Below, in pieces: positions 1 through 64,000 of a stretch of DNA of 64,000 nucleotides. Position 1 is the first letter of the stretch, and every line of letters begins with the position of its first letter. Source of the DNA: a candidate division LCP-89 bacterium B3_LCP (GTDB lineage: Bacteria; Electryoneota; B3-LCP). Under the pieces are notes generated by a model, which was not told where the DNA came from, made no database searches, and worked only from the letters and a program-made list of their open reading frames with translations. The position numbers were made by a program, and so were the translations under genes. The DNA is taken from NCBI GenBank assembly GCA_005223185.1, contig NJBN01000001.1:309210-373209 (forward strand), in the 5' to 3' direction.

Positions 1-182
1 TCGGTTATTCGGATAGTCCTGAGGGAAATGACATTAATAGTTCAGGAACACAACCGAGAATCCTTGGTGACTATTTCCAATTACTTTTTGGATTCGGTGC
101 GAAAGCTGAAAAGACGTTTATTCTGCCTCCACCATTTCCACCACCGGATCAGGCCAATGAATTCACCGGGGCTGTTTCCACA

Positions 183-827
183 ATGGGCGGTTTACCGGAT
201 ATTGAGATTGACACCAGTAAAACTAACGTGCTGGCGAATCCACCCGGTCAACCTGATGGGACGCTGATAGACATTGATTGGTTCACTATCAGCGACGAAG
301 CACAATCCATATACATATACAATTCCATCACGGCGGATACGAATGCAACCAGTCAATACGTAAATGGAGATACTTCTGCCGTTCAGGAAAATGCGACACC
401 CGTTCAGTGCGTTGTTATGCCCCAGAACGATGGATTACTGGAAGTCTATCGTGTTGAGAATATCACCAAGGGGATAGTCGGCGAGGTTATCAGTTTCAAT
501 TCGACTTCAATTACAGTTTCGCAGCCATACGGCGCACCCTGGGATTCTACGGATTTCGTAGAGGTTGACTATAAATACGATCCTGTTTCCGAGTATCATT
601 TAAAACCGGTTGCCTCACGCTATGAAAATCAGCAGAGGACTTTAGTAACTGTAGAATTGACCCCAGGTGTCTTCATCTCCACGTATCAATATTCGCTGGG
701 GTATCGCAATGCAATTTTCACCTTCCCACTGTACTTCATGGAGAATGAAAACGGAGAGGTGGAGGATGTATTTAGGGAAATGCTGAACTGGTTCTTCTAT
801 CCCACCATACACTGGATTATCAACTGA
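183..827 (+). CDS. hypothetical protein (no recognisable domain; start uncertain near window edge)
   Basis: 214-aa ORF that ends just before the bidirectional hairpin terminator at 845-880. No motifs recognised. A different-frame ORF (28-267) overlaps the 5' end, so the true start is unclear. Confidence 0.4.
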   Translation: MGGLPDIEIDTSKTNVLANPPGQPDGTLIDIDWFTISDEAQSIYIYNSITADTNATSQYVNGDTSAVQENATPVQCVVMPQNDGLLEVYRVENITKGIVGEVISFNSTSITVSQPYGAPWDSTDFVEVDYKYDPVSEYHLKPVASRYENQQRTLVTVELTPGVFISTYQYSLGYRNAIFTFPLYFMENENGEVEDVFREMLNWFFYPTIHWIIN

Positions 828-844
828 TTTTTGGAATAGAGAAG

Positions 845-880
845 ATGAAAAAGCCGGATCTTAAGTCCGGCTTTTTTTAG
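845..880. terminator. bidirectional rho-independent terminator
   Basis: Hairpin agccgga-tcttaag-tccggct preceded by an A-run and followed by TTTTTTT. It lies between convergent genes ending at 827 (+) and 877 (-). Confidence 0.6.
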
Positions 881-2811
881 TCGAGCTGTCTTAACAGGTC
901 TATGGCTGGTTTATAATCAGGGTATAAAAGAAGGGTTTTCTCAAGTTGTTCTTTCGTTTCGTCTAAGTATCCTAATTTCCCCAGAGCTAAGGCGAAGTTG
1001 TAGTGATATAGAGCCTGGTAAGGGTCCAGTTCGCAGGCAGCGTTGAAGTGGGCTGCGGCTCTCTCCGTTTCACCTGCTTGGGCTCCTTGCAGTCCGATTC
1101 TAAAATAGCATTGAGCTAAGTTGATTACCGCGTCAGTGTAGTCGGGTTTCAATTCGAGAGCACGTTCGTAATGAATTTTCGCTTCGCCCCACTTATTCCG
1201 ATCAGAGAGGATTGCGCCGATGTTGTTGTGGGTTCTTGCATCTAATGGGTTGATTTCCAGCTCTTTCCTGTACAGGCTGTCGGCTTCTTCAAGATCACCC
1301 ATCCTGTAGGCGATAACCCCTAAATTGAGGTGAACCTGCCAATAGGTTGAGTCAGCGTTGAGTGCAGAATGGTATGATTTCCGGGCTTTATCCAAATTGC
1401 CCTTTTCCAGGTGAGCGTTCCCCAAACTGAAATAAGAATGTGCGGAGTTCTCTCTTTCGATGCCTGCAAAGTTTGAGTTCACCAACAGGAAAGCCAGTAT
1501 CAAGGCGATCAACGTTTTTCCCTTTTGCGCGCTCCAGAAAGTAGGTTTCGCCTGGAAAAGGAAGGCAACTACTATCGCACTGAATATGAGCAGAAAAGGT
1601 ATCATGGGGAGGCGAAAGCGTGCGGTTACAAAGAACGCTATAACGCTCAAGCCGTAAACGGGCAGGATCGCCAAAAACCACCCCGGCAATATTTTCTGGC
1701 GCCAGGTTATAATCCATCCAACCAGTCCCAACGGACCTATCACCCAGAACCCCAACATCCTCAATAGCGGCATGATCGGGGTTTCACCTTTAAAGAAATA
1801 GAGATCCCGGTTGTTGCTTACCTCCAGTCCATTCCCGAACGCGTACACCTTTTTAGCCATTAATTTCATCCAGGAAACGGGATTATCCCGTATGAATTCC
1901 AGCCCTTTCTTATAATAAAAACTGCTCACTTCTGAGGGCTTCAGAATGCGACCTTCCGTTTCGTAGGCTAATCTCGAAGTCGCGGGTACATCCCAGTTTG
2001 ATCCCAAACCGGGGAAACTGGAATGCAGACCGTCAGCTTCAACGTTATTACCAATATAAAAGTTGATTCCTCCCTGGTAGGCAACTGGAACAAAGTCACC
2101 GCCCTTTTGGACATTGTGCCAGGTTACCGGGATAATGGGAGTTAGACAGCCAACTATCAATATTAGAGAGCGCAACGCTCTTTTTTGCCACCTAAAATAT
2201 ATGCGTGTGAAAAATATGCCATCAAGCATAAATATCGGCAGGAGAATCAGGGCACTGGGTCTGGTGATTGCAGCCAGACCCAAAATCAAGCCCGGGAAAA
2301 ATGACCACCAAGAATTCATACTTCTTCTGGATAAAGCGTAAGTTAAACAAGCTGATAAAAACAGAAGCAGAAAGAGAGTTTCGACCAATAGTTCCCCGTC
2401 AAAATAGATAAGCAGGCCGTAGGCCGCAACGCCTAAACTGGACAAAACACAAATAGTTCTACTAAGCTTAAGCGACCGCGCCAGTATGTAGGTTATAACG
2501 GCGGTTCCGGTGCCCACGAATATTTGCACTATTCTGGCTGTTAGGTAACTACCTTCGCTGAAGTAGTAAACCAGAGCCAGAAAATAAGGATAAAGGGGTG
2601 CGCGAAAGAATACTCCCTCATGTCCAATTCCCTGGCGGATGATTTCCCGAGCCCAGGCATCGTGGTATTCCGCATCGATTATGGGCGCATCGAAGAAGAC
2701 TGTACTTTTTAGCTGGAGGATATATACCATTCGCAGCAAGAAGGCGATACCGGTAATTATGGTAATGTCTATCCAGATTGGTTTCTTGTCTGATTGAGAA
2801 TTGGGCATCAA
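877..2811 (-). CDS. GT-C fold glycosyltransferase (PMT_2/ArnT-like, GT39/GT83-like) with C-terminal TPR repeats
   Basis: The N-terminal ~480 aa are polytopic membrane (many hydrophobic helices). The DAEYHDAWAREI motif near the N-terminus is typical of PMT_2/ArnT-type transferases that use polyprenyl-phosphate sugars. The C-terminal ~170 aa carry repeated TPR-like signatures (AHSYFSLGNAHLEKGNLDKA, YWQVHLNLGVIAY, THNNIGAIL, YTDAVINLAQCY, ALYHYNFALALGKLG). Confidence 0.7.
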   Translation of the reverse strand: MMPNSQSDKKPIWIDITIITGIAFLLRMVYILQLKSTVFFDAPIIDAEYHDAWAREIIRQGIGHEGVFFRAPLYPYFLALVYYFSEGSYLTARIVQIFVGTGTAVITYILARSLKLSRTICVLSSLGVAAYGLLIYFDGELLVETLFLLLFLSACLTYALSRRSMNSWWSFFPGLILGLAAITRPSALILLPIFMLDGIFFTRIYFRWQKRALRSLILIVGCLTPIIPVTWHNVQKGGDFVPVAYQGGINFYIGNNVEADGLHSSFPGLGSNWDVPATSRLAYETEGRILKPSEVSSFYYKKGLEFIRDNPVSWMKLMAKKVYAFGNGLEVSNNRDLYFFKGETPIMPLLRMLGFWVIGPLGLVGWIITWRQKILPGWFLAILPVYGLSVIAFFVTARFRLPMIPFLLIFSAIVVAFLFQAKPTFWSAQKGKTLIALILAFLLVNSNFAGIERENSAHSYFSLGNAHLEKGNLDKARKSYHSALNADSTYWQVHLNLGVIAYRMGDLEEADSLYRKELEINPLDARTHNNIGAILSDRNKWGEAKIHYERALELKPDYTDAVINLAQCYFRIGLQGAQAGETERAAAHFNAACELDPYQALYHYNFALALGKLGYLDETKEQLEKTLLLYPDYKPAIDLLRQLD

Positions 2812-3723
2812 TCAACCTATTAATATTTTCTTTATCAACGGGATTACATCGGTTATGCGTTCCGGTTGGTTCTCATCAATGATTTCGGAATCGAAATTCC
2901 AGATGAAGGGAACCGAATTGCGGGTGTGCGTTTTTACACTTGAATCTTCGATATTTCCGTGATCTGAAGTGATTATTATCTTGATACCCTCCTCGTTTGC
3001 AAGCGTCAATGTTGAATGAATGAAATCGCTAAGTTGCCTAATTAGGGATAGAATAGCAGATTTATCACCCTTATGTCCCAGGATGTCGGTCATAAAATGC
3101 TCGTAAAGAGTGAAATGTTCCTTTTTTGCTATTCCAACAAGAATATCCGCGGCTTCTTGTGCTGAAAGAATTGGTATATCTCCCCATTTATCACCTAAGC
3201 TTCGGTTGGTAAAATCATGGTAAAGAGCTTCTCTTTTCTCGATCTGTTCTACGGATCGGAATGGCTGTCCGGAGGCTTTAAAAGCATGGCTGGTTACGGA
3301 CAGTCTGCTGAATGGAGTTATGTCTTCCGGGTGGCGGTAGGCATTGGCGAAAGTGGCATTATAACCGTTTCTGGTCAGGTGCACGAAGATACTCTCATTT
3401 TTGAGTAATTCAATCAACTTACGGCTGGGAAAGCCCTGAAGATGTTTACCTACAAGTTTCGGTGCATTGATCCCGGTCAGCAGCGCTGTCTGTCCAGTGG
3501 CGCTCTGGGGTAAGCCTTCTACCCCCAGACAGGCGTCGATGGGGATGTTTGACAAACCGTTGAAGTCAGGTTTGTGGTTTTTGGCAGGCCAGATATCAGG
3601 ATGGTGAAGCAGAGGATTAAGCCGGGGATCATCTTCGCCTATTCCTAATCCATCTATAAAAATCAACAGTATTTTGCGGGAAGCTTTCAGCATATTTAAT
3701 CTGTGTAAATAGTGTGATTTCAT
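2812..3723 (-). CDS. alkaline-phosphatase-superfamily metalloenzyme (ApgM/iPGM-like or phosphodiesterase-like)
   Basis: The N-terminal LLIFIDGLGIG and the C-terminal IIITSDHGN metal-binding motif are characteristic of the alkaline phosphatase core fold (cofactor-independent mutases, phosphodiesterases). It abuts the GT-C gene with no gap. Confidence 0.5.
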   Translation of the reverse strand: MKSHYLHRLNMLKASRKILLIFIDGLGIGEDDPRLNPLLHHPDIWPAKNHKPDFNGLSNIPIDACLGVEGLPQSATGQTALLTGINAPKLVGKHLQGFPSRKLIELLKNESIFVHLTRNGYNATFANAYRHPEDITPFSRLSVTSHAFKASGQPFRSVEQIEKREALYHDFTNRSLGDKWGDIPILSAQEAADILVGIAKKEHFTLYEHFMTDILGHKGDKSAILSLIRQLSDFIHSTLTLANEEGIKIIITSDHGNIEDSSVKTHTRNSVPFIWNFDSEIIDENQPERITDVIPLIKKILIG

Positions 3724-3909
3724 AAAATAATGCTTAATTACTGGAATTCCAAGTCAGTTTTTTCCTGAACTTTACCGTATGGCAGAATTTCAACATGAAA
3801 CTGTCAGTATCCCGCTCACCTTAAGCGTTTTCAGCACGATGCCGGGAAATTAGGCTTGCATAAAGCCCAAGGATTCGGTATATTAAGCAGATATTAATAT
3901 GTTTTAACC

Positions 3910-5037
3910 GTGATTAATTTGATAGAAACACTGCAGATTATAAGCCTGTCGGTTACTTTGATATTCATGCTATTTCTCTGGCTGGGACTTCGTAGAGAGA
4001 GAATCATATCGTCAAGCTGGCGTCCTACAGTTACTGTATTGGTGGCTGCGCGAAATGAAGAGAGGGATCTTCCCGGTTGTTTGGAAAGTCTAAATAAGCA
4101 GGATTACCCGAAAGATTTATGCGAGTTCATCATTATCGATGATGGATCGACGGACGCGACGGGCGAAATAGCTAAGGAATGGTCTGATAAGGATGCACGG
4201 TTCAGAGTGATTCGGCTTGAAGATGAACAGTCCAGATCGTTAGGTCCCAAGAAGAGAGCGCTTACTAAAGGCTTCGATGCGAGTTCCGGGGATGTTATTA
4301 TCTGCACCGATGCCGATAGTCATTTCGGTCTGGGGTGGTTATCGGGAATGATCGCCTGTTTCGATGAAAAAACCACTGCTGTTTGTGGTATGGTTAAGTT
4401 CGATCCATCCCGCAGTTTCTGGGGGAAATTGGCTGCTTTTGAAGGCTTGGTTGACAGCATATTGAATGCAGCAGTTATCGGCATCGGAGGCGCTCTGAGC
4501 TGTTTCGGAGCAAATTTCGCTTACAGGCGGAAGGTATTTAATGATGCGGGCGGATTTGACGTTGGGTCCGGTTCGCTTTCAGGTGATGACGATCTGCTCC
4601 TGCAGAGGATGCGTTCATCAGGAGGGAAGATTCGTTTCTGTGCCAATTCGCAATCAGTGGTAATGACTCAAAGTCCCCAGGATAGAAGATCATATTGGAA
4701 CCGCAAGCGGAGGCATCTATCTGCAGGGAAAAGATACGCATTTCACTGGATAATGCTGGCACTGGTGGTTTTCATAGCCTGTCTTACCACGGATTTACTG
4801 GCAGTTTTATGGTTTGCTGATTATCACTCGAATCTAAATTTTGCATATATGTGGGGGTTTTTCAGTCTTGCACTGTTCATCATATTTATAAGAGGAAAGA
4901 TGATAATGCTGCAGGAAGGTTACTGGATCTGGTCCTTGACAATATCTTTAGTCTTCCCTCTTTACTTTGTCGTTATTCAGCCACTTACCTTGCTTCCCGC
5001 ACCATCATGGAAAGGGCGTTCATCTAAGCATGAATGA
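3910..5037 (+). CDS. family 2 glycosyltransferase, membrane-bound (N-terminal TM plus C-terminal TM bundle)
   Basis: GT2 signature VTVLVAARNEERDLPGCLESL...FIIIDDGSTD and a DxD-like TDAD. A C-terminal polytopic region follows. GTG start at 3910 precedes the first TM helix. Confidence 0.8.
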   Translation: MINLIETLQIISLSVTLIFMLFLWLGLRRERIISSSWRPTVTVLVAARNEERDLPGCLESLNKQDYPKDLCEFIIIDDGSTDATGEIAKEWSDKDARFRVIRLEDEQSRSLGPKKRALTKGFDASSGDVIICTDADSHFGLGWLSGMIACFDEKTTAVCGMVKFDPSRSFWGKLAAFEGLVDSILNAAVIGIGGALSCFGANFAYRRKVFNDAGGFDVGSGSLSGDDDLLLQRMRSSGGKIRFCANSQSVVMTQSPQDRRSYWNRKRRHLSAGKRYAFHWIMLALVVFIACLTTDLLAVLWFADYHSNLNFAYMWGFFSLALFIIFIRGKMIMLQEGYWIWSLTISLVFPLYFVVIQPLTLLPAPSWKGRSSKHE

Positions 5038-6079
5038 TAATACGGTTACACAGGAGCGAGCGACTGATTTTTCACCAGCATTAACGCGAATTGGTGAAAA
5101 AAAAGGTAGATCAAAAGCAGTCCGCAAGCGGATAATCTTCTGGACGAAACTGCTCTTGACGCTTTCAGTGCTAATCCTTTTGATAATAACCATCAAGCCG
5201 CGTGAGATAACCAGCGCCTTCGAAGGGAGCCGCTTTCCTCTGCTGTTAATAAGTTTAGGGCTGGTTATTCCCAATATAGGTCTGCGAGCTATACAGTGGG
5301 GTTATCTTTTGAGGATGGTGAAACCGGAGGTGAAAGTCAGGGAGATACTTAATTCATTATTGGTAGGATCTACCTTTGCGGTCGTCACACCGGGACAATT
5401 AGGGGAATTCGGTCGAGCTTTCTTCATTTCCGGTCGCCCGCGCCTGGAATTGATCGGCATTTCCTTCATCGATAAGATGTACAGTCTGCTGCCTATTATT
5501 TTAAGCGGAAGTTTGGGGTTGCTATTTATGCCGGGGCTGGTTTTTGGCAGTAATTCATATATCTTCATCTCATCGGCGGTTCTTGTGGCGATACTGTGGT
5601 TGATACTTATCTCCATACTGCTGTCGCCGCGCTGGATTCGCGATCTTCTTTATGCGGTAAATGTCATGCTACCCTATCGCGACAAAGTGAAAGTGCTGCT
5701 GAGTGGTCTGGATCCCATCAAAATCAAGCAATCACTCGTTCTGACCGGATTGAGCAGCACTCATTACCTGCTCTATATTTTTCAGTTTTACCTGCTCATA
5801 ATATCCTTTCAACATGTGGGATTATTGGACATGTATCGCGCGGTTTCAGCGATTATCTTTGTCAAGGCTGCGCTGCCAATTTCCATAGGAGGGTTGGGAG
5901 TAGGAGAGACGGCATCAGTAGGTTTTTTGAGGGTTTTCGACGTTCAATTTGCTGCCGCTTTCAATAGTTCCGTTATTCTATTTACCATCAATATCTTATT
6001 TCCTGCTCTAGTGGGAGTTATAATTCTCCTGAAGCTGCGCTTATCTCCAGAGAACGGAAATGGTAAACCAGATGCTTGA
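5030..6079 (+). CDS. flippase-like polytopic membrane protein (UPF0104 / lysyl-PG synthase TM-domain-like)
   Basis: About 8 predicted TM helices, no soluble domain, and a position immediately after a GT2. The most plausible start is ATG at 5030, where ATGAATGA overlaps the stop of the upstream GT2 (translational coupling). The ORF track extends it to 4967. Confidence 0.5.
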   Translation: MNDNTVTQERATDFSPALTRIGEKKGRSKAVRKRIIFWTKLLLTLSVLILLIITIKPREITSAFEGSRFPLLLISLGLVIPNIGLRAIQWGYLLRMVKPEVKVREILNSLLVGSTFAVVTPGQLGEFGRAFFISGRPRLELIGISFIDKMYSLLPIILSGSLGLLFMPGLVFGSNSYIFISSAVLVAILWLILISILLSPRWIRDLLYAVNVMLPYRDKVKVLLSGLDPIKIKQSLVLTGLSSTHYLLYIFQFYLLIISFQHVGLLDMYRAVSAIIFVKAALPISIGGLGVGETASVGFLRVFDVQFAAAFNSSVILFTINILFPALVGVIILLKLRLSPENGNGKPDA

Positions 6080-7259
6080 ACCGTTATGGACAGTATTGTT
6101 AGCTGCTACAGGTCTGATTTACTTTGCCTTTCTGGAAGTGGTCAGAAGGGGATTGGGAAAACTCCGTGATGCTGAAGCTTATCGGGATAAAGCGGATGAG
6201 TATTTAGACGTCAGCGTTATAATTCCCTGCCGAAATGAAGCTGAACACATCGGTCATGCTTTAAATGACCTGATCGAACAAAATTATCCTGCTGATAAAA
6301 TGCAGATAATCGTGGTGAATGATCGTTCTACCGACGACACCGGAAAAGAAGTCAGTGATTATCTGTCCAGGATGCCACAACTTGAATTAGTAGAAATCAA
6401 CTTGTGTCCGGATGGAATCTCCCCTAAGCAGAACGCCCTTGTTGCGGGAATGCAAAAAGCAACCGGTGACATTATAATCACCACTGATGGCGACTGCCGT
6501 TTTCAAAAGGGCTGGGTGAGTGCCTTAGTGAACCAATTTAAAGGTGAAACCGGCGTGGTAACCGGATTAACTGTTTTCGACCGTGGACGTTCTGAACCTT
6601 TCTGGCAGAGGATGCAGCAACTTGATTATCTCTCTCATTCATTTTTCGCTGCCGGCGCCATCGGCGCGGGAATGGCGTTCAACTGTAATGGCAGCAACTT
6701 AGCGCTGCGACGTGAAGTATTCGATGAAGTGGGTGGCTACGGTGATCTTAAAGATGTGTCTGTAAGTGATGATACCGCTTTACTGCAGAGGATCAAACGG
6801 GATACAAAATGGGACATAGCTTTCAGCACGGATCCACAAAACAGAGTACATTCCTGGCCAGAAGAGACGCCTGCTGAAGTATTTAATCAACGGTTGCGCT
6901 GGGCTGCTGGAGGGGTGTCAAGCAATCCCAGAGTGCTGATGTTTGAACTGATTACTTTCATCTTTTTCATGGCGCTGTTCCTGTCTCCCTGGTTATGGCT
7001 GGGAGGGTTGATTTCGGGAAGCTGGGTGGTTTTATTCATTCTGAAGCTATTGCAGGAGTTGCGCGTTATGAGGTTGGGATGGAATATATTCAAAATAAAA
7101 CCGGATATGATATCCTTTTTGGCGATGGAATTGGTTCACATTCCGGCGATCTTGCTATTCAGTATCCTGGGAAATCTGTGGGGCTTCCGGTGGAAAGGAC
7201 AACACTACAAAGGGATTGGAAAAAAGGAAGACGCTCCATCGATGGTATCTGAACGATGA
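6060..7259 (+). CDS. family 2 glycosyltransferase, processive type (QxxRW motif), membrane-bound
   Basis: VSVIIPCRNEAEHIGHAL...IIVVNDRSTDDTG, then TDGD, then a Q-R-L-R-W motif (NQRLRWAAGG), then C-terminal TM helices. Confidence 0.8.
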   Translation: MVNQMLEPLWTVLLAATGLIYFAFLEVVRRGLGKLRDAEAYRDKADEYLDVSVIIPCRNEAEHIGHALNDLIEQNYPADKMQIIVVNDRSTDDTGKEVSDYLSRMPQLELVEINLCPDGISPKQNALVAGMQKATGDIIITTDGDCRFQKGWVSALVNQFKGETGVVTGLTVFDRGRSEPFWQRMQQLDYLSHSFFAAGAIGAGMAFNCNGSNLALRREVFDEVGGYGDLKDVSVSDDTALLQRIKRDTKWDIAFSTDPQNRVHSWPEETPAEVFNQRLRWAAGGVSSNPRVLMFELITFIFFMALFLSPWLWLGGLISGSWVVLFILKLLQELRVMRLGWNIFKIKPDMISFLAMELVHIPAILLFSILGNLWGFRWKGQHYKGIGKKEDAPSMVSER

Positions 7260-8245
7260 TAAGACTCCTGCCCACAGCAAAGATGCTGCAGGTTGCCCGC
7301 TGTCTGTATAAGAACCGGAAGAACGGTGCAGGGATCTATCCTTTTTACGCTTCTCTGAAGGTGACCGATCTGTGCGGCTTTCGATGTTCCTTTTGCAATG
7401 TCTGGCGCAATCCCGCGCCGGACCTGGATACTGAAGGAATTATTAAGGTGCTGCGCAATTTGGGGGATTCTTCCATCGTGTTAACGTCTATAGAAGGCGG
7501 CGAACCACTTCTTCGTAAGGATATCGAAATCATCTTAAAAGAAGCATCACAGCAGCCCTATTACCTTCTATTCACCACCAGCGTCAGGAACTTGCTCGAT
7601 TATCCCTTAGAGACGTACAGTAAATGGATCGATCTATTTCACGTATCAATCGATGAGGGACACGAAAACTTAGAACTGTTCGACATCTTGCCAGAGATTG
7701 TGGATCTACCCTGGATCGTCTGCGTTCAGACTGTCGTGCGGGATTGTGATATGGGATCGATGGCTGAAAAGGTAAAAACCTGTGCTGACAATGGCGCCAA
7801 GATACTAATCATGCCAGCGGTAGAATTGGACGATGCCAAACACAGCTTTCCCGACCCTGCCCGGTTCAGCCGTGAAGTCGCAGATTTGAAGAAACGGTTT
7901 CCCCGTACCGTACTCACGCCACGGCGTTACCTGGATGCAATAAATGGTGAATCGCATTGTTCTGCTGCGTCGATTATAATAGACAGCGATGGAGGTCTGT
8001 TTTATCCCTGTAGAACATTAAATGAGAAGCCGGTCAACCTGACCCAAACCGATCTGATGGGTTATCTGGAATCGCAAGATGCATCAGAGCGCCGTTCCGT
8101 GATGAAAACCTGCGACCGACTCTGCGGCTGGTATCAGTATTTTGCCATAGATTTCTTCACTCAGCCGGGGGAGGTTCTGGAATCGCTGGGACCGTATTGG
8201 GGAGATCTGATCGGTTGGCGTTCAAAGAAAGCGTCTCACGTCTGA
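7256..8245 (+). CDS. radical SAM protein with C-terminal SPASM/twitch-like Cys motifs
   Basis: CxxxCxxC (LCGFRCSFCNVW) at about residue 40, a SAM-binding GGEPLL motif, and C-terminal CSAASIIIDSDGGLFYPC ... CDRLCGW. Its start overlaps the upstream stop as ATGA. Confidence 0.75.
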   Translation: MIRLLPTAKMLQVARCLYKNRKNGAGIYPFYASLKVTDLCGFRCSFCNVWRNPAPDLDTEGIIKVLRNLGDSSIVLTSIEGGEPLLRKDIEIILKEASQQPYYLLFTTSVRNLLDYPLETYSKWIDLFHVSIDEGHENLELFDILPEIVDLPWIVCVQTVVRDCDMGSMAEKVKTCADNGAKILIMPAVELDDAKHSFPDPARFSREVADLKKRFPRTVLTPRRYLDAINGESHCSAASIIIDSDGGLFYPCRTLNEKPVNLTQTDLMGYLESQDASERRSVMKTCDRLCGWYQYFAIDFFTQPGEVLESLGPYWGDLIGWRSKKASHV

Positions 8246-8250
8246 AAATT

Positions 8251-9348
8251 ATGGATAGCTTAGTAGTAGTTATTGGTATTATTTATATTTTCATAGGACT
8301 GATTATATGGAAGGGTTTGGCAATCAGTCCCAAGAAAAGGGGAAAAGAAACGGTAGATTTCGCTTCTTTGATATTATGCGCCAGAAATGAAGAGAAGTGT
8401 TTAGAAGCCTGTCTCGAATCGGTTGAAAAGCTGGATGCTGATCCGGACTGCTTTGAGGTAATTTTAGTGAATGATGCATCTGATGACGCAACCGGCTCAA
8501 TAATGGATCAGTTTGCAGCCAGGTGTGATTACAAAGTGGAGGTAATACATCTTTCACCATTGCGAAGGGATGAACCAGGTGGTAAATGGCGCCCTTTAAA
8601 AGAGGGAGTAAAAGCTGCTTCGGGTGAAGTTATACTCATCACGGATGCCGATGCGATACTTCCGGTGAAATGGGTAGAAGAACACTTGACTATTCTGCAC
8701 GGAAGCGATATTTCAGCAGGTTATGCAATCAACCTCTATGGGAATGTATTTAACCGGATTTTGGGGTTGGATTGGCTGTTCATTCAAAGCGCTGGCGGAT
8801 CGCTGTCCAACTGGGGACGACCTCAATCGGTATTGGGGAAGAATCTGGGGTTTCGCCGTAATGCTTACGAAGATGTTGGTGGTTTGGAGGGGATCGGTTT
8901 CTCCTTGACTGAAGATCAGAGTTTGATGAGAACAGTAGTTGACAACGGCGGTAAAGTACAGTTCTCATCATCCCCTGATATGGCTGTCAGCGTTTGTAGT
9001 ACGCTGGGGGTTGGTGATTATTTAGAAAAGAAGCAACGCTGGGCAACAGGATTTTCTCTTTTAAGAAAGGAAGGAAAAGCCACGGTTTTAGCCGCGCAAT
9101 TACGAAATATTGCCATAATTATAGGTTTATTTACGTGTTTGCCAATTGCTCTATCCATCTGGATTATTACTTCTTTCGTAAACTACCTGGTATTGCGCAG
9201 GATTTTGACAAAATTGGGTGACATGATAGACATAAAGTTATTTATGCTGTGGGAAATTTTCAATACTCTGACGTCTCCTTTGCAGATAGCTCTTCACTTT
9301 GCCAGTCCTAAAGTCGAATGGAAAAAACGGCGACTGTCAAATCGCTGA
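8251..9348 (+). CDS. family 2 glycosyltransferase, membrane-bound (QRW motif)
   Basis: LILCARNEEKCLEACLESV...VILVNDASDDATG, then TDADA, then KKQRWATGF, then C-terminal TM helices. Start chosen at the ATG before the N-terminal TM helix. The ORF track allows 8197, which would overlap the preceding gene by 49 nt. Confidence 0.75.
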   Translation: MDSLVVVIGIIYIFIGLIIWKGLAISPKKRGKETVDFASLILCARNEEKCLEACLESVEKLDADPDCFEVILVNDASDDATGSIMDQFAARCDYKVEVIHLSPLRRDEPGGKWRPLKEGVKAASGEVILITDADAILPVKWVEEHLTILHGSDISAGYAINLYGNVFNRILGLDWLFIQSAGGSLSNWGRPQSVLGKNLGFRRNAYEDVGGLEGIGFSLTEDQSLMRTVVDNGGKVQFSSSPDMAVSVCSTLGVGDYLEKKQRWATGFSLLRKEGKATVLAAQLRNIAIIIGLFTCLPIALSIWIITSFVNYLVLRRILTKLGDMIDIKLFMLWEIFNTLTSPLQIALHFASPKVEWKKRRLSNR

Positions 9349-9379
9349 CTTAATACGCAATAAATGAATCTGAATATAT

Positions 9380-10348
9380 ATGCCCCTGGTCTGTAATTAT
9401 TATTTGACCTATCGCTGCAATGCTCGCTGCACATTCTGCGATTTATGGCAGCACGAAAACAGGGATTTGGCTGATGCTTCTGATGTACTGGATAATCTAA
9501 AAACACTTCGGGCAGCAGGTGTGCGCATCGTAGATTTCACCGGTGGAGAGCCCTTGATGCATCCAGAACTGCCCATGTTTTTACGAGTCGCCCGAAAACA
9601 TGGACTGATGACGACAGTTACCACCAACGGAATCCTCTACCCCAAGTTGGCTGCAGAACTGCACGGTCTCATAAGCATTCTTCATATTTCCATTGACAGC
9701 ATGGATCCCATCGTACACGATAAGCTACGTGGGATTTCCTGTTATGATTTGGCAATCAAATCGGTGGAGACAGCGCTGTCCTCAGGTGAAAAACCCGATT
9801 TGCTCTTCACCGCAGGCAGGGATAACTATAAGGATGTAGTACCACTATCCGGGTACGCCCGCAGTAAAAATTTAGTGCTGATAGTCAATCCCATGTTTGA
9901 GGTAAATGGTGGTGAAGGGGCTTTAGGGCACGATGAGTTAGTGGAGTTAGAGAGACTTTGCCGCAAACCCAATGTGTATTTAAACGGCGGCGTTATAAGG
10001 ATCATGTTGGAAGGTGGCAACAACACGTTGAAACCGCGCTGCCGAGCCGTCTCATCGAGTATAGTGATATCGCCGGATAACGAGTTACTCCTGCCCTGTT
10101 TTCACCGGGCACAGGGTGCAGTATCGATAAATGGAAGTTTGAATCGTGCTCTGGCGAGTGCAGAGCGAATGAAATGGTTGCATCTGCAGGGGCGGGAAGA
10201 TATATGCCGCAATTGTACCATTAACTGTTACTTAGCACCTTCCCTTCCGTACCGCCTGGACCGGTACTTCGCTTCCTTCATCCCCTGGGGGGTTAAATAT
10301 CTATATTACCGTAACTTCCGCCTGAAACCAGCCGAAAGCAACGCATGA
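9380..10348 (+). CDS. radical SAM protein (paralog of 7256-8245) with SPASM/twitch-like C-terminus
   Basis: CxxxCxxC (YRCNARCTFCDLW) at about residue 10, GGEPLM, and C-terminal CRAVSSSIVISPDNELLLPC ... CRNCTINC. It has the same architecture as the other radical SAM gene. Confidence 0.75.
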   Translation: MPLVCNYYLTYRCNARCTFCDLWQHENRDLADASDVLDNLKTLRAAGVRIVDFTGGEPLMHPELPMFLRVARKHGLMTTVTTNGILYPKLAAELHGLISILHISIDSMDPIVHDKLRGISCYDLAIKSVETALSSGEKPDLLFTAGRDNYKDVVPLSGYARSKNLVLIVNPMFEVNGGEGALGHDELVELERLCRKPNVYLNGGVIRIMLEGGNNTLKPRCRAVSSSIVISPDNELLLPCFHRAQGAVSINGSLNRALASAERMKWLHLQGREDICRNCTINCYLAPSLPYRLDRYFASFIPWGVKYLYYRNFRLKPAESNA

Positions 10349-11925
10349 CACCGGTTGATCTTCCTCCTGAAATTTTACCCTTAGTGGTGATGTATCCTGA
10401 AGTACATTATCGCTTTCGCGCTCTTCCCATCAGTAGGTATTTTATCAGGCAGCCTGAAATCATCGCTGATGCTCCCCACAGAATAGAACCAGGTCAGCCC
10501 CTGCCGGTACTGTTAGTGATAAAAGATGCTGATAGATTCCCGGTCCTCCTGCAAGGAGTCAATCTGGATATTCAGGGGAAGGATACCTACTACACTCACC
10601 ATGTGAATTTCGGTCAGGAAATGGTTTCCACGCACTGGTGGCATCACATAGAATGGGTTGATCTTCCCGACGAAGCGCCCTGCGAATGGACAATCACCCC
10701 GACCTGGCGTATTCAGCTTCGGGGTAAATATCGTGCGGTAGGAACGGATAACTTAGCAGGTCTATCGCATAAGCCGCTGCAGGTTTTTCAGGCAAGCGAT
10801 CCGTTGCCTCGCAAAGAAGGCTGGGTTTTCGGGGATTTTCATGTTCATACTGCCTATACTGAAGATCAGATAGAGTTCGGAGCGCCGCTTCCGGCATACC
10901 CGGCTTTGGGAAAAGCCATGGGGTTATCCTTCGTATTCGCGTCAGATCATTCTTACGATTTAGATGACGTGCCGGGTTCTTTCACCGAAGCTGATCCCAA
11001 TCTGATCAGGTTTAAACAGATGCAGAGAGAAATCGTACAACTGAATGCTGAGAAGAGCGGAGAATTTGTATTCATCCCCGGTTACGAACTGAGCGCGGCT
11101 AATTCAAGGGGCAAGAACGTTCATCTTTTGTTAGTTAATCAGAAGGATTTTCTGCCGGGTTCTGGAGATTCGGCAGAACGCTGGCTGCACAGGAAGGCAG
11201 AATTAACCATTTCCGAAGCGCTGGCGCAGATGAAGAAGGAAACTCTGGCTGTGGCTGCTCATCCAAAAATGAAAGCGCCATTATTGGAGAGGCTGCTATT
11301 AGGCAGGGGTCATTGGGGGAAGTCTGATTTGGAACATGAATCACTGTTCGGATTGCAAGTCTGGAACGGCGGCAGCGGTAAGGATTTTCAGAGAGGACTG
11401 AAGATCTGGACAAAAGGACTACTGGAAGGTAAGCGATGGAAACTGTTAGCAGGAAGTGACGCGCACGGAAATTTCAACCGGTATAGACAGGTCGGTATCC
11501 CCATGCTCTACCTGACTGAATCCGATCGACAGTTGTTCGGAAAAGTCCGCACCGGAATACGAATCAGGGAAAGGTTAGATTTAGCCGGAATCATGTCCGC
11601 TCTACGGGAAGACCTAAGTTTAGTAACGGATGGCCCTTTCGCTGAGTTATCCCTTAAGAGAATAAATAACAACTCAATTAGCGTCAATATTGCCGCATCG
11701 AGCAGCTCAGAATTCGGGGAACTGGAAGTGGTTAAACTGTTTTGGGGAGCTGAAGGAGAACCGCAGGAGCGGATTCACCTTTGTCATGAAGATGTAGGTG
11801 GATATGATTTTAGTATAGAAACGGAGATTCCCAAACCGAAGGGCTACGTACGTATAGAGGTACAAACCAACAAAGGATGCCTCTGTTTAACCAACCCGGA
11901 GTTTATCGAGGTTCAGTCACAGTAA
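10345..11925 (+). CDS. PHP-domain metal-dependent phosphoesterase with C-terminal extension
   Basis: FGDFHVHTAYTED ... FASDHSYD ... AAHP ... GSDAHG match the His/Asp metal-ligand pattern of the PHP (polymerase/histidinol phosphatase) fold. The start overlaps the previous stop as ATGA. Confidence 0.6.
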   Translation: MTPVDLPPEILPLVVMYPEVHYRFRALPISRYFIRQPEIIADAPHRIEPGQPLPVLLVIKDADRFPVLLQGVNLDIQGKDTYYTHHVNFGQEMVSTHWWHHIEWVDLPDEAPCEWTITPTWRIQLRGKYRAVGTDNLAGLSHKPLQVFQASDPLPRKEGWVFGDFHVHTAYTEDQIEFGAPLPAYPALGKAMGLSFVFASDHSYDLDDVPGSFTEADPNLIRFKQMQREIVQLNAEKSGEFVFIPGYELSAANSRGKNVHLLLVNQKDFLPGSGDSAERWLHRKAELTISEALAQMKKETLAVAAHPKMKAPLLERLLLGRGHWGKSDLEHESLFGLQVWNGGSGKDFQRGLKIWTKGLLEGKRWKLLAGSDAHGNFNRYRQVGIPMLYLTESDRQLFGKVRTGIRIRERLDLAGIMSALREDLSLVTDGPFAELSLKRINNNSISVNIAASSSSEFGELEVVKLFWGAEGEPQERIHLCHEDVGGYDFSIETEIPKPKGYVRIEVQTNKGCLCLTNPEFIEVQSQ

Positions 11926-12421
11926 CTTTACTCTGCACCACCCATGCACCCCGGTAACCTCGTTTGACCGCCACCTGACGCAGCTTGTTCGCTTCGGTGC
12001 GCGTTAAGCAATCGCCAATACGGATCTTATAAATTGGTGAATCGAATATCAAGTAAACATTTTGGTCGAATTCGATTAAAGCTTTCTCTTCCACCGAACG
12101 TGCTTCGAATTCAACGTTTGTAGTGAAGAGTTGCACGCGGTATCCCGAAACTTCTACGGTTTCAAATGATACAGCAGTATCCCTCTCGCTTTCATTTATA
12201 GAGGCAGACGTCGAAGGTTTTGACTGGAGTTCCGATGGTGGCAGTGTGATGGTTTCATCATCTGGAAACTCAAGCGGATCGAAGCTCTCATCCTGAGGGA
12301 CGCGATTTATATCCTGTGGTGGAGATTCTTCCAATGTGGGTGGTGGAGTTGGTGCGCATCCGGCTTGCAGTAAGATTACTGCTAAGATGAGGAGGAGAGA
12401 TATTGAGTTTATTGCTTTCAT
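11903..12421 (-). CDS. SPOR-domain lipoprotein (peptidoglycan-binding)
   Basis: Signal peptide with lipobox LLQAGC, a Pro/Ser-rich linker, and a C-terminal SPOR-like fold (YRVQLFTT...EANKLRQVAVKRGYRGAWVV). Confidence 0.6.
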   Translation of the reverse strand: MKAINSISLLLILAVILLQAGCAPTPPPTLEESPPQDINRVPQDESFDPLEFPDDETITLPPSELQSKPSTSASINESERDTAVSFETVEVSGYRVQLFTTNVEFEARSVEEKALIEFDQNVYLIFDSPIYKIRIGDCLTRTEANKLRQVAVKRGYRGAWVVQSKVTVTEPR

Positions 12422-12450
12422 TTCAACTCTGGAATTTCTTTAAACCTTAT

Positions 12451-13233
12451 CTATATAACTTCATAAGCTTCTTTTAGTATCCATCCTCGCTTGCCGTCAG
12501 CCAGCCTGATCTCAGACCATTGGGCAACTTCCCTGAGAATTTCCATCTTTACACCTTCATGCAGGGCGAACAGCTTGGTAGCCTCAGCTTCTGGTGCGCT
12601 GCGGATTTCAACGTCCTTTATCATCACAATTGCTTCGGTGAGATTGTCCTGGTAGATTTTCTGTTGAACGAAGAAGGCCCCTGAAAGGACGAACACGGCG
12701 CCGAAAAATAGGAATCCTGTCAGCAATATTTTTCGCCAGCGAATTCTACGCACAGAATGTAATGCGATGAGACATACAGCTACCAGCCATTCAGTTAATA
12801 TGAACAATATTGACCATTCCTTCACCGATAACATAGAAGCAGCTTTGTTGAATAGAGTAATTAAGAAGAAGCGCGGCATCGGCTCAATGCGGTCGAAAAT
12901 GCGCATGTTGGCTAATTTCAGGTTAACGTTCAAGTCCGGATCGTTTCCTAAGTAGCGGCGAGCTCTTTCATAGTTCAAGATGGTATGCCCGTATTCTCCC
13001 TGCTTGTAATAACAGTTACCTAAGTTATAGAGGATTTCACCGTTGATGAATCCTCCAGCGATGATATCCTCATAAACAGTAGCGGCGGTATTGTAGTCAT
13101 TTTCACGATAGCTCTCTTCAGCTTCCGCATAGGCTATGTCCAAGCCGTGGGTTTGCGCTTTCAGGCTGAGAATGAAGATACACAAAAAGAAAAACAGGGA
13201 TAGAATGACGGCTAATCCTCTTCGCACAATCAC
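12451..13233 (-). CDS. batE: BatE-like protein (TPR plus TM plus C-terminal bacterial SH3 domain)
   Basis: Two TPR units (YNTAATVYEDI..., YNLGNCYYKQGEYGHTILNYERA), two TM helices, and a C-terminal SH3b-like segment (KRGWILKEAYEVI). It is the last gene of the Bat operon. Confidence 0.65.
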   Translation of the reverse strand: MIVRRGLAVILSLFFFLCIFILSLKAQTHGLDIAYAEAEESYRENDYNTAATVYEDIIAGGFINGEILYNLGNCYYKQGEYGHTILNYERARRYLGNDPDLNVNLKLANMRIFDRIEPMPRFFLITLFNKAASMLSVKEWSILFILTEWLVAVCLIALHSVRRIRWRKILLTGFLFFGAVFVLSGAFFVQQKIYQDNLTEAIVMIKDVEIRSAPEAEATKLFALHEGVKMEILREVAQWSEIRLADGKRGWILKEAYEVI

Positions 13234-15140
13234 AGTTTGTTCCCCCAGGTTTTTTCAATGCGATCCAAAACTATGTCAACCCGTTTCAATAATCTTCTTA
13301 GAACATCTTGATCTGTAACTTCCATAGCGAAACGCGCTGCATTGCATTCGTTGAAAATATCGTTTAGTGTCGTCATGATATCTTCCGGGACGTCGCGCTT
13401 TTTCAATTCTTTTAGCACATCATCTTCCATCAGCCCCGAAGCAGGAATAGCGAGTTTAGTGCTGAGGAAGTTCAGCAAAGTGTTGTGGATAGCTCCATAG
13501 GTTGCAGAGGCATTTGTGTCAGACGTTCTCTTCACCAGGGATTTTAACTTATCTTTCGATTTATGATAAATCCTGTGCTGTTGGCGCCGAACCTGAAGTG
13601 TGGGAGCGCCCAGCAAGCGTGCAGCCCACCATAAAATAACAATAATAAGCGGTGGAAGGGCAACGCCAACCCAATAAGCAAACGGCAGGTTTTGAGCAGA
13701 CCCGACCGCATACAAACGACCCGGAGTTTTCAGGTAACGTACATCCTTTGCCAGGAGTTTCACTTCTTCGCGGGATATTCCTGAAGGAGAGCCGTAATCA
13801 CCATCACCTGAACGCGTAACGGAGATTTCAAAGCCTCTTTCTTTTATAGTCTGGTAAGTTCCAGAGGACGGATTGAAGTAAGCAAAATTAATGGAGGGGA
13901 TAGCGCTTTTCCCCGGAATACGCGGTATAAGGACGTATTCGAAAGTCTTGGATCCGAAGATTTTGGCGCCAGATTTATTTATCTTAATAGATTCCTTCGG
14001 TTCGTATGCTTCGAAATCTGGTGGTACTGAAAAATCGGGCTGCGGTAAAAGCTTGATGTTTCCGGTGCCATTGAAGCGAACTGACATGGTGATCGCTTCA
14101 TTGGTGCTGACCTCGTCTCGGTCAATTTTGACTTCCATACTAAAATTACCGACGGCTCCCGAAAAATTACGGGGTTTACCCTCATCCGGTAGAGGTAGAA
14201 CAGTCAGTTTCAAGGGGTCGGTTTGGATGAAACGCTCTTCGGTTCTGTAACGGCTGAAAGGGCTGTCGAACATCATATCGAAGGGATCCTGGCGCCTTCT
14301 TGATTGCCGCTGCACCTGTACCTGGCAGGTGACTTCTAATGGATCGATGATCATTTCGCCCGGATGCGTGGAAAAGAGCGCTACTCGTCTGATTACTGCT
14401 TTTTTATAGTGTCTCCCCCCGATAACTTCGTCCTGAACAGCGGGTTGTTTAGACGAATCAAACTCTTCAGTCCAGAAACCCGGTGTAGCGGGGAGATGGC
14501 TGATTTCGTAAGCATTTACCGAGACACGTGTGTAAATAATATATGTCAGGATTACCTGTTCATTCTGGAAGATACGGTTCTTATCGGCTGTAACTCTGAC
14601 GAACAGTTCCGATGATTCCTTATCTGTGGTTTGGGGTAGAGGAGTGGTTCTTTTCGCGCTTCCTGGTGTTGTGGTTACAGTTCGACTTCCTACCTGTAGG
14701 AAAATCGGTTCTGTACTATAGATCTTCCCTTTATGAGTCAACCGTACGCTTTCGATTGTCAGCGTACCAGTACGCTTTGGTTTAAGGACGTATGACCAGG
14801 ACTTGATCAGAGAATAGTTGGTGTTGATAATCTGAAAGGTACTCGATTCGTTAGGACCGGAGATTATGCGGAAATCAGACAGTTCCGGCAGTTTGGGGTC
14901 GGATACCCTGGATACTGAGCCTTCCACCTGAAGCGTGAGTGTGAAGGTATCGGTGACGTCCAGCGCAGTACGATCGACAACAGCGGTAAAGGTAATGTCC
15001 GCGGCACAAGTTATACCTACCAGCAGAGATAGAAGGACAGCGACGGAGATGAATATCATCAGACGTTTATCAACTGTCCGATATGAAACAGATCTGCTAT
15101 TAATTGATTCTATCATTAACTCTGTTGTTTTACTTACCAA
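13230..15140 (-). CDS. batD: BatD-like protein (signal peptide, C-terminal TM plus cytoplasmic tail)
   Basis: 636 aa, an operon position between BatC and BatE, an internal signal peptide (MIFISVAVLLSLLVGITCAA, possible start at about 15059) and a TM helix near residue 500. The 4-nt overlap with batE fits coupling. Confidence 0.65.
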   Translation of the reverse strand: MVSKTTELMIESINSRSVSYRTVDKRLMIFISVAVLLSLLVGITCAADITFTAVVDRTALDVTDTFTLTLQVEGSVSRVSDPKLPELSDFRIISGPNESSTFQIINTNYSLIKSWSYVLKPKRTGTLTIESVRLTHKGKIYSTEPIFLQVGSRTVTTTPGSAKRTTPLPQTTDKESSELFVRVTADKNRIFQNEQVILTYIIYTRVSVNAYEISHLPATPGFWTEEFDSSKQPAVQDEVIGGRHYKKAVIRRVALFSTHPGEMIIDPLEVTCQVQVQRQSRRRQDPFDMMFDSPFSRYRTEERFIQTDPLKLTVLPLPDEGKPRNFSGAVGNFSMEVKIDRDEVSTNEAITMSVRFNGTGNIKLLPQPDFSVPPDFEAYEPKESIKINKSGAKIFGSKTFEYVLIPRIPGKSAIPSINFAYFNPSSGTYQTIKERGFEISVTRSGDGDYGSPSGISREEVKLLAKDVRYLKTPGRLYAVGSAQNLPFAYWVGVALPPLIIVILWWAARLLGAPTLQVRRQQHRIYHKSKDKLKSLVKRTSDTNASATYGAIHNTLLNFLSTKLAIPASGLMEDDVLKELKKRDVPEDIMTTLNDIFNECNAARFAMEVTDQDVLRRLLKRVDIVLDRIEKTWGNKL

Positions 15141-15874
15141 TCCTTGCCCTTACCTGAAGCAGCTGCCGGTTGTCGATGCAGATTTTCCTGCACCTCTTTT
15201 TCATCGGACTGCAGTGCGTTGAGCAAACGTTCAGCATCTTCTTTACTCATGGTTTCAGGCTGTGGCTGTTCTTGCTGTTGTGTGTCCTGTTGTTCTTCCG
15301 GGGTCTGTTCCTGTTGTGACTGTTGATCCTGTTGTTGTTCTTGCTGGTCTTGTTGCTGTTGATCCTGCTGATCTTGTTGCTGTTGTTCGTTCTGATCCTG
15401 ATTTTGTTGATCGTTCTGATCCTGTTGCTGTTGTTGCTGGGGAGGTGGATTTTCCAGCATGTGTAAAGCTAATTCCAGGTTGTGCAGGTAATCCCGCTGT
15501 CCGGAATTTAGCTTTAGAGCGGATTTATAGGCTTCCACAGCTTCCTGAATTTGCTGTGACCCGATTAAGGCATTACCTAAATTGTAAAGTGCGTCCGCTC
15601 TGACCAGGTTGTCGGAGCTTATCAGCGAATTCTGGAATGCTTGACCGGCTTCCGGGAACTTCTCCTGCGCGTGGAGGATGTTACCCAATCCGAAACTTAT
15701 TCTGGTGGTATCACCTTCCTGGCTCAAGGCATCCAGGTACTCCACCAGCGCATCGTTGTACTGCCCCTTTTCGTAAAGCTTATCTCCGGCGCGTACTTTG
15801 GATCGCCAGTTAGCCTGGCATAAAGTGGGCAACAGCAATAGAAGAGCTACAATATTTAAGATTTTTCCGTTCAT
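15134..15874 (-). CDS. batC: BatC-like TPR protein with long Gln/Asp-rich low-complexity C-terminal tail
   Basis: Signal peptide, three TPR units, then about 60 aa of Q/D/E repeats (QQQQQDQNDQQNQDQNEQQQQDQQDQQQQDQQEQQQDQQSQQEQ). Confidence 0.7.
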   Translation of the reverse strand: MNGKILNIVALLLLLPTLCQANWRSKVRAGDKLYEKGQYNDALVEYLDALSQEGDTTRISFGLGNILHAQEKFPEAGQAFQNSLISSDNLVRADALYNLGNALIGSQQIQEAVEAYKSALKLNSGQRDYLHNLELALHMLENPPPQQQQQQDQNDQQNQDQNEQQQQDQQDQQQQDQQEQQQDQQSQQEQTPEEQQDTQQQEQPQPETMSKEDAERLLNALQSDEKEVQENLHRQPAAASGKGKDW

Positions 15875-16911
15875 TTCGATTTGTCAGTTGAAAGTATGCG
15901 TAAAAAGCGCGGCAGACGCACCTTGCGGTCAGAAAGCAGGTGCTCTATTATTATCAACAGGATTGCCAATAAGATTATAGGTTGATAGCGATGTTCGTAT
16001 TGCGTGAATTGTCTTGACCCAAGTTCACCTTTCTCCAGTCCGGATATGGCTCCGATTATGGCATCCCAGGCGTCTTGACCACTGGTGCAGCGTTGATAGA
16101 CGCCGCCAGTTTCATCAGCAATTTGTTGCAGCATGTCTTCGCCCAGTCGTGTTACCACGACATTCCCGTCGCGGTCTTTTTGGAATTCGCCACTTTTGTC
16201 ACCCAGAGGAATAGGAACGCCTTGTGGTGAACCTATACCAACGGTATGTATGACGATCCCCAATTCCTTTGCCTTATCCAGCGCCTCAGTTACTTTCGAT
16301 TTGTGATCTTCACCGTCGGTTATCAATACAATCGACTTACCGGCAGGGCTATCTTCCGAAAAAGCCTGCAGGGAGGTGTTAATGGCGGCGGAGATGGAAG
16401 TCCCGGGCATTGAAATTAAGTTCGGCTCCAGGATATCCAGGAAGATTTCCGCGGCGCCGTAATCGAGGGTCAAGGGGCATTCGATGACAGCCTTACCCGC
16501 AAAGGCAACCAGAGCTACCCGGTCGCCTTCAAGCCGGTTCAGGAGACGTCGCATTTCGTGTTTGGCTTTTTCCAATCGCGAAGGCGCGACGTCCAGTGCC
16601 AGCATGGATTTGGATACGTCCACCGCCACTACTATGTCAATTCCTTCTCGCTTGATCTCCTCTATCTTAGTGCCTACCTGCGGATCAGCCAGAGCGATTA
16701 CAGCCAGTGTAAAACTCCCCACCAGCAGGGCGTCTTTGACATATTTTCGCCGTATCGATAAGTTGGGTGCGATGACGGATAACAGCGCTGAAGAAGCAAA
16801 ACTCTTCCGAAGTTTTTGGCTGATTCTACCTCTGTAGTAGTAGAGAAAGGCTACTAGAAGAGGTATCAACAGCAACAGGTAGAGGGCTTCGACGTTTCCC
16901 CAGCGGATCAT
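15871..16911 (-). CDS. batB: vWA-domain protein BatB-like
   Basis: N-terminal TMs, a vWA domain with the MIDAS motif DVSKSM ... T ... D, and a C-terminal TM. Confidence 0.8.
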   Translation of the reverse strand: MIRWGNVEALYLLLLIPLLVAFLYYYRGRISQKLRKSFASSALLSVIAPNLSIRRKYVKDALLVGSFTLAVIALADPQVGTKIEEIKREGIDIVVAVDVSKSMLALDVAPSRLEKAKHEMRRLLNRLEGDRVALVAFAGKAVIECPLTLDYGAAEIFLDILEPNLISMPGTSISAAINTSLQAFSEDSPAGKSIVLITDGEDHKSKVTEALDKAKELGIVIHTVGIGSPQGVPIPLGDKSGEFQKDRDGNVVVTRLGEDMLQQIADETGGVYQRCTSGQDAWDAIIGAISGLEKGELGSRQFTQYEHRYQPIILLAILLIIIEHLLSDRKVRLPRFLRILSTDKSK

Positions 16912-17915
16912 GGCATAGTCCTCAGTCGTGTCGCGGATAGGATGATTTCTATCAGAAGAAACAGTACCGCCCAGCCAATATAGGAAGCGAACAGTTCCGC
17001 CTTTTGCCGGTACTGATGAACTCTGATCTTACTCTTTTCCAACTTGTCTATTTCAGTATAGACGCGCCGAAGCGCTTGTGCATCGGTAGCCCGGAAGTAC
17101 TTTCCACCAGTCTGGTCAGCGATCTGCCGCAACAGCTCTTCATCGATTTCGACCTGCACCTGCTGGTATGAGGTTCTCCCCCACTGATCGCGGACGGGGT
17201 AGGGAGCTAACCCTTGAGTTCCCACCCCTATGGTGTAAACACGGATTCCCAGCACTTGAGCGGCGGATGATGCGGTCAAGGGATCGATCTCACCTCGGTT
17301 GTTCTGCCCGTCAGTCAGCAATATGAGAATGCGGGATTTCGCCTGGGATGCCCGTAAACGGTTGACACCGTTACCTATAGCCATGCCTATAGCCGTGCCA
17401 TCCTCAATCATGCCTTCGGTGACCATCTCAATCCTGATACGCTCAAGAAGCTGCTTTAACAGATCATAATCGAGGGTAAGAGGGCACTGGGTAAAACTCT
17501 GCCCGGCGAAAACCACCAAACCGATCTGATCCGAAGTACGCCCGTCTATGAATTCGGAGGCTACCTTTTTGGCGGCTTCTAAACGGTTTTTGGGACGGAA
17601 ATCCTCGGCTAACATGCTGGTGGAAATATCAAGCGCCAGCATTATGTCAATGCCTTCGGTTTCCGTATGCCGGCTTTGCAGTAATTTCTGTGGTCTGGCT
17701 AAAGCAATTATCAGTAATATTACCGCGGCTGCTCGGAGGAACTTCAGGATGTGCCTGAGCTTAGCGCCTTTTCCTCCGCCGGTCTTCTTAATCACACTAA
17801 GGCTGGGGAAGCGCACCGGGATTTTCCTTTTCTTCCCCCAGAGCAGACCTGCAATAACTGCTGCAGGTATCAGCAGGAGAAGCAGCAGCCAGAGCGGATC
17901 GTGAAACTCCGTCAC
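16908..17915 (-). CDS. batA: vWA-domain protein BatA-like
   Basis: TM helix, then a vWA domain (LALDISTSM...), then a C-terminal TM. It overlaps both neighbours by 4 nt. Confidence 0.8.
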   Translation of the reverse strand: MTEFHDPLWLLLLLLIPAAVIAGLLWGKKRKIPVRFPSLSVIKKTGGGKGAKLRHILKFLRAAAVILLIIALARPQKLLQSRHTETEGIDIMLALDISTSMLAEDFRPKNRLEAAKKVASEFIDGRTSDQIGLVVFAGQSFTQCPLTLDYDLLKQLLERIRIEMVTEGMIEDGTAIGMAIGNGVNRLRASQAKSRILILLTDGQNNRGEIDPLTASSAAQVLGIRVYTIGVGTQGLAPYPVRDQWGRTSYQQVQVEIDEELLRQIADQTGGKYFRATDAQALRRVYTEIDKLEKSKIRVHQYRQKAELFASYIGWAVLFLLIEIILSATRLRTMP

Positions 17916-18889
17916 GCTGCCTCCTCACCAGAGAGAAGTGGTTCAGGCGCCGGTTTAGTTTTTTCCACTAATGAATAGCCACGTTCTAAGCCCTTTTGAC
18001 AGGTTAAAGCGTTCGGTTGGTGCTTGGCGAACTTAGCTAAGTCCGCATCGTTAAGCATTGTGCCAAGCGCGTCGTAAAGTTCCTGGTTACCTAAACGCGG
18101 CTCTATGTCGCGCAGAAGTTGAAAACTGGTTGATTCCATTGCCGGCACATCGAAATGCGCTTCGATGTAAATCCGGATTATCTCACTGAGTGCGCTGTAG
18201 TACTCCTTTATTCTGCCTTCCTGATATAAGCGTTTATCGCGTAGTTCATCTAATGCTTCCAGAGCGATTTCATGGGCGGGGCGGGGTGGAGGCCCGGCTT
18301 GAATCTCTTCGGTCTGCCGTTTCCTGCGGCGGAGTAACCAGCGTATGAAGAAGAATATAAATACAGCAGCTATGGCTGCTGCGATCCAGGGTGCGATTTC
18401 GGCAAAGCTGTAGCCTAATTTCCGGGATCGGTTGGGCTGAAGGAGATGATGAGGCTGAGCTGTAGTATCCGCCAGAGCTTTGATGGAATCGGGTACTATA
18501 CCCTGAACGAATATCTGGTATGGTCTGGTAAAGGCTGTATCCGCGCTAACATTATCGTCCGGTTGCCAGCGGAACTGGATAGGCTCTATGATCTGATTGC
18601 CACCGCTATAGCAGGTGGTTTCCCATTCTAAAATCCAGCGCTGAATATTATTTTCTCTAACAACAGATATGGTATCTATCGGTGAAAGCAATTCAAGAGG
18701 CGCCAGTGCCTGACTCCATTCCGGAAGGATGAGTTGACCTCCCGCAGGCGCTTCGATCGCTATATGCATCGTAACCGGATCACCCACAACGATGGAATCG
18801 GCACTAAAGCTTAAATCAGCTTCAAAGACGGCTGCATTTAATGCTGAAGAAATAACAAGAGTTGCAAGTATTGTGAATAATCGTTTCAT
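17912..18889 (-). CDS. hypothetical membrane protein of the Bat operon (DUF4381-like position)
   Basis: Signal peptide, a single TM (IAPWIAAAIAAVFIFFFIRWLL) and a basic cytoplasmic tail. It occupies the conserved slot between DUF58 and BatA. Confidence 0.5.
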   Translation of the reverse strand: MKRLFTILATLVISSALNAAVFEADLSFSADSIVVGDPVTMHIAIEAPAGGQLILPEWSQALAPLELLSPIDTISVVRENNIQRWILEWETTCYSGGNQIIEPIQFRWQPDDNVSADTAFTRPYQIFVQGIVPDSIKALADTTAQPHHLLQPNRSRKLGYSFAEIAPWIAAAIAAVFIFFFIRWLLRRRKRQTEEIQAGPPPRPAHEIALEALDELRDKRLYQEGRIKEYYSALSEIIRIYIEAHFDVPAMESTSFQLLRDIEPRLGNQELYDALGTMLNDADLAKFAKHQPNALTCQKGLERGYSLVEKTKPAPEPLLSGEEAA

Positions 18890-19763
18890 CGGCGTTTAGC
18901 CCGCAGGCGAAAAAAGCGTGATAACGGCAAGATGTAATCCTGATTTACCGGTAATTCAACGTGATCGATGTCGCTGGATCTCAGGAGTTTGTTTAGCTCA
19001 CGCTTTTTATCCTTTATGATTGTTTCGATTCCACTGGATACTTTGCGATCATAAGTGTCCAACCACAACTCTTCCCCTGTTTCAGCATCCTGCAGTTTCA
19101 GCAAGCCCACGGGGGGAATAGTCTCTTCGCGGGGATCACGTAGCGATAAAGCTATCAGGTCGTGTTTTTTACCCACTAAGCGCAGGTCGTCCTCGAATCC
19201 TTCATCCCAGAAATCGCTGATAAGGAAAGCTATCGATCTTTTTGACTGGACGCGCTGGAAATATTCCAAAGCCTGGCGAATATCCGTGCCGGCTCGTTCA
19301 GGTTGGAAGGAAATCAACTCCCGGAGAATGCGCAGAACATGGGTTTTTCCCTTCTTGGGGGGCACGTATTTCTCTATGGAATCGGTGAAAAGGAGCAACC
19401 CCACCTTGTCTTGATTCTTCAGGGCGGAAAACGCCAGCAGCGCCGCAACTTCGATGGCAACTTCGATTTTCAACTGCTTGACCGATCCGAAGTAACCCGA
19501 TGATGAGAAGTCGCAGAGAAGCATGACCGTCAGCTCGCGTTCCTCTTCAAACAGTTTAATGTAAGGATGTCCCATGCGCGCGGTGACGTTCCAATCTACC
19601 GAACGAATGTCATCGCCGGGCATGTATTCGCGGACTTCGGCGAATTCTATTCCTCGACCTTTGAAGACGGAATGGTATTCACCAGAGAAAATCTCTTCGA
19701 CGATTCCTCTGGTTTTTATCTCTACCTGACGGACTTTTTTTAGGACTTCGCGGGTTTCCATCG
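18886..19763 (-). CDS. DUF58 family protein (MoxR-associated, vWA-like)
   Basis: The N-terminus METREVLKKVRQVEIKTRGIVEEIFSGEYHSVFKGRGIEFAEVREYMPGDDIRSVDWNVTAR is the canonical DUF58 start. Start chosen at the internal Met (about 19763), which leaves a 12-nt gap to moxR. The ORF track extension to 19902 would overlap moxR by 128 nt. Confidence 0.75.
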
Positions 19764-19774
19764 ATGAATTATCT

Positions 19775-20779
19775 CTAAGGTACTTCCACCTTGTTGAATA
19801 TCTCCTGGATGATCTGTTCAGACCCGATTTCCTCTGCTTCTGCTTCGTATGTAACGGTAACACGATGGCGTAGCACGTCGGGACCGATTTCCTTGATATC
19901 ATCGGGGATTACGAAGCCGCGATGCCGCAGGAAGGCGTGGCATTTAGCCGCCTGCATGAGGTAAAGGGTAGCTCTGGGAGAAGCACCATAAGCAATGTAG
20001 TCCCGCAGATCACCCATATTGTAAGCATCCGGTTGTCTGGTTGCGAAGACTATATCGAGAATATAGTTCTCGATCTTCTCATCGGCGTAGATATTGGCCA
20101 CGGATTGTCTGGCTTCGGTGATCTGTTCTATCGCTGTAACCGGTTTAATATCCAAATCATGGATGACAGCATGGCGCTTCATGATCTGTCTCTCTTCTTC
20201 TCTCTGGGGGTAGTCTATCAGAACTTTGAGCATGAAGCGGTCAATTTGTGCTTCCGGAAGCGGGTATGTGCCTTCCTGTTCGATGGGATTCTGAGTGGCC
20301 AGAACCATGAAGGGTTCTTCCAGGCGAAAGGTATCTTCGCCGATGGTAACCTGGCGTTCCTGCATCGCTTCTAATAGAGCCGATTGAACTTTTGCGGGAG
20401 CACGGTTTATCTCATCCGCCAAGATAAAATTAGCGAAGATGGGACCCTGTTTAACCACGAAATCACCGCTCTTCTGGTGATAAACCAGGGTGCCTATTAA
20501 ATCAGCGGGTAGTAGATCGGGCGTAAATTGGATCCTCTGGAATTTCGCCTGAATAGCCATCGCCAGCGATTTAGCCGCCATCGTTTTTGCTAGACCGGGA
20601 ACGCCTTCCAGCAGGATATGTCCATCTGCAAGGAGTCCTATAAGCAGGCGTTCCACCATCTTTTTCTGACCTACGATTTCCTTTTGAATCTGTCCTAAGA
20701 GATCATCCACGAAGACTGATTTCTCTTCAATCTGCCTGGTGATCTCCTTAATGTCGGGAGCGTCTGAAGATATTGCCAA
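19775..20779 (-). CDS. moxR: MoxR-family AAA+ ATPase
   Basis: Walker A LLEGVPGLAKT, Walker B ILADEINRA, and the characteristic MoxR length and sequence (QFTPDLLPADLIGT). Confidence 0.9.
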   Translation of the reverse strand: MAISSDAPDIKEITRQIEEKSVFVDDLLGQIQKEIVGQKKMVERLLIGLLADGHILLEGVPGLAKTMAAKSLAMAIQAKFQRIQFTPDLLPADLIGTLVYHQKSGDFVVKQGPIFANFILADEINRAPAKVQSALLEAMQERQVTIGEDTFRLEEPFMVLATQNPIEQEGTYPLPEAQIDRFMLKVLIDYPQREEERQIMKRHAVIHDLDIKPVTAIEQITEARQSVANIYADEKIENYILDIVFATRQPDAYNMGDLRDYIAYGASPRATLYLMQAAKCHAFLRHRGFVIPDDIKEIGPDVLRHRVTVTYEAEAEEIGSEQIIQEIFNKVEVP

Positions 20780-21066
20780 GGTTCACCTCGGTGTCTTTAA
20801 AATGACACAGTTTGTATATCTTTAAATTACAGCACTTAGGTCGAGTTGTCCCGGAAGGGAACTCAATAATGCTATACCTGAAATCAAGCCAAAAAGTTCC
20901 TATCGTTAAGGTGATATTTCCCACAAGAGACGTTTAGACCAATGAGGTAAACGTAAGGTTAAAGCACCGGTCTAAATTTAGTTAATTTTCCTTGCAAGTA
21001 TTGCCTGCTATAGTTAATTTATCTCAGCAATCGGCATAAATTTCCTACTATCATTCCTTTAAATCT

Positions 21067-24000
21067 GTGAAACAACCCAGACCTTTGCTTAAAGCTTTTA
21101 GCTTTTGGACTTTAGCCCTAATTTGCACCGCCTTCGCCGCCAATTCTCTCCTGAGCGAATCCGCAGAACTCGCTCCGTTTGATAAGCCCGCAATATCTAT
21201 CATAGAGCGTAGCGAGGGGTCGTTAACCTTCCGCATCGATTTCCCGGAATTGAAAGCGCAAAATACTGAAGGTGAAGCGATTTTAAAAATGGGGAAGATG
21301 CCACGTCTTCCGGATGGAAACGGATTTATGGTGCCCGGGTATAGTATCATTCTGCCTGGACATTCGAACGATCTAAAGGTCAAGGTGGTTGACGTAAAAA
21401 CTGCTATATTCCCTCTGAATCATCCTCCCTGTAAAATAAAGGAAGATGAAACCCTGACCGCCGGGAAACCAGGTTCTATGTCAATATACTCCCGTAATGA
21501 AGATGATAGAAAGATCGGGAGAATAAAGGGAGCTATTAACAGTTCACGCTGGGTATCACATAGTGATTTGGGTCAGGTTAATCACATTCCTATATCCGTA
21601 TTAAAAGTAGCGCCGGTGCGCTGGCAGGAACGAGCTTCAGAGGTGAAGTACCTCACTTCACTTGCCGTCAAAATCGATTTTCCCAGCAGACCCAATAAAG
21701 GGCAGAAGCGGGTAACACTACCGAAATCTTTAAGAAGCCTATCAGCAGACCTGCCCCTGCCGGTTTTCTCGAATCCTCCCAACAATCCACCTCAGATCAG
21801 TTCCTCCACCAATCAGGAACGTCTCAAGATCTTCATCTCTCAGGAAGGGATTTGTCATCTGGAATCGGCGGATCTGGCAAGCTGGGGAGTCAGCCTGTCG
21901 GGCGAGGATCCTCGCACAATTCGCCTGGAGAATAAGGGACAGGAACTTCCCATTTACGTTTACGGGGAAGCTGATGGACGCTTCGATGAGAATGACTATA
22001 TCGAGTTCTGGGGGGAAGGATTACACAGCACCTATATCGATCAGAACCCGGAAATATACAGCGATCTCTATACCGACGTTAACGTGTATTGGCTGTCCTG
22101 GGGGGGACCTTTGGGGGCTCGCCTGGTGGAGGAATCCGGGGAAGTTGTGGAAGTGAATGAATTGAATATGTTCAGAGCTACCTCCTATCCATACTTTTTG
22201 CACAAGGAAGATAACGTTTATTACAACCGTCTGTCGCAGGTCGATCCGGATTCCTTGAAGGAACACTGGTATTACGATGGTGGTGTATCAGCTTCTGAGA
22301 CGAGGGATTACAATGTTTTCCTGCCCTACCCGGATCAAAATTCTTTGGTTAATACCAGCGTGCGCGTTTCGTTGCAGGGATTGACTTATCCGGATGCCTA
22401 CGGACAGGGCGGGCAGCACCATGCTTACGTCAGTCTGCAGGATCAGAATTCAGCAGCATTGGAAGCTGGTTCTTCGGGCGCATCGTGGTGGCTGGGGCAG
22501 ACAGGCGTAATATTGGATGCTCAGGGTGATCAAGGCATCAATCCCAGCGAACTTATACATGGGAACAATCAACTGTCCATCTTCGTGCCGGTTGACACCG
22601 AAGCAGGTCCCAACGATACGATTTTACTGAATTGGTTCCAAATAACCTATCACAGGTTATATCAGGCTCATGCGGATTTCATATTTTTCTCTCCACCTGA
22701 AGCTGCGATGGATACATTGGTGGATTTTCGTATAGAAGGATTCAATTCGCCTCAAATCAGCATTTTCAAGTTAGGACAATCCAAGATTATCAATGCGGAA
22801 GTTATCCCTTATCAGGTGAATGATGAGACCTACTACAAGCTTCACTTCCAGGACAGACCCTATGGTTTTCGTGATTATATAGCTTTCACACCGGCTGCCA
22901 GGTTGTTACCAGATTCAACTCAGTTTGATGAGGGTTCAGATATTTCCACACAGTTGACTACTGGTGCACCGGTTGAACTTTTAGTAATCGCCAACCGCGA
23001 TTTTGAAAATCATCCGGGATTGCTGGAGTATATAGGGCGAAAAATTCTGTTAGTTGGCAGGACTGACTTAGTCTTCATAGATGACGTATTCGATGAATTT
23101 TCAGACGGAATATATTCACCTCAGGCTATTAAAGATCTCCTGCTCTTTCTCCCAACGACGCCAAAATACTTAACTCTTGTGGGTGACGGTTCCTACGATA
23201 CTCGCAATACTTACGGCTATGGCGGCAACCTGATGCCCGCTCATTATATACAGACGAAAGCCTACGGTGCGGTGGCGAGTGATTACTGGTACAGTCTCTT
23301 GACCGATGATCTGATGCCGGACTTGGCGGTGGGACGAATTTCCGCTCGAACTGAAGAGGAGTTGACCGATTTCTTAGATAAACTGGAAAAATATGAGACC
23401 GATCCTGAATCAGGAGCATGGCATAGCACACACCTTTTCGTCAGTGGGACTGGCGGCGTGGCGGGTACCTCCTTCCTCTCCATGAGTCAGGACGTCATCA
23501 GCCGGTTGGAAACTGACGTCATGGTGGAACGTTTGGCGACCGATCCGGTGACGAGTCCGTTTTACGGCGGCACCGGCGATCTGATCGAACTGTTCGATAA
23601 AGGCGCACTGGTGGTGGATTACAACGGTCACGGTGCGGGAGCAGTTTGGTCGGATAATTCACTGTTCCGCCTGGAAAACCTGCCAATGCTTTCCAATCAG
23701 GGGAAATACCCCTTTGTAACCAACTTTACCTGTTTCATCGGCGCTTTCGATGCTCCCCAGCAGAACTTAATTTTAGGCGAAGAGTTCATCTTCGAACCTC
23801 AGAAGGGCGCCATCGGAGTGCTGGGATCGACGGGACTGGGATGGTTCATCAACGGCGGCTGGCTGCAGGAAGAATTGGTAAATCTGTTGTATGACAACCC
23901 GGATTTAAGTTTAGGTGAGCTGATAAATGCAGCTAAGATCGCCTATTACGCATATTATGGATTAGGCGGTTCGGAGGAATCGTTCGATACCATGCATTTA

Positions 24001-26097
24001 ATGAATCTATTGGGTGATCCTTCGTTGTTTTTAGCTTTTGCCGACGTTCCCGCAATTGTCCCTGAGATAACGCCTGAGTTCGTTTCCTATGGCGATTCCG
24101 TGGAGATACATTTAGATGGGAATTACGGCGATTATCAGGGCAAATTGAGGATATATGACGAGTATAATTACCCTGCATTACAATATAGTCTGCCCTTTGA
24201 AGTCCCGCTGATTCCGTCCGTTTCCGGGATGGATGCGAGTTTCATCTTGCCGGCTCTGGGTGATTCTGTCTCGCTTAGCGGAGGAACGTATCGTTTCAGC
24301 TTCTGGGAAACAAGCGGGGAAGAGTCAAACCGTTTAGCTGCGCCGTTGTACCTGCTTAGCGCTTATTCTGGCAGCACGGTTGTGGACTCGCTTAACCCCA
24401 ATCCCAATCCGGTTTACGCTTCCGATGAGTTTAGAATTGAGGCAAAGCTCCTGGACGCTCAGGGGATTGACACCGCCTGGGTGCACGTCCTGATAGAGAC
24501 CAATGAAGGGATATTTATCGCAGAAGATGATCTGGGGTTAGCACCAGCCAGCATGGCTAATTGGTATCAGTCTGAAGCAGTTATTGACTCTTCATTTTAT
24601 GGCTATAATGTGCAAGACAGGGTGGTCCTTCAGGTTCATGCCGTTGACGCTGAAAGCGATACTACGCTCAGTGACGAAGTCATATTCTATATTCTGGACA
24701 GCCGACCTGATCCTGAATGGGTGGCAGGAAGCCTCACTACAGGGATGCGTGAAACCTTAGCGGTTTTATTGGTGGAAGTGGAGAACTTGGGACAGAGCAG
24801 CATAGATTCTGTGGATGTTGCCTTCTACTATGAAGGTGTACTTCCGGCGATTGGAAGCGCGGTGATTTATGATTTAGATGCAGGAATGATCACCGAAGCG
24901 TATATCCCTTCAGATTTCAGCCAACCCGGTAGTTACGACATAGAAGTTGAGGTAAACGGCGAAGGGTGGATAGATGACGCCAACCCGACAGATCCGTACG
25001 CTGCATCGCTGATTGCTGATCACTTTACCATAACGTCCGCTATTGGCACAGGGGACACGTTAAGCATCGACGACACTTTCCACGCGTACATACCGCCGGG
25101 TGGAATCACCAACCCGCAGGGGGTGATCGTCTTTCGCCAGTTAGATGATTTAGTTATCCCCAGTATGCAAAATGGGTTGTCTTTTGTACTGCAGGATACA
25201 TTGGGATACTTTGAAGGGATGGGGTTCGAATTTGACCTGTTAGGCGGCGCGGAGATTATTGCGGATTCTCTGAAGTTAATAATAGACATTGACCAGGAGT
25301 ACGATTCACTATTGACCAGCAATGATCTGGCTATTCACGTTCAACGCTCCGGTCAACCTTATTGGCAGCTTTTAGCTGGTGAAGTGCAAACTGTCTCCTA
25401 CCCGCCCAATCCGAGTTATCGTGTAACAGCTAATCATAATTCGGTGGGCTATTTCACGCTGCTGCTGAATCAAGATCACCAGGGACCGGTGGTGGAAATT
25501 TCAGTCGAAGGACAGATCTACACTGACGGCGGTTACGTTCCCAGCCAGCCCAAGATTTCTGCTCTGGTGCAAGATCCCAGTGGGGTGAACAGTGATTTGG
25601 GCACATACTGGATCACTGTAGATGGGGCAGCTGTGGATTCCAATTTGGTTTCGGTGGCGACCGACAACAGCGGACAGGTGATGACCCTCTCCATCAACCC
25701 GGTTTTTAACGTCGGCAGCCATTCGGTTTCAGTCTGGGCAGAGGATTTTTCCGGCAATCAGGGTTCAGCATCCATACAATTCGAAGTAATGGGGGAATTC
25801 AGGCTGGATTTTATAGGCAACTACCCCAACCCCTTCAAGGATAAGACCTACTTCGCCTATAGATTGACAGAACAGACAACAGAGCCAGTGGCGATTAGAA
25901 TCTATACCGTATCCGGACGGTTGATTCGCACGCTCTACAGCTCATCACCCGATGAGATCAACTATTCGGAAATCTACTGGGATGGGAGAGACGATGACGG
26001 TTCCAATATAGCTAATGGAGTATATTTCTACAAGATAACGGCAAAGCGCGGCGATCAGGAAATCGAACGGACGATGAAAATGGCTAAACTGCGCTAA
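21067..26097 (+). CDS. porU: PorU-like type IX secretion C-terminal signal peptidase (peptidase C25 fold), unusually long, with T9SS C-terminal domain
   Basis: C25/gingipain-like catalytic region (DYNGHGAGAVW ... FVTNFTCFIGAFD ... GVLGSTGLGW). A C-terminal CTD (NPFKDKTYFAYRL...NGVYFYKITAKRG). GTG start with a signal peptide. The next gene is porV. Confidence 0.7.
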   Translation: MKQPRPLLKAFSFWTLALICTAFAANSLLSESAELAPFDKPAISIIERSEGSLTFRIDFPELKAQNTEGEAILKMGKMPRLPDGNGFMVPGYSIILPGHSNDLKVKVVDVKTAIFPLNHPPCKIKEDETLTAGKPGSMSIYSRNEDDRKIGRIKGAINSSRWVSHSDLGQVNHIPISVLKVAPVRWQERASEVKYLTSLAVKIDFPSRPNKGQKRVTLPKSLRSLSADLPLPVFSNPPNNPPQISSSTNQERLKIFISQEGICHLESADLASWGVSLSGEDPRTIRLENKGQELPIYVYGEADGRFDENDYIEFWGEGLHSTYIDQNPEIYSDLYTDVNVYWLSWGGPLGARLVEESGEVVEVNELNMFRATSYPYFLHKEDNVYYNRLSQVDPDSLKEHWYYDGGVSASETRDYNVFLPYPDQNSLVNTSVRVSLQGLTYPDAYGQGGQHHAYVSLQDQNSAALEAGSSGASWWLGQTGVILDAQGDQGINPSELIHGNNQLSIFVPVDTEAGPNDTILLNWFQITYHRLYQAHADFIFFSPPEAAMDTLVDFRIEGFNSPQISIFKLGQSKIINAEVIPYQVNDETYYKLHFQDRPYGFRDYIAFTPAARLLPDSTQFDEGSDISTQLTTGAPVELLVIANRDFENHPGLLEYIGRKILLVGRTDLVFIDDVFDEFSDGIYSPQAIKDLLLFLPTTPKYLTLVGDGSYDTRNTYGYGGNLMPAHYIQTKAYGAVASDYWYSLLTDDLMPDLAVGRISARTEEELTDFLDKLEKYETDPESGAWHSTHLFVSGTGGVAGTSFLSMSQDVISRLETDVMVERLATDPVTSPFYGGTGDLIELFDKGALVVDYNGHGAGAVWSDNSLFRLENLPMLSNQGKYPFVTNFTCFIGAFDAPQQNLILGEEFIFEPQKGAIGVLGSTGLGWFINGGWLQEELVNLLYDNPDLSLGELINAAKIAYYAYYGLGGSEESFDTMHLMNLLGDPSLFLAFADVPAIVPEITPEFVSYGDSVEIHLDGNYGDYQGKLRIYDEYNYPALQYSLPFEVPLIPSVSGMDASFILPALGDSVSLSGGTYRFSFWETSGEESNRLAAPLYLLSAYSGSTVVDSLNPNPNPVYASDEFRIEAKLLDAQGIDTAWVHVLIETNEGIFIAEDDLGLAPASMANWYQSEAVIDSSFYGYNVQDRVVLQVHAVDAESDTTLSDEVIFYILDSRPDPEWVAGSLTTGMRETLAVLLVEVENLGQSSIDSVDVAFYYEGVLPAIGSAVIYDLDAGMITEAYIPSDFSQPGSYDIEVEVNGEGWIDDANPTDPYAASLIADHFTITSAIGTGDTLSIDDTFHAYIPPGGITNPQGVIVFRQLDDLVIPSMQNGLSFVLQDTLGYFEGMGFEFDLLGGAEIIADSLKLIIDIDQEYDSLLTSNDLAIHVQRSGQPYWQLLAGEVQTVSYPPNPSYRVTANHNSVGYFTLLLNQDHQGPVVEISVEGQIYTDGGYVPSQPKISALVQDPSGVNSDLGTYWITVDGAAVDSNLVSVATDNSGQVMTLSINPVFNVGSHSVSVWAEDFSGNQGSASIQFEVMGEFRLDFIGNYPNPFKDKTYFAYRLTEQTTEPVAIRIYTVSGRLIRTLYSSSPDEINYSEIYWDGRDDDGSNIANGVYFYKITAKRGDQEIERTMKMAKLR

Positions 26098-26109
26098 AAG
26101 GAAAGATAG

Positions 26110-27183
26110 GTGAATTTGAGAATAAGTAAAGCGACATTAGTTACGGCGTTATTTTCCCTGTTGTTAATCCCATTCGCGGATGCGAACGGAACGCGCTATG
26201 CGGGTGAATTCTTAGAGATCGGTGTGGGAGGACGAGCTCTGGGGATGGGTGGCGCTTACTGTGCGCTTGCCGATGATCCTTCATCCTTCTATTGGAATCC
26301 AGCGGGGCTTGCCAGGGTTCCAAGTATTTCCATCTGGGGTATGTATTCGAATCAGTTCGGTGAACTGGGTGATCCTTTAGCCAGCTATTCGGTTTTGGGT
26401 GCTGTCATCCCTGTAACCGGGGCGGCTCTTGGAATTCACTGGGTGCGCCTGGCGGTTGATCAGATCCCCATTTTTCCTGATTATTCAGAAGATGCAGGTT
26501 ATTCATTGGAACAGAGGAAACAGTTCATAAATGGTATCCCTACCGGTTATTTCGGTGATTCGGAAGATGCGCTATTTATAAGTTTTGCCAAGATGATAAA
26601 ATTCAACCTGGATTTAGGTTGGGCTTTCTTCGTGATTCCGGTTGAGATTCCCTACGGCGTCAACCTCAAGATGGTTCGTCAGAAGCTGTACGATCAGGAG
26701 GCTTTCGGGATCGGTGCTGATGCGGGTCTGCAGATAAAGTTCGCTCTTTCGGATATGTTCGGTAAGAAATACTTAGGTGATTTTCTCATAGGAATGACCT
26801 ATCAGGACTTCTCTAAAACCGGAATTGACTGGGGTGAGGGCAATGCGGACGTTATCACGCAGAATTTCCGTTTCGGGATTGCTTATCATCAGGAAATTCC
26901 CAAACTGAATAGTGAGTTTAACATAGAGCGAGTTTCCAACACACGCTATCCTTACGAGGGGCGCTTCGGCATGGAATATACCTGGGATAAGATGCTTTCC
27001 TTGCGGTTTGGGTTTTCCCGCCTGGATTGGGGAGAGTTGACAACAGGGCGCTGGGACGACATAGATTTCGGAGTGTGGAACGCTGGCGCTGGTATCAGGT
27101 TTTGGCACATGACCTGCGATTACGCCTTTTTAAAGGCGGAACTGGGAAATGCACACAGGTTGTCCATCATTTATCAATTTTAG
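26110..27183 (+). CDS. porV: PorV (LptO) type IX secretion outer-membrane beta-barrel
   Basis: Signal peptide, then the PorV signature GEFLEIGVGGRALGMGGAYCALADDPSSFYWNPAGLA. About 357 aa, adjacent to porU. Confidence 0.8.
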   Translation: MNLRISKATLVTALFSLLLIPFADANGTRYAGEFLEIGVGGRALGMGGAYCALADDPSSFYWNPAGLARVPSISIWGMYSNQFGELGDPLASYSVLGAVIPVTGAALGIHWVRLAVDQIPIFPDYSEDAGYSLEQRKQFINGIPTGYFGDSEDALFISFAKMIKFNLDLGWAFFVIPVEIPYGVNLKMVRQKLYDQEAFGIGADAGLQIKFALSDMFGKKYLGDFLIGMTYQDFSKTGIDWGEGNADVITQNFRFGIAYHQEIPKLNSEFNIERVSNTRYPYEGRFGMEYTWDKMLSLRFGFSRLDWGELTTGRWDDIDFGVWNAGAGIRFWHMTCDYAFLKAELGNAHRLSIIYQF

Positions 27184-27186
27184 AAA

Positions 27187-27969
27187 ATGAGTAATATCCA
27201 TAAATTAATAGAGAGTAGCACTAATCAGGTTAGTCTGCCTGTCAAAATCACAGGCTGTCTATGCTTGCTAATTAGCTGTCTGGTTATTCTGGTGGGATGC
27301 GGACGTGAGGAGATAGCTGCTGATCTGATTCCACCGGAAGATGTTTTATTAACAGTGCGCAGCGCGGATACCTCACTGGTGGAAGAGGGAATCGATGCGG
27401 TTCCAGGTGGGCATTATATTTACCTGAGCTGGCTGGCATCGCCTGCCGATGATCTGGCAGGATATCGGGTATTTCGGCAAACACAGGATTCGGCGGACTT
27501 CGACATGGTCGATGAAGTGGATGCTTTTATTACCGAATATGAAGATCACGATCCTATCCTGGCGCCCAATCAAATCACCGGTCTCACACTGGGATTTTCT
27601 TATTGGGTAGTGGCTTTTGATGAGGCTGGTAATGTCAGTAATTTATCCGATGAAGCGACCTACAGATTGATGCCAACGCCGGTGCTGTCGCCGCCGGTCG
27701 TACAAGGTGACAGCCTGGTTTTCTCCTGGAGTTACAATCAGTATGATCCGCTGGATTTCAGTTTTTACGTAATCAGATTGTTTCAGCAGCAGGGATCTGA
27801 TTGGATTCCGATCTGGATATATGTCCATAACGTGCCCTTCCCGCTGGAAGCGGCTTATTATTCAGTATTTCTTTCAGCAGGAACGTATAAATACCAGGTG
27901 GACGTTGTAGGGGCGCCGTTAGATCTTCCTGCAGGCAGCGAGGCGGATCTGGAATTCGCTTTCCCTTAA
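27187..27969 (+). CDS. hypothetical lipoprotein with FN3-like beta-sandwich motifs
   Basis: Lipobox ILVGCG. LSWLASPADDLAGYRVFRQ resembles an FN3-type fold. It starts 4 nt after the porV stop. Confidence 0.45.
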   Translation: MSNIHKLIESSTNQVSLPVKITGCLCLLISCLVILVGCGREEIAADLIPPEDVLLTVRSADTSLVEEGIDAVPGGHYIYLSWLASPADDLAGYRVFRQTQDSADFDMVDEVDAFITEYEDHDPILAPNQITGLTLGFSYWVVAFDEAGNVSNLSDEATYRLMPTPVLSPPVVQGDSLVFSWSYNQYDPLDFSFYVIRLFQQQGSDWIPIWIYVHNVPFPLEAAYYSVFLSAGTYKYQVDVVGAPLDLPAGSEADLEFAFP

Positions 27970-28014
27970 AAATGTAAATTTGAAACCAATAAGTATAAAG
28001 TTCGGGTCTTACAA

Positions 28015-28506
28015 ATGATAAAGAAACCACTTCTGATATTAGCTTTTGGTCTGTTTATAGCTGCACAGGCTAAAGCAGCGGATGAACGGTCTGTTACCGT
28101 ACCTAAGCAGGTTGAGTCAGGGGCGCAGTATTTCATCGGAGATGAGAACCAGCTTCTCATGCAGGTGAACGTCTGGGGCAGAGTAGAAATGCCGGGACAG
28201 TATTTCGTGCCTTCGGATACGGATCTGATCACTCTGATATCGGTTGCAGGCGGACCGGCGGATAAGAGCCGTCTGGATAACGTACGCATCGTGCGCGGCG
28301 CCAGTGCGGGTTCAGAAGTTATCCAGGTGAACATCAAGAAATACCTGAAGACAGGCGACAGAACGCTGATTCCTGATTTAAAACCTGAAGACACCATTAT
28401 CGTATCAGGTTCCATGTGGTTTGTGATGTCGACGGTTATCTCCGTGGTGGCGCAATTAGCTATAGTAGCTAATGTTTACTATTTAGCCGCGCTGGCGAGC
28501 AGGTAA
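28015..28506 (+). CDS. small SLBB-domain (Wza-like polysaccharide-export family) protein with C-terminal TM helix
   Basis: Signal peptide, an SLBB/beta-grasp pattern (VNVWGRVEMPGQYFVPSDTDLITLISVAGGP...VRIVRG) and a C-terminal hydrophobic helix. Confidence 0.55.
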   Translation: MIKKPLLILAFGLFIAAQAKAADERSVTVPKQVESGAQYFIGDENQLLMQVNVWGRVEMPGQYFVPSDTDLITLISVAGGPADKSRLDNVRIVRGASAGSEVIQVNIKKYLKTGDRTLIPDLKPEDTIIVSGSMWFVMSTVISVVAQLAIVANVYYLAALASR

Positions 28507-28614
28507 CTTTTGATGATTCATTCGCGTATGAGAATGAAGCACGGAACGTCAACCGGGACTAATTAGCGAACACCGATAGATGTACAGGGAACGTTTCATT
28601 CCGGTTTTGAGTAT

Positions 28615-28661
28615 AAACGGGCAAAACAAGTCGAAGTTTTGCCCGTTTTGTTTTGTGTTTT
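28615..28661 (+). terminator. rho-independent terminator
   Basis: aaacgggcaaaac-aagtcgaa-gttttgcccgttt followed by tgttttgtgtttt. Confidence 0.6.
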
Positions 28662-28701
28662 ATCCAAGTTAATGCCCTAAAAAAATACATCTGAGGCGAA
28701 G

Positions 28702-29841
28702 ATGAAGCCGATAATTTCGATAGTAACCATCCTGTTGCTGTTGTCAGCCGTTTGGGCTCAGGATAGTCCGGTTGAGACAGTTACAGTACGCGGGGAAGCC
28801 ACAATTTATGAAGGTGACATCCCTGCCGCTCGTGATGAAGCATTAGTGGACGCTCAGCGAAACGCCCTTGAACAGGTTATGGGTGTGCAGATCAAATCCG
28901 AAACTGCCATACAGGATTTTATGCTTGCTGACGACACCATTTTATCGATGATTTCAGGTCATGTCAAGGACAGCAGGATCACGTCCGAGAAGCAGGAGAT
29001 GGAGTACCTGGTACTGGAAGTCGAATGTGATGTAGTGAAGGAATTGAGTCCTGAAGAAGCACAGAAACTGATGCGGAATTTTTCCTGTGTTGTTGGTTTC
29101 ACCACGGAAATAGATGGTGGCGTCGTTGATGATAATCGCATAGGGAATAAGTTAATCTCCGATCTAGTCAAAGCCGACTTTGACGTACGGGATATATCAC
29201 AAATGTTATCCTTGGAAGGATATCAAGCGCAATTCAGGAAAGCAGTTGATAATCAGGATATTGCAGCCGCACGCTGGATTGGCAGGCAGCTTCTCTCTAA
29301 TGTGGTCATTGTGGGGAAGGCTAAGCTGGAAATGAAGGAGAAAAAGGAAGTTACCGGTTTTGCCGGGGTGGTTGGCGTATATGTTTACGACTGCTGGCTG
29401 GAAGCTCGTGCAATAGAGGCGGAGAGCGGTCAGATCATCGCTCAATATGCATCAGAATTTGAAGGCGTGCAGGGAACGGGTAACACTCCCCAGAAAGCCG
29501 TCACCATGGCTATGACCAGGGCGGAGAGAGCATTTAGCAAGGATCTGCTTTCGCAGTTAACCGAATACGGAGGCAAGAAGAGTCGCCCCATAACGGTGGA
29601 AGTGGAAGGAATTCCGACGTATGAATCGTTCCAGAAAGTGAAGCAATTCTTAAGCAATGTACGCTTCCGGGATTCAGAAGTATCTGATCTGGGCTTCGCG
29701 GCGGGGGAAAAATCCACTTTCAGGTTTAACTATTCCGAAAAGATCAATTTGATCGCTATTAAACTGGATCATCTGCCCAATCTTTCCGTAATGGACCGGT
29801 CTGAAGTAAAAGTAATCTGCCGATACTCGTCCATTCAGTAA
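28702..29841 (+). CDS. hypothetical secreted protein with LPP20/FlgT-like segments
   Basis: Signal peptide (LLLSAVWA/QD). The segment ARDEALVDAQRNALEQVMGVQIKS resembles the LPP20/FlgT_N helix motif. A second similar segment lies near residue 255. Good RBS (gagg). Confidence 0.45.
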   Translation: MKPIISIVTILLLLSAVWAQDSPVETVTVRGEATIYEGDIPAARDEALVDAQRNALEQVMGVQIKSETAIQDFMLADDTILSMISGHVKDSRITSEKQEMEYLVLEVECDVVKELSPEEAQKLMRNFSCVVGFTTEIDGGVVDDNRIGNKLISDLVKADFDVRDISQMLSLEGYQAQFRKAVDNQDIAAARWIGRQLLSNVVIVGKAKLEMKEKKEVTGFAGVVGVYVYDCWLEARAIEAESGQIIAQYASEFEGVQGTGNTPQKAVTMAMTRAERAFSKDLLSQLTEYGGKKSRPITVEVEGIPTYESFQKVKQFLSNVRFRDSEVSDLGFAAGEKSTFRFNYSEKINLIAIKLDHLPNLSVMDRSEVKVICRYSSIQ

Positions 29842-29926
29842 ATATGATATGGGTAGTATAATCTGAAAGTTACTAATTTAATAGTAATTAGCTAATTATA
29901 TAAACATAATAGAGCGAGAAGATTTT

Positions 29927-31612
29927 ATGAGAACAACTGGTTGTGTCAGCATTTTTCTTATTGCATTTGCTCTGGTTTTGAACTTAGGAACAACATCCGC
30001 ATTTGCTCAGGACACACAGGAAAAATATCAGCGTAAGTCCATATCCTACGTGGATGCTGTGTTGAAGCTTGGGAATGCTTCAGATCTAATGCCCAAGCAG
30101 GAAAGGACTCTTCTGGAAGTTATCAGGCGTGAAATTGAAATGCCCCGCTTTGATTATAATGCTCTTCCCAGTGAGATAGTCGATGCATTTAAACGCGATG
30201 CTTTAAGGCGTGGAGTGCAGGACATTGACGCTTTGACGGAAGCGATGAACGAGGTATTAGTTCCTGAAATCTTGCGAATAGTAGATATAGCCAAGGAGAT
30301 GCGTGCTCAGGACTTAGTCAGTGAAGCCGCGCAGCATTCGTTTGTGGTGGAGAAAGCCAAAGAGACGGGGATTACGGCAGAAGACTTAGAAGCGATCATG
30401 AATTCTGCTTATATCTATTTACCGGTGCTGACCCAGGTAAAGGTTCATGATTCCAAAGCGACAAATACCGTTAATTACGATCTGCGTGGTGGGATTATAT
30501 GGTTTGCCGTGAGAACAGATGAGGCAGGAACCAGAGTCGAATTATTAATCAAAGATGAGGCGGTGGGAAAGGGCGCTGCCAGGCGTGATGCTAAATTTAA
30601 ATATAAAGGTCGACGTGTCAATGGACCTGAATACGCTTTCATCACTGCTGCGGAAGTGCTGGCGCAGAATCTAAAAATCGCCGCACAGAAGATACCGGAT
30701 TTCCAACTCACTAACCCTTTGGCAGATACTGGTCCCGGTTGGGTGGAATTCCCCATGGGGAAGAGAGAAGGATTGGGTGTAGATGATAAGTTCATCATTG
30801 CGGAATTCTACGAAGAGGGGGACGGATCACTGAAACGACAGGAATTGGGTATGGTGCGCGTTGCCAGGGTAGCCGATAATGTCGAAAAGAAAGCCAATTC
30901 GCGCGCCCGGACGGTTATCGGTGGTGGCTATGAACGGGGCATGCTGGCGCTGGAACATCCCCGTCTGCCGATAGATTTATCCTTTCGTTTCGGAGTCTTG
31001 CCGGTGAGCGTGAAAGACGGATACGGCTGGTTCGATGATGAGATAACCAGTAATTTCTATACGGGACAGTTATGGTTTAACTACAACCTTGCGCAGACGA
31101 CCAATATTTCTCAATTCTTCGCTTCTGTTTATGGTGAATTGGGAAGTGGAACACTCAAAGGATGGGAGATGTGGGGCGAAAATGTGCCTGCAGGTTTGTA
31201 TTGGGGCGTAGGTGGTGGACTGGTGAAGAAGTTTTACGTAAACAGGCTTCACATAGGGTTGGAAGCGCTGATTTCTTTCGCTGATTACAGTTTCAGCGGA
31301 ACCGGTACTGATCCAATTTTTAACAAAGATTGGAATTGGGAAACGTCCAGCCTTGGGTTCACCTTCAATGGGGATATAGAGTTAGCCTTAAGTTATGATT
31401 GGAACTTAGGCGCAGGCGTGTCTTATCGCTTGTTCGCTCCCACTAAAGATTGGACTTACCACTACGACAATGAAAAGATAGATTTGTCGGGTATCACCGA
31501 TCTGCCGGAGTTGGATTTCAGTGGATTGGGATACCAGATTTATCTGACCTGGTCTCTGCCTTCACTGGGATATGATCCGGTGAAGATGGCGCGGGGAGCT
31601 ATTGGTCATTAA
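29927..31612 (+). CDS. hypothetical secreted protein, C-terminal half Gly/aromatic-rich (possible outer-membrane beta-barrel)
   Basis: Signal peptide ending SAFAQD. The C-terminal ~250 aa have alternating aromatic/Gly-rich beta-strand-like segments (LYWGVGGGL, GFTFNGDIELALSYDWNLGAGVSYRLF). Confidence 0.45.
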   Translation: MRTTGCVSIFLIAFALVLNLGTTSAFAQDTQEKYQRKSISYVDAVLKLGNASDLMPKQERTLLEVIRREIEMPRFDYNALPSEIVDAFKRDALRRGVQDIDALTEAMNEVLVPEILRIVDIAKEMRAQDLVSEAAQHSFVVEKAKETGITAEDLEAIMNSAYIYLPVLTQVKVHDSKATNTVNYDLRGGIIWFAVRTDEAGTRVELLIKDEAVGKGAARRDAKFKYKGRRVNGPEYAFITAAEVLAQNLKIAAQKIPDFQLTNPLADTGPGWVEFPMGKREGLGVDDKFIIAEFYEEGDGSLKRQELGMVRVARVADNVEKKANSRARTVIGGGYERGMLALEHPRLPIDLSFRFGVLPVSVKDGYGWFDDEITSNFYTGQLWFNYNLAQTTNISQFFASVYGELGSGTLKGWEMWGENVPAGLYWGVGGGLVKKFYVNRLHIGLEALISFADYSFSGTGTDPIFNKDWNWETSSLGFTFNGDIELALSYDWNLGAGVSYRLFAPTKDWTYHYDNEKIDLSGITDLPELDFSGLGYQIYLTWSLPSLGYDPVKMARGAIGH

Positions 31613-31695
31613 TCAATGGTTGAAAAAGAAAATAGCATCAATTTCATAGAATACAATAACTGAACAATTTCAAGCCATAACGGTCCGGAGGACTT

Positions 31696-32967
31696 ATGCG
31701 CTTCGCATTAAAGACTATCTTGCTGCTGATTCTGGCTTCTTTTTTAACAGCAGCGCCACTCTTCGCGCAGGGGAATTTACCTAAGCTGAAACAAGCCAGC
31801 TTTGTCGAATCATATTCACCAGCAGAATGGATGGTCAAGGCTGCCGGTGTGGGTGGCGGGAAGAAGAAATACCGCGAGAAAAACGCCATCGAAGATGCGC
31901 GCAAAAGCGCTGTCTATTTCTGTCTGTACCTGGGAACTGATCCGTTGTTCAATACAGCAGAAGAAAAGAGCCGGTTTGCCTTTATTGAACAGGATTTCTT
32001 CGATATCAACAACGTAAACAAGTACGTCTCCTGGGAATCGGCGGAATTTACCCTGCGTGTGAAGATTTCTGGCGGGAAGGAACTCAAAATTGAGAAGGTC
32101 TTTCGCATCAACGTGGGGATATTAAAGGAGGATCTGATAAACCAGGGAGTATTGATGGCGACTGCTGATTTAGTCGCTGAGATTGGTCTGCCGCAGATTC
32201 TGGTTCTTCCGGAAGTTCCCAAGGGCGGGAATCCATTGGAAGCGATGCAAAACCGCAGTGAACTGAAACATGCCTCTCGTTCCATCGAATCCTACCTGAC
32301 TGCCCAGAAGTACGAAGTCATCGTTCCTGAACAGCAGGATTTCCTGAATAATTATACTGAAACGATGCACCTGGTCGAAGGGACTGGTGAGGATATGTCC
32401 TACAAGATCGCGCTGGCGATCGGTTCGGACGTCTATATCACCTATTCGGTTTACATCGAACGGCGCATGGTGGGGTCGACAGAAAACAAGAAGGCTTCAG
32501 TTTCAGTCAGGGCGTATGAGACCACCACTGCCCGCCTGCTGGGCACCGAAACGGGGTATTCTTACGAACGACCTTCACCGGATGAAGTGGTTGTGGAAGA
32601 AGCCATCCATGATGCCATTGATAAAGTGCTGTCCCGTGTAAACGCTTATTGGAAAGAGGACCTGCAGCGGGGCGTGCAGTATAAGATCATCTTCAGCATC
32701 ACCGGTATGTTCGATGAAGATGAAGTCGAAGACATTCAGTTCGCTCTGTCGGACGTGATAGACGCTTTTGCTACCCGGTCGAAGGAGAATATCGTAACTG
32801 ATCAGACTATGGATTACCAGGTATGGGTGAAACCCTCTGAATATGATAAAGCCAGGGATCTGTACCGTGACATTAAGGATGATTTCGCCGCAGAGATCAG
32901 CGGCGCCAAGGTGAGACGCCAGCAGATTAACAGGAAGCTGCTGCTGTTGGAAGTGGTGAATGATTAG
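31696..32967 (+). CDS. hypothetical secreted protein
   Basis: Signal peptide LFAQG. No recognisable motifs. Same strand and tight spacing with the preceding genes. Confidence 0.45.
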   Translation: MRFALKTILLLILASFLTAAPLFAQGNLPKLKQASFVESYSPAEWMVKAAGVGGGKKKYREKNAIEDARKSAVYFCLYLGTDPLFNTAEEKSRFAFIEQDFFDINNVNKYVSWESAEFTLRVKISGGKELKIEKVFRINVGILKEDLINQGVLMATADLVAEIGLPQILVLPEVPKGGNPLEAMQNRSELKHASRSIESYLTAQKYEVIVPEQQDFLNNYTETMHLVEGTGEDMSYKIALAIGSDVYITYSVYIERRMVGSTENKKASVSVRAYETTTARLLGTETGYSYERPSPDEVVVEEAIHDAIDKVLSRVNAYWKEDLQRGVQYKIIFSITGMFDEDEVEDIQFALSDVIDAFATRSKENIVTDQTMDYQVWVKPSEYDKARDLYRDIKDDFAAEISGAKVRRQQINRKLLLLEVVND

Positions 32968-33146
32968 GGGGAGGCTTATTTGTAGGGTAGACTAAGTCCG
33001 TTGGCTAACGGATGCAGTCTACCATCTCCTTTCGGTAGCCTGTGTTTCGGCTATGCCTGCACTTAGCCTACCCTACTAACTGGATTCCGGCTTGCGCTCT
33101 GAAGAGCTTGCCGGAATGACAAGGCGGACAGTCTAAATTAATAAGG

Positions 33147-33172
33147 GCAGGAATTTAACTTCCTGCCCTTTA
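33147..33172. terminator. hairpin, probable bidirectional terminator between convergent genes
   Basis: Perfect 11-bp stem aagggcaggaa-tttaac-ttcctgccctt. Confidence 0.4.
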
Positions 33173-33186
33173 GATTTATGTACTTT

Positions 33187-35277
33187 TTACTTCATCAGTA
33201 TGAGTTTTTGTACGAATGTCTGGCCACCACTTTCCAATCTGGCTAAGTAGATACCGGAAGGGAGACTTGCAGCGTTGAAGGTAATTTCGTGCGAACCCGC
33301 CTGGCGGTAGCCGTCCACTAGTGAGGTAACAACTGCACCTCGAATATCGTAGATGGACAGGTTCACATTTGCCGTAGCGGGCAGTGTATATGTGATGGTT
33401 GTAGTGGGGTTGAAGGGATTGGGGTGGGCGCCAGATATTTCGTATACTTCAGGGATAGTTGAAACATTCTTAGCTTCATCGAACCACGGTTCTCCGTAAC
33501 AACTCCAATCCGCAATAACTGCTCCATCGCCATAACTGAGTTTGGTTATTTCAAAGTAATCGTCATCCCAGATATCACTGGGATAGTCACCGACATATAT
33601 CCAGTATTTATAAGTACCAGTTGGAGCCAGCGCCGGTACGTTTTGAGTTTTATCCGAACTAGTGAACAAAACGCCCGGCCCGATATTTACGTAAAGTGGT
33701 CCTATCAACGGATTGGTGAAACCTCCGGCGGGTTTCTCAGCCAGACTCCATATATCGAAGGGAACAGTTGAAGTGGAGTAGTTTTCCAACGTGACGTAAA
33801 AGTCGAAACTTCCACCTGCCGCAGGGACAGTGATGTAACTTGATTCGGGATGAAGGCTAACCTCCAATCCATACGTGCTCTGTTGATACTTAATGGTGGC
33901 ATAATCAGCCCCGGTGCCTATGCCTTCACTATAGCCAGTTACATATATATCATTGCCATCCACTGCCAGCCCTGCGAGAACATCATCTCCTGATGCTGGG
34001 CCATCATATGTGACTTCGAAATCCCTTATTCCAGTATTATCATACTTAATCAGAATGTAATCGGAACCTGCTGTAGCGGTTTCAACCGTGCCAGCTATGT
34101 AAGCGTTGCCATCTGTATCAGTAACTATTTCAGTGGCACTGCAGGACGTGCCAGCTTCATGCCAGCGTGCATAGCTTAGCGATCCGCTGCTAGTGTATCT
34201 AACTGTCTGAAATCTATAATTCCCGGAGTTTGCACTTTCACCCGTAACAATGATATTTCCAGACGGATCTCCGGCTATATCATAAGCATAATCTGGGGGA
34301 CTGCCAGGACCATCGAATCTCTCAGTCCAATATAATGTTCCCAAAGGTGAATACTTCAGCGTAGCATAATCCATACTGCTGCTACCTTGACTCCATCCAG
34401 TCACATATACCTGCCCTGAATTATTCATGTACATCGCAGAGGCTTTATCATCGCCATCACCTGGTCCATTATAAACATGATCCCACATCTCAACCCCCAG
34501 TGAGCTAAATTTCACTGTTCCATAATCATACTCGTGCTCTCCAGGAATGACGGCCTGATCCAAGTAACCGGTAACACATACGCACCCGAAATTATCTACA
34601 CAAATATCTGTTGGCATATCCCAATTTTCCCCAGAGGTTCCATAATCGGCAGTCCAAAGAAGGAGACCGTCTGTGCTATATTTCAATACCAGGTAATTAT
34701 AATCGTATACGGGTCCTGATTCCCAGTCGCTCTTTGCCGCGACATATACATTTCCGCTGTTGTCAGCCGCTATAGCTACACCCTCATCGGTATCCTGATA
34801 TGCATTTGGATTGGTATATTCTACGTGCCAGAGTAAGCTGCCAACTGGAGAATACTTCAGGGTAATCACATTGTGATGATCGTAACTTGGACCCTGTGCT
34901 GTGACATATCCTGTAATATATATGTTACCATCAGCACCTATCGTCATATCGGCTGGTCTATCAAATCCATCGCCAGAACCATTATAGGTGCGAATCCATT
35001 GTTGAATACCATAAGAATCGTACTTTATGGTTGTTATATTACCGAGTGTACTATATGAGGTCGTATAACCAGTAACATATACATTGCCATCATCGTCGAC
35101 CACACAGTCTACTGCTCGGTCAGCATCTTCATAGGTGCTGGTATAGCGCGCCTCCCAGTCTTCTACGAGATACGGCTGTGCGAAAGTTAAACTGTAACTA
35201 CAAAGGAGCGCTATTAACGCTAAGCAAAACTTATTCATACTTATCGGTTTCATCGAAATATCCTTCCTGTTTGCCAT
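33187..35277 (-). CDS. secreted beta-propeller-repeat (SBBP-like) protein with T9SS C-terminal sorting domain
   Basis: Signal peptide. About 8 repeats of the D..GN.Y(V/I)TG(Y/E) motif (GNVYVTGYTTS, GNIYITGYVTA, GNVYVAAKS, ...). C-terminal HPNPFNPTTTITY...GIYLARLESGGQTFVQKLILMK matches the type-A T9SS CTD. Confidence 0.7.
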   Translation of the reverse strand: MANRKDISMKPISMNKFCLALIALLCSYSLTFAQPYLVEDWEARYTSTYEDADRAVDCVVDDDGNVYVTGYTTSYSTLGNITTIKYDSYGIQQWIRTYNGSGDGFDRPADMTIGADGNIYITGYVTAQGPSYDHHNVITLKYSPVGSLLWHVEYTNPNAYQDTDEGVAIAADNSGNVYVAAKSDWESGPVYDYNYLVLKYSTDGLLLWTADYGTSGENWDMPTDICVDNFGCVCVTGYLDQAVIPGEHEYDYGTVKFSSLGVEMWDHVYNGPGDGDDKASAMYMNNSGQVYVTGWSQGSSSMDYATLKYSPLGTLYWTERFDGPGSPPDYAYDIAGDPSGNIIVTGESANSGNYRFQTVRYTSSGSLSYARWHEAGTSCSATEIVTDTDGNAYIAGTVETATAGSDYILIKYDNTGIRDFEVTYDGPASGDDVLAGLAVDGNDIYVTGYSEGIGTGADYATIKYQQSTYGLEVSLHPESSYITVPAAGGSFDFYVTLENYSTSTVPFDIWSLAEKPAGGFTNPLIGPLYVNIGPGVLFTSSDKTQNVPALAPTGTYKYWIYVGDYPSDIWDDDYFEITKLSYGDGAVIADWSCYGEPWFDEAKNVSTIPEVYEISGAHPNPFNPTTTITYTLPATANVNLSIYDIRGAVVTSLVDGYRQAGSHEITFNAASLPSGIYLARLESGGQTFVQKLILMK

Positions 35278-35370
35278 TGTTATGATTTGCTAAATATACA
35301 AAATTAAACATACAATGTCAATAGATTTAACAAAATAGTTGAAATATTTTATAGTTGTCATTAATCCAGA

Positions 35371-35400
35371 TACAAAAACTGCCCTCTCAAGGGCAGTTCA
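35371..35400 (-). terminator. rho-independent terminator for the 35423-37636 gene
   Basis: ctgccct-ctcaa-gggcag with a T-run on the minus strand (plus strand shows acaaaaactgccctctcaagggcagtt). Confidence 0.5.
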
Positions 35401-35422
35401 TAATAAAGTACTCGATTCAGAC

Positions 35423-37636
35423 CTATTTTATGAGTACAAGCTTCTGTACGGACTTCTGACCACCGCTTTCCAATCTGGCTAAGTAGATACCGGAAGGGAG
35501 ACTTGCAGCGTTGAAGGTAATTTCGTGCGAACCCGCCTGGCGGAAGCCGTCCACTAATGAGGTAACAACTGCACCTCGAATATCGTAGATGGACAGCTTC
35601 ACTTTTGCCTCAGTGGGTAGTGAGTAGGAAATGGTTGTAGTGGGGTTGAAGGGATTGGGGTGGGCAGGATGGAATTCAAATGTTGACGGCGTTAGAATCA
35701 TCGCTTCCAATTCCTCGCTGAAGATGACGTTAGGTGTACCCAGCGGAATCACACCAGCGGCGACAGTCTGTGCCTGATTCAGTGTCTCGGCAATATCTTT
35801 TGCCAGTTCATCATCGACACCCAGTAGGTCCTGGATATAAACTATTGCCTGGGATACTGTTGCGCCATCATCAGAGGCATCCATGTATTGCCCCAGTTTA
35901 TCCGATACCACGTTTAGTAGCAGTGCTAGATATTGCTGACAAGCCCTCTCATACATGCTGCTTCCGCCCTGATTGATGTTAAGTATGTATTCCAGATCGT
36001 CCATAGTCAAAGCAGTGACAGGTGTGCCGACATAGGTGACTCCATCAACTTCGATAGAATTCACCGTGTTCGAGTAGAAGTGATCGAAGATTTCCTGAGA
36101 AAAACCTAACAGTTCATCTTCGGAGTACTGAGGATTTCCTTTGCCCGATTGATTAGCCTTAACCTGATGCTTCCAGAAACCTTTGGAGCGGGCGTCGTTG
36201 GTGGTTACAAGCGGAGTAAGAACGAAATCAACTGTGTCGGTTTCACCGGCATCCAGCTCAACGGGTACATCATTCTGATTCACAGCAAAGCCTAACGGTT
36301 CTACCAATTCGACGATGTAGTCACCGGGATCTATGTCAGGAAAGGAATACTCGCCGTTTTCATCCGTTAAGGTGGATTCGAGGAGTTGACTTCCATCATC
36401 CAAAAGGTCGATGGTAACACCCTGATAGGGTGGGGTGACGGTGCCAGCGATGTGGGCTATTGGCGGTACAGGTCCCTCTATCTTTAACAGCCAAAAATCT
36501 CTTGAACCTGCACCGAAAGAGTAAGAATTACCGAGTACTAGAATATTTCCATCTTCAGCGTGAACCGCAACTCCAGTAGTTTCTTGATTTGGACCGCCGT
36601 AAGTTGTGTCCCATATGGTCGTACCTACCGAGTCTACTTTCATTAACCAATAATCGTAGCTCCCAGCCCCTTTTGAATTTGTATATCCGGTTAACAGATA
36701 ACCACCATCTCCTGAGGCGATAACAGAACGGCAATCGTCCTCTCCCGATCCTTCATAACTTTTCGACCAGATAGAATCACCATTTGCATTGACGCAGAAC
36801 AACCACATATCATAGTTCCCAGTCTTTTGGGTTAGTCCGCCCATAAGGAAATTTCCGTCACCTTTTGGCAAGATAGTATAGAATCCATCCGAACTGGATG
36901 TTCCATAATGCTTCGACCAGAGCGAATCACCTTCTGCATCAACTTTTAGCAAATACCCGCGATCCGGCGAAGATCCGAAAGGATCAGAAAATCCCGCTAA
37001 TAAAAATCCGCCGTCGCCTGCGGGAATAATGGAGGATGCAGCATCAGTAGCTGTAAGACCATAGGTTTTCGACCATAGGGTGTTACCCAGGGAGTCCACT
37101 TTCACGAGCCATATATCTTCATCTCCTGCACCGAAGGATTTAGTGTTTCCCGTAAGCAGGAAACCACCATCACCGGAAGAGACCATCGCGTTCAAATTAT
37201 CATCTGCCGATCCGCCGTAGGTGTGAGACCAAACAGTGTGACCTGTGGCATCAATCTTCAAAACATACCAATCATATCCTCCAGCACCGTAAGACTTGGT
37301 ACGACCACCTAAAAGGTAGTTCCCATCTCCAGCGGAAATAATGGAAGTCGCATATTCGTTACCACTACCACCATATGTAGAATCCCAGACTTGATTACCA
37401 AAATTGTCCACCATGATAAGCCACATATCCCCATCGCCTACTCCGAACGAGTGTGTTCCTCCGGCCAAGAGGAAATTGCCATCGCTTGTTTGGATAATAT
37501 CCGTTGCTACTTCTGAGTTACTACCCCCATATGTCTGGGTCCACAACACTTCTGGCGCTTGCGCAAAAGCAACCGCTCCAGTTAGCACTACCAGTACAAC
37601 CACTACTACAAAACCTTTAACATGACTGTTCTTCAT
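35423..37636 (-). CDS. secreted repeat protein (about 9 tandem ~45-aa beta-propeller-like repeats) with T9SS C-terminal sorting domain
   Basis: Repeats of GGS..D.A.S(I/V)....DGG(Y/F)LL.G.T.S(F/Y)GAG..D.WL.K.D..G...W..TYG. The C-terminal ~90 aa are near-identical to the CTD of the upstream gene. Start chosen at the internal Met before the signal peptide (MKNSHVKGFVVVVVLVVLTGAVAFAQA). Confidence 0.7.
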   Translation of the reverse strand: MKNSHVKGFVVVVVLVVLTGAVAFAQAPEVLWTQTYGGSNSEVATDIIQTSDGNFLLAGGTHSFGVGDGDMWLIMVDNFGNQVWDSTYGGSGNEYATSIISAGDGNYLLGGRTKSYGAGGYDWYVLKIDATGHTVWSHTYGGSADDNLNAMVSSGDGGFLLTGNTKSFGAGDEDIWLVKVDSLGNTLWSKTYGLTATDAASSIIPAGDGGFLLAGFSDPFGSSPDRGYLLKVDAEGDSLWSKHYGTSSSDGFYTILPKGDGNFLMGGLTQKTGNYDMWLFCVNANGDSIWSKSYEGSGEDDCRSVIASGDGGYLLTGYTNSKGAGSYDYWLMKVDSVGTTIWDTTYGGPNQETTGVAVHAEDGNILVLGNSYSFGAGSRDFWLLKIEGPVPPIAHIAGTVTPPYQGVTIDLLDDGSQLLESTLTDENGEYSFPDIDPGDYIVELVEPLGFAVNQNDVPVELDAGETDTVDFVLTPLVTTNDARSKGFWKHQVKANQSGKGNPQYSEDELLGFSQEIFDHFYSNTVNSIEVDGVTYVGTPVTALTMDDLEYILNINQGGSSMYERACQQYLALLLNVVSDKLGQYMDASDDGATVSQAIVYIQDLLGVDDELAKDIAETLNQAQTVAAGVIPLGTPNVIFSEELEAMILTPSTFEFHPAHPNPFNPTTTISYSLPTEAKVKLSIYDIRGAVVTSLVDGFRQAGSHEITFNAASLPSGIYLARLESGGQKSVQKLVLIK

Positions 37637-37789
37637 TTTTCTCTCCTTGTTAATTTGATATTTTTCCTTTTCGATCTTGCATATCGATGTGATTTGTATT
37701 ATAATAACCACGACCTGAATTTCAAAATGATAAATTGTACCTTAATGGGCAATTGATAGGCATTTCAGACACAATCCCGTATCTCCAGC

Positions 37790-38650
37790 ATGAACCACAA
37801 CCTCACCTCCGAACAGATCACTTTTCTAGTCAACACCCGAATCAGGAAAAATGTGGCGCGTAAGGAGCTTTGCTACAATGCTGGTATTGCCTACCGGACT
37901 TTGAGTAGTATAGAACGCGGCGACCGGTCTATCGTGCGTCACGATACGATTGTGAAATGGTGCCAGGTACTGGAAATTGAGCCACAGAAGTTTCTGGATG
38001 GCAGATTCACAGATTACAAAGAAAGTGCTGATTTAAAGGAAGCAAGTCATGAACAAGTACTGAATCTCAAAATCCGTGATGAAACCTTTAATCGAGAAAT
38101 GCTTCACAGAATGAACCGCCGCGTCTGGATCGCCATCATTTTAAGCTGTTTGGTGTTAGTTGTCCTGATTTTTGGAGTGCTGAGACTAACGATTTTCACC
38201 GAAAAACGCAAAGATTATATCAACCCCTATTGGAAAAACTACTGGATAAATGTCGGGCGCGATGTCTCCGCTACTCCTGAAAGAAAGCGAGTCCTGAACT
38301 ATTTGAGCATGAAGAACGTTGTTCAACCGGGAGAGGAGATTTGTGCTGAACTGAAGTGGTCTTATTGTTATAGGAATGGAATTCCAGAGATATTCGTCAG
38401 CGCCTACGCTGAGTGGGAACCAGATACGGAAATTAGATTGTTCAATGGTGACTTAATCGGCGAGGGCAGCGAGATCAATCGCTTCTCTGTCATTGCTCCA
38501 GTAAAAGCAGGACTGTACCGCTTGAGAATTTTCAATGCTTCGGCTCACGGTCCGGTTATCAGTTTTTATGGTAGTCCCCCTCCCTCTGATCAATTCCGCC
38601 CTGTTACTGTCCCCTATCACGAAATCGAAATCCTGGTCCTCCCCGAATAA
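37790..38650 (+). CDS. membrane-anchored HTH (XRE-family) DNA-binding protein with extracytoplasmic C-terminal domain
   Basis: N-terminal HTH (ELCYNAGIAYRTLSSIERGDRSIVRHDTIVKWCQVLEI), a single TM (WIAIILSCLVLVVLIFGVL) and a ~130-aa C-terminal domain. Confidence 0.6.
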   Translation: MNHNLTSEQITFLVNTRIRKNVARKELCYNAGIAYRTLSSIERGDRSIVRHDTIVKWCQVLEIEPQKFLDGRFTDYKESADLKEASHEQVLNLKIRDETFNREMLHRMNRRVWIAIILSCLVLVVLIFGVLRLTIFTEKRKDYINPYWKNYWINVGRDVSATPERKRVLNYLSMKNVVQPGEEICAELKWSYCYRNGIPEIFVSAYAEWEPDTEIRLFNGDLIGEGSEINRFSVIAPVKAGLYRLRIFNASAHGPVISFYGSPPPSDQFRPVTVPYHEIEILVLPE

Positions 38651-38654
38651 AAAA

Positions 38655-38690
38655 AAGAGCCAGATCATATTCTGGCTCTTGTATTTACCC
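38655..38690. terminator. bidirectional rho-independent terminator
   Basis: aaaaaaaag-agccaga-tcatat-tctggct-cttgtattt, an A-tract/hairpin/T-tract between convergent genes. Confidence 0.55.
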
Positions 38691-38740
38691 ATCGCGTTGT
38701 TCCCCCTCGTGCAATGGGTTCTAAGTGTCTGAAAGTAGAT

Positions 38741-39445
38741 TTACTCCACTTCAACCTCGGTGGAAACTCGCTTGTAAACCTGCTCGGAAACGTCCAGGTT
38801 ATTCTGTTTCATCTCGTATTCGCGCCGCTTCAGGCGAGACATCATGAAGGCGCGCCTCAATTTTCCCACGCCTAATGTCTTGAGAAGTGCTTGTGTTTCT
38901 TCGCCATCTTCACCCTGTGAATAAGCCATCAGCAGTCGGCGCCGGGCGCGGTGGATGCGTCCTTCCTTCATGTGCAGCTTGCCTAAGAGAAAGTTCGCCT
39001 TAGCCCGGTGCTGCCGGGGATTGGATCCACCGGTGACCTTAGTAGCAATCCTCAAGGACGCTAAGGCTTCGTCAACCCGGCTGCATGCCGCCAGCGCTTC
39101 AGCTAACCCGCAATGATAGCGGACATTATCAGTTTCAATTTCACATGCGGATTGCAGGTGGCGTACTGCTTTATCGGGGCGTTTGTGTTTCAACAGCGCC
39201 ATACCGAACTTATACTTCTGTTCCGCCCGCCGCAGTAACTGGTCACAGCGGATTTCTTCGGAAATGCCGGTCTCTTCTTGTTCCAGCAGCAGTTCCAACA
39301 GGGGATCGAAGTAGGAAGGGTCGGTATCCATAGACTGGCGAAATTCCTGCTCAGCTTCTAAAAGGTAACCTTCCCTTTTAAGCTGCAAGCCCTTCTTGTA
39401 ATGTTCCTGCGCCGTAGCTCGACGCTCAAATAACGTTTCAACCAT
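38741..39445 (-). CDS. TPR-repeat protein
   Basis: Several TPR-like helices (EHYKKGLQLKREGYLLEAEQEF, YKFGMALLKHKRPDKAV, YHCGLAEALAACSRVDEA, ANFLLGKLHMKEGRIHRA). Confidence 0.55.
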   Translation of the reverse strand: MVETLFERRATAQEHYKKGLQLKREGYLLEAEQEFRQSMDTDPSYFDPLLELLLEQEETGISEEIRCDQLLRRAEQKYKFGMALLKHKRPDKAVRHLQSACEIETDNVRYHCGLAEALAACSRVDEALASLRIATKVTGGSNPRQHRAKANFLLGKLHMKEGRIHRARRRLLMAYSQGEDGEETQALLKTLGVGKLRRAFMMSRLKRREYEMKQNNLDVSEQVYKRVSTEVEVE

Positions 39446-39681
39446 GCTTAAACCTGTAATTTAACAAATTGCAGATGAGCTTAATGCAATATGGGTGCCG
39501 GAAACGGGGCGTAGAGCTTTAATTTTTCTAAATCAGCGAAATATATGAAGAGAACGAGGCATTGATTTAGATGCGTTCCGAAATTACTATTTGATATTCA
39601 TTTGAAAAGCGGCTATTTTTAGCCAGTTGGGATACTTTGCGGATCCTTATTGCCAGCGTTGCGAAATCAAAAGCAAAGGGG

Positions 39682-39710
39682 TTGACATTACCAATCCATT
39701 ATGTTATTTT
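39682..39710 (+). promoter_or_regulatory. sigma70-like promoter (TTGACA-17nt-TATTTT) for tRNA-Ala
   Basis: TTGACA at 39682-39687, a 17-nt spacer, TATTTT at 39705-39710. The tRNA 5' end lies about 24 nt downstream. Confidence 0.4.
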
Positions 39711-39733
39711 ATTTACTCGCGGAATGTTTGGAA

Positions 39734-39806
39734 GGGGCTGTAGCTCAGCTGGGAGAGCGATACGTTCGCAACGTATAGGTCGGCGGTTCGATCCCGCTCA
39801 GCTCCA
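39734..39806 (+). tRNA. tRNA-Ala (anticodon CGC)
   Basis: Cloverleaf folds by hand. Acceptor ggggctg/cagctcc includes the G3:U70 Ala identity pair. D-arm gctc-agctggg-agagc. Anticodon stem atacg/cgtat with loop ttCGCaa. T-arm ggcgg-ttcgatc-ccgct. Discriminator A. CCA is not encoded. Confidence 0.9.
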
Positions 39807-39812
39807 CATTTT

Positions 39813-39839
39813 AAATTATGAATTATGAATTATGAATTG
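39813..39839. repeat. (AATTATG)n tandem heptamer, copy 1 of a 27-nt direct repeat flanking the SRP RNA
   Basis: aaattatgaattatgaattatgaattg is identical to the copy at 40141-40167. Confidence 0.8.
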
Positions 39840-39867
39840 CAGGTTCGGTTTTTATCCTTTATTTTAT

Positions 39868-40136
39868 GCTGTGCTAGGCGGGGAGTTAGCGGTGCCCTGT
39901 AGCCCGAAATCCGCTCATGCGGGGCCGAATACCCACGATTGAGGTCTTTTTGCTTCCGGACCCTGTAAGGCACGTGATGTAGAAGGTCAAGTCCCGCGCA
40001 ATGGGATGTCGCCCAACCCCGTCAGGCCCGGAAGGGAGCAGCGGTAAGTGATAATTGCATGTGCCGCGGGGCAGCTTGGCTGGAATCGGCGACCTTCAGG
40101 TGAAACGATAGCGAAAGTTCGAAGGTGGGGCACAGC
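39868..40136 (+). ncRNA. ffs: signal recognition particle RNA, long form with Alu domain (Bacillus scRNA-like)
   Basis: Domain IV motif GUCAGGCCCGGAAGGGAGCAGC at about 40022-40043. The 5' Alu-domain consensus GUGCUAGGCGGGGAG.UAGCGGUGCCCUGUA...GGGCCGAAU is present. The 5' gcugug pairs with the 3' cacagc. Length about 269 nt. It sits immediately upstream of dnaX-ybaB-recR as in Bacillus. Confidence 0.8.
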
Positions 40137-40140
40137 TTTG

Positions 40141-40167
40141 AAATTATGAATTATGAATTATGAATTG
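40141..40167. repeat. (AATTATG)n tandem heptamer, copy 2 of the 27-nt direct repeat
   Basis: Identical to 39813-39839. Confidence 0.8.
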
Positions 40168-40207
40168 TCTGGTTTAAGCCCTAGGTCATAGTCCTTAAGG
40201 TGAATTA

Positions 40208-41830
40208 GTGTCGTTTTTAGTTACAGCCAGGAAATGGCGTCCTCAGAAGTTCGAGGAAGTGGTGGGTCAGGATGGAGTATCCAGAACCCTGCAGAACGCC
40301 ATCAAAGCGGGCAGGATAGCACATTCCTATATCTTCGCCGGACCGCGGGGTATCGGTAAAACTACCACTGCCCGGCTGTTGGCTAAAGCTATAAACTGCT
40401 CTAAAGGACCCACCCCCGATCCTTGTGGCCAATGCGTTCCCTGCAAGGAAATCCCTGATGGCCGGTGTATGGACGTTCTGGAGATAGACGGGGCTTCCAA
40501 CCGCGGTGTTGGTGAAATCAGAAACCTGCGGGACAACATTCATTTCAATCCCGCATCCTGCAGGAAGAAGATATACATCATCGATGAAGTTCACATGCTC
40601 ACTATCGAGGCTTTCAATGCACTTCTGAAAACACTGGAAGAGCCCCCTGCGCACGCCCTGTTCATCTTTGCCACAACCGAAATTAACCGGGTTCCGGCGA
40701 CCATTTTATCGAGATGCCAACGCTTCGATTTCCGGCGGCTGGCTACCGCGGAGATAAGTGGTCATCTGAGACATATTGCAGACCAGGAGGGACTAAAGGC
40801 GACTGATGAAGCGATAGGTCTGATCGCTCGCCGGGCAGACGGTGCCATGAGGGATGCACAGAGTTTGTTAGATCAAATGGCGACATTTTCCCCGGAAGGG
40901 ATCACTGCTGAAGAGGTGCGCACAGCATTGGGGATCGTACCGGAGGAGCTTTACTTTAAGGTGTCGGACTTAGTAAAAGATAATCGTACTCAGGACGTTT
41001 TCACCATAGTTGAGGACTTCGATACACGCGGCTTAAGCCCCGGTGAGTTGCTGCGGGGGCTATGTGATCATTTCCTGAATTTGATGAAGGCTGCAGAACC
41101 CAGCGGCGTCGAATACATTGAAGCGCCGGATGAAGTCAGGAATCAGTATCGGCAGGAAGCGCCCAAGTTCAAGCAAAATGACCTGCTGCGTATCCTGGCA
41201 ATCTTGCAGGAGGCTTTCAGTGAAATCCGCAGGCATCCTCAACCGCGCCTGAAGCTGGAATTGACCCTGCTGCGGCTGGCGTCCCTGGAACGAACCGCCA
41301 GTATTGAGGAACTTATCGATTCGCTTCAAGGGAATAAGCCGCCCCAGCCACCTGGCGGAGGTGATGAACCCAAAGTTACCACGCCGGATAAAAGCAGATC
41401 GTCAACTCCACCGGAACCGCCTCCTGAACCTGTCAGTACGCGAATCAAGGAACCGCCCACTACTGAAACGCTGCCTCTGGATATGGCTGTTATCAAGTCA
41501 CGCTGGTCAAGCGTGGTTGAACGTATCTGTGCTGGGAATGTTCCTTTGGTGAGTCAGTTGAAATTAGGGATGCCCCGAAAGTTGGAAGATGATATCCTGA
41601 CGGTAGGTTTCGGGCTGGATTTTCACGATATGCAGATAGAGAGGCTACAGAAGGTTGCTGCTTCAGGGAACCTTGACGATGGCATAAAGCAGGTTTTTGC
41701 AAGTCCGCTTAGGATTCGATTTGAACGGCTGTCAAAAGCGGAGATGGAAGAAGTAGCGAAGTCAGTTGAAGATGAGGATCCTCTGGAGACTGAATTAATT
41801 CGTTGTTTGGGTGCGAAACGCATTGCCTGA
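40208..41830 (+). CDS. dnaX: DNA polymerase III subunit gamma/tau
   Basis: Walker A GPRGIGKTT, Zn-module CGQCVPC, DEVHML and a SRC sensor. GTG start with RBS aaggtga. Confidence 0.9.
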   Translation: MSFLVTARKWRPQKFEEVVGQDGVSRTLQNAIKAGRIAHSYIFAGPRGIGKTTTARLLAKAINCSKGPTPDPCGQCVPCKEIPDGRCMDVLEIDGASNRGVGEIRNLRDNIHFNPASCRKKIYIIDEVHMLTIEAFNALLKTLEEPPAHALFIFATTEINRVPATILSRCQRFDFRRLATAEISGHLRHIADQEGLKATDEAIGLIARRADGAMRDAQSLLDQMATFSPEGITAEEVRTALGIVPEELYFKVSDLVKDNRTQDVFTIVEDFDTRGLSPGELLRGLCDHFLNLMKAAEPSGVEYIEAPDEVRNQYRQEAPKFKQNDLLRILAILQEAFSEIRRHPQPRLKLELTLLRLASLERTASIEELIDSLQGNKPPQPPGGGDEPKVTTPDKSRSSTPPEPPPEPVSTRIKEPPTTETLPLDMAVIKSRWSSVVERICAGNVPLVSQLKLGMPRKLEDDILTVGFGLDFHDMQIERLQKVAASGNLDDGIKQVFASPLRIRFERLSKAEMEEVAKSVEDEDPLETELIRCLGAKRIA

Positions 41831-41859
41831 ATACAATAAAAAGAAAATAGAGGTATATA

Positions 41860-42198
41860 ATGAAGCGATCCGGTATGGGAGGACTGCTTAAGCAGGCGCA
41901 GAAGCTTCAGGAAGACATGGCTAAAGCGCAGGCTGAATTGGAAACCATCGAAGTTGAAGGAAGCGCCGGTGGAGGCGTAGTAACGGTGCGGGCGTCCGGG
42001 AAACAGGAAATACTGGAGATCAAGATCGATCGGGACGTCATCGATCCTGAAGACTCCGAAATGCTTGAGGACCTAATCGTCGCTGCCGTCAACCAGGCGC
42101 TGCAGAACGCTAAAGCGGCTGGTGAAGAGAAGATGTCATCGGTAACTTCCGGTTTGATGGGTGGGCTACCACCGGGATTGAAACTGCCGGGTATGTAG
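41860..42198 (+). CDS. ybaB: YbaB/EbfC nucleoid-associated protein
   Basis: 112 aa. MGGLLKQAQKLQEDMAKAQAELE...VEGSAGGGVVTV is the canonical YbaB sequence, in the conserved position between dnaX and recR. Confidence 0.85.
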   Translation: MKRSGMGGLLKQAQKLQEDMAKAQAELETIEVEGSAGGGVVTVRASGKQEILEIKIDRDVIDPEDSEMLEDLIVAAVNQALQNAKAAGEEKMSSVTSGLMGGLPPGLKLPGM

Positions 42199-42212
42199 GA
42201 GCGGGTGAATTT

Positions 42213-42812
42213 ATGTCTTCTATACCAACATCACTTCAGAACTTGATCGATGAATTCGCTAAGCTTCCGGGAGTGGGGAAAAAGTCCGCCGGGCGCATGG
42301 CAATTTACGTGCTGAAGAATTCTTCTGATAAAGCGCGGCAGTTAGCCGATGCTCTGGTAGCTCTGAAGGAAAAAGTGGTTATCTGCCGCACCTGTTATAA
42401 CATAGCTGAAGGCGAACAGTGTCCTATCTGTTCCGATCCCAAACGGGATCGGGTGACAATCTGCGTGGTGGAACAGGCTTCTGACATACTGCCGGTAGAG
42501 AAATCCGGGGCGTACTTCGGTCTCTATCACGTGCTGGGTGGAGTTCTCTCGCCCTTGGATCATCAGAACGAAGAGCAACTCCATATTGGCAGCCTGATCA
42601 AACGGATCGAACGGGATGGAACGAAGGAAGTAATTGTCGCCACTAATCCCACCACTGAGGGTGAAACTACGGCGATGCTGTTAGCTCAGCGGTTGCAGCA
42701 TCTGGACGTGAAGGTTACCAGGATCGCACGGGGTCTGCCGGTGGGATCGGAATTGGAATTTGCGGATGAGGCGACGCTGACGCGGGCACTGCAAGGGAGA
42801 GGAGAGCTTTAG
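42213..42812 (+). CDS. recR: recombination protein RecR
   Basis: HhH motif LIDEFAKLPGVGKKSAGRMA, C4 zinc finger CRTCYNIAEGEQCPIC and a Toprim domain. Confidence 0.9.
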   Translation: MSSIPTSLQNLIDEFAKLPGVGKKSAGRMAIYVLKNSSDKARQLADALVALKEKVVICRTCYNIAEGEQCPICSDPKRDRVTICVVEQASDILPVEKSGAYFGLYHVLGGVLSPLDHQNEEQLHIGSLIKRIERDGTKEVIVATNPTTEGETTAMLLAQRLQHLDVKVTRIARGLPVGSELEFADEATLTRALQGRGEL

Positions 42813-42821
42813 CGCGGTGCT

Positions 42822-42862
42822 CATTGCAGATTGCAGAATGCAAATTGGAAATTTTAAATATA
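42822..42862. repeat. about 40-nt repeat (copy A), candidate promoter/regulatory element upstream of the rhodanese gene
   Basis: cattgcagattgcagaatgcaaattggaaattttaaat is about 85% identical to 43888-43928. Confidence 0.6.
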
Positions 42863-42875
42863 ATGGAAATGAGCC

Positions 42876-43907
42876 ATGACTACAGGGAATAAGATATACT
42901 TCTCATTGATTATTATTTTCAGTATCCTGATAGTTGGCTGCGGGAAGAGTAAACAGGAGACGGCCCAGCAGGTACAGGAGAAAGATTTCTACACTGAAAT
43001 CGCTCAGTTGGGCAGCGAGTATTTCAGTTCCAAGACGAAGAACATTCTAGCAAAAGACCTTTGGGCGGAAATTCAAGCGGGGGATAGTCCCTTCATCATC
43101 GATATGCGCAAACCAGGTCTTTTCGATTCTTTGGGGCATATTGATGGCGCCGTCAACTGGACCAAGAATCAGGTGATGGATAACTTGGATCGCATCCCTA
43201 AAGATGCCAAAGTGGTCTGCGTCTGCAAAGCTGGTTTAATGAGTTCGCAATTGACTTCCATCTTGAGGTTGTTGGGATACGATGCCTATAGCCTCAAATG
43301 GGGCATGTGCGGTTGGACTTCGAATCATACTATGAATTTAGGTGTATGGGGTAACCAGAAGCCGGGAAATCAGACGCTGGAAACTACACCAGTATCTACG
43401 AATGATGTATATAATCCGCCTCAAGCTATGTGCGAAGCTGTGGGTGTCAGAGAGGCGATAATTAAGCTGACCGATGCCTATTTCGAATCGGCTGATGAGC
43501 ATTTGAACGTCATTAAAGCGGAAGAGTTATACGCTTTGCTGGAAGATGATGATGCGGATAACGACCCCTTCGTGGTCAGCTATCAGCCGGAGGCTAATTA
43601 CAGCGCGGGGCATATTCCGGGTGGGCATCTGTTTCCGTTCGGTACATTCGGACCGGAACGGTTGAGACAGCTTCCCACCGACCGTCTTATCGTGGTGCAC
43701 TGTTACAGCGGGCAGACTACCGGGCAGTTGGCTTCCTACTTAAGCATTTTGGGTTACCAGGTTCGCAACCTGAAATTCGGCATTAACGCCATTACCGATG
43801 ACCCGGCGATTTTGAAGCACTGGAAGAAAGACAAACTCTGTAAGTATAAAGCGCCGAAGAAAGATTTGCCGGTGGTGGCGCTACACGCATTGCAGCTTAC
43901 AGATTGA
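42876..43907 (+). CDS. tandem-rhodanese-domain lipoprotein (sulfurtransferase-like)
   Basis: Lipobox ILIVGCG. Two rhodanese modules with active-site-like Cys loops (VVCVCKAGLMSSQ, VVHCYSGQTTGQ). Confidence 0.65.
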   Translation: MTTGNKIYFSLIIIFSILIVGCGKSKQETAQQVQEKDFYTEIAQLGSEYFSSKTKNILAKDLWAEIQAGDSPFIIDMRKPGLFDSLGHIDGAVNWTKNQVMDNLDRIPKDAKVVCVCKAGLMSSQLTSILRLLGYDAYSLKWGMCGWTSNHTMNLGVWGNQKPGNQTLETTPVSTNDVYNPPQAMCEAVGVREAIIKLTDAYFESADEHLNVIKAEELYALLEDDDADNDPFVVSYQPEANYSAGHIPGGHLFPFGTFGPERLRQLPTDRLIVVHCYSGQTTGQLASYLSILGYQVRNLKFGINAITDDPAILKHWKKDKLCKYKAPKKDLPVVALHALQLTD

Positions 43908-43928
43908 AAATTGGAAATTTTAAATTTG
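43888..43928. repeat. about 40-nt repeat (copy B), overlapping the last 7 codons of the rhodanese gene and preceding the low-GC ORF
   Basis: cattgcagcttacagattgaaaattggaaattttaaat followed by ttg, forming a TAAATTTG element (Bacteroidetes-type -7 motif TAnnTTTG). Confidence 0.6.
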
Positions 43929-43932
43929 ATCT

Positions 43933-44424
43933 ATGACGACGGAGATAGGCGAATACATTGTTGGGGCGTATCTGCAATTGATAAAGGACTGTGATGTTGT
44001 GGATTATAACGTTAGACCGCCAGAAAGAGGTCTAAAGGGATTGAATGAGTTTGATGTGCTTGGTTTTAACTTTAAAGAAAATATTGTATATCTTTGTGAA
44101 GTAAAAACTCATATCACTGGATTGCATTATAAACACTGCGAAAAAATAAAATCTAAATATAATAGCCAACGGGAATACGCCAGGAAATATCTTAATACTT
44201 TCGATGAGCACATCTATATGTTCTGGTCACCGGTTGTTCCAGAAGGGCGATTAACGAAAGAGTTGAGGAATATTCGGGGATTGGAACTTAAGATTAATGA
44301 TATCTATACCAATTGTATAAATCAATTAGCACAGGTTGCGAAGAGCAGAAATATCGATATAGGCAATCCGTTTTTTCGTTCGCTTCAAATAATTCAACAC
44401 CTACGCGGTTCAAAGGAATTTTGA
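43933..44424 (+). CDS. hypothetical protein, possible PD-(D/E)xK nuclease fold; low-GC (about 37%) gene
   Basis: 163 aa. The spacing E(GEYIVGAYL)...D(EFDVLGF)...E-V-K(YLCEVKT) fits the PD-(D/E)xK motif I-II-III. Its AT-rich composition contrasts with about 50% GC neighbours. Confidence 0.4.
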   Translation: MTTEIGEYIVGAYLQLIKDCDVVDYNVRPPERGLKGLNEFDVLGFNFKENIVYLCEVKTHITGLHYKHCEKIKSKYNSQREYARKYLNTFDEHIYMFWSPVVPEGRLTKELRNIRGLELKINDIYTNCINQLAQVAKSRNIDIGNPFFRSLQIIQHLRGSKEF

Positions 44425-44506
44425 AATTTACATTATAACCTAAACTGAAAGAATAACCAACTTACCATAAGAATAAAGATCGGCTTTAAAATACAAAGGA
44501 ACCCAC

Positions 44507-45091
44507 ATGACCGACACAGGAAAAAAGATGCTGGAGATACGCTGGCATGGGCGCGGAGGGCAGGGAGCCGTTACCGCATCCAAGGTGCTGGCGGAATCAG
44601 CTATGTCGTTGGGTAAGCAAATACAGGCGTTTCCCGAATACGGTAGCGAACGCCAGGGTGCGCCGGTGAAAGCGTTCACGCGCATCGCTGACCAGCGCAT
44701 CAGACAGCACAACCAGGTAACCGAACCGGACGTAGTGATCGTCCTGGACCCGACCCTGCTGGATGCGGTGGACGTTACCGAAGGGCTGATGGAAAACGGC
44801 ACCTTAATTATCAACACGGAGAGTTCACCAGCAGAAATTCGTCAACAGATGGGCTTGAAAGGGCGTACACTATATACAGTTGACGCCACCGGCATTTCAC
44901 TGCGTAATTTAGGCAAAGCTATTCCCAATACTCCCATGATAGGGGCTTTAGTAGGCGCTATGAAGCTGTTAGATCCCAAACTGGTAGCGGAGGACTTCCG
45001 GGTGAAATTTCAGGGCAAGTTCAAGGATGAAATAATCGAAGGCAACGTTCAGAGCATACTGGACGCTTCGAAGGAGGTCAGGGCAGAATGA
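44507..45091 (+). CDS. porG: 2-oxoacid (pyruvate/ketoisovalerate):ferredoxin oxidoreductase gamma subunit
   Basis: MLEIRWHGRGGQGAVTASKVLAE is the canonical PorG N-terminus. About 194 aa. Confidence 0.85.
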   Translation: MTDTGKKMLEIRWHGRGGQGAVTASKVLAESAMSLGKQIQAFPEYGSERQGAPVKAFTRIADQRIRQHNQVTEPDVVIVLDPTLLDAVDVTEGLMENGTLIINTESSPAEIRQQMGLKGRTLYTVDATGISLRNLGKAIPNTPMIGALVGAMKLLDPKLVAEDFRVKFQGKFKDEIIEGNVQSILDASKEVRAE

Positions 45092-45381
45092 AGAAGTATT
45101 TTGAAGCGACCTACGACAAACTTCCGCTGGCTGGTGTGATCGAAGAGGCGGGAAACGCCCAGGGTTACGAAACCGGCAGTTGGGGGACTTTCCGGCCGGT
45201 GTTTCATGAGGAAATCTGCATACACTGCATGTTCTGCTGGGTTTACTGCCCGGACACCGCCATTCAGGTCGAAGACGGCAAGGTGGTGGGGATAGATTAT
45301 GTCCACTGCAAGGGCTGTGAAATCTGTTCTGTGGAATGCCCCACAAAACCGGAAAAAGCGATCACAATGGAGAAGAAATAG
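45088..45381 (+). CDS. porD: 2-oxoacid:ferredoxin oxidoreductase delta subunit (2x[4Fe-4S] ferredoxin)
   Basis: Two CxxCxxCxxxCP motifs (CIHCMFCWVYCP, CKGCEICSVECP). ATGA overlap with porG. Confidence 0.85.
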   Translation: MKKYFEATYDKLPLAGVIEEAGNAQGYETGSWGTFRPVFHEEICIHCMFCWVYCPDTAIQVEDGKVVGIDYVHCKGCEICSVECPTKPEKAITMEKK

Positions 45382-45444
45382 AAGGATTGTAGCCCAGTCC
45401 TTTGAATAATTCACAACGATAATTACGTACACGAGGAATATAAA

Positions 45445-46632
45445 ATGCCAGAACAATTGGCTTTAACCGGGAATGAGGCTGTAGCTCACGCCATGAGGCA
45501 GATAAACCCGGACGTGGTGGCAGCTTACCCGATCACTCCCCAAACGTCCATGATGCAGAAGTTCGCTGATTTCGTGGCTGACGGATTGGTGGATAGCGAA
45601 CTGGTATTGGTGGAATCGGAACATTCAGCCATGTCTGCTACGGTGGGATCGCAGGCATCGGGAGCCAGATCGATGACGGCGACTGCGGCTTGCGGTTTGG
45701 CGCTGATGTGGGAGATCCTGGGTATAGCTTCGGCATACCGGCTGCCCATAGTGATGCCGGTAGTGAACCGGGCACTGTCCGGCCCCATCAACATTCAGGG
45801 AGATCATTCTGATAGCATGGGTACTCGCGACTGCGGCTGGATTCACATCTTCAGTGAGAATGCGCAGGAAGCGTACGAAAACACCATTATGGCGATGCGC
45901 ATAGCGGAACATCCCGACGTGTTGACGCCAGCGATGGTGTGTCTGGACGGATTTATAATCAGCCATGGCGTGGAAAGCGTCACCATTTATAAAGATAACC
46001 TGGTGAAGAAGTTCGTGGGAGAATATCAGCCTCACTACACTCTGCTCGACGCCAAACATCCGATTACTTTGGGCGCAATGGATTTTTCCGATTTCTACTT
46101 TGAGCATAAAGTGTCCCAGCTTGATGGTTACAACAATTCACATTCGGTAATACTGGACGTCGGCAGCGAATTCAAAAAGACCTTCGGTGGAGGGGAATGC
46201 TACGAATTCTTCGAAGCTCACAAGATGGATGACGCCGAATATGCTGTTGTGGTCTTGGGATCAACCGCGGGCTCTACTAGAATGGTTGTCGATGATCTGC
46301 GTGCGCAGGGCGTTAAAGCGGGGATGCTGAAGATCCGCGTCTTCCGACCTTTCCCGTATGAAGAAATTGCCAGACTGTTAGCACCTCTTAAAGGGTGCGC
46401 TGTACTGGATCGTTCCATCGCTTACGGCGGAGACGGCGGGCCTGTACACATCGAGGTGCGTTCGGCGTTGTACGGGCAAAGTCCCGTGCCGGTGATGCTG
46501 AATTACATCTACGGTCTGGGCGGCAAACCTATAGAACCGGAACACATACATTCCGCTTTCAAAGATATACAGGAAGCGGTGGCAACAGGTAATGTTAAGA
46601 GACGTGTAGGTTACTTGAACTTGACTGAGTAG
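45445..46632 (+). CDS. porA: 2-oxoacid:ferredoxin oxidoreductase alpha subunit
   Basis: MPEQLALTGNEAVAHAMRQINPDVVAAYPITPQT is the typical PorA start. About 395 aa. Confidence 0.85.
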   Translation: MPEQLALTGNEAVAHAMRQINPDVVAAYPITPQTSMMQKFADFVADGLVDSELVLVESEHSAMSATVGSQASGARSMTATAACGLALMWEILGIASAYRLPIVMPVVNRALSGPINIQGDHSDSMGTRDCGWIHIFSENAQEAYENTIMAMRIAEHPDVLTPAMVCLDGFIISHGVESVTIYKDNLVKKFVGEYQPHYTLLDAKHPITLGAMDFSDFYFEHKVSQLDGYNNSHSVILDVGSEFKKTFGGGECYEFFEAHKMDDAEYAVVVLGSTAGSTRMVVDDLRAQGVKAGMLKIRVFRPFPYEEIARLLAPLKGCAVLDRSIAYGGDGGPVHIEVRSALYGQSPVPVMLNYIYGLGGKPIEPEHIHSAFKDIQEAVATGNVKRRVGYLNLTE

Positions 46633-46696
46633 AAAATCCTGAAAAGAGTAGTTTTTTTTAGGATGAAATAATGACATAGAGAATCCTGGAGATACA

Positions 46697-47620
46697 ATGG
46701 CAAAACTTAAGGACTTATCACTTAAACCCGAACGGTTGACCGGTGGACACCGGCTCTGTCCCGGGTGCGGTGTACCGGCAGTAGCACGGATGGCGCTTTT
46801 GGCAACGGATGCTCACTTAGTTGTGGGTGCTTCGACCGGTTGCCTGGAAGTGTCCACCACCATATATCCATATACAGCCTGGCAGTGCAGTTTTATACAC
46901 AACGCTTTCGAGAACGTAGCTGCTACCATTTCAGGCGTGGAAGCCGCTTATAAAGCGTTGAAGAAGCGTGGCAAAATCAAGGATGAATTCAAGTTTATTG
47001 CCTTTGGCGGCGACGGCGGTACTTACGATATAGGCATCCAGTCGCTTTCGGGAGCGATGGAACGGGGCCATGACATGGTCTATATCTGCTACGACAACGA
47101 AGCATATCAGAACACGGGCAACCAACGTTCTTCCTCAACGCCGATGGGATCGAATACTACCACCACTCCGGTGGGGAAGGAATCTTACGGCAGCGTGGGC
47201 AGACGCAAGGATCTGACCGCTATCATGGCGGCGCATCATATTCCTTATGTTGCTCAGACGACTTCCGATAACTGGAAGGACTTAAACCGTAAATTAGCGC
47301 GGGCTCTGGAAGTGGAAGGCCCCGCCTTTCTCAACATACTCACACCTTGTGTGCCCGGCTGGAAGTATGATGGGAAAGATACCATAAATCTATCCCGCCT
47401 GGCAGCTAAAACCTGTTTCTGGCCTAGCTATGAAGTTGACCACGGTAAGTGGAAACTTAATTACACACCCAAAGAGAAACTCCCGGTAGTGGATTTCCTG
47501 AAGCCTCAGGGACGTTTCCGGCACCTTTTCAGCCCGGAAAACCAGCATGTCATCGACGAACTGCAAAGGGAAGTTGATGATCAGTGGGAGGAATTGCTGG
47601 TGCGCTGCGGGAAGAAGTAG
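46697..47620 (+). CDS. porB: 2-oxoacid:ferredoxin oxidoreductase beta subunit (TPP-binding)
   Basis: CPGCG Cys motif, and TPP motif GGDGGTYDIG...N. Confidence 0.85.
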   Translation: MAKLKDLSLKPERLTGGHRLCPGCGVPAVARMALLATDAHLVVGASTGCLEVSTTIYPYTAWQCSFIHNAFENVAATISGVEAAYKALKKRGKIKDEFKFIAFGGDGGTYDIGIQSLSGAMERGHDMVYICYDNEAYQNTGNQRSSSTPMGSNTTTTPVGKESYGSVGRRKDLTAIMAAHHIPYVAQTTSDNWKDLNRKLARALEVEGPAFLNILTPCVPGWKYDGKDTINLSRLAAKTCFWPSYEVDHGKWKLNYTPKEKLPVVDFLKPQGRFRHLFSPENQHVIDELQREVDDQWEELLVRCGKK

Positions 47621-47643
47621 GAAAACTCTGCATAAGATAGGAT

Positions 47644-48264
47644 ATGAAGAACATACTGACCATACCGAATTTACTGACAGTACTGCGTTTCATCCTGGTT
47701 CCGCTGTTCCTGTTCTGTTTTCTATCGGACCGGATGGCGTTGCAGATACTGGGCACTTTTTTATTTATCTTGGCGGCTCTGACGGATCACTACGATGGCC
47801 GCATCGCCCGCCGCTATCGCCAGGTTACTCAGTTCGGCAAATTTGCTGATCCTCTAGCGGATAAACTGCTGACATTAGCAGGTTTTGTCGCCATAGTCTT
47901 ACGTGATGAATTTGCGGCTGTGGCGGTTTATCTGGCGGTGATGGTAGGGATAATCGCTGTGCGCGAAATTGGTATCACCGTGCTGCGTATCTGGGCGATT
48001 ATGCGGGAGACACCGGTCATCACCAGCATGTGGGGTAAAGTCAAGACTACAGCGCAGCTATTCACCATAATCTTTACTCTGGTAATCCTGAATTTCAGAC
48101 AAATCACTCTGAAGGTGCCAGAGAGTGCCACCTATTACCCGGGCGATCAGGTAGTAACCTACGTTGTTAACGCGCTGATTTTCATCTGCATGATAATTAC
48201 CGTCATTTCAGGTATCCTTTACCTGAGCAGAAATCGTCTTGAACCCAATAATTCTGCTGCATGA
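47644..48264 (+). CDS. pgsA: CDP-diacylglycerol--glycerol-3-phosphate 3-phosphatidyltransferase
   Basis: CDP-alcohol phosphotransferase motif DHYDGRIARRYRQVTQFGKFADPLADK. Multi-TM. Confidence 0.8.
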   Translation: MKNILTIPNLLTVLRFILVPLFLFCFLSDRMALQILGTFLFILAALTDHYDGRIARRYRQVTQFGKFADPLADKLLTLAGFVAIVLRDEFAAVAVYLAVMVGIIAVREIGITVLRIWAIMRETPVITSMWGKVKTTAQLFTIIFTLVILNFRQITLKVPESATYYPGDQVVTYVVNALIFICMIITVISGILYLSRNRLEPNNSAA

Positions 48265-48736
48265 ACATTTTAAAGTAAACCTGGAACCCCCCTTGAAATT
48301 CCTCACCCTACTATTAGGTTCCGGACTCGGTTCGGGATATTTCCCCATAGCTTCAGGCACTGCCGGGAGTTTTGTGGCACTCCTGATATGGCTGGTTCTG
48401 CCAGAAATGACCCCTTTAGTACAGATTACATTTATCATCATCGCCTTTCTAATAGGCATTCCCATCTGTACGGTGATGGAAAACCGCTATGGACACGATC
48501 CCAAACAGGCGGTCTGGGATGAATTCGCGGGCCAGTGGACGGCGCTCTTACTACTTCCTAAAACTTTCCCGATCATAGCGGCATCGTTCTTGATCTTTCG
48601 TGTTTTAGATATATGGAAACCGTATCCCGCTCGAGCATCGCAGGATCTCCCCGGTGGGTGGGGAATCATGGTCGATGATTTAATTGTGGGAATATATACC
48701 TGCCTGTTGCTGCATTTATATCTGTATATATTTTAA
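48239..48736 (+). CDS. pgpA: phosphatidylglycerophosphatase A
   Basis: LGSGLGSGYFPIASGTAGS ... DEFAGQW ... VLDIWKPYPA ... VDDLIVGIYT are PgpA signatures. Start uncertain (ATG at 48239 overlaps pgsA by 26 nt, alternative TTG at about 48293). Confidence 0.7.
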   Translation: MNPIILLHEHFKVNLEPPLKFLTLLLGSGLGSGYFPIASGTAGSFVALLIWLVLPEMTPLVQITFIIIAFLIGIPICTVMENRYGHDPKQAVWDEFAGQWTALLLLPKTFPIIAASFLIFRVLDIWKPYPARASQDLPGGWGIMVDDLIVGIYTCLLLHLYLYIF

Positions 48737-48767
48737 ATCAGGATACATCAGTTCCGAGGTGAAACGA

Positions 48768-49868
48768 ATGGATTTTAAGCCTGCTCTGTACATGGAGTAC
48801 ATGAAATCCCAGGATTTCTCCCAAATTGAATGCAATCTGGCGATGTCTGACATTGATTGTCCTTACTCGTTGGCTGAATTGGGAATAACAGCTCGTGTGC
48901 TGGAAACAGGAGAATATCACTCCTATGGAAACCCGGAACTAAAGGAAGTTATCGCCGAACAGTACGGAGTCGATCCAGAACAGGTTCTGATACCCGGGGG
49001 CGGGTCTTCGCTGTGTAATTTCCTGGTGGCAGCAACGCTGTTAGGTCACAAAGATCAGGCTCTCGTAGAACGACCGACCTATGAACCGTTACGGTCAACG
49101 ATAGAATCGACAGGTGCTGAAATCCTTAATTTGCCCAGATCGTACCATAATTCCTTCAATGTAGATTTGGATGAATTGAACCATCTGATGAATCCTAAGG
49201 TTAAGTTGGTTGTGTTAACCCGCCTGCATAACCCATCCGGAAGGGATATGGAGCTAGATACTCTTCTAAAAATAGGCGAAAAAGCTGCTGAAACAGGTGC
49301 CTATGTGCTGGTAGATGAAGTGTATCTGGATTTCTTACCTGAGAATATCAGGAAGCCATCAACCAGTATTCATCCTCGCTTGATTGTGACGTCAAGCTTC
49401 ACCAAGGTGTACGGTCTGGGAACTTTAAGAATGGGTTGGGCGGTGGCGCCGAAAGATCTGGTGGAACAGTGCTGTCGGATAAACAACGTGCTGGGAGTAG
49501 TTCCGCCTATGGTTCCAGAGCAGATATCCCTGCAACTATTTCAAAGTGGCGGGATAAGTAGAATAGGGGCTTATGCCAGGCGTGGGGCAGGGGAGAATAT
49601 TGCGAGCGTTGCAAAATTCATCGCCAGCCAACCGCAGTTAGAATGGGTAGAGCCCTCGGCGGGAATTATTGGATTCATCCGGGTGAAGAGTATGGAAAAT
49701 ACCGATCCACTGGCTGAGAAGCTGCGTATGAAATTCCGTACGATGGTTATTCCTGGGAGTCATTTTGACATGCCGGATGGATTCAGATTGGGATTCGGCT
49801 GTGATCCATCGGAATTGAAAGAAGGACTGCGCAGGATCAGCTTAGCGCTGAATGAAACGGATTCATAG
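48768..49868 (+). CDS. class I/II PLP-dependent aminotransferase
   Basis: Aminotransferase I/II-like pattern with the PLP-lysine region SSFTKVYGLGTLRMGW. Start at the ATG after RBS gaggtga. Confidence 0.65.
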   Translation: MDFKPALYMEYMKSQDFSQIECNLAMSDIDCPYSLAELGITARVLETGEYHSYGNPELKEVIAEQYGVDPEQVLIPGGGSSLCNFLVAATLLGHKDQALVERPTYEPLRSTIESTGAEILNLPRSYHNSFNVDLDELNHLMNPKVKLVVLTRLHNPSGRDMELDTLLKIGEKAAETGAYVLVDEVYLDFLPENIRKPSTSIHPRLIVTSSFTKVYGLGTLRMGWAVAPKDLVEQCCRINNVLGVVPPMVPEQISLQLFQSGGISRIGAYARRGAGENIASVAKFIASQPQLEWVEPSAGIIGFIRVKSMENTDPLAEKLRMKFRTMVIPGSHFDMPDGFRLGFGCDPSELKEGLRRISLALNETDS

Positions 49869-50008
49869 AGTTGCGAAATGAAGCTCTTTCTGCGTTAAAC
49901 AGGCCATCCTAATCCAGATTTCAGCAGGAAAACCCATCATTACTTAAGGCATGGTATTTGTAAATCTCTCTGTGAGCAGGTTTGAAATATGTTAAAAATG
50001 AGATATTG

Positions 50009-51232
50009 ATGCTGATTTTAGAATCGATACGCATGGCGCTCTCCGCCATCATAACCCACAAACTGAGATCATTCCTGACTTTGTTAGGGGTTATAATTGG
50101 CGTAATGACCATTATCGGTATGATGACCGTAATACGTGGGCTGCAATTACAGATCGAAAAACAGATGACTCAGCTTACCACGGATGTCTTCCAACTGCAG
50201 CGGTTCGACAGCGGGATATCTTTTGACGGAGATAGACGGGATCGCACCAGACCCAAGCTCACCCTGGAAGAGGCGGAAGCGATAGCAGAGCATTGTCCAT
50301 CAGTTTCCTTGGTGGGACCGGAGGTGTGGAAGTTCGGACAATGGGTTACTCGCGGCAAGGAAAGGACCAACCCCAACATGGTAATCGCCGGCGGTTATCC
50401 TGAATTTGCTCCTAATAACGGGTATAGCATAGATAAGGGTCGTTTCATTTCCTATGACGACGTTGAACATTCCCGCCGCATAGTAGTGATTGGGAGCGAT
50501 TTGGTGAAGAAGCTGTTTCCGTTCGATGATCCTTTGGATAAGCAGATACGCCTGGGAACAGGGCGATTCCGTGTTGTAGGGGTCTTTGAGGAGATGGGCA
50601 GCAGTTTCGGGAATACCAGGGATAACAGAGTGGTGATGCCCTTTTCAACGTTTCAGAATTTGTATGGCAAGCGCAGGTCTATAAACGTCACTGTGAAGGC
50701 TAAATCATCTGAGGTATTCGAGCAGGCGAAGGAAGAAGTCATCGCGCTGATGCGCAACATGCGTGGACTTAAATCGCACGAACCCAATAACTTCGCTATA
50801 TGGTCTCCTGACAACTTGATCGATGATTTCAACCAGATGACTTTCTGGGTCAAAGTGGCGGCAATAGGAATTTGTGCGATTTCCCTTTTGGTTGCCGGAA
50901 TAGGCATTATGAACATTATGCTGGTTTCGGTTACGGAGCGCACACGTGAAATCGGCGTTCGCATGGCAATCGGCGCTAAAAAAGTGAATATCCTCTGGCA
51001 GTTTTTAGTTGAAGCTGTCATTTTATCTGAAGTTGGTGGTATTATTGGGGTTGTAATAGGGATAATTCTGCCGATATGGGCGGGTAAGGCTTTTAACATA
51101 CCGGCGGCGGTGCCATTATGGGCTATCGTTTTAGGGCTGGTCTTCTGTTCATTTGTGGGGATAGTTTTCGGGCTGTGGCCGGCTTTAAGAGCGGCTAAGT
51201 TGGATCCTGTGGAGGCGCTGCGGTGTGAATGA
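50009..51232 (+). CDS. ABC transporter permease, FtsX/MacB family
   Basis: N-terminal TM with KLRSFLTLLGVIIGV, a large periplasmic loop, and three C-terminal TMs ending ...PALRAAKLDPVEALRCE (canonical MacB/FtsX C-terminus). Confidence 0.7.
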   Translation: MLILESIRMALSAIITHKLRSFLTLLGVIIGVMTIIGMMTVIRGLQLQIEKQMTQLTTDVFQLQRFDSGISFDGDRRDRTRPKLTLEEAEAIAEHCPSVSLVGPEVWKFGQWVTRGKERTNPNMVIAGGYPEFAPNNGYSIDKGRFISYDDVEHSRRIVVIGSDLVKKLFPFDDPLDKQIRLGTGRFRVVGVFEEMGSSFGNTRDNRVVMPFSTFQNLYGKRRSINVTVKAKSSEVFEQAKEEVIALMRNMRGLKSHEPNNFAIWSPDNLIDDFNQMTFWVKVAAIGICAISLLVAGIGIMNIMLVSVTERTREIGVRMAIGAKKVNILWQFLVEAVILSEVGGIIGVVIGIILPIWAGKAFNIPAAVPLWAIVLGLVFCSFVGIVFGLWPALRAAKLDPVEALRCE

Positions 51233-51238
51233 GTTGTA

Positions 51239-52396
51239 CTAATCTGTTATCTCTGCATTTGTCACTTCAATAATCGTTACTTCCGGCGGCGCCAGGAAAC
51301 GTATCGGTGGTCCCCAGCTTCCCGTGCCCCTGCTCACATAGAGATGAGCGCCATCAGCTAACTCGTGATATCCTGAATTGGCTATGAAGAAGAGACTCGT
51401 CAAGAGGTTGAAGGGGAAGATCTGACCTTTGTGAGTGTGCCCGGACAACTGCAGGTCGAAGGGGATAGTTAGATTATCCGCCACAGGTTGATGTTTCAGT
51501 AGAAGAACGAAGAGGCTATCGGGGTTATTCACCGATAGCGTTTTACTTTCAGGGGTGCGCCCGGGTTTCATCTGTCTTCCGGTGGGATCATCGACACCGG
51601 CTATAATCATCACGCCAGGTATTTTGAAAGATTCTCCCCGCAGCATAAGAAAACCCGCTTCCTCAGTAAACCGCAAGGCGTTTTCCAAACCGGCGTAGAA
51701 CTCATGGTTGCCCGTTACTGCGAATTTGCCGTAAATCGGATTTATTTCCTTTAAGACGTCAGTCAACTCGCTGATTGAATGCAAACTTCCATCCACTAAA
51801 TCCCCGGTTGATACGATTATATCCGGTTTCTCTTCTTTTAGTATGCTTGCTATCCTTTTAAGCCGGGTCTTTCCCTGCGTCAATCCTAAGTGAACGTCGG
51901 AAACTTGAGCGATTTTAATGGTACCTGCTGAGGTGGGTATTTTAGGTGAGCGTATCGTTAGTCTCTCTATAAGTAACAACCGCGCTTCGAAGAAACCGTA
52001 ACAGGTTATGAACAGAGCCAGAGTCATTGGTATCATAAACACCAATCGAGATTTAAGGGTCAATCGGGAGACGTCGATATGGAAGAATCTATCTAATGCG
52101 TACAATACAAGTCTGTAAATATCAATCTCCAGCGAAAGCCAGAGGAACAGGAGCAGCAATGCCATCCAACTGAAACCGATATATGCCAGGATGCGAGCGG
52201 TCAAGATGTGTCCCGATCTATCCGATATCTGCACCAGGATCGGCGCTGCCAGCATGGTTGCCAGGAAGGCTATCAGGATCAACCGCGAGAGGTCATCTAA
52301 AGTGAAGGCAGAGTTAAACCTCAGGTAGAAGAGAAGGTGGAAAGACCCATATACTATGAGAAAGATTGAAAGAAAAATTAACATAATGCCTTGCAA
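51239..52396 (-). CDS. membrane-anchored calcineurin-like metallophosphoesterase
   Basis: About 5 N-terminal TM helices, then IAQVSDVHLG ... STGDLVDG ... GNHEF ... GHTH, the phosphoesterase motifs. Confidence 0.7.
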   Translation of the reverse strand: MQGIMLIFLSIFLIVYGSFHLLFYLRFNSAFTLDDLSRLILIAFLATMLAAPILVQISDRSGHILTARILAYIGFSWMALLLLFLWLSLEIDIYRLVLYALDRFFHIDVSRLTLKSRLVFMIPMTLALFITCYGFFEARLLLIERLTIRSPKIPTSAGTIKIAQVSDVHLGLTQGKTRLKRIASILKEEKPDIIVSTGDLVDGSLHSISELTDVLKEINPIYGKFAVTGNHEFYAGLENALRFTEEAGFLMLRGESFKIPGVMIIAGVDDPTGRQMKPGRTPESKTLSVNNPDSLFVLLLKHQPVADNLTIPFDLQLSGHTHKGQIFPFNLLTSLFFIANSGYHELADGAHLYVSRGTGSWGPPIRFLAPPEVTIIEVTNAEITD

Positions 52397-52556
52397 GTGT
52401 TAATTTTTTATATTATAATACGCACTAAATTAAAATGATACAACCGATTTATGTCTTAAATTGGGAAATGATTCACTATGAGTCTATAAAAATTTAGGAT
52501 TAACTGATCCAGAATTCGTTATATAACCAATAATCCAAAAAGAGGCGGAGGAACCC

Positions 52557-53783
52557 ATGAAAAAAATCATCATCGGAACTTTAGTGCTGTTGATGGTAAT
52601 CAGCACTATCGCTTTCAGTGCCGACGAGCTTACAGTAACTGCGCAGTTGCGTCACAGGTTTGAAATGAGTAACAAGGATTTCAACAGTGGAACTGCTTTC
52701 AACGATGTTAACCTTCTGAGAACGAGGTTGGGCGTCAAGTTCGCACCTTCAGACGATCTGTTCGCTTTCGTTCAGATGCAGGATTCCCGTAAATTCGGGG
52801 AAGAAAGAGGCACGTTAGCCGATGACACATTACAAAATGGCATGCCCGATGATCTGGATCTGCATCAGGCTTATTTTCTAGTTAAGGATCTCTTCGATCT
52901 TCCCCTGGATGTGAAGATCGGTAGAATGGAAGTCGTTTACGGTCCTCAGAGGTTGATCGGATCTGTCGGCTGGCATAACATAGGGCGCAGCTTTGACGGT
53001 TTCATCTTCAAATTGCACTTCGACAAATTCTCTGTCGATCTCTTCAACTTGAAAGAGGTTGAAGCGAGTATGAACGGCGATTTAGGTGATAAAAACATCT
53101 TCGGTGCCTACGCGGATTTCGACTTGATCGAATCACACAAAACGCAGGCATTCCTGATCTGGCAGCAGGAGCGTCCCGTGGAGCTTTTGGATCGCTATAC
53201 AGCCGGGATATACGCTAAGGGAAATTTGAACGGCTTCCATCATGAAACGGAATTTGCCATTCAAGGCGGAGCTAAAGACAATGATACTACCAGTGTATCG
53301 GCTATGATGTTCGCTCTGAACGTAGGTTACAAGTTCAAAGACGTCGGTTTCAAGCCTGATCTCACGGTGGGTGTCGATTACCTGAGTGGCGACGATGATC
53401 CTAATGATAACACCTGCAAAACGTTCGATACCATGTACGCCACTAATCACAAGTACTACGGTTACATGGATTATTTTCCGGCTAATATGATGGATTTGGG
53501 ACTGATGGACATGCATGCCAAGGTAGCTATCAAGCCTACAGCGGAATGCACCATGAAATTAGCCTATCACATGTTCCAGGCTAATCAGAACTACATTCTG
53601 TTAGATGGATCAGAATCAAAGAACTTCGGAAGTGAAATTGACCTGACCATGAAGAGGAAGTACAATGATCATGTCTCCTTCGTACTAGGTGCGTCTCTGT
53701 TCACTCCTGGTGAGATCTTCAAGGAGACCATGGGTGACAAAACTTCCACCTGGTTCTACCTGATGACGCTGGTGAATCTATAG
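52557..53783 (+). CDS. outer-membrane beta-barrel protein (alginate-export/porin-like)
   Basis: Signal peptide (AFSADE) and amphipathic beta-strand-rich sequence throughout. Confidence 0.45.
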   Translation: MKKIIIGTLVLLMVISTIAFSADELTVTAQLRHRFEMSNKDFNSGTAFNDVNLLRTRLGVKFAPSDDLFAFVQMQDSRKFGEERGTLADDTLQNGMPDDLDLHQAYFLVKDLFDLPLDVKIGRMEVVYGPQRLIGSVGWHNIGRSFDGFIFKLHFDKFSVDLFNLKEVEASMNGDLGDKNIFGAYADFDLIESHKTQAFLIWQQERPVELLDRYTAGIYAKGNLNGFHHETEFAIQGGAKDNDTTSVSAMMFALNVGYKFKDVGFKPDLTVGVDYLSGDDDPNDNTCKTFDTMYATNHKYYGYMDYFPANMMDLGLMDMHAKVAIKPTAECTMKLAYHMFQANQNYILLDGSESKNFGSEIDLTMKRKYNDHVSFVLGASLFTPGEIFKETMGDKTSTWFYLMTLVNL

Positions 53784-53808
53784 AAGAATTGAGAACCTTC
53801 AACCAGTG

Positions 53809-53841
53809 TAAAAACCCCGGTCGTACAGATCGGGGTTTTTC
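53809..53841 (+). terminator. rho-independent terminator
   Basis: aaaaaccccgg-tcgtacagatc-ggggttttt. Confidence 0.65.
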
Positions 53842-53868
53842 TTATGCTGTTTTGTAAGGCAATGAAAA

Positions 53869-54001
53869 TGGGGCTATCCCCAAAGTGTCACTCTGAGCGA
53901 AGCGAAGAGTCTCTTTAATACGTAAATTGCAGAATGGCAAGAGATTCTTCGCTACACCTTCGGCTTGCTCAGAATGACTTTAACACTTTTGAGATAGCCC
54001 C
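53869..54001. repeat. about 130-nt imperfect palindrome (long inverted repeat) between convergent genes
   Basis: Left arm ggggctatccccaaagtgtcactctgagcgaagcgaagagtctc. Right arm gagattcttcgctacaccttcggcttgctcagaatgactttaacacttttgagatagcccc. The arms are reverse complements with a few indels. Confidence 0.5.
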
Positions 54002-54024
54002 TTAGGGATCATTCTATTTTTAGA

Positions 54025-54858
54025 TTATTCCAATTCCTTCAGTCTCTCCTCAGCCTGAGAGGCTTCCGGAGTTGCAGGGTGGTTCTGGATTAACTCTCCG
54101 AAGGTGGCTTTCGCTTCTTCTACCTGTTTTAGAGTAATCTGGCACAAACCAACTTTGAAAAGTGCGGCGGGAAGCTTATTGCCGTTGGGGTATTTTTCAC
54201 ATATCTGTGCGAAGATATCCTTGGCTCTTTCGTAATTATGGTTGACATATTCAGTTTCACCCAACCAGTAAAGAGCATTGTCCGCCAGTTCCGTATCGGG
54301 GTAGATTTTAAGGTATTCACTGAAGCCACTTTTTGCCAGATCATAGTTACCCCGAGTCAGATCGAAGTAGGCTTGATCGTAAAGCTGGCGAAGTTCAGGA
54401 TTTATTATTATAGTTGCTTCCAGTGAATCGGTGGGTATGGTTCTCGGTGTCTGGTATTTCATCTCATCCACACTTTGAGCCACACCGGTCAAGCGCTGTG
54501 ATAGATCGTTAATCTGCGCTGACAGCATCAGTCCCTGCCCCTCATAATCATCAAGACGGCTGCCCATGTAAGCCTTGAATTGACGAACGTCAGATTGAGT
54601 AGCCATATCCTCGACCAAACGATCCTGACGCATCTGCACGGCATCCACCTGCATGCGCAGATTCTGCAAGTTGAGATTGACCGTATCCAGTTTGGTACGG
54701 ATGTATTCGGAGTTCTCCTTAAAAGAGAGGATCTCACTCCTCGATGCACACCCGTTGAATCCAATTGCAGATACGAAGAAGAAGAGACACATAATGGGGA
54801 ATCCATAACTACCGACCGCAGATTTGAATTCCCCATTTGACTTTACACCTGAAATCAT
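54025..54858 (-). CDS. cpoB: Tol-Pal system protein YbgF/CpoB (coiled-coil plus TPR)
   Basis: Signal/TM, a coiled-coil segment, C-terminal TPRs (YDQAYFDLTRGNYDLAKSGFSEYLKIYPDT...ALYWLGETEY). Last gene after pal. Confidence 0.7.
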   Translation of the reverse strand: MISGVKSNGEFKSAVGSYGFPIMCLFFFVSAIGFNGCASRSEILSFKENSEYIRTKLDTVNLNLQNLRMQVDAVQMRQDRLVEDMATQSDVRQFKAYMGSRLDDYEGQGLMLSAQINDLSQRLTGVAQSVDEMKYQTPRTIPTDSLEATIIINPELRQLYDQAYFDLTRGNYDLAKSGFSEYLKIYPDTELADNALYWLGETEYVNHNYERAKDIFAQICEKYPNGNKLPAALFKVGLCQITLKQVEEAKATFGELIQNHPATPEASQAEERLKELE

Positions 54859-55457
54859 CTGATTACCAGAACGGCACGGCGGTTCTGGGACCAGGCATCC
54901 TCACCATGTCCCATGGTGGCGGGACGCTCTTCACCGTAACTGACTGTAGTGAAACGAGGTGCATCAAGCCCGTAGTTGATGAAGAAGTCCTTGACGGTAT
55001 TCGCTCGGCGTTCTCCCAGAGCCAAGTTGTACTCGTCTGTGCCTCTTTCATCGCAGTGCCCTTCGATCAGGACCTGCCAGTCACCGTACTTAGAAAGTAC
55101 GCCTGCGTCGAAATCAGCAGCCGTACGCGCATCACTGCGGAGGTTGTATCTGTCAAAGTCGAAGAAGATAACCTGCAGTGAAGATTTAGCAGCCTGCTCT
55201 GCCGCTAAAAGTGCTTGTTCGGCTTCCATCGCTGCCTTTTTTGCCGCTGCTTGTTGTGCAGCTAACATGGCTTCTTCTGCAGCTTGGATGCTGTCCTGTC
55301 GCGCTTGTTCGAGTTCCTCTGGAGTAGGTCCTGGCGGTTCTACCACAGGCTCTGGCTTCTGAGCACAGCCTGCAATTAAGAGACCTATCAACAGAACTAT
55401 GCCTGCCCAAAGGATAATTCGTGATAAATTTTTGTTTTTCATTGGATTTCCTTTCAA
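54855..55457 (-). CDS. pal: peptidoglycan-associated lipoprotein Pal (OmpA-family)
   Basis: Lipobox LIAGCAQ, an Ala/Gln-rich linker, and the OmpA C-like domain (FDFDRYNLR...LIEGHCDERGTDEYNLALGERRA). Confidence 0.85.
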   Translation of the reverse strand: MKGNPMKNKNLSRIILWAGIVLLIGLLIAGCAQKPEPVVEPPGPTPEELEQARQDSIQAAEEAMLAAQQAAAKKAAMEAEQALLAAEQAAKSSLQVIFFDFDRYNLRSDARTAADFDAGVLSKYGDWQVLIEGHCDERGTDEYNLALGERRANTVKDFFINYGLDAPRFTTVSYGEERPATMGHGEDAWSQNRRAVLVIR

Positions 55458-55475
55458 ATAATGGTGTTATTTTGT

Positions 55476-56801
55476 TTATTGTTCTGTCGTTATCGATTTT
55501 TCAGTTTCTACGTTTAGAACCGGTGACCAGGTCGGATTGGAACAGGACATTCTTAAGTTTGTGAGTCTCTCCTCGTTGTGCCCGAAGACGTCCATCGTGT
55601 AAATCTGCTTGGTGCCGATTCTATTAGAAGTAAAAGCTATTCGTAGTCCGTCCGGTGACCAGGTGGGGCCCAGGTTATCACCCGGTCCTGAAGTCAGTTT
55701 CACGTGGTTTTCGCCCTTGGGATCAGTGACGAAGATCTGGAAACCGTCATCGCATCTGCGGACATAAGCTATCAGATCGCCTTTGGGTGACCATGCCGGA
55801 GAATCGTTATATTCGCCTTCGGTGGTCAGACGCCTCTGGTTGGCTCCATCCGCATCCATTATGAAGACTTGAGGTCTTCCCAATCGATCAGACGTGAAAG
55901 CCAGTTCATGTCCAGTAGGTGACCAACTTGGTGAAGTCTCTATTGCCCAGCTATAGGTCAGCCTGCGGATTTCCGTCCCATCGATCCGGCAGACGTATAT
56001 TTCAGAATTGCCATCAGCAGAAGAACTGAAGGCGATCCTTTGGTTATCCTGAGACCAGTCTGGAGCTTGATCGACTCCAGGCGCTGAAATCAGCGGAGTT
56101 ACACTGCCTTCATCCAGACTCAAAACATATAGATCAGCTTGATCCCGCAAGAAGCTGGTGAATGCAATCTTGGTGCCATCCGGTGACCAGGCAGGCGACA
56201 GGATTGTGTTCTCTTCGTGCGTGTGTTTGAACAGTTCAAAACCGTCAAACGTAGTGGAGAATACTTCCTTTATACCTCCGGCATAACCAATGAAGGCTAT
56301 ACGGGTTTGGGTAACCGAAGGTTCCCCTGTCATCATGCGGATGACGTCCGCTGAAATTCGATGAGCAACAGCTCGTGATCGTTCAGGTCGGAAATCATAG
56401 TTCTCCTTCCAGAACGATTCATCCGTAAGCTGGCTGCGCAATAGCATACTTACCCGGCAGGAATCAGAATCAGAAGCAAATTCACCTTCCAAATAGGTCA
56501 TTCGCTCTTCCATCTGACCTCCAATACTGGTATCCGGCGGAAGATTAGGAAGGCGAAGATTGAACATACCGCTCAAGGTCAGGTCTCTGACGAGAACTCT
56601 TTCTAAGGTATCCTGCGCACTTGCTTTCAGGCTGTCTGCCGGTTTCGTTCCTAAGTAATGCAGTGGTATGCGATTGGTTAAGGCTACCCTGCTGCTTAGA
56701 AACACCTCCCAGAGTTTTGATCCTGCTTTCTGTTCCGGATTATGCTGAGCGTTTGCAGTAACGCAGAAGCAACATATTAGAAGCCAGAAAGTATATTTCA
56801 T
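55476..56801 (-). CDS. tolB: Tol-Pal system beta-propeller protein TolB
   Basis: Signal peptide. Repeated TolB propeller blades (SPAWSPDG..IAF, PDWSQDNQRIAFSS..GNSEIYV, SPSWSPTGHELAFTSDR). Confidence 0.85.
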   Translation of the reverse strand: MKYTFWLLICCFCVTANAQHNPEQKAGSKLWEVFLSSRVALTNRIPLHYLGTKPADSLKASAQDTLERVLVRDLTLSGMFNLRLPNLPPDTSIGGQMEERMTYLEGEFASDSDSCRVSMLLRSQLTDESFWKENYDFRPERSRAVAHRISADVIRMMTGEPSVTQTRIAFIGYAGGIKEVFSTTFDGFELFKHTHEENTILSPAWSPDGTKIAFTSFLRDQADLYVLSLDEGSVTPLISAPGVDQAPDWSQDNQRIAFSSSADGNSEIYVCRIDGTEIRRLTYSWAIETSPSWSPTGHELAFTSDRLGRPQVFIMDADGANQRRLTTEGEYNDSPAWSPKGDLIAYVRRCDDGFQIFVTDPKGENHVKLTSGPGDNLGPTWSPDGLRIAFTSNRIGTKQIYTMDVFGHNEERLTNLRMSCSNPTWSPVLNVETEKSITTEQ

Positions 56802-56808
56802 AAGCCGG

Positions 56809-57438
56809 TTAATCCGACCCGACAAATTCAAAGTGTACCCCCAGACGATCCGTTGCAAATGCCGGTGGCAGTGCTGGTAGTGGATTTGACCTTAATACCG
56901 CTCGTTGTGCTTCCTGATCGAAGAGAAAATGCCCGGACTTTCCTTCCAGCTTGACGTCGGATATTCTGCCCCTTCGGTCGATTTGGAAGTAAACGACAGC
57001 TTTCAGTCCTTTTGCTTCCTTGGAACTGATAATCGGCTTGAAGTTCGTCAATATCTTTATCTGAATATTGCTTAAATAATAAGGGTAAGGAAAATCGGCG
57101 CCTTCCAGTCGTAACTGGTTCGAGCCTCCACCGACTGTCGGTTCGGATGGGGTGTTCTTTTCAGCTTTCTGCTCTGCTTTCCCCGTTAACGTTTTCTTTG
57201 CAATACTCTTCTGAACCGGTTTTGCCTTGGGTTTGGCTTCAGTTTTCGCTTGTTTAGGCTGCTCTGCCGCTTTGACAAGCGTCGGTTCAGGTTTTCCGGG
57301 AACGGCAACCAACTTTACGGGACGATACCTTAACAGTTGCTTTGGCATCGAAGCAGGGAACCTGGCTGAAATGAGAATCAATCCAATAACTGCCAGATGA
57401 AGTACCCCTGATAATATATAGGCATTGCGCACTGCCAT
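56809..57438 (-). CDS. tolA: TolA/TonB-family energy transducer (short, TonB-C-like C-terminus)
   Basis: N-terminal TM, a Lys/Ala/Pro-rich linker, and a C-terminal TonB_C-like domain. Position between tolR and tolB. Confidence 0.6.
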   Translation of the reverse strand: MAVRNAYILSGVLHLAVIGLILISARFPASMPKQLLRYRPVKLVAVPGKPEPTLVKAAEQPKQAKTEAKPKAKPVQKSIAKKTLTGKAEQKAEKNTPSEPTVGGGSNQLRLEGADFPYPYYLSNIQIKILTNFKPIISSKEAKGLKAVVYFQIDRRGRISDVKLEGKSGHFLFDQEAQRAVLRSNPLPALPPAFATDRLGVHFEFVGSD

Positions 57439-57441
57439 AAT

Positions 57442-57849
57442 CTATTTAGGACCCGAAGGTACGGTAACTAACCCAACGTCCACAGCGCCAGCTTTCCTTA
57501 GAATATCCAGCGCCGATACAATTTCCTGATAGGGAAGTTCACCATCAGCGCGTACGAAAACCGGTCGGGGATTTTCCGGTGAAAAGATCTGCCTGAAGGC
57601 GCTGGTGAAGTCTTCCTTAGTGACCTGACTGGCATCTATGAAATAAATGCCGTTCTTGCCCAGAGTTATTTCGATGCCTTCCTGCGACCGTGGCTGGGCG
57701 CGTGTCGAAGTCGGGAGACTGATATCATATACGCTCTTCAACATTGGTGCGCTGATCATAAAGATAATCAGCAAAACCAGGAAGACGTCTACTAAAGGAG
57801 TGACGTTGATGTCAGCCATGCGCGACTGTTCGAACTGCACCTGATTCAT
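57442..57849 (-). CDS. tolR: TolR/ExbD biopolymer transport protein
   Basis: INVTPLVDVFLVLLIIFM signature. Confidence 0.8.
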   Translation of the reverse strand: MNQVQFEQSRMADINVTPLVDVFLVLLIIFMISAPMLKSVYDISLPTSTRAQPRSQEGIEITLGKNGIYFIDASQVTKEDFTSAFRQIFSPENPRPVFVRADGELPYQEIVSALDILRKAGAVDVGLVTVPSGPK

Positions 57850-58553
57850 CCCAGGGTGCCTCCCGCTGCTGTTTCAGGTTGGGAAAGAACAGAGTTGGTC
57901 CGGTTCAAACGCATGCGTTCAGCCAGGATTAAATCAGTGGAAAAATCTTCTAACGCCCTGGATTCGTTCTTTAAACTACCTAAAAAGTGGTTATAGGCAA
58001 CAACCGCCGGTATTGCTGCGGCTAAACCTGCGGCAGTAGCGATCAATGCTTCGGCAATGCCGGGGGCGACAACGGCTAAGGAAGTAGAACCCCAGGTGCC
58101 GATATTCATAAAGGAACGCATCACCCCCCATACAGTTCCAAAGAGCCCGATGAAAGGGCTGGCAGATCCCACAGAAGCCAGTATCCCCAAACGGTTCTCT
58201 AATCTGGATAACTGTATGCTGCCCTGTTTCTGCAGCAGGCGAGACATGGCATCTTCGTCCCCTTCTAACCTGCTGACAGAATAATATTCCAGGTATATCT
58301 GTTGGAAGACGCGAGCTACGGTTGAATGCGGGAACCGGTCTAACATCTTACGCAGGTTTTCAGGATCGAATTGATCCCAAGATATCTTGGCGAAATACCG
58401 GCGTGCCCGCCGTTCTCTGGAGAAAATCCAGGCTTTTTCAAGGATAATTCCCCAGGTAATTATGGAAAGGATCAGCAATAGACCCAATACCGCCAGCGCT
58501 AAACCGGAAGCCGAACGAACCAGGGAAACCAAATCTAAGGTGAAATTATCCAT
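57846..58553 (-). CDS. tolQ: TolQ/ExbB/MotA proton-channel protein
   Basis: Three TMs and the MotA/TolQ/ExbB motif ASVGSASPFIGLFGTVWGVM. Confidence 0.8.
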   Translation of the reverse strand: MDNFTLDLVSLVRSASGLALAVLGLLLILSIITWGIILEKAWIFSRERRARRYFAKISWDQFDPENLRKMLDRFPHSTVARVFQQIYLEYYSVSRLEGDEDAMSRLLQKQGSIQLSRLENRLGILASVGSASPFIGLFGTVWGVMRSFMNIGTWGSTSLAVVAPGIAEALIATAAGLAAAIPAVVAYNHFLGSLKNESRALEDFSTDLILAERMRLNRTNSVLSQPETAAGGTLG

Positions 58554-58749
58554 GAATCATCAACATAAATAACATCTTCAACATCAAATCCAATAAGTTC
58601 ATTCTGCAGACAAGGCAATCAGCGCCAATGGCAGATCGTTTATCGCAACATGAAGCAAAGGAAACTCTTGAATATATATTAACTTATCAAGAAAGGCAAG
58701 AGAATTCTGTAATTCTCCTTAAATGGTTTTTTGTATAAGTCTTTAAATA

Positions 58750-59157
58750 TTATAAATCAAAGAATGCCTTTCTAAAGCTATTCGCTACCCCGGTAGGCTG
58801 CTTGGTTTGCCGGTCGAGAAAGACAGCCACGAACCTACCTTTGCTTACCAGTTCCCCGGATGGCATCTTTCGCATTTCCTGTCTTAGCGTTACTGAAGAT
58901 TCGCCAGTATCCTCTATTTTGCCAGTTATTTCAATAATATCTGCAGAACACAGCGGTTTGATATAATCCACTTCAGCTCTTACAATGACGAAGATATAGC
59001 CTTCCTTAAGCAGCGAACCGAAGGAGAGTTCCCGTTGCTCTAAAAACTCGACCCTCGCCTGTTCGTAGTAGTGGAGAAACACCGCATGATTTACATGTCC
59101 GTAGCCGTCCAGTTCGTAGGATCGCACTTTAAGTTGGCAGGATAGTTTCTGTTTCAT
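58750..59157 (-). CDS. ybgC: YbgC-like hotdog-fold acyl-CoA thioesterase
   Basis: VRSYELDGYGHVNHAVFLHYYEQAR is the 4HBT/YbgC motif. Position upstream of tolQ. Confidence 0.7.
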   Translation of the reverse strand: MKQKLSCQLKVRSYELDGYGHVNHAVFLHYYEQARVEFLEQRELSFGSLLKEGYIFVIVRAEVDYIKPLCSADIIEITGKIEDTGESSVTLRQEMRKMPSGELVSKGRFVAVFLDRQTKQPTGVANSFRKAFFDL

Positions 59158-59165
59158 ACCTTAGA

Positions 59166-61466
59166 TTATTTCTGCTCTTTCGCTTTCAATGCATTTAAGA
59201 CTTTTTCAGGTGTGATCGGCAGCGATTTGATTCTCACACCGGTAGCATTGTAAACGGCATTGGCTATAGCGGCGGCAGTAGGAACCATGGTTATTTCACC
59301 CATGCCCTTCGCTCCGAAAGGACCTTCGGGATCGTTTGTTTCCACGAAGATGGGAACGACTTCTGGGATATCCATGGTCGTGGGGATTTTATAGTCGGTG
59401 AAGTTAGGATTAAGCATGCGTCCGGAATCAAGCTGGATCTGTTCGGTGAGTGCATAACCCAACCCCATGGCTACCCCGCCGTGAACCTGCCCTTCCGCGC
59501 CGACAGGATTAATGACTCTGCCTACGTCATGAGCGGCAGCCACCTTATGAACCTTGATTTTTCCCGTTTCCCGGTCAACTTCGACGTCAACCGCATGCGC
59601 GCCAAATCCGTAGGTGGCGGATATATTACCTCGCCACTCTTTGTCTTGATGTACCGTAGGCGGGTCATAATAATATTCACCGGATATTACGCTTCCACCC
59701 TGGCGGAAATGTTTTGAACGAATGGCTTTGCCAAGGGGAAGTTTCTTTTCCGGGTTCTCTATAGAGATAATTTCACCGTTTTTTATGGTTAGCTTACCGG
59801 GCTTCTCTTTTAGTATCTCTGCCGCCGTTTCGAGGATTTTCTCCTTAACTTCTCTGGCTGCTTTTAGAGCGGCATTGCCAGCTATGAAGGTGGTTCGTGA
59901 TGCATGCACGCCCACATCCCAGGGACGCACGTCAGTATCAGTATTGACGACGTTAATCCAGTCAACAGGTACGCCCAATTCTTCAGCTACAATCTGGGTT
60001 AATATGGTATCTGAGCCCTGACCGATTTCTGTTGAACCGCTGATGATGGAAACCTTGCCAAAGTCGTTTATACGAACGATAACTCCGCAACCATCGGAAG
60101 GATAGATTCTTGCCCCACCGCCAACATGAATCGCAGAGGCGATGCCCACGCCTCTGTCTGATCCTACCTCTGTCATTCTTTTCTTGTAATCAACCTCTTC
60201 GGCTGATTTATTAAGACAGTCGGATAAACCGCAGGTGGTGATTTTCATGCCTGCTAAGTTGGTTTCACCGGGTTGGTTGGCATTGAGCAGACGAAATTCC
60301 AGAGGATCCATCCCGCAGATTTCAGCCAACTCCTCAATCTGCTGTTCAATAGCGAATGTGAGTTCCGGATTCCCGAACCCCCGCATAGCGCCACCGTAGG
60401 GATTATTCGTGTAAATAATGCGGCAATAGAAGTGAACGTGAGGCACTCTGTACAAAGCGGACGCAGTCTGCATGGAGACTAATGGTGTAACTGCTCCCCA
60501 GCTATTGTAGGCACCGTTGTCCGACCAGATATCGGCGACACGAACCGTGAGCTGACCGTCCTTGGTGCAGCCGGTCTTCACGTCCATGACCATAGGGCTG
60601 CGCACGGGGCTGTAGAGGAATTCTTCCTGCCGGTCGTATTCAATCTTCACCGGTCGCGCAGCTTTCTTAGCCAAGAGAGCGGCAATGACTTCGTAAGGAT
60701 AAAGATCCAATTTGGAACCAAATCCTCCACCGATGTAAGGCTGTTCGACACATACTTGAGAACCGGCGATACCTAACACATCTGCCATATCCCGTTGATA
60801 GAGGAACGGTACTTGAGTGGGAGTTTTCATCAACAATGTGCCATCGGTCTGCCATTCGGCGATGGAAGCACAGGGTCCCAGGCAAGAATGCGCGATGAAC
60901 TGAACGTCGAATCGTCCTTCTACCAGATGATCAGATTCATCTAACCCCTGATCGATGTTACCGTGCACATAATCGAAAACCATGGAAAGGTTGTCAGCCC
61001 TCTGTTCGTGAATCAAGGGAGCATCTTCCTTCAAGGCTTCAAATGGATCCGTCACTTCCCTTAGCGGTTCGTATTCAACTTCGATCAATTCCAGAGCTTC
61101 TGCGGCGATTTCGGGTGTGCGGGCGGCTACCGCAGCAACTTCATCCATCAGAGAACGCACTTTCCCGAATTTTAAGGGCAAATTATCCTTGCCGAAACCG
61201 TAGGCGATCTTAGGCGTATCTTCGGCTGTAATCACGCAGATAACGCCGGGCAGCCTTTGAGCTCTGCTGGTATCGATATTTTTGATTTTCGCGTGGATTT
61301 GTTTCGACCGCAGGATCTTGCCGTAAAGCATCCTCGGCACAACTAAGTCGGTGGCATAAAGCGCCCTACCGGTTGCTTTATCACGTGCATCGGGTTTGGT
61401 TACTCTTTTACCTATGGTGGAAAATTCCGTTTCAGTTGACATTCTATCTCCCTGCAGGGAATTCAA
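59166..61466 (-). CDS. xanthine dehydrogenase/CoxL-family molybdopterin-binding large subunit
   Basis: About 766 aa with aldehyde oxidase/XDH a/b-hammerhead and MoCo-binding signatures (GGGFG, GQG...AHD). Confidence 0.8.
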   Translation of the reverse strand: MNSLQGDRMSTETEFSTIGKRVTKPDARDKATGRALYATDLVVPRMLYGKILRSKQIHAKIKNIDTSRAQRLPGVICVITAEDTPKIAYGFGKDNLPLKFGKVRSLMDEVAAVAARTPEIAAEALELIEVEYEPLREVTDPFEALKEDAPLIHEQRADNLSMVFDYVHGNIDQGLDESDHLVEGRFDVQFIAHSCLGPCASIAEWQTDGTLLMKTPTQVPFLYQRDMADVLGIAGSQVCVEQPYIGGGFGSKLDLYPYEVIAALLAKKAARPVKIEYDRQEEFLYSPVRSPMVMDVKTGCTKDGQLTVRVADIWSDNGAYNSWGAVTPLVSMQTASALYRVPHVHFYCRIIYTNNPYGGAMRGFGNPELTFAIEQQIEELAEICGMDPLEFRLLNANQPGETNLAGMKITTCGLSDCLNKSAEEVDYKKRMTEVGSDRGVGIASAIHVGGGARIYPSDGCGVIVRINDFGKVSIISGSTEIGQGSDTILTQIVAEELGVPVDWINVVNTDTDVRPWDVGVHASRTTFIAGNAALKAAREVKEKILETAAEILKEKPGKLTIKNGEIISIENPEKKLPLGKAIRSKHFRQGGSVISGEYYYDPPTVHQDKEWRGNISATYGFGAHAVDVEVDRETGKIKVHKVAAAHDVGRVINPVGAEGQVHGGVAMGLGYALTEQIQLDSGRMLNPNFTDYKIPTTMDIPEVVPIFVETNDPEGPFGAKGMGEITMVPTAAAIANAVYNATGVRIKSLPITPEKVLNALKAKEQK

Positions 61467-61492
61467 AAGGGGGTAATAGTGATTCCGAGAGT

Positions 61493-61984
61493 CTATTCTG
61501 CTATAGAGTCGGTCTGGTTGAGTAATTTAGAGGATACAGCCTTAACAGCGCTTACAATCTTCTCATATCCAGTACATCTGCAGAGATTGCCAGCGAGCGT
61601 TCTGCGAATCACTTCTTCCGATGGATCAGCATGTTTATCCAAAAGAGCTTTGGAAGTCATGATCATGCCGGGTGTACAGAATCCACATTGAATAGCTCCC
61701 ACTTCGATGAACGCTTCTTGAATAGGGTGAAGAATATCGCCATCAGCCAGACCTTCAATAGTCTGGATTTCACAGCCGTTAGCCTCAACCGCCAGCATCA
61801 GGCAGGAACTAACCGCCTGCCCGTTTACGAGAACGGTACACGCACCGCAGTCTCCTTCACCGCAGCCTTCATGGGTGCCTGTCATGCTTAAATCCCGGCG
61901 CAGGACGTCTATCAACCGCCAGTTAGCCGGGATGTCAAGTTTTATAAATTCACCATTGATGGTCAGTTCTATTGGATACGTCAT
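61493..61984 (-). CDS. (2Fe-2S)-binding small subunit of molybdo-hydroxylase (CoxS-like)
   Basis: CGEGDCGACTV and CGFCTPGMIM, the two [2Fe-2S] cluster motifs. Confidence 0.85.
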   Translation of the reverse strand: MTYPIELTINGEFIKLDIPANWRLIDVLRRDLSMTGTHEGCGEGDCGACTVLVNGQAVSSCLMLAVEANGCEIQTIEGLADGDILHPIQEAFIEVGAIQCGFCTPGMIMTSKALLDKHADPSEEVIRRTLAGNLCRCTGYEKIVSAVKAVSSKLLNQTDSIAE

Positions 61985-61997
61985 GGTTTAATCCTGT

Positions 61998-62825
61998 TTA
62001 CCTCGCGAAGACGGCATAAGAAGCTCTTTTAACTAATGGATAGATTACATCTTTTCTATATGAGGCGCTGGCGCGCACATCATCTATCGGTCTGGCAGCG
62101 TCCACTGCTGCTGCACAAGCTTCCTCGATTTTACCCTCAGATAAAAACTGCTCCGCGGCAGGCACTCGTATCGGAGTAGGAGCAACGGCGCCCAGCACTA
62201 CCCGCGGATCAGGTGCGCCTTGGGTCTTCCGGGAGACGCAAACGCCCACCCCGGCGATGTCCATAGCTTCACGGAGGGTATGCTTGATATAATGCGCCTT
62301 GCGGGCGGTATCTGGTATTAGAATGGCAGTTAATATCTCATTTTCCTGTAAGACTGTCTCACCCGGGGCTGTGAAGAACTCACCAATTGGTACTCTTTTA
62401 ATATCTTCATCAGCGAAAATCTCCAATTCGGCGTCAAATGCCATTAAAGGGGGAACTGTATCTGCCGCAGGCGAAGCATTGGCAACATTCCCACCGATAG
62501 TGGCGCGGTTGCGTACTTGAACACAAGCCATGCTCAGGGCAGCAGCAGAGAGTACCGGACATCTGTTTCTGATGAGATCGTTCTCAACTAATTCTGTTAA
62601 TGTCGTTAACGCGCCTATGCGCAGACCATTCTGTTCTATAGATGAAATGCCGTGTAGTTCAGTGATACTCTTAATGTCCACCAGCATAGCAGGCTGGATC
62701 ATGCCTTGTTTGATTCGCACCAGAATATCCGTGCCGCCAGCAAGCAGTACGGCCTCCGGGTTGTTGCGCAGAATCGAAGTGGTTTCCATAAGACTGCCGG
62801 GGCAGCCGTATTCAAATTGAATCAT
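61998..62825 (-). CDS. FAD-binding medium subunit of molybdo-hydroxylase (CoxM-like)
   Basis: FAD_binding_5-like LLAGGTDILV...; about 275 aa. 4-nt overlap with the upstream gene. Confidence 0.8.
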   Translation of the reverse strand: MIQFEYGCPGSLMETTSILRNNPEAVLLAGGTDILVRIKQGMIQPAMLVDIKSITELHGISSIEQNGLRIGALTTLTELVENDLIRNRCPVLSAAALSMACVQVRNRATIGGNVANASPAADTVPPLMAFDAELEIFADEDIKRVPIGEFFTAPGETVLQENEILTAILIPDTARKAHYIKHTLREAMDIAGVGVCVSRKTQGAPDPRVVLGAVAPTPIRVPAAEQFLSEGKIEEACAAAVDAARPIDDVRASASYRKDVIYPLVKRASYAVFAR

Positions 62826-63385
62826 AATTCTTCAAGTATATGTTTTCCCAGGCCTATGTGGAAGGCTTTTAAGTTCATTTCCTTAAATTTTACGGGTGAA
62901 ACAGAGGTGATAACTTCAACCAAATCTTCTTCGCTTATGAGGAAATCTTCGTGGCGCGCTGCGAAGCCTATGAGAATGAGATTTAAGACTAAAGGCGCTT
63001 TCATTTTCATAGCTTGTACAGAAGCATCCATATGATGAATAGTCATACCTTTTTCATCCAGAAGGGAAAGTACATTCTTGGGGATAAAATCCAGGTCCGG
63101 TGCATCTATGTAGATTGTACCGCCCGGTTTTAAGAAAGTGAGATTCCCGAAAATCTCTCCCTTTTCAAAGCAGAATATCACATCGGCATCGCCACGCCTT
63201 ATTAGGGGACCGCGATAATCCCCGACTTTCATATGTGAAGTAACGGAACCGCCGCGTTGACTCATGCCATGCGTTTCGGAACCGATCACCTGCTGCCCCG
63301 AACGCATGGCAGCTTCTGATAGAATGCGTGTGGCGAAGAGGATTCCCTGACCGCCAACACCGCAGAGTAATACCTGTAAGTCCAT
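62822..63385 (-). CDS. 2-oxoacid:ferredoxin oxidoreductase gamma-like / IorB-like subunit fused into the molybdoenzyme operon
   Basis: LLCGVGGQGILFATRILSEAAM...GSETHGMSQRGGSV is the pyruvate/indolepyruvate oxidoreductase gamma (POR_N-type) fold. About 187 aa. First gene of the 4-gene operon. Confidence 0.55.
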   Translation of the reverse strand: MDLQVLLCGVGGQGILFATRILSEAAMRSGQQVIGSETHGMSQRGGSVTSHMKVGDYRGPLIRRGDADVIFCFEKGEIFGNLTFLKPGGTIYIDAPDLDFIPKNVLSLLDEKGMTIHHMDASVQAMKMKAPLVLNLILIGFAARHEDFLISEEDLVEVITSVSPVKFKEMNLKAFHIGLGKHILEEL

Positions 63386-63720
63386 TATTTACTGATAATT
63401 CAAGTTATTTATTACAATTGATTTGCAGCTATATTTTTTGCTGACATAATTTAAAGAAAAAAGTATGAAATATCAACCTAAAAATCCATTATCAGAGAAA
63501 GGGAAAAAGGGCACTATTATTGCCTTTTAGATTCACACATTCCTTCTATAATCAAGTGTATTGTCTGTCACAGACATAACTATCAATATATTAATTAGTT
63601 ACAAAGTACAAAATCCTCCATCTCAAGAGGTATCAAGGAAATATTTACCCTGATGGGGGGATTACATTTCCTGATGATGGATACGTCTGTCGTTTTCCGG
63701 GAGTAAAAATATGGATTTAA

Positions 63721-64000
63721 AAGCCAGCGTTGTCATACCGGTTCGAAATAAATTAGAATTTACGCGCCAGTGTTTAGAATCAATCGCTGAGGCTCCGCCA
63801 AAACTGAGTTATGAAATCATCGTAGTAGATAACGCTTCCGACGATGGGACCTATGAGTTTTTAAAGGAAAAACAGGATAGGGGAGAGCTGCGATTGATCC
63901 ACAACGATCCGCCCAATCCTTTCGCTATTTCATGCAACCAGGGCGCCATGGCTGCCAAAGGGGAATACATAGTCTTTCTAAACAACGACACCAAGGCTTA
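63721..64000 (+). CDS. family 2 glycosyltransferase (3'-truncated by window end)
   Basis: SVVIPVRNKLEFTRQCLESI...EIIVVDNASDDGT. Confidence 0.7.

Follow-up and report, generated by a model that had tools for sequence, protein, structure and literature searches.

The locus described here belongs to B3_LCP, a bacterium of the candidate division LCP-89. The whole stretch of DNA that was analysed (64,000 nt) is called the window, and positions are numbered within it. The features of the locus are sorted by position; all are on the + strand.

39682–39710, +: sigma-70-like promoter, TTGACA-17-TATTTT (10 of 12 matches in a promoter scan), 23 nt upstream of the tRNA gene
39734–39807, +: tRNA-Ala(CGC) gene, no CCA encoded (Rfam tRNA model, 64.2 bits; ARAGORN)
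39809–39839, +: repeat copy 1, TTTTA + (AATTATG)x3 + AATTG, the first half of the tRNA-to-SRP spacer (spacer 1)
39840–39868, +: native remainder of spacer 1 (29 nt), forming the SRP RNA 5′ leader
39869–40135, +: long-form (Alu-domain) SRP RNA gene (RF01854, full model)
40137–40167, +: repeat copy 2, TTTGA + (AATTATG)x3 + AATTG, opening the SRP-to-dnaX spacer (spacer 2)
40168–40207, +: dnaX leader, with a Shine-Dalgarno-like AAGGTGA at 40197–40203 (read from the sequence)
40208–41830, +: dnaX (Pfam)
41860–42198, +: ybaB (Pfam)
42213–42812, +: recR (Pfam)
42822–42847, +: third, degenerate heptamer array, ATTGCAG ATTGCAG AATGCAA ATTGGAA (TRF, period 7, 3.6 copies, 83% matches; lag-7 scan)

In the window the tRNA-to-SRP spacer measures 61 nt and the SRP-to-dnaX spacer 72 nt. 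The third array follows the stop codon of recR (42812) and precedes a rhodanese gene, whose ATG is at 42876. The GTG start of dnaX at 40208 is backed by the N-terminus (M/V)SFLVTA, which is conserved in relatives. The order dnaX-ybaB-recR downstream of the SRP RNA, already read by a first-pass annotation of this DNA, is borne out by Pfam. The same annotation had described the genome as T9SS-bearing and FCB-like, which agrees with the presence of a 762-aa Por_Secre_tail protein (T9SS C-terminal sorting) encoded at 35423–37711 on the – strand.

The SRP RNA is of the long form. The model RF01854 (Bacteria_large_SRP; gathering score, 60 bits) matches 39869–40135 (+) with 165.9 bits (E 4.8e-27) over model positions 1–256 of 256, and the small-SRP model is the lower-scoring clan member at this locus. 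In a covariation analysis of 11 sequences, 86 consensus pairs were predicted and compensatory changes were found in 34 of them; the helices of the Alu domain are supported by covariation and the helix 8 (domain IV) motif GUCAGGCCCGGAAGGGAGCAGC is conserved. The full-length match and the compensated pairs uphold the earlier proposal of an RNA of ~270 nt with an Alu domain, and the large model, when set against the small one, is indeed the better. The RNA resembles RF01854 in this full-length match and in the conserved motifs of the Alu domain and helix 8; it differs in the terminal helix, whose outermost G-C pair is U-U in B3_LCP (GG...CC extension in relatives, TG...CT in the window). The broken pair coincides exactly with the start of the repeat. 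LCP-89 is a further phylum-level host of Bacteria_large_SRP, with nothing structurally different, and the SRP RNA of a poorly known candidate phylum is here identified and delimited.

DnaX of the window and the B3_LCP protein are 100% identical. Eight LCP-89 relatives, the next in line, were compared (L121, L122, L123, L125 and L127–L130; DnaX 61–70% identical). The series tRNA-Ala(CGC), large SRP RNA (150–182 bits), dnaX-ybaB-recR is found in all eight, and a promoter at the same position upstream of the tRNA, TTGAC(A/T)-17-TAT(T/C)TT, is kept in seven. The tRNA-to-SRP spacer ranges from 17 to 102 nt among these genomes; where it is shortest (17 nt in L130, 20 nt in L127), a second promoter would not fit into it. 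From the SRP RNA to the called start of dnaX, seven relatives have 24–94 nt and L130 has 222 nt. One transcript is the simplest reading, since the shortest tRNA-to-SRP spacers are too short for a promoter of their own and the upstream promoter is conserved. The promoter at 39682–39710 is likely the single promoter of the tRNA-Ala/SRP RNA transcript, and gene spacing suggests that dnaX is probably on the same transcript. Promoter, tRNA-Ala(CGC), long-form SRP RNA and dnaX-ybaB-recR would form one conserved transcription unit, from which the SRP RNA would most likely be released out of a tRNA-linked precursor. In such a precursor the 5′ end of the tRNA would be cut by RNase P and its CCA-less 3′ end by an RNase Z-type enzyme; no CCA being encoded, these two activities would free the SRP leader. 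Leader and trailer of the SRP RNA would then be trimmed to the terminal helix. Beyond recR, most relatives have a pyruvate:ferredoxin oxidoreductase (POR) operon, directly or past one or two inserted genes; with a rhodanese gene at this place, the junction is rearranged in B3_LCP.

The type of SRP RNA was surveyed by an Rfam scan of 40 further dnaX loci; the DnaX metagenome matches (35–56% identity among the matches listed) were reused for this survey of SRP RNA and tRNA genes. Of these loci, 26 have an SRP RNA match, which in nearly every case stands directly upstream of dnaX. It is of the large form in seven loci, including KSB1 (L212, 178 bits) and Gemmatimonadota (L213, 206 bits), and of the small form in 19, including Calditrichaeota (L211). 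The gene immediately before it is tRNA-Ala(CGC) in L211, L212, L213 and the metagenome locus L131, the two genes being separated by a few to about 40 nt; tRNA-Ser occupies this place in many of the other surveyed loci. With the large form at the same position in KSB1 and Gemmatimonadota, a long SRP RNA loses the special interest that the annotation had attached to it in an FCB-like genome. The linkage in several phyla shows the arrangement to be old and widespread, LCP-89 being one more phylum that keeps the Alu domain; tRNA-Ala(CGC), SRP RNA, dnaX, ybaB and recR are an old conserved unit of several FCB-group phyla, with long and short SRP forms. Nothing on a tRNA-ffs-dnaX linkage was found in the literature searched.

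In KSB1 (L212:1822–3001) the genes are, in order, a tadA-like deaminase gene, two tRNA-Ser genes, tRNA-Ala(CGC), large SRP RNA, dnaX-ybaB-recR and the POR operon. In this locus and in Gemmatimonadota (L213:1443–3001), tRNA-Ala(CGC) abuts the SRP RNA, with a gap of a few nt only. The KSB1 order is very close to that of Bacillus subtilis, tadA-scr-dnaX-yaaK-recR. B3_LCP shares with B. subtilis scr an Alu-domain, long-form SRP RNA of ~270 nt followed by dnaX, a gene of the ybaB family and recR. The B. subtilis RNA is also trimmed from a longer precursor (PMC1935012), as would be the case here. The two differ in that B. subtilis scr has its own 354-nt precursor, with an RNase III stem of paired flanks and a terminator (PMC1935012), whereas the flanks are unpaired in nine of nine LCP-89 genomes, a tRNA-Ala gene lies 17–102 nt upstream, and no terminator-like hairpin stands behind the SRP RNA in the window. 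An RNase III stem of the B. subtilis type was considered for the repeats and rejected: they are direct, not inverted, and pairing between leader and trailer is no better than in shuffles in any of the nine genomes. Such pairing extends the terminal helix by 1–2 base pairs only.

The two copies form a direct repeat of 31 nt (39809–39839, TTTTAAATTATGAATTATGAATTATGAATTG; 40137–40167, TTTGAAATTATGAATTATGAATTATGAATTG). They are identical at 30 of 31 positions, including the whole of the last 27 nt, and each contains (AATTATG)x3.6. The 21-mer core has two sites in the whole 64 kb window (0.01 matches expected per shuffle), and these two are also its only perfect arrays of period ≥5 with ≥3 units (0 expected from shuffles). 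The pair reported by the first-pass annotation is therefore real; its position relative to the mature SRP RNA has to be redrawn. Copy 2 does begin 1 nt past the 3′ end of the SRP RNA and is its 3′ trailer, but the SRP RNA is not closely bracketed: copy 1 ends 29 nt before its 5′ end. Copy 1 begins 2–3 nt past tRNA-Ala(CGC), a gene that the annotation did not mention, and is the 3′ trailer of that tRNA. Both arrays have the same unit number. The centroid fold predicted for the whole 505-nt precursor leaves the repeats unpaired; this fold is not more stable than those of shuffles (z = +1.6) and is otherwise uninformative. In RNA they would act as an A/U-rich unpaired linker, discarded in maturation. 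Together with the third array, three heptamer arrays occupy three spacers of one operon, and the 64 kb are otherwise microsatellite-free. Three arrays in one operon and the equal unit number are unexpected for independent neutral events, which leaves room for selection or for very recent copying.

The sequence (AATTATG)n is absent from both spacers in all eight LCP-89 relatives and from the 93 dnaX-centred loci fetched (L121–L213). The repeats are thus not a conserved cis-element of the ffs locus. They are heptanucleotide simple sequence repeats: 3.6 perfect units are found twice, in spacers, and are missing from the relatives. Other heptamers are found at corresponding places. In the LCP-89 relative L128, the tRNA-to-SRP spacer contains (TCGTCAT)x4 with one variant unit (L128:3610–3640), which indicates that this spacer gains heptamer arrays independently in different lineages. 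Two unrelated genomes have an SRP-to-dnaX spacer filled with such arrays. In L189, it carries (CGATTTA)x3.1 and then (AATCACG)x4, ending 7 nt before the ATG of dnaX (L189:95–161). In L206, inverted (GGCAGTS)n and (CACTGCC)x3.7 follow a small SRP RNA, and (AGGGGTC)x4.7 and (TCATCAA)x4.3 stand right after dnaX (L206:2840–2940 and 4140–4262).

An exact search for (AATTATG)x3, with one genome per species, gave at least 120 loci, against ~0.3 chance matches expected (an estimate for uniform base composition). By their titles, the matches listed come from Bacteroidota (about 73), Cyanobacteria (about 16), Lentisphaerae (6), Firmicutes (6), Chloroflexi (4) and Treponema (3), with single matches in Ignavibacterium, Calditrichia, Chitinispirillaceae and others; no LCP-89 genome is among them. 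Of the arrays in these listed matches, 143 of 144 lie outside long open reading frames, one of 144 has a tRNA gene within 300 nt, and the unit number varies from 3 to 8. Perfect arrays of period 4–12 in those loci, again among the matches listed, have period 7 in 220 of 244 cases, 74 of the 220 being of other heptamers. The annotation had staked its case on a heptamer that would not recur at many unrelated loci; this holds within the 64 kb window, with its two sites, but not in other genomes, where the array is repeated at 120 or more unrelated intergenic loci of other phyla. Such recurrence in distant phyla bears on the little-studied commonness of bacterial 7-nt repeats.

Some of these arrays have a context of their own. 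In Lentisphaerae (L023:7020–7330, L024, L075, L008, L084), several loci share a composite unit, which is also arranged in tandem: a (CGCCCCT)-like array, 'aacg', (AATTATG)n, 'aRatgcgcctc' and (AGCATTC)n. The whole resembles a structured repeat element made of three different heptamers. In Ruminococcus MAGs (L012, L100, L102), (AATTATG)n follows a conserved hairpin and '...catgccaa(c/t)', in tandem about 126 nt apart, apparently as one component of a repeated unit of larger size. In Bacteroidota, the arrays often end 6–20 nt from a TAnnTTTG -7 box, in either orientation (examples: L002, L003, L015, L031, L052, L078, L081, L083, L098, L103), which suggests that they often occupy the -33/upstream region of promoters.

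In most prokaryotic genomes, no class of long microsatellites is as abundant as heptanucleotide repeats, and this has been put down to polymerase slippage (PMC4679880, PMC4692102). Certain heptamers, TAACTGA and GGGAATC among them, turn up repeatedly in Cyanobacteria, Bacteroidetes and a few further groups; they have no known function (PMC4679880, PMC4692102). A search for the motif AATTATGAATTATG in the searchable papers found no mention of it. The B3_LCP repeats resemble the long heptanucleotide repeats of Mrazek et al. (2007; summarised in PMC4679880 and PMC4692102) in their perfect 7-nt units, their intergenic position, their phylogenetic scatter, their absence at the orthologous sites of relatives and the frequent presence of several arrays per region; they differ in that the B3_LCP region is not generally rich in such repeats. 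TAACTGA, of Beggiatoaceae, Cyanobacteria and Bacteroidetes (MacGregor 2015, PMC4679880), and GGGAATC/GGGGAYT, of Xanthomonas and Nostoc (Rehm et al. 2015, PMC4692102), are likewise single heptamers that recur in short intergenic arrays of distant phyla, Cyanobacteria and Bacteroidota above all. Both are different motifs and are sited directly upstream of start codons, whereas B3_LCP has two copies only, in transcribed spacers beside stable RNA genes.

The similarity between the two spacers ends at 31 nt: the flanks before and after are no more alike than shuffles. A duplication of the whole spacer or of a promoter is ruled out by this limit. Once its array is collapsed to one unit, spacer 2 aligns from its first base to the corresponding spacer of the closest relative, L121 (window, CTTTGAAATTA[TGAATTATGAATTA]TGAATTGTCT; L121, CCTTTAAACT----TGAATCGTCT). 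The alignment score is 30.5, against 18.6 ± 3.4 for shuffles, 0.33% of which reach it. This homology of the collapsed spacer makes array 2 look like the in-place expansion of a proto-repeat. In spacer 1, a motif common to several relatives after the tRNA, CCAC(C/G)GATC(T/G)G, has been lost and the repeat stands in its place. The single differing base is T in copy 1, G in copy 2 and A in L121; with three different bases, this position favours neither order of the copies. Shared sequence, shared unit number and a few shared flanking bases argue for copying rather than for two independent expansions. Both the tRNA gene and the SRP RNA gene end in CACA.

Read in this way, the repeats would have no part in the release of the RNAs; they would belong to the heptanucleotide microsatellites, of all prokaryotic repeat classes the one most prone to slippage, and would have arisen only in the B3_LCP lineage. 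Slippage may have lengthened copy 2 where it stands, starting from an ancestral trailer similar to CTTTAAAYTTGAATYGTC, and a 31-nt piece of the SRP trailer may then have been copied behind the tRNA, possibly (and speculatively) by template switching on the shared CACA. Copy 1 is probably the secondary copy; the order, copy 2 first and copy 1 second, is a working hypothesis drawn from one relative, L121. That the repeats result from slippage and one local copying event, without a dedicated function, is considered the probable explanation, if by no means a secure one. Among the three origins suggested by the first-pass annotation (processing sites, promoter- or terminator-associated elements, footprints of a duplication event), the last fits best, copy 2 being alignable to the trailer of L121 and copy 1 looking secondary. 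The SRP RNA locus is normal and conserved, and the repeats are copies of a common heptanucleotide microsatellite gained in one lineage, most likely through a chance event of recent date. Striking identical repeats around a stable RNA can thus be a lineage-specific microsatellite event and not a signal.

Other explanations give the repeats a role. The (AAUUAUG)n sequence could have a function as a 3′ trailer module: unstructured and A/U-rich, it would be where a single-strand-specific endonuclease of RNase E, Y or J type enters or cuts, and its position behind both stable RNAs would serve to separate tRNA, SRP RNA and dnaX mRNA. Both copies, predicted to be unpaired, start 1–3 nt past the 3′ end of a mature RNA, their equal unit number is compatible with selection, and there is a precedent in B. 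subtilis, where it is largely RNase J1, cutting in the trailer, that frees the scRNA from the sequence behind it (PMC1935012). Such a module is nevertheless judged unlikely: the eight relatives have the same RNA genes without any such sequence, which also tells against the processing-endonuclease sites of the annotation, their two trailers are unlike each other, and 143 of 144 arrays in other genomes (among the matches listed) have no stable RNA gene nearby. Alternatively, the arrays could be sites for a sequence-specific nucleic-acid-binding protein that co-regulates the spacers of the operon, as was proposed for TAACTGA in Beggiatoaceae (PMC4679880). Three arrays in three spacers of one operon, in otherwise repeat-free surroundings, and the recurrence of an identical heptamer in many phyla are in line with that proposal; no candidate binding protein is known, however, the third array has a different motif, equivalent spacers elsewhere carry unrelated motifs and the arrays are absent in relatives, so that this explanation is held to be very unlikely. 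A wider claim would be that selection acted when the SRP trailer, array included, was copied to its place behind the tRNA, and that (AATTATG)n is a cross-phylum functional cis-element, not a slippage product. It is regarded as quite improbable. If true, tRNA and SRP RNA would share a trailer module, and one nuclease or binding protein would set the output of tRNA, SRP RNA and dnaX mRNA; (AATTATG)n would then recur as a cis-element in Bacteroidota, Cyanobacteria, Lentisphaerae and others, comparable to the TAACTGA proposal.

The repeat could also be a portable piece of promoter, its A/T-rich part resembling an UP element and its terminal TTG serving as a -35 box. The resulting internal promoters would be TTGCAG-17-TATTTT for the SRP RNA, its -10-like hexamer ending 4 nt short of the RNA's 5′ end, and TTGTCT-16-CATAGT for dnaX, where the distance from hexamer to gene start is 16 nt. 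The geometry fits; moreover, a TAnnTTTG -7 box is found within 35 nt of 17 of 144 arrays (among the matches listed), against 2.8% of random windows. Their hexamers, however, match weakly, at 7 of 12 positions in spacer 1 (below the scan threshold) and 8 of 12 in spacer 2, against 10 of 12 for the tRNA promoter here and 9–10 of 12 for those of relatives. The A/T-rich repeats give promoter-like matches on the wrong strand too, and relatives with spacers of 17–44 nt have no internal promoter. Internal promoters of this kind are highly improbable, and the weak matches, with the absence of the repeats from all eight relatives, leave the promoter- or terminator-associated elements of the annotation unsupported. 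Direct repeats beside a tRNA gene are a classic signature of integrated elements, and the two copies could be read as a target-site duplication or a pair of att sites next to such a gene. An integrated element is scarcely credible here: the 297 nt between the repeats comprise the SRP RNA and its leader only, all relatives, and other phyla as well, have their SRP RNA at this very place, homology links copy 2 to the native trailer, and Pfam finds no integrase, transposase or other recombinase gene nearby; the conserved gene order by itself largely refutes this possibility. An assembly artefact is equally hard to credit. The sequence does come from a metagenome-assembled genome, and assemblers can be misled by short repeats, but the copies differ at one base, their unique flanks differ on both sides, the intervening SRP RNA is intact and of full length, and the contig is 635,960 bp long.

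Tandem repeats of another kind are found elsewhere in the window. At 15288–15453, overlapping repeats of period 24, 45 and 48 are TGY-rich (CTGTTGCTGTTGTTC...); on one strand, they may code for a protein segment of low complexity.
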